Of a DNA stretch of 39,204 nucleotides, positions 1 through 39,204 are shown piece by piece. Source of the stretch: Neoconidiobolus thromboides FSU 785 (lineage: Eukaryota > Fungi > Entomophthoromycota); contig MU626435.1 in the NCBI GenBank assembly GCA_025603075.1, forward strand, positions 1 through 39,204. Reading direction: 5' to 3'. Within the stretch, counting starts at the first letter, position 1; every line of letters starts with the position of its first letter. The translations under genes and the position numbers were made by a program. The notes below the pieces were generated by a model. It was not told where the DNA came from. It ran no database searches and saw nothing but the letters and a program-made list of their open reading frames with translations.

Positions 1-200
1 TGAGGAAGAATCTGAAACTAATACTTTTATAAATAGCTAAACATAATTAACACGAAAGCTTTAAGAAAGAAGTCTTCAAGTAATCTGTGACCATTGAAAA
101 GCCAGTATATATTTTAGATGAATATAATTAGAAAAGCTATCTTTGAAATGCAATAATACTATATAATGCTATAATACAAAATATTAAGATGTGATAAAAA

Positions 201-290
201 AAAATATTAAAAAAATATAAAAAAATATAAAAAAATATAAAAAAATATAAAAAAATATAAAAAAATATAAAAAAACATAAAAAAACATTA
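201..290. repeat. Tandem 10-bp minisatellite (AAAAATATAA)n
   Basis: Six exact units at 211-270, plus degenerate units at 201-210 and 271-290. Confidence 0.9.
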
Positions 291-598
291 AGTAATAAAA
301 ATATTTGGTAAAAATAAACATAAAATACATTACCGCTTATTAATTTAAATAACTATTTATCTATTATCAAATTAAGGCTAAGTTTTAATATAACATATAT
401 TATAACAAAAATTAGCAATCTCAAATAATTAAAAATACTAAATACTAACCAGTCAAATGCTTGATTTTATTTTCACTTTCGAATATTACTTGTATGAATT
501 TCTGGATTTATACTGAAAGTAAAGTCACTAAAAATTCGCATCTTAATATAGAACCAGATTTATTTGTTACTATTAAAATGAGTTAATAGTATTATGCA

Positions 599-702
599 TA
601 AGGCGATATATTTTTTCGTTTAGGAATTTTGCTAATAATCTTTCCACTAAAATAGCGCTTAAAAATGGAAAAAGTAATGAAGACAGAAAAAACATCCTCA
701 TA
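599..702 (+). mobile_element. MITE family A, copy 1 (~100 bp, TIR consensus TGGGGATGT-TTTTT, TA on both flanks)
   Basis: TA-AGGCGATATATTTTTT...AAAAAACATCCTCA-TA; the body aligns with nine other copies in the window. Confidence 0.85.
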
Positions 703-1345
703 TTATTTTTTGATATTATAGAATATTTATAATGTTTTTCATGGCAGTAAAAAGTATCCATTACTAATATATTAAATATTAATTTTATTTTAATAAATAA
801 GAGTTAAGCAAATAACTGTAAATGTTTTAATAAATCAAAAAAGATAAAAAATCGATCTAATATGACTAAGTCAACGTTATCTTATTTGAGCATCAGAAGC
901 TTTTACTTCATTTAATTACGCCTATCATTTATAAGAACATGATAAAAACAAAATCAAATTGTTCATATTACAAAAAAAAATTGTAGTAGATTAAAGCACA
1001 GTAATAGAACATTTGATTCTGGCGCAGCATATTTTTTAAAGTCACTTAGATCTATTAACAATCAACTAAAAAATTTGCCAAGTTATTTAAGGTTTTAAAC
1101 TTAAGTATAACAATTGAAGTGATTAAAAGCAAAAAAAGTCATATAAATTAGAATTACCTCATATAATAGAACATGAAAACAATTTGCAGTTTTGTAGATT
1201 AAATTTTATGCATTAAACTGTCAAAGTAATAACATTTGTACCGCTTTCATTGAATCACAAGCTAACGTTGTAGTAACCAGATAACAGTTTTAAATATAAA
1301 TAAATTAAGAAAGCAATGACAAAAAGGATAAAAAATTGAATAAAT

Positions 1346-2239
1346 ATGATTGTTTGGCCACATATCCCACTTAAAAGTAAACTTTTATTACCAATCAATA
1401 ATCTTCAGAATATAACGTATACTGGCGATACATCAAATTGGATTAATAGCTATGATGTATATTTGCCAAAAGATCAAAGCATCAATACTCCCTTATTGAT
1501 ATGGATTCATGGTGGAGCATGGGTGTCAGGGGACAAAAGAGATGATAGTGAGTTTGCTTCCAAATTAGCCGACCTTGGTATTGCTACTGTTGTATTAAAT
1601 TATCGTCTGAGTTCTTCAAGCAATTCCATCAAATATCCAGATCATATCCTTGATTGTTTCAAAGGGTTTTCGCATGTTCTAAATAACAAAAAACAGCTCA
1701 ATATCAACCCAGATTTAATATTCTTAGGTGGACATTCTGCTGGTAGTCAAATTTCAAGTATGATGGCACTTAATGCTAATCACTATTTGCCTAAAAATAA
1801 TCATATATTAGATTCTGTATCTAAAATTAAAGGAGTTATTTCATTAGGTGGTATCTTTGATTTACCATTATTATATAAACAGGATTATAATTATGGTAAA
1901 AAGTTTCTAAATATTGCTTTTAATGATGATAACTCTAATAAAAGCAATACAACTATCTGGAAACAAGCATCACCTCAGTTTGTTTCAAAAAAGGCAATTG
2001 ATACTATTCATTATTCACCATTGCCACAAGTACTATTAATAAACTCTATTCAAGATCCTTTAGTACATCAAAATCAATCCATTCATTTCCAGGACAAACT
2101 AAATGAAATTGGTTTTAATACTACTCTAGTCAATGGCGAATTCGGTGATCATTACGCTATCTCTAATAATTTGAGTGTTATTCAACAAGTTGCTACATTT
2201 ATTACCTTTGTTGCTAAACTTAAACCAAAACTAATTTAA
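1346..2239 (+). CDS. Alpha/beta hydrolase, HSL-like / kynurenine formamidase (AFMID/Bna7)-like, 297 aa, intronless
   Basis: HGGAW oxyanion motif, GHSAG nucleophile elbow, candidate catalytic Asp (QDPLV) and His (GDHY). Substrate assignment is an inference. Confidence 0.85.
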   Translation: MIVWPHIPLKSKLLLPINNLQNITYTGDTSNWINSYDVYLPKDQSINTPLLIWIHGGAWVSGDKRDDSEFASKLADLGIATVVLNYRLSSSSNSIKYPDHILDCFKGFSHVLNNKKQLNINPDLIFLGGHSAGSQISSMMALNANHYLPKNNHILDSVSKIKGVISLGGIFDLPLLYKQDYNYGKKFLNIAFNDDNSNKSNTTIWKQASPQFVSKKAIDTIHYSPLPQVLLINSIQDPLVHQNQSIHFQDKLNEIGFNTTLVNGEFGDHYAISNNLSVIQQVATFITFVAKLKPKLI

Positions 2240-2634
2240 TTTTATCTGTATCTAATGAATTTATTCATTATCTGTATTTCCTATAAGGTTTAGACTCAAT
2301 ATAATAAATATTGTATATGTTAATTTAATTATTTGTTTAAATTATAAAATTATAAAATTATGAAATATCAATTTGATTATCCTTGACCTAACATTTTAGA
2401 TTATTAATGTTTTTAATAGTATATTATTAAAGTTGCATATAAAAATTAAAGAGTTGCCCAAATATAGAAATAAAGGTAGCATGACACCATAAAACATAAA
2501 AAAGGTGTAAAAAAAACTAAAAATGATACAAAAATTGGAGCCATAGCAATCAAAGATAGTATAAATAACAAAGAAACAAGTAACATAGACAATATTTTTT
2601 ATTTGATTTCAAACTAAAACCCTTACTTTAGCAA

Positions 2635-3435
2635 ATGGCAACAAACATTACATGGTCAGAAGGCATTACGAATGAAGAAAGAGCCCAATATAATCAACAA
2701 AAGGTAAGCTGTATGGCTAATTTATGAATAAAATACTAAAGTAGACTAGGGAGTAACAATATGGCTAACAGGACTAAGTGGTAGTGGGAAATCAACCATT
2801 GCTATACTATTAGAGAAAAAACTAATCCAAAGTGGTATCCAAAGCTATCGTTTAGATGGTGATAATGTTAGATTTGGATTAAATAAAGATTTAGGCTTTT
2901 CAAATGAAGATAGAATTGAAAATATAAGAAGAATAAGTGAAGTAGGTTGCATTATATAATACTGATTCGTATACAATAGTCATACGCATTTAGGTATCAA
3001 AGCTATTTAACCACAGTGGTGTAGTTACTATTACTTCTTTTATTTCTCCCTTTATCAAAGATCGTGAATTTGCTAGGTCTATTCACTTAAAGGATGATTT
3101 AAGCTTTCTTGAGGTAAAAAACTTTACACTGAACATTTAATTTATTCATTGTAAATCAGGTTTATGTTCACGTGCCTTTAGAAGTAGCTGAGAAAAGGGA
3201 TCCAAAGGGATTATATCAAAAGGCACGCGAAGGCATTATTAAAGAATTTACTGGCATTTCATCACCTTATGAGGCACCACTAAGCCCAGAGATCTTAATC
3301 AATAATCATCTAGTTACTGTTGATGAAGCTGTTAATGTAAGTGTTTTTGCTTTTTTTTACCCAGCCATTTAATTATATTTTTAGATTATCATTGATCATT
3401 TAAAGCAGAACAAATTAATTGATAATAAATTATAA
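2635..3435 (+). CDS. MET14: Adenylyl-sulfate (APS) kinase, 202 aa, 5 exons (2635-2703, 2750-2941, 2994-3113, 3160-3336, 3385-3435)
   Basis: Spliced product has [14 protein letters not shown] (P-loop), [26 protein letters not shown] and [11 protein letters not shown]; four GT-AG introns keep the frame. Confidence 0.97.
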
Positions 3436-4268
3436 ATTATAAATTAATAAAAACAAATAAATCTATCTGTTTATTTGAAATCACATATCTAGTTCCAGTT
3501 TTGGAAAACCATTCTTACTAAAGCACAATTTTTTCATTTAGCTATACTCCGGAGAATACTTAGTACTATTTTCTCAATTAGAGTAAGTATGAATTCTTTC
3601 AAATTAGAGGTAAATTCTCCCTGTCCATTTTATATCAATTTTAAAGACTTTTAGACTACAGCTTCTTTATATACCCTTCAGGAAATCCTTTATAGGTTAT
3701 CATTGTACCTACAATAAAATTCGTAACTCACAACCCTCCATATAATATGACTAAGTTTTTGTCTTACCTTAAAAAAGCACACACTGCTCTCTTTTTACTT
3801 TAGTATTTAGATGTCATGGACCATTTATAAAAATATAAAAGATTTTTCTTTTCTGGGAAGCTTTATAAATGGCGTTTAATAGGGTAATTGACTTTAACTA
3901 CTCCAAAGCAAAAATAGAAAAAAGTTACGATGCCAGAGAAGCCATGCTGCCTTGGACTTAATCTCCTATCTTATAAATAGTTAATACTCATTAATAAAAT
4001 AACCGTCCAGAGGTTTACCTCCTATAATAAATCAAAGAAATATCTTTAGCTATACTTATCGATCATGGTGTTTACATCTACTTTTTTATTATTATTTTGC
4101 ATTTCTTGGCATCAGGTCAAGTTTCTAAACTAATGAATGAATTCGAATAAAAAACCAATAAGTTTAAAAGCATTTCGTTTGAGTCTATTAAGACATCTAA
4201 AAAAATGAACTTACATACATGAATTTTTTATTTTATTTTATTAAATATAAAGCATATCGTTTATAACA

Positions 4269-5259
4269 TTATTTAGTTGATTCACAATTGAGTATACTTT
4301 CTTTCTTTTTGAATCTATCAACAATTGATCTAAATATCAATTTTATGTCTGTATAAATACTATCATGTAAAACCATTAACGCCATTGGATTAACTACAGT
4401 AAAGAACACTACAGCAACTAATACTATAAAATCTTCAATACTGCTTCTTAGCTGGGTCAATATCTGTTCTTTTTATACCAATCACTACGAAAGGCCCTAC
4501 ACTAATGTTGTAAAGCAGCAGTATGATACCCGTTCTGATATATGTACTACGCTTTTGCTTTTTTACACTAGAATTTAAGTTGTAAAATGAGTCGTTTAAT
4601 TCACTATTTCTGTTATTTTCTAGTAAACAGGCAAATCGTTTAGCCAAAGAAGTGTAACAGAAATCAACCAAAACCAAACAAACAGAACAAAGGATTAACA
4701 TATAGCAAGCAGTAAATCTTGTTATGAAAACAACAGAAAGAGCATTGGGATAGTAATACCTTTGAAAAGGCATAAGTATAAAGTCCTTATTAACAAATAC
4801 TCCTATTAATATTGCTAAATGAAAAAATTGAAGGAATACAAATACAGCAGCCCATATCCATATTTTTAGCTTCCTTTTTAGACATAAAGCCCAATACCTT
4901 AATAAAGCCAAAAACCCGACACAGCTAACTGAAAAGAATACAAAGGAAACCTCGATGAGGCCATCATATTGGCCATAATTCACATTTAAGAATATTTTTC
5001 CAATCCCTATGATATTAAATGCTACTGCTTGACAAAGTTTATAAGTAACAAATATAGCGTCTCCAATCGTTAAAAAACTAGCCATCCACATATCAAATGT
5101 TTTAAATCCTTGCCTTTTTACTAAATAGAAGGTAAATAGGTTGAAAAAGATAGATAAAATTGAAAGTGCAATAGTCAAATTACTATAATATGTACTTTCA
5201 GAAGTGAAGCTACTAGTTGGCTGCAAGGCTGCCTTTTCCATATATAGTGTCGAATTCAT
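4269..5259 (-). pseudogene. Rhodopsin-like (class A / opsin-like) 7TM receptor split by a 1-nt frameshift; ~329 aa if restored
   Basis: ORF 4435-5259 holds six hydrophobic segments and LALLRY (DRY-like). ORF 4269-4460 holds TM7 with VVNP. Deleting one base from the T5 run at 4470-4474 fuses them as VIGIKEQILTQLRSSIEDF. Could be a sequencing error rather than a true pseudogene. Confidence 0.7.
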
Positions 5260-5547
5260 GTTTGAAAAGAGGATAAAAACACATTAAGATAGACTTTTTT
5301 ATTATTAATTTATAGTTTCAATTTAGTTACCTAAAACTAGCTTTTAGTCATGGTTGGGAATTAGCGGATTTGTTATTTTAGCTTTATTGTTTCTTATCCA
5401 TAACAATAAAGTGATTCAGCTATTTCTGATTTAGATAAGCTTCAATCATAAATTCAATGAAAAATAAAGTTTGGTTATTTAAGGATGAAGAAATAAAAGG
5501 ACTTTTTACTAAAACAAGAGCACTATATGTAAGCTGCTTTTTTAATA

Positions 5548-5651
5548 TATGGGGATGTTTTTTTGGCTTAATTACTTTTTCCATCTTTTAAGCATTATTT
5601 GAGTCGAAAGATTGTTAGTAAAATTCTTAAATACAAAAATACATTCCTATA
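5548..5651 (-). mobile_element. MITE family A, copy 2
   Basis: TA-TGGGGATGTTTTTTT...AAAAATACATTCCTA-TA; reverse orientation relative to copy 1. Confidence 0.88.
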
Positions 5652-6326
5652 TCAACTTTATTTACCGTAGACTTTGGCCTAAACATTTTACTTCTATTTT
5701 ATATAAAAACACCTCTGCTGTCATCACACCATAAGTACTGAACCATTTCTAGTCTATCATATTTACCTTTTTTACTAAAAGAAATCCTAGTGCTATCAGA
5801 TTTTATAAGACACTTGACCCACTAGTCTACCCACTTTACTTAGTAAACCCAAACACTATTCCAATTTTTCTTGATTTTGAGCTCAAGTATTAGTTTCATT
5901 GTAATGTTGTTTCTAAAATAACCTCCTTTTCTCATATAAAATAATGAAAAGACTGTTGATTGCAATTTGAAATATTTTTTGTGCTCAAAAAGGAATTTTT
6001 TTTAACAAAAATCACTGTAGCAATTCTACCCCTTTGCACAATAATTTTAAAAAATACAAAGTTTAGAAATAGCCTTTGAAGATCTAAGATTAACTGAATA
6101 TTTTTTTGTATTTATATTGAATGATGTATAACAATGTATAGCAAAATACAAATGTAAAAGGTAACAGTCATCTTTATTTACTGTATTTAGCGAAAGTGGC
6201 ATCTAAAGTCAAAAGTAAGAAATCTCGGAACAGTGTTTGAATGCACCGGATGCAGTGGATACACTAGTAGTTCAGATGTTTCGAAAAAATTGGTAATTTT
6301 AATTATAACGTTAAATAAAATAAATA

Positions 6327-6430
6327 TATGGAGATATATTTTTTCGTTTAGGAATTTTGCTAACAATCTTTCCACCCAAATAGCGCTTAAAAAATGGAAA
6401 AAGTAATGAAGCCAAAAAAACATCCCCATA
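6327..6430 (+). mobile_element. MITE family A, copy 3
   Basis: TA-TGGAGATATATTTTTT...AAAAAAACATCCCCA-TA. Confidence 0.9.
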
Positions 6431-6609
6431 TACTAATAAAGAATTTAATGACATTTTGAATATTGCTAAATAAAAGTTGAGTTTATTGCAAAATTATATA
6501 TTAAATATTATTCGGATTACATATGAAATTTATAAAGTTCTCAGTTTGGTAAGTTTCATGATAGCTTTGATTTTATTTTATAATATTTAAATACGATCCC
6601 AAAACAATC

Positions 6610-6652
6610 TATATCATTAAAGAAAACTTTCAAGATTTTCTTTAATGATATA
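6610..6652. repeat. Perfect 17-bp inverted repeat with a 9-nt loop
   Basis: TATATCATTAAAGAAAA-ctttcaaga-TTTTCTTTAATGATATA. Confidence 0.9.
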
Positions 6653-7448
6653 AGTCATTTTGGAATTTTAGTGCTACATGAGGATCTCCGAGTTAGTTTT
6701 AGAATCCAGTTAGAAATTCAAATTTTAAGTTTTTAAACTTGTAAGTCCTTTGTGAAATCAGGTACTCAGTAATTGGAGTCAAATAGCTATTGCCGGGTTG
6801 ACTACACTGTAAGTCTGGAGGTCTTAATTTATCTGACTAAGATAGACTTGAATTACTAAGAATAGCACATAATAGGCTACGGACCATATAAGACAAATAG
6901 AATAGACAATACTGCTGTAAGATCTATGTAAAACACTATTAAGAAAATTTAGTGGCTTTATTGAATGCGAAAGATATCGGGGAATAATCAGTTAAAAAGC
7001 CTCGAGTTACTATGTTCTAAAATCTTTTTTATACCCTGACAAGTACAAATATCAAGATGAGAAGATAACATTACCTAAGATGAAGCTAAAAATCCTCATA
7101 GCAAATTAAACTAAGAGCGCGGGATTGATCGTCTCTAAACTTGAGAATACAACAACTTAAACGGTTATTATGCTACAACCATAGAGCTGACAAAGCGATA
7201 TTCCACACCTTAATTTTAATTTTGATTTTTTTATTAAATATTATAAAAAAATCTATTTAATAGATGTTTTAATTTTTTTATAAAAGAGTAATTTCAAAGC
7301 TAACTACTCCTTTTTACACAGTTGTTTATTAAATTAGTAATATATTAATAATATAAATGTAGTATTAAAACATTTTTTTAATAGTAGATCCGTAATATTA
7401 GCTATAAAGTAGTCAACAATAAATGCTTAATGAAGTTTTATAGAAATA

Positions 7449-7552
7449 TATGGGGATGTATTCTTTTGTTTAAAAATTTTGCTAATAATTTTTTTGCTCA
7501 AATAGTGCTTAAAAATGGAAAAAATAATGAAATCAAAAAACATCCCCCCATA
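7449..7552 (+). mobile_element. MITE family A, copy 4 (inner end of the left IR arm)
   Basis: TA-TGGGGATGTATTCTTTT...AAAAAACATCCCCCCA-TA. Confidence 0.9.
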
Positions 7553-7948
7553 CGTTATATTAATAAAAAATTTGGTAGACTGAGAATCTTTGTTAAATTT
7601 AGTAAAATTCAGTTTAACTTACAATATAAACTATAATTTAATAATTTGGAACTATGTTGGGTACCTTTGCTTTTTAATAAAAAGAATTATTTTTATATAA
7701 TTCTAAGCGAAAATATAAAATACAAGATATTTAAAAATTGGATAAGAAAATGAAACTAATTTAGACATATCCCCTTATTAAATTTTTGGACTATTGAGGC
7801 AATATTTTCGAAAAATTAATAGAAGTTGTTCAAAACTAGCTATAGTCAGACTATAAAGTTATTTCAAAAATATAAGACTCTCAAGCCTAAATGAAATAGT
7901 ATGTTTTTTAAGTAAATATATGGTATCAAAAAAATCTCAGCCACTTAA

Positions 7949-8021
7949 AGCCCAACGCGGGGGTCGAACCCGCAACCTTGTGATTAAGAGTCACACGCTC
8001 TGCCGATTGAGCTAGCCAGGC
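7949..8021 (-). tRNA. tRNA-Lys-CTT: tRNA-Lys(CTT), intronless, copy 1
   Basis: GCCTGGCTAGCTCAATCGGCAGAGCGTGTGACT-CTT-AATCACAAGGTTGCGGGTTCGACCCCCGCGTTGGGC folds as a cloverleaf, with a TGTGA/TCACA anticodon stem, GTTCGA T-loop and a downstream T-run. Confidence 0.97.
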
Positions 8022-8118
8022 TTTTGTTGCTGTTATCTGATTATGAGATAAATAATATATAAATAGTAATTTTTGCCTTACTTCGATTTTAGCAGGTAAC
8101 GATTTTTAAACATGATAC

Positions 8119-8219
8119 TATGGGATATTTTTTGATTTCATTATTTTTTCCATTTTTAAGCACTATTTGAGCAAAAAAATTATTAGCAAAATTTTTAAAC
8201 AAAAGAATACATCCCCATA
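8119..8219 (-). mobile_element. MITE family A, copy 5 (inner end of the right IR arm)
   Basis: Identical to copy 4 except at the spacer-facing terminal repeat (TATGGGATAT vs TATGGGGGGATGT). Confidence 0.9.
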
Positions 8220-8429
8220 TATTTCTATAAAACTTCATTAAGCATTTATTGTTGACTACTTTATAGCTAATATTACGGATCTACTATTAAAAAAATGTTT
8301 TAATACTACATTTATATTATTAATATATTACTAATTTAATAAACAACTGTGTAAAAAGGAGTAGTTAGCTTTGAAATTACTCTTTTATAAAAAAATTAAA
8401 ACATCTATTAAATAGATTTTTTTATAATA

Positions 8430-8532
8430 TATGGAGATGTATTTTTGTATTTAAGAATTTTACTAATAATCTTTCTGCTCAAATAATGCTTAAAAATGCA
8501 AAAAGCAATGAAGCCAAAAAAACATCCCCATA
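8430..8532 (+). mobile_element. MITE family A, copy 6 (abuts the outer end of the right IR arm)
   Basis: TA-TGGAGATGTATTTTT...AAAAAAACATCCCCA-TA. Confidence 0.9.
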
Positions 8533-9606
8533 TGCTGAATCATGATTTGATATTCCAGATAAATAATCAAAATAAACTTTGCCTATTGTTTTATCACCCT
8601 TTAAATATAGAACACCAAGACCTAATACTATATAGCTTGTTTGTTATAGTGATTTAAATTTATTGAATCTGACTTTGTTTTTATATCTACTTTTATACTT
8701 ATTTAAAATTTAGAGCTATTATACAACTTATTGTTTAATTTTTTAATAGTTCTATTATACATATTTAAGTATCAATACAAAATCTATAGAATTTGTATAC
8801 CTTTTTTTCTTTATCAAAAGATTCTTCTATCTCTGCTTTGTTTCTTATTGCTGTATTTATTTTATTTTATTTTATTTTATTTATTTTCAAATAATTTTTT
8901 ATAATTATATAATAGGCGCATATATTAAGCAGGTCTGTTTCTCTTGCTGGATTTTTAAAATTGCTTAATATATATTTAAAAATATATATTAAAGCTACAA
9001 TTGATAGTAATGCTATTTATTGGTTTTGTTGTTTGTTTCTTTTAAAACATTAATTTTATGTATTAATTAAGTTTAATATTATTCATAATGATTTTAATTT
9101 TTTCTTTTATTATAAAATTCTATAAATTTGGGTTGTTATAAACAATTGTCAAGATTAATATAAATGAATTATAATATTTATATAGTGTGCTTTTCCTTAC
9201 TATATTGAAATTTTTAAAGATTCTACTTTGTTTTTATTTTAAGCTTTTTGAATTTAAACTAATCATATACACTAAGGACTTACAAATTGAAAAGCTTTGA
9301 ATTTTTAACTAAATCCTCAAACTAATTCGAACATCTCTATGTTATTAAAAATACTTAATTCCTTAATGACAGTTCTTCTATAGTATTATTATTGTCTTGT
9401 AGTAGATTGTACATTTGGTTCTTTTTGTTTTAGTTATAAGGCATTATCTTTATAATTCTAAATAAATAAATGTTTTTATGTTATGTTCTAATAGTGATCA
9501 AAAAACTTGAGCTACTCTACTAAAATCTATTAATAAATTCTAAAAATAAATTTAAAATTGAACTTTAAAACAAGTATGCATTTAAAAATAAAGCTTAAAT
9601 CCGGTT

Positions 9607-10023
9607 TTAATAATAAGGTGTAGGACAGTAAGAAGGTTTAATGGTAACAGTCTTAGTACCAGTTGAAGTTACAATTTGGGTAGAGGTAATAGTTTTAGCA
9701 GTACAAGGAGTTGGACAATCGATTGGTTTATTAGTTACTGTGATAGTTGAAGTGGAAGTAACAACCTGAGTAGAAGTAACAGTCTTAGGAGTACAAGGAG
9801 TGGGGCAATTGGTTGGTTTATTGGTAATTGTGGCAGTTGAAGTCAAAGCTACAATCGAGGTTTGAGTAACTGTCTTTGGGTTACATCCATGACCGCCGCC
9901 ATCACCACCTCCATGGCCTCCGCTATTATCGCCATCGTAGCCACCACCATAGTCATTTTGGTATGTAGCGTTAATAGCTAAGAAAAAGAGGACCATCCAG
10001 CTAAATAATAAATATTTAATCAT
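9607..10023 (-). CDS. Secreted Gly/Tyr-rich and Thr/Cys-repeat protein, 138 aa, three ~30-aa C-x-x-KT(V/I)T...CPTP modules, ends PYY
   Basis: Hydrophobic N-terminal signal peptide, GGGYDGD/GGHGG linker, three internal repeats, TATAAAAA 43 nt upstream, and a decayed paralog at 12007-12270. Confidence 0.9.
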   Translation of the reverse strand: MIKYLLFSWMVLFFLAINATYQNDYGGGYDGDNSGGHGGGDGGGHGCNPKTVTQTSIVALTSTATITNKPTNCPTPCTPKTVTSTQVVTSTSTITVTNKPIDCPTPCTAKTITSTQIVTSTGTKTVTIKPSYCPTPYY

Positions 10024-10066
10024 TTTTGTCTTTTTTGTTATAAAAGACCGAGCTCCATTACATCCC

Positions 10067-10074
10067 TTTTTATA
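10067..10074 (-). promoter_or_regulatory. TATA box of the 138-aa gene
   Basis: TATAAAAA on the minus strand upstream of ATG 10023; the equivalent site in the pseudogene copy reads TATCGAAT. Confidence 0.6.
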
Positions 10075-10496
10075 GCTGGATAAAGACTAGCTTTAAAAAA
10101 TAGATGAAAACAAAAAAGTGGGCTTTTAAAGGGATCTATTTTTAATTGAAACCAATCGCAATAAACTACCTCATTGATACATCAAAAGAATAGCAATGTT
10201 GGACTGTTTAGCTATCCATGAATTTATCTAATTTAAATTGTTAAGGTTTCTTATTTCTGAAAGTTAAATTTGTAATTTTATAATTACAGCTTTTGAGTTA
10301 AACATCACATTTAATGATATTTTTAGAATGACCTTTTGGTTACTAACAAAAAGGTAAAAACATTAAATTTAAATTAAGCTACTAAAACTTCTTACTTTAA
10401 ACCAACAGTATTCTTAAGAGATACTTTAATGTATTAAGGAACTTATTTCATTATGATATTTCACTTTATGATGAGTTTAAAAATAACTACTCTTTT

Positions 10497-10561
10497 AAAC
10501 AAAGGCTTAGGATCCGTAATGGTCCTTTTAGCTACCGCCTTCATATCTGAAGTGTATATAA
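10497..10561 (+). promoter_or_regulatory. Conserved promoter motif (10497-10520) and TATA box (10555-10561) of the 55-aa gene
   Basis: AAACAAAGGCTTAGGATCCGTAAT is matched at 12791-12814; TATATAA occurs at a similar distance upstream of all three short genes (10555, 12849, and 39162-39169 on minus). Confidence 0.6.
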
Positions 10562-10617
10562 GAGAGAATAGTAGAGGATTATAACTAAAAAAACAAAACC
10601 AAGCCATTGAAATTAAA

Positions 10618-10785
10618 ATGAGATTTTTAGCTGTTATTATATTATTTGCTGCCTCTACTTTTGCTCAAGCTTATGGCTCTGGAGATAGTTGCAAAGATAT
10701 CACTAAAGTTGTTACCAGTACTGCTACCGCTTATGTTACTAAAACCGTACAGGGAACTTGTCCCACTATCGCCCCTTACTATTAA
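10618..10785 (+). CDS. Secreted micro-protein, 55 aa: MRFLAVIILFAASTFAQAYGSGDSCKDITKVVTSTATAYVTKTVQGTCPTIAPYY (below the ORF-track cutoff)
   Basis: Own translation; AAAATG start context, signal peptide, two Cys, upstream TATA, AATAAA downstream. Two paralogs keep the same frame and motifs despite many nucleotide substitutions. Confidence 0.9.
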   Translation: MRFLAVIILFAASTFAQAYGSGDSCKDITKVVTSTATAYVTKTVQGTCPTIAPYY

Positions 10786-11465
10786 ATGCAATCCGTTTTA
10801 ATAAAATATTCATATTGACTATAGTTGTTGCTTTAAAAAATTATGAATACCTTTAGCAACTATCTTATACTTATCATAAACATTAAAATTTAAAAATCCA
10901 ATGGGGAGTTTATAAATTCATTACTCATTACTATAATTTTTAATAAATGTGTTGTGACCTATTGTATTTTGGGATTTTCCATAGCTATAACCTATTACAA
11001 TAACTAAAAATTAAGAATAATATTAACAAAATGTCAAAGTCTGTTTAGTTTTTAAACCAGCCATACAAATTAAACTTTTACGCAAGTTAAAGTAGCAAAG
11101 TTCATTTATAGTTTCAGCTGTGCCTTTAGATTTACATTACAAAATAAAGTAAGGTCATATAAAGCTTTGATATACAACTATAATATGAATTAATATAAAT
11201 ATAATGATTGATACAGTTTCGTAGCTTGATTTTTTTATCTTCAATGAAAAACATTTAATGTAAACTATTATAGTTAGCTATTTTTTCTATAAAATCAATC
11301 ATCTTTTATACAATAAAGCGTTCGGGAGCTTATATTAGATTTAAGAAAGCCATCAACTTTTCAATATAAAATCATTTGTGTTTATTTAAAATAAATTAAA
11401 GATACAAAAACAAACTATAAATATAAAACAATAGACTATTAACTTAAATAATAAATAGACATTAA

Positions 11466-11538
11466 AGCCCAACGCGGGGGTCGAACCCGCAACCTTGTGA
11501 TTAAGAGTCACACGCTCTGCCGATTGAGCTAGCCAGGC
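11466..11538 (-). tRNA. tRNA-Lys-CTT: tRNA-Lys(CTT), intronless, copy 2
   Basis: Identical to the copy at 7949-8021; ~60 nt of 5-prime flank is also similar. Confidence 0.97.
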
Positions 11539-11820
11539 TTTTATTGCTGTTATTTGGTTATGAGTTAAATAGTATATATTAATTTTTTGTCTCAACTTGG
11601 ACAATATGAATCTTTTTCAATCTTTATGATAGGAGTCAAAAATACTTAATTCATCAATGGTAATTCTTCTATAATAACATTGTCTCATAGTATGTTGTAT
11701 ATTTGGTTCTTTTTATTGTAATTATAAGGTGTTATTCTTGTACAGTTCTAAGCAAATAGAACATTTTTTATTCTATGCTCTAATAGTGATCAAAAAAACT
11801 TGGGCTACTTAACTAAAAAT

Positions 11821-11960
11821 TACTAGTGTGGATTTGATGAAATGAGCCAGTGTGAAGGCGGGGAAAATTTACTCAATTACTAATAATTGTTCGTTGTAAG
11901 TAGTGATTGGGCAAATTTTTTGCGCCTTCACTGACTTACTTCATCAAATCCACACTAGTA
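11821..11960. mobile_element. MITE family B (136 bp, 11823-11958), ~40-50 bp imperfect TIRs, TA target-site duplication, Tc1/mariner-type
   Basis: TA-CTAGTGTGGATTTGATGAAATGAGCCAGTG...CTGACTTACTTCATCAAATCCACACTAG-TA; the paralogous position near 9534 (TA-AATTC) lacks it. Confidence 0.92.
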
Positions 11961-12006
11961 AATTCCGAAAATATATTTAAATTAAACTCTAAAACAAATA
12001 AGCGTT

Positions 12007-12270
12007 TAAAATAAGGTTGACGGTAACAGTATTAATACCAATAAAAATAATAACCTTAATGGAGGTAATAGGTTTAGAATCCCAAGGCTTAGGACAGTTG
12101 ATTAAGCTTCTGATTACTGTTGCACTTTTAGTTGATGTTTACTTTGGAGTCTTTATATCTGTTTTTGGGTTACACATAATGTCACCCCGATAACCATAGC
12201 TGGTTTGATATGTAGCCTTAACAGATTAGAGAAAGATTACGATTTTATCAAATAATAATTCGATTTTTTT
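12007..12270 (-). pseudogene. Decayed paralog of the 138-aa Thr/Cys-repeat secreted protein (about two modules)
   Basis: Reads IFL*SVKATYQTSYGYRGDIMCNPKTDIKTPK*TSTKSATVIRSLINCPKP...; in-frame TAA at 12226-12228 and 12139-12141; ATG, TATA and the PYY end are lost. Confidence 0.85.
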
Positions 12271-12913
12271 ATTTTATCATACAGAAATAGACATCACTAT
12301 ACCCCATTCGATAGCCAGAAAAGGATTAGTTTTAAAATAAATATTTGATATAAATATACACCTTTAAAAAATTTATTTTTACAATTGAAAGAAACATCAA
12401 TGAAATACCTTATAGATATTTTATGCCATATAGCTATCATTTCGTTCAAATAATGTCACCATTGGTTTAATTACTAAAATTGCTTAAACTTATTTTCTAA
12501 CCAAATCTCTACTTTCTAGTTTTAACTTTTTAAAAAGCCGTCACATCCTCTTATGGCATTGATTATAATGGTTTCAATTTCTAATAAAATAAGATATAAG
12601 TGAATTTAAAATAAACTACTAAAACTTTGCTAAAAAGTGGTAATATTTTGTAAAAAAATAATGGCATCAGTGCTTTAAAAAATAAGGAAGGGTGATAGTA
12701 TTCTGGAAAGCTGCTTTAAGTGTATTGATAAAACCAATTATTTCACCTTGTCACTACTTCAAAATAAAACATAAAACTAGTCCTCGTTTCAAACAAAGGC
12801 TTAAGATCCATAATCATTTTTTTAGATAGTGACTTGGCGTTCAAAGTCTATATAAATTAGTAACTTGGAGGATTGAGGTTATAAAAAATTAAAATCGAAT
12901 CACCAAAATCAAA

Positions 12914-13081
12914 ATGAAGTGTTTAGCTATTGTTGTACTGTTTTTTGCCTCTGCTCTTTCGCAAGGCTATGATTCTGGAAATACCTGCAAAGATGTTACA
13001 AAGATTGTCACTAGTACTGCCACTGCTTATGTTACTAAAATTGTACAGGGAACTTGTGCTACTATTCCTCCTTATTATTAA
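12914..13081 (+). CDS. Secreted micro-protein, 55 aa: MKCLAIVVLFFASALSQGYDSGNTCKDVTKIVTSTATAYVTKIVQGTCATIPPYY
   Basis: Own translation; paralog of 10618-10785 with the same length, Cys spacing and PYY end; TATATAA at 12849-12855. Confidence 0.9.
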   Translation: MKCLAIVVLFFASALSQGYDSGNTCKDVTKIVTSTATAYVTKIVQGTCATIPPYY

Positions 13082-13955
13082 ATACGATTTGTTTCAATAA
13101 AATATTTATATTGATTATAGTTATTTTTTAAATATCAAAAAGAGTCATAGCTATTATTTCTATTATTTTAAAGTATTAAATTCTAAACACTAACGGAATG
13201 TATTGTAAGGCTATTGTTTATTATCAGAACTACCATTATCTTTTGATGCGTTGATACTCGTTGAAATCAAAAAAATTGGACTAGTATATTAGTAAAAAAC
13301 TGGGAAAAGATTAAACTCTCAATGTAAAGATACTTAAATTCCTTGTTTGTTTCTGAATTTTGATCTTCTGGGCTATGTAGAGTCTGAACAAAAATATATT
13401 TTTCTAAAGAGTCCTGATTCTTAATTTTATTCATTCTTCATTAAATGAAAAATAGTACAGACTAAAGAGTTTGAGTTCATCAAAGTTTGCTTAGGCCGAA
13501 GTCATAATAGCAGAAAAGCTCTATTCAGTTGATCCTCAAGCTATATTCTTTAGTCTGTTTGAATTTTTTTAATAAATCACTAGATAGTTTGGCTCTTACA
13601 ATAGACTAATCCATATATACATAAATATTATCATTAATAGACCAAAAAATTATCTTAAAATCCTTTGGTAATATTTAATTTAGCCTTAACAGTGATAAAA
13701 TTAAGTCCTAGCAAATTTTTATTTTTTCATAACAAGTATCAATTTATTAATCAATTCATAACTTTAAAAGGTTGAAACTCTGTTACTAAATTTAACTGAT
13801 AAAATGGCCAACGATTACTTTATAAAATAAAGTTATTAAAGTAGATATATTAAAAGGCATACTAAATAAAAAAATATCTGCATTGTTAAAACAAAAACTC
13901 TAAATCAAAAGCATACAATAAAAAAAGATTGACAACCACAAATTCAATTTTACTT

Positions 13956-15641
13956 CTACTTACTAGAGCTATTAATATTCCACAATTTAATCGTACAATC
14001 CGCCGATGCAGTAGCAATACAATTTAAACTTTCTTTAGGGTTAAAAGAGATATCGTAAATTCTACCTTTATGCCCATCTAGCCTTTGTAATAATTGAGCG
14101 TCATCCTAAAACAAAAGCATAAATAAAACAAACCAAAAACGAATATATATATATAGTAAATATTTGAAATAATTGCAGCCATTGTAAAAGCCCTGTCTCA
14201 TAACATTTAACAGATAAAAAAACTTACTTCTTCTGGCCCAATTAAGTAAACATAGGCATGTGGATCGGAAGAACCGGTAGCAAATAAATGCCATTGATTT
14301 TTGTCATTATTACTACTATCATTTAACAACTTTTTATTAACTGCTAGCATCGAGCATCTTATTGGCCAATTTAAATTTTTATACCCTTGTAAAGAATGGG
14401 TCATGGTTAGCCTATTGTTATTATTTATTATTGTGTTATTAATTTCATTTGCTATACTATCATTAATAGTGTCATTGATACTGCTGCTGTTATTACTGAT
14501 CTTATAAATTCGATTGATATTATCATATGAATTAACTCCTAATGTTGTTGAATTCGTAGAATTAATAGGTTGACATAAATATGAAATTGGTTTGTTTGTT
14601 GGATCGTTTATTATGATATCCAATGGACTAGCTTTACCATCTTTATTATTTAAATACCTTAAATCCCATGTTTTTATAAGTCCTTTAGAATCTCCTGTAA
14701 ATATTATATTTCCTTTATTATCTGGTATATGTCTAATAAAATATATTACATTATTATATTAAACAAACTATACAACTTACAATGTATTTATCATTGAATC
14801 ATTTTCCGCTTCCATGATACTTTTATCATTATAGCTATTACTATCAATAATAGTTAAATATTTTCTACTTGTACCTGTAGCTATTAAATTTGAATTTTCT
14901 CCCCCATACTGAATACATTGAGGAAATCCTTTAGTTTTGACTGAAGATAATAACTTGTTACTATTAATATCAAAATAACGAATAGTGGAATCAAATGATG
15001 CAGAAACTAAAGTAGCATTTGTTCTGCTAGTAGTTATATCAGATACATTTAACCCATGTTGATTAAAACTTTGTATTTCTTTTTTTTTATCTAAATCCCA
15101 TAATTTGACCGTTTTATCAAAAGAACCTGATAAGACATAATTCCCATCCCAACTGTACTTTATTACATAAATAGCACCCTTATGTCCAGTTAATTCATGT
15201 TCTATATTAAATAATTTCCGTTTCTGTTGATTCTTATTTTTTGATGTTTCTCTCTTAGTTGCGGCTAAGATTTTATGAATTTATTATTTAAAGAGAAAAA
15301 TAGTAAAATAAAAGCTTACTGTAAAATTCCATCTTATTATACTTTTGATTTAATTTATTATCTCCACTATTATTGCTACTCCTATTATTATCTATAACAC
15401 CATCATTTAAAGCACTATTGCTACTATTATTACTATCATTTGTATCACTTTTTTTACTACTAAAGTCAAGAAATGGATCTACTTTTTTATTGTTATATAA
15501 TGTCACTTGATTTGTTAGATCAAATATTGATTTCTTTAAATTTCTATTTTCAACTTCTAAATTATCAATTTTATTCCTTAATTGTTTAATTTCTTTCATT
15601 AATTTTTCTAATTGTATCTTTTCATGTTCCTTTTCTTTCAT
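13956..15641 (-). CDS. WD40-repeat protein with N-terminal coiled coil, 486 aa, 4 exons (15641-15320, 15264-14781, 14732-14228, 14105-13956)
   Basis: GH...WD repeats (LTGHKGAIY...VKLWD, LIKTWD, LDGHKGRIY...IKLWN); GT-AG introns; spliced length 1461 nt. Confidence 0.9.
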
Positions 15642-15934
15642 TCTTTTATTTTACTTTTTTATAGTCTCTTTTGCTTAAAGAAATAAGTTATTATAGGATT
15701 GCTATTTTCATTAAATTGTTAGTTTGTTTTAAATCTAAATTTGGAACTTAAGTTTTTGGATGGTTTGTAATTTTAAATTTTAAAATGGTTAAAATTTATT
15801 CTCATGAGTCATTTTATTGAACTGAGATTAGTTATCTGAATTTAAACAATTAAACTGGGCATGATTTTTTAATGAAATCTCCAGTTAATTTTAGCTACAA
15901 ATGAAAATTTATAATTACCCAAAAAAAGGGAGAA

Positions 15935-16800
15935 ATGATATTATTTTGTATTTTACTACACTTAAAGAAAAGTTAAACTTCAATTTTTGGGAAATCTCTA
16001 ATCCAGAACTTTTCTTAAATAATTGAATCTAATGATTGAAAAGCTAAAAGACAAGCTAAAATTCACAATATCATTAATAATGCTATTTATATTGATATTA
16101 GTGGAAACATCATTAATAAAAATAGTAATTATAGTGTTTGTAAGATGAGGCTGCATTGCTATTTCAAAGATTACTTAAAAGAAATTAGCCTATAACTAAG
16201 CTTTGAAAAAGTAAAAGACTTAAAGTATAAAATAAAAAAACAGAGTGATAATGGAAAGTTAAGAATTCTAATAAAAATTACCAGCTATATAGTAAGAATT
16301 AAACGAATTTTGTTCTATCGAAAGCGAATACTAATGATAATATTAATAAAAATAAATCATTAGCTGTATTAGATTTAAATATGTCATCGTTATAAGCGGT
16401 TTTTATCTTTTATATTATATTATTTTGTAATACTATGATAATAAAGTATTATACTAATTATGTTATTTAAAAGTACTACTTTCAAATAAAAGATTCTCAT
16501 TAGGTAACCACAATTAACTCCTTTGTTAAGATTTTACTTATAACATTATAACATTATTGTATAAACTTTTATTAAGCAATTTTTTTATTGCATATGGGGA
16601 TATTTTTTTTATCGGCTTTCATTTTTCCATTTTTAAAACTTATATTTTAAATGATTGTTTATATTTAAACTTATTACTCAGCCAAAGTACTAAATTATCC
16701 CTTATTTATTTAGATATTTACTTGCTAAAATTCATTATTATTTTATATTATTGTAATTTAAATTTGATTGATTTTTAGTTTTATAGCTCAATTACTTTAA
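15935..16800 (+). pseudogene. Truncated, decayed NIF/FCP1-like HAD phosphatase pseudogene, copy 1
   Basis: Fragments KAKRQAKIHNIINN, YQLYSKN*TNFVL and NINKNKSLAVLDLN align with copy 2. Homology breaks at the MITE fragment (16593) and resumes with the 3-prime flank of copy 2. Confidence 0.65.
16593..16640 (-). mobile_element. MITE family A, copy 7 (half element)
   Basis: TATGGGGATATTTTTTTT...TTTTTCCATTTTTAA; only one end is present. Confidence 0.75.
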
Positions 16801-17037
16801 TGTTTTATAAAAATAAGATTGATTATAATATTCAAAATTAAAGTTTCAAATGACAGTTTCTAAGTTTTAATCAAAGTTAAAACCATCAACAGTAATAAAG
16901 GGATTTAAACAAAAACATATAATTAATTTAAACAAAATTTTAAGCATGATCTTATTTAAATATTTGATTTTAGTTAATGAATAAAGTTTATTCAAAAAAA
17001 TGTATTTTGTAAGATTTTAAAGTGTAAGGGTGAAAAT

Positions 17038-18265
17038 ATGTCATTTTTGAATTTTTAGAACTACACTTAATTTTAATTTCAATTTCAGTGAATACTTTTT
17101 CCAGCTTTTTTCAATCTCTTTTAATCACTATTAAGAAATAATAAAATAAGCGATATATTTGACTTTCAATATTTAATTAAAAGATGTGACAAAAAGGCAA
17201 AAAGATCCAAACTTTTTACTAATTTGATTAATAGTTCCAGTCTTATTAATGTTAATGGTAATAACGTTAATAGTAACAATGGCATTGATAGTATAATTAG
17301 TATTATGGTTCTAATGCTATTCAAAGAAACAATGTCACTTTTAATCAAGATTTCAAAAAATTGAAAGGTTGTAGACTTAATAAGACAGTAATAATAATAA
17401 TAGTAGTAATAATAACAATAATAATAATAATAAAGATTTAAGTGACAAAATTAATCAAAAACACCTTAAAGTCTATCAGTCATATAATAAGAACCAAGCA
17501 AGTTATGTTGTATTGAATGAGAATAGAGATATCAATAATAATATTAATAAAGATAAATTATTAACCTTATTGGATTTAAGTGGATTGTTAGTGTAAGTCT
17601 TTTATTTTTATTGATTTTAGAACTGCATAGCTTTATTTATAGCTATTAGGAGCTATAGGCTTAAAAAGGGAGTTATCATAGGGTGGCCATGGTCAAGTCA
17701 ATTATTAAAATTTTGTTTACAACATTATAATGTTATTATATGGGGGTTGTATGAAACAATAGTTAATGCTCGGAGTTTTAGCGAAAGTTTTACTCGATTT
17801 TAATCAACAGTCTATACCACTTATAATAAAAAATTGATTGAAGTAGATCCCTCCTTTAATATTACTATTTAGGACTTTAATTATGTCAAAAGCAATCTAA
17901 ACCTTGAGTTTAATGATAATGTATTTTATGATAAAGATATAGCGGTTATTAATGAATCTATTATTCAATCGAAGTTGCAATGGGATAGTCAAGTTTCATT
18001 TAGAGTTTATAATTCTAATGAAGATAAGGGGATATGTTTTTTTGTTTAAGAATTTTATTACAATCTTTCCACTCAAATAGCGCTTAAAAATGGAAAAATA
18101 AGGAAACTAAAAAAACAGCTCCATAATGGATTGAATCATTTAATGTGTTATTTGGATTTTATTAACAAAGAGTATTTTAAAAACGATAATTTGTTCAATG
18201 CTAAACATATTGCTAAGGCTGCTTCTTTTTGTTATTTCAAGAATTACACCTTAAATCATTCCTGA
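17038..18265 (+). pseudogene. NIF/FCP1-like HAD phosphatase pseudogene, copy 2
   Basis: LLTLLDLSGLLV (motif-I-like), WPWSSQLLKFCLQHYNVIIWG (RPxLxEFLxxxFxVxVW-like) and EDNGLNHLMCYLDF. Frameshifts near 17300 and 17385, in-frame TAA 17801-17803, TAG 17870-17872, MITE insertion at 18028. Confidence 0.75.
18025..18125 (+). mobile_element. MITE family A, copy 8, inserted in pseudogene coding sequence
   Basis: ATAA-GGGGATATG...CAGCTCC-ATAA; removing the element and one duplicate restores GAA GAT AAT GGA. Confidence 0.9.
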
Positions 18266-18901
18266 TATATTAAGTTATTTCTTTAGTAAATGTACTAGAA
18301 TGATCCCTATTTTATTATTGTTATAAGTAAATTTTTGCTAATTAATATTATTGATGTTATTATTTATTTTGTATTATGATGAGTTCTACTTTATTTAAAT
18401 ATTTCAATGAAGTTTGGGGTTATTTTATTAAGGTAAGTTAAAGAAAATCATCTTTATGGAAGTACATAGAGAAAAGTACAAGTCTTTAAATAAGGATAGG
18501 GATAAAATCGGAAAGAAGAAGGAGGGTGTTCAAATGAATACAAAAGAAAAGTGAAAGTGAAAATGGAAGGTGTTGATCCTGAATTGTTTTTTATAAATAA
18601 ATAGAAACAAATTCAATTAAGATAAAATGCTTATAGTTTATGAAAATGTAGATATTACAATTAAAGTTGAGTTGAATAAGATATTGATAAAGATAACTGT
18701 AATTGACGTTAAAATAGAAGCAAATGATATAAAGAAGGACAAGTAAGATAACTTTTTAAGTTCAATTATAAATCTTTTAAATTAAAATAATAGTCAAGCT
18801 AATTGATATAGGAAACAAGCTATTGAATAAAATATTTTATTATTTAAAAAGTTTGATATAGAAAATAAATAAATTTATTATTAATCCCCCCTATTTTTGA
18901 A

Positions 18902-20067
18902 TCAAAAAGGATAATCTTCTTCAAGAGCAACTAACGGATGAGCTTCGTTATGTTCTTTATTATTATTTTGTAATTTATTATCTTCATCATTATCTTCTTC
19001 TAATAAAAAATCATCTAAATCTTCCGAACTTAATTGTAATAGGCTAGTTTCGTTACTCGTTTCTAAAATAATAATAATTATTATCATTATTTATTATATT
19101 TTATTTTGTTTTACCTGTCTTTTTATCTTCCATTTTATTAATCAATGGATATAAATTTCCTTGTTCCATACGTAATTGATATTCTTTTAACATTTGTTGA
19201 CTAAATAAATCAATTTGTTCTTGATGTTTTTTTCTGTTATAATATAAAAGATTAAAACAATTTCTATTATTATTATTATTATTATTATTATTGAAAACTT
19301 ACTTTAATTCTACTTTAACTTTTTCAAATTCAAAATACTCCGCTTCTTTCCATTGTATTAAATTTAATTCACTTTCTTCTAAGGATAATTTATCCATCAC
19401 CCCTTGGATTAAGCTAAATTGAGTTTTGATTTTTTCTATTGAAATATTTAAATATACTAATCAGACTAAACTAAAGTATTTCAATCTTAATTACCAATCT
19501 TTTCATTAATAATCTTCAATTCCTTATTTACTTCAGGTAAATATGATAAATTAGTATTTAATTCTTGTAATTTTATTTTTTGACGATATTGATTTTGGTG
19601 TATATTAATTATTAATTCGTTAATTTGCTATTAAAAATCATTATTACTATTATTTATAATGTATTAAAAAGAATTAGATATTACATTACATCTTGCATTA
19701 TTTGTTATTGCTGCTTCCTGTATTTCACTCCAATTTATTTCAAATCTGTTTTATTATAAATTAGGATTTAATTCACATTATATTGTTTAAAATCCTTTTG
19801 TTTACCTCTTTTTTATTTGACTATTTTCTAATTTCTCATTCCATTTGTTATACTTATCTCCTTTTCCATTGACTTCACTTTATAATAAATCCAAAATTTT
19901 CAATTTCAATTCATAACAATTGCAATTAATAAACTTACTTTTCTTGTGTGTTATTAAATCTAAAATATTATCAATAAAGATCTATTTCATATTGATAATT
20001 AAGTTATTTAAACTTACTTAAAATTTAATAATGAACTTAATTTGGAATTATTTAAACTATCAAACAT
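18902..20067 (-). CDS. DTNBP1: Dysbindin-like protein (BLOC-1 subunit), 249 aa, 8 exons (20067-20018, 19959-19939, 19877-19806, 19745-19685, 19627-19495, 19435-19303, 19233-19115, 19062-18902)
   Basis: Coiled coil with RFEINW, LQELNTNLSYLP and acidic-tail SEDLDDFL, matching recalled human dysbindin motifs RYEDTW, LVELQEQLQQLP and QEALDVFL; seven GT-AG introns; 750 nt. Confidence 0.7.
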
Positions 20068-20205
20068 TCCAATTTATAAATAAAATAAAAAGATAAATCA
20101 TTCAAATTGAATTTCTCAAATCTAAAACTAAACTTTGAAAGTTTCAAAAAAAATGTTTCAAAAAGTTATTTTATTCAATATCTCAATAATAATAATAATT
20201 TTTAT

Positions 20206-21334
20206 TTATAAAAAAAATAATATGAATGCCAATAAAGTAAGTATTGCAATAAGTATTGGAATAAGTATAGAACTCTTAACATCACCTACTTTTTCTCCAA
20301 TCTTTTTAACTTTTTTAAAAGCAGATTGTAATTTATCTTGAGTAGTATCCATACGTGTATCAATTTCTTCAATTATTCTATTTAAAAAAATATTTGTATT
20401 AATATTTCCCTCAATATATAAAATATAAAACATTATTTACTCATTATGTAAATCTAATTCTTGATTTACTGTATTTGCTATTTCTTTTAAATTTTTAACT
20501 GTGCCTAAAATAGAATCTAATTGTTGATCTTGCTGTTCTATTATCATCTAAATAAATAATAGAATTGTAATTTTATTTTAAATTATTTCAAATTAATTAC
20601 TTGATTCTGTGCACTTAATTGTTGTCCATTATTTGTTTCCGTATTATTATTATCCGTATAAATTGGTTCCATTTCAATTGAATAAGAAGAAGAATACTAC
20701 ATTATAAAAGATTATTATAATAATTAAATTAATAAATTAATATTTACTTCTTGCTTCTTTTTTATTCCTTTCAATACGCTTTCTGGATCAGATATAGCTT
20801 CCTCAATATCCTTAATTTTTTAAAAGAATTTAATTGTTAAAATCATTATTATTATTATTATTATTATTATTTGAACTAAAGCTTACTCTAACTTTTTTTT
20901 TAATATCTAAAACATATTGTTGTCTTTTTATTAATTCACTGTTTTGAATTTTAAATTGTTCTCGATTCTCCTTGGCCATAGGTATTTTAAAAAGTTAATG
21001 ATAATAAATTTAAAATCAATTTTAATTAAAATTAACATTTAAAAATAAAATAAAAAGGATATTTATCGCATCTTGTAAGTCAATTAAGTAATTGTTGATT
21101 TCATCTATGTTCAATTCAATTTCTTTAGTTGTATTTTTATATTCTTCATTGTCTAAATTCTTAATTCCTTTTAATATCCTTAACCAACTTTTAAATAATT
21201 GTTCAATTTGAGTTATATTTTCTTGTACTTCTCTATATTAATTAATTGATGATTAGCTTTTATAAAATAATAGTGAAAAAATACAATCAAGTTTACTTCT
21301 GTACTAAAAAAAAGGGATCTTCGTTAAAATTCAT
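20206..21334 (-). CDS. STX6: Syntaxin-6/Tlg1 family Qc-SNARE, 246 aa, 7 exons (21334-21297, 21232-21063, 20981-20887, 20810-20748, 20696-20601, 20547-20441, 20377-20206)
   Basis: N-terminal EDPFFLV, Habc helices, SNARE motif EQQDQQLDSILGTVKNLKEIA and C-terminal TM anchor; 741 nt when intron 2 is spliced AT-AC. Confidence 0.92.
20982..21062 (-). other. U12-type (minor spliceosome) AT-AC intron, 81 nt, phase 1
   Basis: 5-prime ATATCCTTTTT; branch-like TCATTAAC with the branch A 13 nt upstream of the 3-prime end; 3-prime AAATAC. The junction gives DLQDAI-T-MAKENREQFKI. Confidence 0.9.
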
Positions 21335-21569
21335 AGTTATATTAATATAGTTTTTATATAAAAGAATAAATATTGAATTTGAATTTGGAATTCTTCTAGA
21401 ATCAATTTTAAGCCACTCAAGCATACTATTTTACATCATTTAAAATTTAGTTCATTGATTGGCTAGAATCTTAAATTAAAATTAGCATTAAATTTTTTAT
21501 CTTTATTTTTACTCTTACTTTTATTTTTATTTTTATTATCAACTAATATAATATAATATAATAAATACA

Positions 21570-22180
21570 ATGGAATTACATCATATCGGAAAACATTGTT
21601 CATTAACTACATGTAAAAAGCTAGGTAAAAGATAATATGATATAATATTCAATTTGTATTTTAATATTTTTTTATTAGATTATTTACCTACTAATTGTAC
21701 TTATTGTCAAAAAGATTATTGGTAATTTAATAATAAAATAATAGAATAATAAAACAGAAGGCTTATTATATAAATCAATTTTATAGCGAAGATCATTCAA
21801 ATCCAGAAAAACATAATTGTGAATCCAATCATATTATAAAAGATGTTAAAGTACCAGTATGTCCTATTTGTAATCAACCAATACCAGTTAAAAAAGGAGA
21901 AATACCGGATACAAAAGTAATTCTTATTCTTATTCCTACATTATTCTTTATTAATTAACTCTTTTAAATCAGGTTAACGAACATATTAATTCAGGTTGCA
22001 AAATCAAAGAAAAAAAAATTGAAATATGCAATGCTAAATCTTGTAAAACAAAGATAACTCAAGTGTTTCATCAATGTAAATCATGTCAAAGAAAATACTG
22101 TTTAAATCATCGATTACCAGAAGAACATGAATGTCAATTAATTGATACTAAAAATAATTACAATTACAAAAGCAATAATT

Positions 22181-22221
<41 letters not shown>

Positions 22222-22263
22222 CTAAAATCAGAGAAAAAGAAAAACAAATGTATAATCTGTTAA
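21570..22263 (+). CDS. ZFAND2: AN1-type zinc finger protein (ZFAND2/AIRAP family), 172 aa, 4 exons (21570-21624, 21679-21721, 21787-21916, 21973-22263), C-terminal CaaX
   Basis: IGKHCSLTTCKKLDYLP, VPVCPICNQPIPVKKGEIPD and CLNHRLPEEHEC; ends KKKNKCIIC. Confidence 0.88.
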
Positions 22264-22358
22264 TTAATTTAAATAATTTAATATCCCCTTTTCTTTTCTT
22301 TTCTTTTCTTTTCTTTATTCCAAATAAATAAAATACAAAATTTATGAAAATAATTAAT

Positions 22359-23502
22359 CTAATTATTATTCATATAATTCTTTGGCATTGGACAATGATT
22401 AGCATAATGACCTAATTGATTGCACTAAATTATAAAAGTAATTATTAATATTAAATTGTTAAAAGATAGCTTTAAAAATAGAAACTTACCTTAAAGCATG
22501 TAACTTCTTCTAGTGGTCTTTTATTGTGGTTATTATTATTTTGATTATTATGTTGATTTCTTTGATAATTATTATTTCGATTTGAATTCATTTTATTTTG
22601 TTGATTCATATTATTTCTTTGATTTCCCATCGGTGTAAATTGGTTATTCTAAACATTAAAATTAATTTAAATTCCTTATAAATTTAAACTTTTATCAACT
22701 TACCTCATCCTTATTTTGATTATTAAAATTATTTTGCATATTATTTTGGTTATTAAAATTTGCTTGATTATTAAAATTATTTATCATATTTTCTTTGTCC
22801 TTCATTACAGGCAACTCAAACTTTGGACTAAAATAAAAATATTAATAAACTATACAAAAATATAAAGTTAAATCACTTACTGTCCATTACTACACTCTAA
22901 GCCAAGTGGACAAAATCCATTTAAATACAACGGACATGGTATTTTTCTTACATGTTTACTTTTACAATTCGGGCCTAAAAGTCAAATTAATTAAGATTAC
23001 TATTTCAAGACTAAATCCAATCTTGCTTACCATGCTTACAAAACCCTCTATTATACCAAGGGCATTCGGGAATCTTATTCAATGGATCAATATGTAAATA
23101 GATACATTCTTCCCCAGAAGCACACTCTCCATATTTAGAATAAAACCAACATTCTGGCATCTTTTTTAAATTATATTCATGTAAAAATTCACATTGATCT
23201 TCTTTCTTACATAATCCTCTTAACCAATGTTTACATACTACTGCTTTTTCCATACGTATATGTTTGTAAGGACAACTTAAGCCCCGATCACATTTGCCCT
23301 TTAAAAACTGTAGACATACTCCACCAGAAGCTAAATGAAAATCAATTTGTTGTCAACTAAAAGGGAGTTTATTGGACTTACTGTTCTTTTTATTCTCTCC
23401 ATAGATATCTAAGCCTAAACTATTGATAACATAATCTTCAAATTTAAACTTAATTTCAACATCATTTTGTAAATTAAATAATTTTGTGCTGGATTGGGTC
23501 AT
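22359..23502 (-). CDS. YTH1: CPSF30/Yth1 polyadenylation factor, 287 aa, 6 exons, five CCCH fingers plus a C-terminal CCHC knuckle
   Basis: VVCKHWLRGLCKK, KMPECWFYSKYGEC and VTCFKCNQLGHYANHCP; exons 23502-23382, 23330-23031, 22974-22881, 22827-22704, 22648-22490, 22424-22359. Confidence 0.96.
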
Positions 23503-24254
23503 AATTATAAATTCTTTGTTTTCTTAGTTTGATATGTATTAATAATTATAAAAATTGAAATTCTCTTTTCTATTTATATCTAAGTCTTCTCTTGTTTTCT
23601 TTTTGCTTACTAGTAACCTTATAAAATGGTAATAAAATATAAAAAGTTTAATGTTGAGTTTGGATTTATCAGTTTATTGAAAAATAGATAAATGACAATA
23701 CTTCAAACTTTTATAGCTGTTCCAACCAATCATTTTAGAATGTCTTAGTTAAGCATTTTTTATAGTTAAAATATTAATAATATTAATAGTATTAAACAAA
23801 AGATTGTATAGAATTATGCTATTTTAATATTAGACTAAAGTTTTGCTTCCACTTTCATTTAATACTGCCTCTATAAGACTATGAAATAGATTGTAATATT
23901 AATTTTGGTAATATTTTAATAATTTAAGTAGTTTCTAAAATGATCAAAGATAGATTTACTTACTAGAACAGATAATGAAATCTTTTAATGGGTTTTATTT
24001 TGTTAGGGATATTATAAATATAATTTAGATAAAAAGCAAAGTATACTATAATTGAAATTTCTTTGCGGATTCGGCACAACTATAATGAACTATTATATAA
24101 AGCTAAATATTTCATTAAAGTTGTATAACTCATAATAAAAAAAACGTATCATTTATTAAACTATGAAAAGAAACAAAACATAAAATATACTACCAAAAAA
24201 CTACCGAAAATAGATTTATTAACTCTAAAAAAATATGAAGGTATTAAACACCGT

Positions 24255-24660
24255 TTATTTTAAAGTTTCAAAAAGTTTTGGTGCAAGCTAAAGTAAAAAA
24301 ATATTAATAACCCTTTCTCATAATATTATATAATAATAATAAACTTACACATTCATCCACACAATGCATATAATGGAAAAATTCTTCAACACAATCTTCT
24401 TTAGCTCCATTAGCTACTCTTTCTTCACACTCTTGAAAGTGATGTTTAGCTGGTGTACATTTGGCTGAGTTACCGCATTCTTAATTTATATGTTAACGGT
24501 ATGTTCTTACTTAAATTTTTCAGAAATTAATGTTACCTTCAGCTAAAGCAGGTTTAGTATCTTCAGGTTCTTCTTCTTCTTCTTCTTCTTCAACAACTTC
24601 TTCTTCTACTTCTTCAGCATAAACTGTTGGGAAAAAACTATCATAGATTGTGGAAAGCAT
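24255..24660 (-). CDS. QCR6: Cytochrome b-c1 complex hinge subunit 6, 95 aa, 3 exons (24660-24537, 24479-24349, 24287-24255)
   Basis: Glu-rich N-terminus, then CxxxxxCxxxxxxFQECEERV...EDCVEEFFHYMHCVDECLAPKLFETLK. Confidence 0.96.
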
Positions 24661-24918
24661 CTTTATTTATTTAATTTAAAAGTTTAAATATAAAAAACTA
24701 TTAGTTTCGAAAATTTCAATCGTATTTTTTATCGATTAAATTTTATCTTTAATCAAATCTCAAGCTCATCTGTAAATTTGTTGATTTTCCAATCAAATCA
24801 CAGATTTTTTTTCACTAATAATCAGCCTTTTAATAAAAGAATCAAATTTATTATGGGAAATTTTAGTTAAAAAATAAAAAATAACAGTTTATTGAATTGA
24901 AGAAAGAGTAAAATAAAA

Positions 24919-25912
24919 TCAAAAATTAGTAATAAACAATCCCAAATCTTCATTTAAGGCATCACAGGCAAATGATGGATCCATAAAATCAAGCCCATTG
25001 GCTTCATCCTCTTTTTTATTATCCTCTCTCTCTTCATTTTCTTTATTTTCAAAGCTTAATGGGTTATTACTTAATATCAAATCTTCTTGTTCATTATTTA
25101 AGTCCAATACATTATTATATAAATTATCGAAAAAATCAAAAATGTTATTGTCATTATCGTTCTTGTTGTTCTGATTTGTGGTATCATTTTTTATTTTGCT
25201 GTTATGAATTTCTTCTTTTGTAATAGCATTGATTTCATTTAATATTAATTTGGGGCCATAATAACGAGTTGGGTTAGCAGAAAACGAAAAGTCATCTAAA
25301 GTAAAAATTCATGTCATAATTATCATAACCAGAAATCACGTTAAAAGAAAGTACCTTTTTCATTATTATTATTTGCTACTACGTCACTCTTTATTTCGTT
25401 ATCAAAAAACTTTTTCCTTCTTTTATACTATCATTAAAAAATACAATATTTAGTTCAAATTCTATTTTTGGTATATAAAAAATGCTTACTTTATTGATAT
25501 CACATTCCAAATTATTTAAACTACTTTTGAAATAATCCCTGGGAATATGGATAACTTTATCCCCAATCCTAGTTATTGACTCTTCTCCTTTTTTATTATT
25601 TTGTTCTTTGATACTAGTGAATGAGATACTTTTAGCTATTAACTTAGCTTTCTTTTTAATTACGTTGTTATTTAACTTTGGCTTGGCACTAGTTATAATG
25701 GCCGTTTCAGTAGGTTTACTATTTTCTTCAATTTCGTTCCATAAAGAATTTTGACTATCGTTATCTTCAAATAATTGAGATTTGGGTTTTTCAATATATG
25801 AAGGTTTTAAGACAGAGATATCAAATCTTGTAGTATAACTTAATAAATTGAAATTACCATTACTCGAGATTATTTGCTCATATTGTTTTATACGTTGAGG
25901 ATTGATATTCAT
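24919..25912 (-). CDS. Hypothetical protein, ~290 aa, 3 exons (25912-25490, 25427-25355, 25295-24919), unrecognised family
   Basis: Two GT-AG introns join three open segments in frame (873 nt); basic KYKRRKKF patch and acidic C-terminus. Confidence 0.7.
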
Positions 25913-26007
25913 TGAAATTATTTATACAAAAAATGGACTTTAAAAAAATCAAATTAACAGTGTTTTAATTTTGCTTTTCTGATTTTATTGATATTACAAA
26001 TATCATA

Positions 26008-26582
26008 ATGAGTGAAGGTTATATTGAATGTAAATAAATCTAGGATCTAATTAATTAGTTAAGTTATATTTTTAATTATTATTTTATAGCCCTAAGTAAA
26101 ATTGAGCAACTTAAAGAAATTATAGAAACAGATGAACAAGCAGTAAGTTTTAAATTTTATAATAAAAATAATCGACTTTAATATTTAATTCCATTTTAAA
26201 ATAGATTAAAGATTTAGAATCTCGAATTCAAAAGAATGAAGAAGCTATTGATTATTTAGAAGAAAACATAGGTAATTCAATGTTATAACAACAACTTTAT
26301 TTTATCTTGATTATTTGATATTCAACTATTCTATAGATATAAATAAACAATATTTAAACTTTGGTCCCATATTTTTAAAATTTAAAAATGATAAAGCTCA
26401 ATTATTATTAAATCAAGGTAATTACTATTTACAATATCAATATTCTATGTATTAATTGATTTATATTAAAAGAAAAAAGAGAAATGAATAAATTTTTAAA
26501 AGAATTACAATCAAATATGAAATCGAATGCAAGTAAATTAACTTCATTAAAAAATAATGTACCCAAAGTAATTTATAAATAA
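26008..26582 (+). CDS. PDRG1: PDRG1-like prefoldin-beta-type protein, 110 aa, 5 exons (26008-26029, 26090-26142, 26205-26271, 26337-26417, 26473-26582); absent from the ORF track
   Basis: Helix-hairpin-helix layout; IKDLESRIQKNEEAIDYL and LNFGPIFLK match recalled human IVDLDTKRNQNREGLRAL and VCFGNMFIK; 333 nt. Confidence 0.72.
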
Positions 26583-26654
26583 AACTATATTATCATATAT
26601 AATATAATGAACCATTTAGTCTATTTTAATTTATTATATTTTGTATATTTTATT

Positions 26655-27721
26655 TTAAAATTCTACTTTAAAAGAATATTTACTTTTAGGTTCTTGAAAC
26701 CTTTTAAAGATTAAATTCCAATCTTGAATTTGTAAGATATTTTTGATATATTGAGTTTTGTCTAAGCCATGATCTAAAAGGTAAGCATATCCCCATAAAT
26801 TAATACCTAATAAACATTTCATTTGTGGTTCTAAATTCATTATTGTTGGACTATTGTTGGTATTGTCTAAATTGATATTGGGTTGAAATTTATATAATGG
26901 GGATTCTGTAAATTGTTATTAGTTAACCTTGTAATTGTTTTATACTAATATAAAAACAAACTTACCTGAGTTACTTGTAGCTATAATTTGAGCACGATTA
27001 TTTTCATAAACTAACCATAAGAAACCACCACCAAATAAAGAATTTCCTTGAGTTTGAAACTATGAGATGAACATTATTATTCTTATTAAAACACAAACAT
27101 CAAAATATACTTACTAATTCAACCATCTTATCAAAAGAACCAAAGGAGTCCAAAATCAATTGATTAATAATACTATTCATTTCCACTTTTTCTTTACTCT
27201 ATTTTAATAAAATAACTTGATTAACAACTATGTTTAGAACACAGCGTAAATATTATAATTACCAAACTTTTAAGTGCAAAAGTAGAATTCCAGACTTGAG
27301 CAGCAGTATTGTAAACTACTCTTTCTTCCAATACTTGAGAAGTTTTCATTATTATTTTTTCTAAATTATCATTTTCATAATTTGAGCCTGATAAGTAATT
27401 AGGTCCAGTTAATACATGATATTCCTTAACTATATCGATGAAAATTTACCTATAATCATTTTATTCAATGATTCAGTCCAATGTTTTTGAAAGTCATTAT
27501 AAATTAATCGTAACGATTTACTACTTAATGCTGGTTCTAAACCTAAATCAGGGTCAAAGGGTAAATTGGGTAAATTATGAGTGGCTCGAATGGACTATAA
27601 ATTTTCGAACTGTTATTAATATATTAACTTCTTTAACTAGATTGAAACTTACAGTAAATTTTAGAGTATTCTTTTTGTTGATATTTATCAAATTGTTTAT
27701 TAAATATTTTCTCATCATCAT
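26655..27721 (-). CDS. Fe/Mn-SOD-fold protein lacking metal ligands, mitoribosomal mS42/mS43 (Rsm26/Mrp1)-like, 255 aa, 6 exons
   Basis: SOD-like blocks NTAAQVWNSTF, DSFGSFD, LFGGGFLWLV and INLWGYAYLLDHG, in which the canonical His/Asp ligands are replaced; Arg/Lys/Asn N-terminal presequence; 768 nt. Confidence 0.8.
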
Positions 27722-28691
27722 TGCGTTTTTATTTTTTCTATTTTAGTTAAAGGTTGATGTGTTCTATCCCAGCTGTATTATATCAACTATATCTGAAAAA
27801 ATAAAATTTGAATTTTTATTAAAAATTCAAAATCACAGCTCATTGGATTTTTGAAACTATCCCATAATTTATTACTGAATTATTATTATTGATAAATTTT
27901 AGTTTCGAATAGTAAAATAATGAATTTAACAAAGGTGTTTATCACATTTCAATATACATATTTGTATATTTTAGTACTTTTATTGTTATTATTGTGACTA
28001 ACGTTTAGTGTCTAGAATATTAATTTAAATAATGAAATATAAATAAGTATTGATCTATAAAGTTACAACTAATAAACAAAAATAAAAAAATAAAGGCAAA
28101 AATTAAATATTTAGATAACTAAAACTATAAAGCATCATAGAACTTTATTAATACAACAATATAATATTAACATTACAATATACAAATATAAGTTAAAATC
28201 AATTAATGTACGTTAATAAGAAAACCCTGGTCATATTTCGTAGTTTTTAAAATTCTAATTAGAAGATGTAATAATTTCTATTGAGTTTTGGCCATAAATA
28301 ATAGTTTTCGAATTACGGTAAATAGAATAAAATTGATCGGAGAAAGCTAAAATTATTAAGCGAATGCATCCAAGAGTATGAAATAATATTTTATTGGAGA
28401 AAAGTCTAGATATAAATTCCAGTTATTGGCTTAATTATCCTCTAGAAGCATTTGTTATGGGTTTACAGTTCCTTCTAAAAAGCAATCAAAATGTGGTAAA
28501 GGTGTTGTTTCCAAGGTTTCATTTGCTAATTAAATTAACAGCTACTTTTTTACATCTAGTGGGACCAATTAGAGTGGCTTTATAGACTAAAAATTATAAT
28601 TAATTCTTTAAATCATTAAAAAAGAAAAGTATAAATTGAACTGTAAAAGTATTACTTTCCCATTTTTTTAATATAAAAAATTCAATTAAAC

Positions 28692-29245
28692 ATGGTAAAT
28701 ATTTTTAAAATTCATTATATGATACTTTTTATAAATGACAAATCATTAACTTTATCTAATCAATAGAGTGAACACTTTTCTGAAACCCAAATTCAAGAAC
28801 TTAAAGAAGCTTTTAAAGTCTTTGATTCTGATAATGATGGTAAAATCAATGGTAGTGATGTGAGCAAGATTATTTCCACATTAAGTTTTGATGTCAACAA
28901 TGTCACCCTTAATGGATCTATTGATTTTAAAGAATTTTTAAATGTTATGTCCAAACGTACTAATAAATCATTAAATGATTTGGAAGTTGATTATAAAGTA
29001 GCTTTTGCTTCTTTTGATAAAGATAATAAAGGTTCTATTTCAAAAGATGATATTGCTAGAGTTTTAGCTTCTATTAATGAGAATATCTCTCAATCCGATA
29101 TTGAAGAAATTATTAAATATGCTGATGTCTCTGGTGACGGTCAAATTAGCTATGAAGAATTTGTTAAACTTATGGTAAGTTCATTTTTTGTTTCAACTGT
29201 ATTGTATATTTATTTTTTCTTTAGGTTGAAGGTGTTAACCATTAG
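28692..29245 (+). CDS. Divergent calmodulin-like EF-hand protein, 143 aa, 3 exons (28692-28694, 28767-29174, 29225-29245)
   Basis: QIQELKEAFKVFDSDNDGKI, AFASFDKDNKGSI and ADVSGDGQISYEEFVKLM; first intron directly after the ATG; EF-hand 2 shortened. Confidence 0.88.
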
Positions 29246-30438
29246 ACTACCTTCCCCCTTTTATAATAAACTTTATGAAATTTATTAAAGTATTACCTAA
29301 TATCTATTAATTTATTATTTTATCAATATATGATTACTTTAAGCAATATTTAATTTGCAATTTCTTGTTTTTAAAATATATCATTATCATACTGGCAGAC
29401 TTGTTTGTGCTATTACCATTAACCTAATACAACTTTAATCTCTATCCTGTCTATATGTCCCTGTTGATTATCCTATCTTTAAATAAGTTTTAGAAATAAA
29501 ATATAGGTCTCTCTACCTCAAAGTTTCAAGAAAATAACATTATTTACTTACTTACTATATCAGTTTAATAAGAATATTTTTATTTTTAGATTGTTATAGT
29601 ACAATTTATTATATATTAGTGACTACCGTTGAAATAGAAAAACAAATTCAAGTTTATTAGAGGTGAATCAATTAATTTTTAGATAGTTTCCTAAATTAAT
29701 TTTAAACAGTAACTTAATTAATTTCGATTATTTGTGTTCAATAAATTCAGTATTTTCTAGAAATATGATATTTCAAATATAAAATCATATTCTTATATGA
29801 AGCAATATAATGTCATATTTTGTTAGTCAAAATAATAATACCGTAAGTCAAAAGTTTTATTTTTAATCTACATTTAATCACTTAAAAATAAAGATTACAT
29901 TTATCATTTTTAAATAATGGATTAACCGAAAAGAACAATCGAATGATAGATAAAAAATTAGAATACTAATTAGATTCCAAATTATTTTATAATTCAGCAT
30001 AAAAAATTCAAGTTACGTTACGTAGCATATATATCCTCAATTGATAAATATAACTATTTTAAAGAAACTATCTTAAATTTCCTATATTGATAACAAATAG
30101 CCGATTTTAAATCAATATTTTATTATAAGTAGTAAAAATATAATAAAGATATCATTAAATAGAGATATAAAAGGACAAATAATAATATTTTTGACCCAAA
30201 TTTTATAACTTAGCCAATCAGTGATAGCCTTAAGATGCTGGGGAATAAAGCCACTTATAAAGTAGTAAAACAGAGTACTCCTGACTAAGATTTTCGAATA
30301 TTCAGAAAGTTCTATCCAATTCGGCTTGTAACTACATTTATAAATAAAACTTATTGGCTGACCTAATTTCTCCAATAAAGACTATAAAATAAAAATAAAA
30401 AATTTAAAGTACAACTAATTTCTTAATTATAAATAAAA

Positions 30439-30979
30439 ATGTCAGATCATCTCGCTACTCGTCGTAAAGTCCTTATCGCTTATGATAACTCCGAAATTTG
30501 TAAGAATGTCTTTAACTGGTAAGTTTATAATGTTGCGTTAATTTAACTTTAACTCATCTATTCATAATAGGGCTAAACAACAAATCTTCCGTCCTAACCA
30601 AGATCATGTTACCATTATAACTGTAACTGAAAATGGAGAAAGTTTCTTTGAAGCCAATTATGTTCAAACTATGTTAAGTGGTAAAATGGGTTTTGAACAA
30701 CGTAAAAATTTCCAAAAAGAAGTCAGTGAAAAAGCTGAAGAAACTGTAGCTAAACTTAGTAGTGAATTAAGTGAAATGGGTATTACTTCTAACCCATACG
30801 TTATAAAAGCTGAAGATGCTAAAGATGCTATTGTTGAAGCTACTAAAACTCTTAAAGCTGATCTCTTGATTATCGGTTCCCGTGGTCTTCACCCATTCAA
30901 ACGTGTTATTTTAGGTTCCGTTTCAGAGTACTGTATCAATAACTGTGAATGCCCAGTTTTAGTACATAAAGGTCATTAA
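30439..30979 (+). CDS. Universal stress protein (UspA family), 162 aa, 2 exons (30439-30518, 30571-30979)
   Basis: RKVLIAYDNS N-terminal strand and DLLIIGSRGLHPFKRVILGSVSEYCINNCECPVLV. Confidence 0.95.
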
Positions 30980-31374
30980 ATTTTATTCTCTTACTATATT
31001 GCCATATAATAAAACATTAGTCTCTCTTTATTTAAAATGCTCTTTTTGTTATCAGTCGTTTAGTTTTAAGCATTGTCTATTCTCAATAAAGTCGATAGTT
31101 TATTCTGATGTTAAAGTCAAAGACTAAATTAGTCTTGAGATAAGAAATATTATAAAAACAAATATTACAAATTTGGGTAAACAGTACAAATAGTATATAA
31201 ACAATAATAAACAAAATAAAATAAAATTATAATATCATTTAATCTAAGTTAAAGTTAATTAAGTTCTAGTTTGATTTACATAATTAGATTAAGTTTTAAA
31301 GATGAAATTTAGATAAAATTTGTAAACTACTAACAATTTCCAATGACTACTTAAACTATCCATATAGAAAAATA

Positions 31375-39204: not shown

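Follow-up and report, generated by a model that had tools for sequence, protein, structure and literature searches.

Our results show that Neoconidiobolus thromboides possesses a lineage-restricted family of secreted proteins that is encoded as divergent gene pairs. In each pair a short, one-module gene and a long gene of one to three modules are divergently transcribed from a homologous promoter of 600-720 bp. The pair was seen six times: twice in the window, i.e. the whole stretch of DNA that was analysed (39,204 nucleotides, an entire 39.2-kb scaffold of Neoconidiobolus (Conidiobolus) thromboides FSU 785), and otherwise on further scaffolds of the same genome (L001/L002, L003, and L004 with two pairs). 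Judged from codon substitutions, both partners are shown to be under purifying selection. The original prediction proposed four intact open reading frames (ORFs) and one decayed copy, and the ORF check bore out the coordinates, lengths and sequences of the four; the two-gene system and the mucin-like tails of some long partners are absent from that account. The features of the window are as follows.

9347-13132: tandem segmental duplication with a period of ~2,290 bp (repeat families D1, D3, D5, D7, D10, D11)
9607-10023, minus strand: long member, 138 aa (ORF)
~9967-10023: predicted signal peptide of the 138-aa protein
9886-9966: its Tyr/Gly/His/Asp leader
9799-9885, 9709-9795 and 9619-9705: its three Cys-bracketed Thr-ladder modules
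9607-9618: its PYY end and stop
10024-10617, both directions: shared divergent promoter, 594 bp, aligning with the intergenic regions of four other pairs (L001, L003, L004)
10064-10075: TATA box of the long gene, CTATAAAAAGGG on the minus strand
10555-10562: TATA box of the short gene, TATATAAG, kept at three loci
10618-10785, plus strand: short member, 55 aa (ORF; short-core HMM E 3e-17), with signal peptide, YGSGDS leader, C-x22-C core and PTIAPYY tail; AATAAA at 10800-10805
~12005-12262, minus strand: decayed long-gene copy (DNA alignment to 9590-10040 and a translation with stops)
12849-12856: TATATAAA ahead of the gene at 12914
12914-13081, plus strand: short member, 55 aa (ORF), in the second copy of the tandem unit; AATAAA at 13096-13101
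38913-39092, minus strand: short member, 59 aa (ORF; HMM E 2e-16)

The tandem duplication gave rise to the two gene pairs of the window, and upstream of both units there is a tRNA-Lys(CTT), at 7948-8022 and at 11465-11539 respectively. The two 55-aa genes are 77% identical at the DNA level, against 56-61% in their flanks. The decayed long copy has no start codon, Gly-rich leader or last module and contains many stops; in the promoter alignment its TATA equivalent at 12302-12314 is mutated or lost and reads CTATCGAATGGGG. The promoters of all five intact pairs have CTATAAAAAGG in common. All three short loci have kept a TATA box ~63 nt upstream and an AATAAA past the stop. A partner of the gene at 38913-39092, if there is any, would fall past the scaffold end (39204). 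A six-frame scan of the window with the module HMM returned exactly the known members and no more, and the large ORFs of the window belong to ordinary Pfam families only (BD-FAE hydrolase, N-acetyltransferase, PSP1).

Short partners (52-59 aa) consist of a signal peptide, a short Tyr/Gly leader, one C-x22-C core and a Pro-Thr-x-x-(Pro)-Tyr-Tyr end. Long partners begin with a distinct type of signal peptide and a YYGGY leader, after which come one to three C-x25-C cores linked by Cys-Pro-Thr-Pro-Cys. Several long copies are extended by a lengthy tail rich in Thr, Ser, Gly and Glu, which likewise closes with Tyr-Tyr: at L004:11873-12451 a 192-aa protein with two modules continues into ~80 aa of TSTE/TSTTG repeats and then ...TPYYTSRTRTRTRTYY, and the long genes of L001 and L003 run on into (TSTTG)n, where the assembly breaks. 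The 138-aa gene is built of three 90-nt (30-aa) tandem units (repeat family D2), in each of which the long-module HMM finds a domain (E ~1e-14 apiece). The secretion signals that had been claimed were found in every protein, as a predicted N-terminal signal peptide of Met-Lys/Arg and 12-14 hydrophobic residues followed by A-Q-A, S-Q-G or A-Q-D. A single module design for all members held in part: Cys-bracketed Thr cores are general, but the resemblance between short and long modules is no more than distant (BLASTP not significant; hhalign P 7e-5 across 15 columns). Likewise, the PYY end is constant among the window members, but the wider family has (P/T)YY, with IAF in one short and KICY in one long member.

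In every core the Thr residues occupy one phase only (7-8 against 0-2; hypergeometric P 5e-4 to 3e-3 per module). This strict period-2 pattern is restricted to the cores and is lacking from the tails of the long members. The cores owe their high beta propensity to Thr, Val, Ile and Tyr; Ser and Thr together make up 26-40%, GRAVY ranges from -0.5 to 0.0, and the contrast between the two faces is only modest. The peptides have a mild net positive charge (pI 8-8.8).

Purifying selection, which had been suggested from the shared frame and spacing, was confirmed among seven short members: from the first Cys to the end, dN/dS lies between 0.05 and 0.24 (0.12 when pooled) and dS runs from 0.4 up to saturation, compared with a dN/dS of 0.40 for signal peptide and leader. 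Long genes gave omega values of 0.10-0.55, and the three modules of the 138-aa protein, compared with each other, 0.15-0.42 (dS 0.7-2.2). These ratios, together with the conserved TATA and poly(A) signals, rule out that the ORFs are not genes, and concerted evolution as the source of core conservation is ruled out by the high dS. The same values bear on whether the cores are plain, disordered, O-glycosylated mucin-type spacers, the family being one more lineage-specific Ser/Thr-rich secreted set. Such an explanation would account for the Ser and Thr content, the low confidence of structure prediction across the mature parts, and the mucins and wall proteins among the neighbours in an Atlas search. 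Mucin spacers, however, evolve fast and tolerate length change. Here synonymous sites are near saturation, yet the cores have kept their length, the spacing of their Cys, the phase of their Thr and many residues other than Thr, and the period-2 pattern is absent from the genuine mucin tails of the long members. We consider the spacer explanation very unlikely.

Extreme conservation of the short core, non-Thr positions included (omega ~0.1, dS near saturation), is what would be expected of a peptide with a specific target. It could thus be proposed that the short peptides are themselves the active products, i.e. single-disulfide bioactive peptides of 31-38 aa that are secreted and act as antimicrobials, against the insect host or as cell-cell signals, and that the long proteins have a minor or other role. 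The fungus is a broad-range insect pathogen (PMC9409958), the mild positive charge fits, and the short gene at 12914 is intact and lies in a well-covered RNA contig though its long neighbour has decayed. Moreover, three of the seven short members have Lys-Arg right before the first Cys, by sequence a kexin-type site, which suggests propeptide processing. On the other hand, effector and antimicrobial families usually diversify, whereas this core is near-constant among old paralogs; no likeness to known antimicrobial or toxin families was found in Pfam or PDB sequences; and the constant pairing with a like-moduled long partner on a shared promoter would be left unexplained. We regard this alternative as unlikely.

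The Lys-Arg site has a further consequence. Since it precedes the first Cys, the Tyr/Gly leader would be removed in these three members (the 59-aa protein, with its DYGYDYGYGKR leader, is one), and the Tyr-rich leader is probably absent from their mature products. The proposal that Tyr stands at both ends of the peptides is consequently doubtful for three of seven short members, in which the leader ends in Lys-Arg; the leader also evolves faster. Lys-Arg occurs once only, ahead of the core, in these three members; a RiPP or kexin polyprotein (dikaritin-type included) was ruled out because the linker between modules in the long proteins is Cys-Pro-Thr-Pro-Cys and contains no Lys-Arg.

The original prediction further held that each module is a disulfide-closed hairpin with one Thr face. 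This found no structural support: AlphaFold2 gave pLDDT values of 48 (a short member) and 40 (the 138-aa protein, five-sequence alignment), with mature parts below 50 and only the signal peptide modelled, as a helix, and ESMFold gave 0.45. It is also awkward with regard to the Cys register. Thr keeps a single phase along the whole core of 22-25 residues, and the short cores have no mid-core Gly/Asn/Asp/Pro turn; with the two Cys directly opposite each other in a hairpin, the Thr residues of the two strands would point to opposite sides, and a Thr-only face requires an odd-length turn and offset Cys.

Ladders of this kind invite comparison with ice binding, as antifreeze or recrystallisation inhibition, through a flat TxTxT array. 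In the Thr-array antifreeze proteins of arthropods (Tenebrio, spruce budworm, Rhagium, inchworm) Thr likewise takes alternate positions on beta strands, there are few disulfides, and the insect rows read TxT, TxTxTxT or TxTxTxTxTxT (PMC13080227). Every core of the present family contains such a row, T-x-T-x-T-x-(V/I/Y)-x-T-x-T-(x-T-x-T), longer than the insect rows, and the 138-aa protein has three. However, the known arrays are folded solenoids in which four to eight strands stack; the low-confidence model of the 138-aa protein shows no fold of that kind, a peptide with a single row could not form the array alone, exposed Thr is likely O-mannosylated in the fungal secretory pathway, and no solved antifreeze protein matched among PDB sequences. 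We rate ice binding as highly improbable.

A different use of beta-prone modules is known from surface layers. Streptomyces chaplins comprise one-domain forms of ~55 aa (ChpD-H) and longer forms with at least two copies (ChpA-C), most domains have two conserved Cys, and both forms are required together (PMC3079736). Repellents are small peptides secreted by fungi that assemble into amphipathic amyloid fibrils covering aerial hyphae, and in Ustilago maydis the Rep1 polyprotein yields 11 of them in the secretory pathway (PMC3133707). By analogy, the modules described here might stack as cross-beta fibrils coating aerial hyphae and discharged spores. The family does have short and long forms with two Cys per module, which is a likeness of design and not membership; its cores combine high beta propensity with period-2 patterning; repellents show that a fungus can use secreted peptides of similar size for such a surface role; and hydrophobin candidates were reported from only one of six Zoopagomycota proteomes (10.1101/2022.08.19.504535). 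The differences are considerable. Chaplins are bacterial, very hydrophobic and sortase-anchored, their domain consisting of ~40 mostly hydrophobic residues (PMC3079736), whereas the family is Thr-rich and not hydrophobic, has mucin-like tails and divergent pairs, and shows no Pfam match to the chaplin domain. Unlike Rep1, the 138-aa protein lacks Lys-Arg between its modules and the short peptides are encoded separately; there is no sequence likeness either. Lys ladders, moreover, would disfavour in-register parallel stacking. Thr-rich sequence secreted by a fungus probably carries O-mannose, and because this would obstruct close packing it also counts against a coat of this kind. We judge such a coat distinctly unlikely. 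The family does not belong to the class I or II hydrophobins either: the eight-Cys pattern is absent, each module having two Cys (the 138-aa protein has six, spaced C-x25-C-x3-C), and there is no Pfam match.

We hypothesize that the pairs encode a two-component glycoprotein system of the cell surface or matrix, a reading to which we assign a probability of about 0.4. According to this hypothesis the long partners would be heavily O-mannosylated proteins of the cell surface or the extracellular matrix (wall or spore mucilage), with their N-terminal Thr-ladder modules as docking or polymerising units. The short partners would be free copies of that unit, co-produced with the long partners and joining them through paired beta strands and through disulfides exchanged by the Cys at either end of the strand, and oxidative coupling of the terminal Tyr-Tyr may fix them once assembled. 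In favour of this reading are the purifying selection on both partners, the secretion signals, the recurrent pairs with homologous promoters, the mucin-like tails, the period-2 Thr pattern and beta propensity of the cores and, as a lead, the wall proteins among the language-model neighbours. Oxidases are available: a laccase-like oxidase is secreted by C. thromboides (PMC9059234), and the indicator groups of Zoopagomycota secretomes include secreted tyrosinase (PMC9391592). Plant extensins offer a parallel, as O-glycosylated, rod-like wall proteins whose Tyr-X-Tyr motifs are cross-linked into a network (PMC4275275, PMC8160292). The DYGYDYGY leader and terminal YY of the family would allow similar chemistry, but Ser-Hyp4 motifs and homology are both lacking, and Tyr cross-linking is conjecture by analogy.

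Several points weigh against the two-component hypothesis. First, the 138-aa member of the window has no mucin tail. Secondly, the tight conservation of the short core, non-Thr residues too, would also fit a specific ligand or receptor. Thirdly, the predictors AlphaFold2 and ESMFold suggest no fold and no known wall anchor is apparent. Reading the long-member sequences directly, we found no GPI signal, hydrophobic tail, PIR repeat or DGQ-type repeat in any (the C-termini are ...CPTPYY, ...RTRTRTRTYY and ...TKICY); with neither GPI signal nor PIR repeat, the long members would have no known covalent wall anchor. Finally, the RNA contigs over the 138-aa gene are no deeper than intergenic pieces of the same runs.

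A more specific version, which we put forward as a long shot, is that an early-diverging fungus mostly without hydrophobins has evolved a two-component coat of its own. The surface layer of its discharged, sticky spores would form when free Thr-ladder peptides of 31-38 aa and multi-module partners held in the wall, both expressed from a single divergent promoter, assemble together through stacked strands and through disulfide or Tyr coupling. If true, this spore coat would be to a eukaryote what the chaplin system is to bacteria, made of a module that is unrelated to chaplins and unusually polar. In this phylum hydrophobins are rare, and our literature searches yielded no entomophthoralean spore-surface, adhesive or coat protein. 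Lineage-specific secreted families are common in fungi. A synthesisable one-disulfide peptide of 31-38 aa with a modular partner is tractable for work on assembly, adhesion, ice binding and bioactivity.

In the databases searched, the family appears to have no relatives outside the N. thromboides genome. That it belongs to no named family agrees with Pfam, PDB sequences and phmmer, which gave no characterised relative. Pfam returned chance matches only (E<=1 and E<=10), and PDB sequences, queried with the three-module region at E<=10, no match. In a word-indexed protein search the 55-aa query found its own mis-modelled annotation only and the 138-aa query nothing; a profile from two long members found three proteins, all of the same genome. 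A phmmer search of the module region against 1.84 billion representative proteins gave one true match, from the same genome, and two spurious ones (an unrelated His/Leu/Pro-rich repeat protein and a bacterial SpaA-type adhesin). Two metagenome scans found no relatives; L005, a bacterial Cys-rich surface protein, was rejected since it matched through its TSTE repeat only. The suggested likeness to flocculin type-3 repeats was not upheld, as PF13928 gave no match to the 138-, 55-, 59-, 108- and 192-aa members at E<=1 or E<=10 and appears solely as an Atlas feature neighbour (score 0.63). In the ESM Atlas the neighbours comprise wall glycoproteins and adhesins of fungi (Als, FIT1, TIR4, Pga38, zonadhesin), which we treat as a lead and not a finding because the scores are just 0.6-0.82. 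Such proteins (PF13928, Als, TIR, FIT) are also secreted and Thr-rich with beta-prone Thr/Val/Ile stretches, but they are Ascomycota proteins of hundreds of residues, whereas the unit here is a Cys-bracketed core of 24-27 residues and the free peptides have 31-38 aa.

The conserved multi-copy family has been overlooked in this genome because most members have no public protein entry and the models are faulty; the few existing ones have a wrong 5' end or are cut off at scaffold ends. An exact look-up in a 15-billion-protein collection found none of the three window proteins queried, the 138-aa sequence included; that exact sequence is present in the ESM Atlas. Of the three short members, which the original prediction gave as missing from the ORF track, the gene at 10618 is annotated as K502DRAFT_351807 (84 aa), with a false upstream exon that covers the TATA box.

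RNA data consisted of assembled contigs from the same organism, which carry no strand information. The 138-aa gene is covered at a depth of 2-3, equal to that of intergenic pieces in those runs, and a contig of depth 3 covers 10721-10878 at the gene at 10618. As a proxy for expression, codon bias was unremarkable, with GC3 equal to that of the other window genes and ACT/ACC slightly enriched only. The gene at 12914 lies inside a 3,052-nt contig of depth 158 with zero differences, and at the gene at 38913 a contig (run X7, depth 7) continues with codons for YDYGYGKRCK.

The family is present in the window as four intact open reading frames and one decayed copy:

9607-10023, minus strand: long gene, 138 aa, with a hydrophobic signal sequence, a Tyr/Gly/His/Asp leader, three modules and a PYY end
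10618-10785: short gene, 55 aa, with a signal sequence, a short Tyr/Gly leader, one C-x22-C core and the ending Pro/Ala-Thr-Ile-x-Pro-Tyr-Tyr
about 12005-12262, minus strand: decayed copy of the long gene, lacking start codon, leader and last module, with several stops
12914-13081: short gene, 55 aa, laid out as the gene at 10618
38913-39092, minus strand: short gene, 59 aa, laid out as the gene at 10618

The four intact frames have the coordinates and sequences of the original prediction, whose description of the family design we judge to be right, and the pseudogene it had claimed corresponds to the decayed long copy. Six-frame translations of the window, searched with one HMM for the short core and one for the long module, yielded no further member. 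The modules of the 138-aa gene are three 30-aa units derived from a 90-nt tandem repeat, each unit consisting of a C-x25-C core and then Pro-Thr-Pro. The window's two pairs go back to a tandem duplication (period about 2,290 bp), and each duplicated unit has a tRNA-Lys gene upstream. The second unit also contains, at 11817-11964, a small element whose terminal inverted repeats measure 36 bp and are 89% complementary; it is missing at the equivalent place in the first (near 9530) and looks like a MITE inserted after the duplication.

Selection acts on these open reading frames, which are real genes. In the part that runs from the first Cys to the end, the window's three short genes give dN/dS values of 0.08-0.19 at dS 0.65-0.90, compared with 0.5-1.2 for signal peptide and leader. 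When four extra short genes from other scaffolds are included, the core values are 0.05-0.24 (pooled 0.12), with dS from 0.4 to saturation, and the front part (signal peptide and leader) gives 0.40. The purifying selection suggested earlier from substitutions among paralogs is thus borne out in the short cores at high dS. Gene conversion, considered as a cause of the short-core conservation, is ruled out by the high dS. The long genes show omega values of 0.10-0.55, and since the three internal modules of the 138-aa gene differ from one another at dS 0.7-2.2 and omega 0.15-0.42, their triplication is old. Between the two 55-aa genes DNA identity is 77% in the coding sequence but 56-61% in the flanks. 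A TATA box about 63 nt 5' of the ATG, the sequence context AAAATCAAAATG and an AATAAA about 15 nt 3' of the stop are kept at all three short loci of the window.

The distinctive orphan family, largely missed by annotation, is real. That no named family fits was confirmed by the lack of any match among PDB sequences or in Pfam up to E<=10; the flocculin type-3 repeat, to which a loose likeness had been proposed, was no exception. Among 1.84 billion representative proteins the sole true match came from the same genome, and two metagenome scans gave no relative. Absence from the protein sets of other species is weak evidence, because genes so short often go unannotated; long members were not found in those sets either, though proteins of such length are normally annotated. 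Language-model neighbours were fungal wall glycoproteins and adhesins, with scores that count as a lead only. A 55-aa query matched one public protein, K502DRAFT_351807 of N. thromboides FSU 785 (84 aa; window 10471-10785), whose model begins at an ATG farther upstream and is spliced into the signal-peptide sequence. The first exon of this model, which covers the conserved TATA box (10555-10562), is almost certainly wrong; it is the 55-aa reading, begun at 10618, that agrees with the paralogs. Profile and phmmer searches added three annotated family proteins, every one from the N. thromboides genome.

The family is organised as a two-gene system. We examined the pair layout at four other loci of the genome, L001-L004, which represent three distinct regions (L001 and L002 carry the same pair). 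In all of them short and long genes stand head to head with 600-720 bp between them. The long genes of these loci have their own signal-peptide type (MKFQILIP...) and a leader ...YYGGYNP, followed by one or two C-x25-C cores. In three of them a Thr/Ser/Gly/Glu-rich repeat is present, which reaches the scaffold end or an N gap in L001/L002 and L003; among the long genes that have such a tail, only L004:11873-12451 (192 aa, end ...TPYYTSRTRTRTRTYY) is complete. Because the intergenic regions of the pairs align to one another and share CTATAAAAAGG, found about 50 nt upstream of every intact long gene, short and long gene have been duplicated together at least six times. Beside the window's decayed long gene this motif is altered to CTATCGAATGGGG. 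Short core and long module are not significantly similar by BLASTP, and hhalign gives P 7e-5 across 15 columns; judged by sequence, they are best treated as two subtypes of one design, with a distant likeness. A 108-aa long-type member at L004:10001-10327 has one module, then a Thr/Ser-rich tail in which (T/R)PYY motifs recur, and KICY at its end, so Pro-Tyr-Tyr also occurs internally in the family. That the short peptides act as free bioactive peptides is unlikely: the extreme conservation of the short core and the persistence of a short gene next to a dead long partner agree with it, but it leaves the pairing and the shared module unexplained.

The ends of scaffolds MU626443 and MU626393 share an identical terminal 1,452 bp (L001:8887-10338, L002:8887-10338) with one short/long pair, and both break within the (TSTTG)n repeat of the long gene, where L003 (3540-4289) has an N gap at the equivalent place. 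Long members are therefore under-assembled, and the public models K502DRAFT_351140/351930 and 352916 are shortened or contain a false intron. In a DNA run with another organism label (X4), compared over window 9400-13300, a near-identical copy occurs together with a second version of 12314-13018 that shows 79 differences and 21 gaps, which fits a species complex, divergent haplotypes or paralogs.

Evidence for expression comes from assembled contigs of public RNA runs, which carry no strand information. In a run of the same organism (X5) a 3,052-nt contig (depth 158) is identical to the window over 12377-13300, a stretch that contains the 12914 gene, but it reaches across neighbouring genes and is thus no proof of an mRNA of that gene; DNA carry-over is unlikely in this run since depth is zero over large parts of the region. 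A 158-nt contig of X5 spans the 3' end of the 10618 gene. In two runs of another study (X7 and X8), contigs at depth 8-20 encode an additional short paralog from immediately ahead of the ATG to immediately past the stop, and one at depth 7 contains the 59-aa gene's codons for YDYGYGKRCK. Judged by sampled words, the 138-aa gene is present in four of that study's RNA runs (29-57% of the words) and not in the RNA run of the source organism; its contigs do not show transcription, because their depth of 2-3 is that of intergenic pieces in the same runs. A source-organism RNA contig at depth 26 connects 12004-12021 with 12071-12317; after a one-base shift, the 49 nt left out between them begin with GT and end with AG on the plus strand. 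As weak evidence, with only 18 letters on one flank of the joint, it points to a possible spliced plus-strand transcript, which would cross the decayed long gene in antisense and head for the 12914 gene.

Every core places 7-8 Thr in one phase, compared with 0-2 in the opposite one (P per module 5e-4 to 3e-3), which is filled by Val, Ile, Lys, Ser, Ala and Gln. This alternation is continuous across the entire 22-25-residue core and absent, as a period of two, from the mucin-like tails of long members; in their middle, the short cores lack Gly, Asn, Asp and Pro. The putative disulfide-closed hairpin with a Thr face proposed earlier needs qualification. Direct Cys-Cys pairing over a two-residue turn in the short core would give partner positions of different parity, and the Thr of the two strands would therefore lie on opposite sides; a Thr-only face would call for a turn of odd length and Cys residues displaced by one position. 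Equally possible is an extended strand whose disulfides are intermolecular. AlphaFold2 models only the signal peptide, as a helix (pLDDT 48 for a short member with a four-sequence alignment, 40 for the long one with five sequences), values that, from alignments this shallow, speak neither for the hairpin nor for disorder; in the ESM Atlas, the 138-aa protein is modelled at pLDDT 0.45. A plain mucin spacer could account for the low prediction confidence and the Ser+Thr content, yet length, Thr phase and residues are all fixed, and we regard it as improbable. Ice binding is more doubtful still: the Thr rows recall those of known ice binders (PMC13080227), but no stacked fold like theirs is predicted for the family.

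N. thromboides, an entomophthoralean fungus once named Conidiobolus thromboides, has a broad insect host range, forcibly discharged conidia and two kinds of resting spores (PMC9409958). We favor, at a probability of roughly 0.4, a two-component surface or matrix system of short and long partners, because the long partners combine a signal peptide, long Thr/Ser repeats and wall-protein-like features and the short ones look like free modules from the same promoter region, far more conserved than expected of a spacer. The long partners, in which GPI signal and PIR repeats are absent, would be secreted, O-mannosylated surface or matrix proteins. The short partners, as free copies of the N-terminal module, could attach to, cap or cross-link the long partners' modules through strand pairing and the Cys at both strand ends. 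A self-assembling coat like that of chaplins or repellents is a rather unlikely alternative. The short and long forms and the two-Cys design agree with it (PMC3079736, PMC3133707), and hydrophobins are rare in the phylum (10.1101/2022.08.19.504535), but our peptides are polar and probably glycosylated; they are not hydrophobic (GRAVY -0.5 to 0.0), mildly basic (pI 8-9.2) and rich in strong beta-formers.

In the favored two-component system the conserved terminal Tyr-Tyr would be a possible site of oxidative coupling. Oxidases suited to such coupling exist: a laccase-like enzyme is secreted by C. thromboides (PMC9059234), and secreted tyrosinase is a mark of Zoopagomycota secretomes (PMC9391592). 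Cross-linking had been proposed for Tyr at both ends, but the N-terminal Tyr-rich leader is a poor candidate, since it evolves faster than the core and in three of seven short genes has Lys-Arg, a kexin-type site by sequence, as its last residues, adjoining the first Cys. In the 138-aa protein the leader (9886-9966, minus strand; YQNDYGGGYDGDNSGGHGGGDGGGHG) is Gly/His/Asp-rich, unlike that of the remaining long members, and might bind metal ions. The window averages about 25% G+C and carries eukaryotic genes for an alpha/beta hydrolase, an arylamine N-acetyltransferase and a PSP1-domain protein; a tRNA-Lys(CTT) at 7948-8022 is enclosed by a perfect 309-bp inverted repeat (7238-7546 / 8122-8430).

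Follow-up and report, generated by a model that had tools for sequence, protein, structure and literature searches.

An AT-AC intron with U12-type signals, spliced out in RNA, in a syntaxin-6/Tlg1-like gene of the early-diverging fungus Neoconidiobolus thromboides

A syntaxin-6/Tlg1-like gene on contig MU626435.1 of Neoconidiobolus thromboides FSU 785 raises the question of which intron is removed after its second exon, the GT-AG intron of the public gene model or an AT-AC intron of the kind removed by the minor spliceosome. The DNA analysed, referred to here as the window, is a stretch of 39,204 nucleotides that makes up this whole contig (assembly GCA_025603075.1), and a first-pass annotation made from its letters had proposed a fungal host, a syntaxin-6/Tlg1 gene and the AT-AC reading. 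The host is indeed a fungus, early-diverging and insect-associated, of the order Entomophthorales, and we conclude that 21062..20982 on the minus strand is very probably a true AT-AC intron of the U12 type, lying in the orthologue of syntaxin-6/Tlg1 that this species carries.

Larue and Roy (2023, PMC10639083) reported 249 minor introns in the zoopagomycote Basidiobolus meristosporus, 205 in the glomeromycote Rhizophagus irregularis and none in Dikarya, and the Rhizophagus genes that contain them are enriched for vesicle transport (PMC10639083). Zoopagomycote as well as mucoromycote species have been reported to possess genes for U11, U12 and U6atac (Olthof et al. 2024, PMC11347168). Among animals, the U12 introns tabulated by Lin et al. 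(2010, PMC2831892, table 2) include intron 1 of Drosophila Syx6 (CG7736), which is of the AT-AC subtype and has a U12 orthologue in human STX6, the fish orthologues of this intron have switched to the GT-AG subtype (PMC2831892), and Syx6/STX6 is also listed among U12-intron genes by Pessa et al. (2010, PMC2952598, table 1). A literature search found no paper pairing Conidiobolus with the minor spliceosome; the surveys of minor introns in early-diverging fungi name neither Conidiobolus nor Neoconidiobolus, and the supplementary files that accompany PMC10639083 and PMC2831892 contain no mention of Conidiobolus or STX6.

The exons of the gene (Table 1) join into an ORF of 741 nt plus a stop, which encodes 246 residues laid out as an N-terminal STX6 domain, a SNARE motif and a C-terminal membrane anchor, with the hydrophobic tail SSILIPILIAILTLLAFILFFL. 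Leaving aside the AT-AC intron, the remaining five introns are 51-76 nt long, start with GTAA and end with AG, and all six junctions of the gene are present in RNA contigs. The proposed gene identity is supported both by Pfam and by known structures: profile PF09177 (syntaxin 6/10/61 N-terminal) matches exon 2 (E 1.9e-9, 38.4 bits against a cut-off of 29.4 bits) and exon 3 (E 0.004), and the PDB syntaxin-6 chains 1lvf (rat) and 4j2c (human) match with an E of 2e-10. The C-terminal part can be aligned gaplessly with two chains, the SNARE chain 2nps_D of syntaxin 6 (E 2.5e-5) and chain 1gl2_D of syntaxin 8.

Table 1. Features of the syntaxin-6/Tlg1-like gene and of the two introns proposed after its second exon, in window coordinates
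Feature	Position	Strand	Remarks
Syntaxin-6/Tlg1-like Qc-SNARE gene	20206..21334	(-)	7 exons, 246-aa product
Exon 1	21334-21297	(-)	spliced CDS
Exon 2	21063..21232	(-)	ends ...DLQDAI + first base (A) of Thr codon; Pfam profile 9-64
AT-AC intron, very probably U12-type	20982..21062	(-)	81 nt, phase 1, 9% G+C; joint 20981/21063 in RNA
5' splice-site motif ATATCCTT	21055..21062	(-)	perfect fit to U12 consensus RTATCCTT
Branch-site motif TCATTAAC	20994..21001	(-)	7/8 match to TCCTTAAC
GT-AG 'intron' of public model, GTTAAT..CCAAG	20971..21036	(-)	66 nt; without RNA support
Exon 3	20887..20981	(-)	begins CT (completes ACT = Thr), then MAKENREQFKIQNSELIKRQQYVLDIKKKVR; Pfam profile 66-95
Exon 4	20810-20748	(-)	spliced CDS
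Exon 5	20696-20601	(-)	spliced CDS
Exon 6	20547-20441	(-)	spliced CDS
Exon 7	20377-20206	(-)	spliced CDS

Exon 2, searched against 1.84 billion representative proteins, had a single match, the protein deposited for the window itself (P0001), and homologue searches with P0001, with alignment A1 and with region 1-113 yielded P0002 and P0003 only. P0002, which is 47% identical and reads DLQDSITMATSQPERF, comes from a polyadenylated metatranscriptome contig, that is, from mRNA, while P0003 belongs to a distant intronless Tlg1-like gene; a metagenome scan gave a single locus (L004), which was rejected as a SNAP-25-like paralogue rather than an orthologue. The contig that encodes P0002 (L002:1-100) begins ATG ACG GCT AAA GAC GAC CCG TAT TTT TTA GTT AAA GA, then GTACCG..., and to judge by these letters an intron has apparently been left in where the window gene has its intron 1 (after FLVK/FLVQK), which would be why the called P0002 protein starts late. 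The SNARE motif holds a peculiarity that is shared with the nearer of the two relatives. The Gln of ELEEQ in syntaxin 6 and of ELDEQ in syntaxin 8, a conserved residue established as the zero layer of the motif, aligns gaplessly to a His in ELDLH (20441-20452, minus strand); the same position is His in P0002 and Gln in the more distant P0003, and this entomophthoralean Qc-SNARE may have a lineage-specific, non-canonical zero layer.

U12-type introns are defined by a donor of the form RTATCCTT, by a TCCTTAAC-like branch site whose adenosine precedes the 3' splice site by about 10-15 nt, and by AT-AC or GT-AG termini. The first-pass annotation had described an 81-nt intron with such a donor, a branch A 13 nt from its end and an AC terminus, and its coordinates and description are exact. 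The donor can be extended to ATATCCTTT (21062-21054, minus strand), a perfect 5' splice-site match, and on the same strand the intron opens with ATATCCTTTTTATTTT and closes with TTATCATTAACTTTTTAAAATAC, its terminal AC occupying 20983-20982. The putative branch A is 20995, at a distance of 13 nt from the last intron base. The third base of the branch box is A where the consensus has C, and pairing with a U12 snRNA of the human kind would leave an A-G mismatch there; the 12 nt that follow the box read TTTTTAAAATAC, and in an intron so poor in G+C they are uninformative on a polypyrimidine tract either way.

The reading frame tells the same story at the level of the protein. With the intron left in, exon 2 hits a stop, as had been claimed; the stop comes after 13 intron-encoded residues and the product is 82 aa long. 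Removal of the intron gives the predicted DLQDAI-T-MAKENREQFKI within a complete 246-aa ORF. The exonic flanks read GAT GCG ATA A before the intron and CT ATG GCC AAG GAG after it (minus strand), and the Thr codon split between them falls on position 65 of PF09177, so that the profile runs gapless over the junction (9-64, 65, 66-95). Against the rat and human syntaxin-6 chains, only the AT-AC form of the protein aligns without a gap.

The motif by itself is weak evidence. RTATCCTT occurs four times in the window against five expected; the other three ATATCCTT matches are plus-strand ones, in a coding or an antisense context. A composite scan of both strands asked for a donor, for a branch box that departs from the consensus at no more than one position and lies 9-17 nt from the end, and for termini to match; its sole site was 20982..21062. 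In first-order Markov sequences with the base-to-base transition frequencies of the window (DNA of 25% G+C), the chance expectation of the composite motif is 0.31 per window, and 21% of random sequences hold at least one. No other U12-like intron was found in the window, a relaxed donor included. Our confidence in the intron comes from its exact position and phase, the gapless Pfam colinearity and the exact RNA joint in three runs. An Rfam search of the 39-kb contig, at the gathering threshold and with E <= 1, found no snRNA genes and two tRNAs. The tRNA genes, at 7949-8021 and 11466-11538 (both on the minus strand), have the same Rfam score (61.1 bits) and lie 3.5 kb apart in what is probably a segmental duplication.

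The RNA data are Logan contigs of public runs, for which the library type was guessed and strand is absent. The runs that contain the junction are X1 on the one hand and X2 and X3 on the other, representing two studies and two organism labels. The first-pass annotation had asked for RNA across 21063/20981, and the exact AT-AC joint is present in the contigs of all three runs: the pre-mRNA is cut at A21063/A21062 and at C20982/C20981, joining DLQDAI to T-MAKENREQF. The depths of the joint in X1, X2 and X3 are 465, 41.7 and 50.8, respectively; it skips 81 nt, reading GT..AT on the plus strand and so AT..AC on the gene strand, and it has zero ambiguous letters (both = 0), therefore no microhomology that would hint at a reverse-transcriptase artefact. 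The junction contig extends for only 30 nt on each side and carries the flag 'between: not known', and exon contigs end base-exactly at 21063 (X1, record 3) and at 20981 (records 1, 9 and 15). The donor, branch site and termini claimed for a U12-type AT-AC intron are accompanied by the predicted junction in RNA.

The same runs contain an unspliced contig, 20952-21092, of 141 nt (30 + 81 + 30), with depths of 942.8, 74.1 and 115.8 in X1, X2 and X3, which is the other arm of the assembly bubble that a mixture of spliced and retained RNA would be expected to give. The intron-retained share is accordingly 67%, 64% and 70%, and removal of the AT-AC intron is inefficient, with about two thirds of the steady-state RNA unspliced and translation of the retained form predicted to end after 82 residues. 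No retained form of the five GT-AG introns is seen in X1, the run of greatest depth, where bin depths equal the exon fractions; in X2, GT-AG introns 1 and 5 are partly retained too. Depth over intergenic 21368-21538 is zero, and the unspliced signal is therefore not genomic DNA.

Three further observations were made on the RNA of this region. An odd junction at 20821 in X2 and X3 (loose end TTTTAATATCT) was rejected as an alternative splice, being the ordinary exon 3-exon 4 junction misaligned, with three mismatches, into the similar 3' end of intron 3. Run X6, under a different organism label and with transcripts about 96% identical that probably come from a sister strain or species, leaves exon 3 uncovered and is uninformative on the AT-AC intron; in its alignment to window 20183-21333 the intron-1 joint is 21232/21300, with 67 nt skipped and 3 other letters (TTT) between the sides. 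The adjoining plus-strand zinc-finger (ZFAND2-like) gene has a 54-nt intron at 21619-21676 (+) that is spliced in X1, X2 and X6, its joint being placed at 21619/21674 or 21621/21676, the second of which reads GT..AG (cut +3).

How the intron would be removed can be proposed from the established rules for U12 introns. The donor ATATCCTT would be recognised by U11 and later by U6atac, TCATTAAC would pair with U12 snRNA so that the branch adenosine is bulged 13 nt from the 3' site, and catalysis would, from these motifs, fall to the minor spliceosome. The strong retention of the intron would fit such a route, as minor splicing is known to be slow (PMC2952598). By analogy with the published work on related fungi, the genome may encode U11, U12, U4atac and U6atac and the minor-specific proteins, as the first-pass annotation had predicted.

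The best surviving alternative is that the major spliceosome removes this intron at its AT-AC sites, as it does the rare U2-type AT-AC introns, in which case the locus would be uninformative on the minor spliceosome. Junction data locate the cut and not the machine that makes it, and the window, as described, yields no minor snRNA. The known U2-type AT-AC introns have U2-like donors and carry neither a ATATCCTT box nor, near their 3' end, a box like TCCTTAAC. Here, both boxes are present, whereas the five neighbouring U2 introns of the gene all begin with GTAA; the intron is itself strongly retained, as slow minor splicing would lead one to expect; and related fungi possess minor snRNAs together with hundreds of minor introns (PMC10639083, PMC11347168). 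We therefore give removal by the major spliceosome only a slim chance.

The public gene model offers a second alternative. The first-pass annotation had foreseen that a GT-AG-only predictor would mis-splice at a GTTAAT..CCAAG pair and insert NILFILFLN, and this is exactly the deposited model, K502DRAFT_367433, a hypothetical protein of N. thromboides FSU 785 (P0001; contig MU626435.1) of 251 residues whose junction region, DLQDAINILFILFLNENREQF, includes that 9-mer. Were the model right, the mRNA would use GTTAAT..CCAAG (21036..20971) and the AT-AC joint would be minor or artefactual. The model has the standing of a deposited annotation, is in frame and has GT-AG ends; its joint, 20970/21037, is found in the contigs of none of the four runs, against three for 20981/21063, a count to be read with the tendency of contigs to lose rare variants, which leaves room for low-level use. 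The protein also speaks against the model: a hydrophobic 9-mer is gained, TMAK is lost and the PF09177 profile is interrupted. Aligned with 1lvf and 4j2c, the annotated form breaks colinearity with a 5-residue gap at NILFILFLN (ETISIV-----EANPRKF), and the same 5-residue gap appears against P0002 and against P0003. That the mRNA follows the public model is in our view very improbable.

Hardly more credible is the reading that reverse transcription, assembly or alignment produced a false joint in a pseudogene broken at this point, for which it can be said that the junction is based on 60-nt de Bruijn unitigs and that two thirds of the signal is unspliced and stop-bearing, and against which stand the recurrence of the identical joint in three runs that span two studies and two organism labels, the lack of any repeat at the joint, ends that match textbook U12 signals base for base, a full-length conserved ORF as the result, and confirmation of all five other junctions.

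With a U12-type AT-AC intron as the preferred reading, K502DRAFT_367433 is to be corrected to ...DLQDAITMAKENREQF..., giving 246 aa rather than 251. The locus provides RNA evidence, at the level of the junction, that minor-type splicing operates in an entomophthoralean fungus, and it is a concrete case of GT-AG-only gene prediction concealing an AT-AC intron, which biases minor-intron counts in early-diverging fungi. Fungi of this kind were already known to have U12 introns, and syntaxin 6 to have one of the AT-AC subtype, and we regard the present intron as a solid but ordinary example that leaves current understanding unchanged and brings a useful annotation correction. If its position is that of the animal STX6 intron, one further minor intron could be followed back to the ancestor that fungi and animals share. 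Taken jointly, the observations allow a broader reading, which we put forward tentatively and at somewhat under even odds: the intron might correspond, by position and descent, to the AT-AC intron of animal STX6, its subtype kept since the opisthokont ancestor; the retention of about two-thirds, with its truncated 82-residue frame, might be a rate-limiting step that controls how much of this TGN-endosome SNARE is made; and annotation-based surveys might undercount the minor introns of Entomophthorales as GT-AG-only callers overwrite them.

Set beside known systems, the intron has AT-AC termini in common with the U2-type AT-AC introns and differs from them in possessing both the donor box and the near-3' branch box. 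With the minor introns of early-diverging fungi (Basidiobolus meristosporus, Rhizophagus irregularis and Neocallimastix californiae) it shares the consensus signals and the bias away from phase 0, and those fungi show vesicle-transport gene enrichment and have minor snRNAs, with Dikarya lacking the system (PMC10639083; PMC11347168). The surveys of these fungi differ from the present analysis in that they classify annotated introns; here the annotation has a different intron, of the GT-AG type, and a survey based on annotation would probably miss it. The closest parallel is the syntaxin 6 intron of animals (fly and human), which belongs to another kingdom and is alike in gene family, U12 class and AT-AC subtype. 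In the fungal protein the intron interrupts the N-terminal Habc domain, at a codon that aligns, by a hand count from the alignment, to Ser69 of human syntaxin 6, and the fungal and animal STX6 introns are likely candidates for positional orthology.
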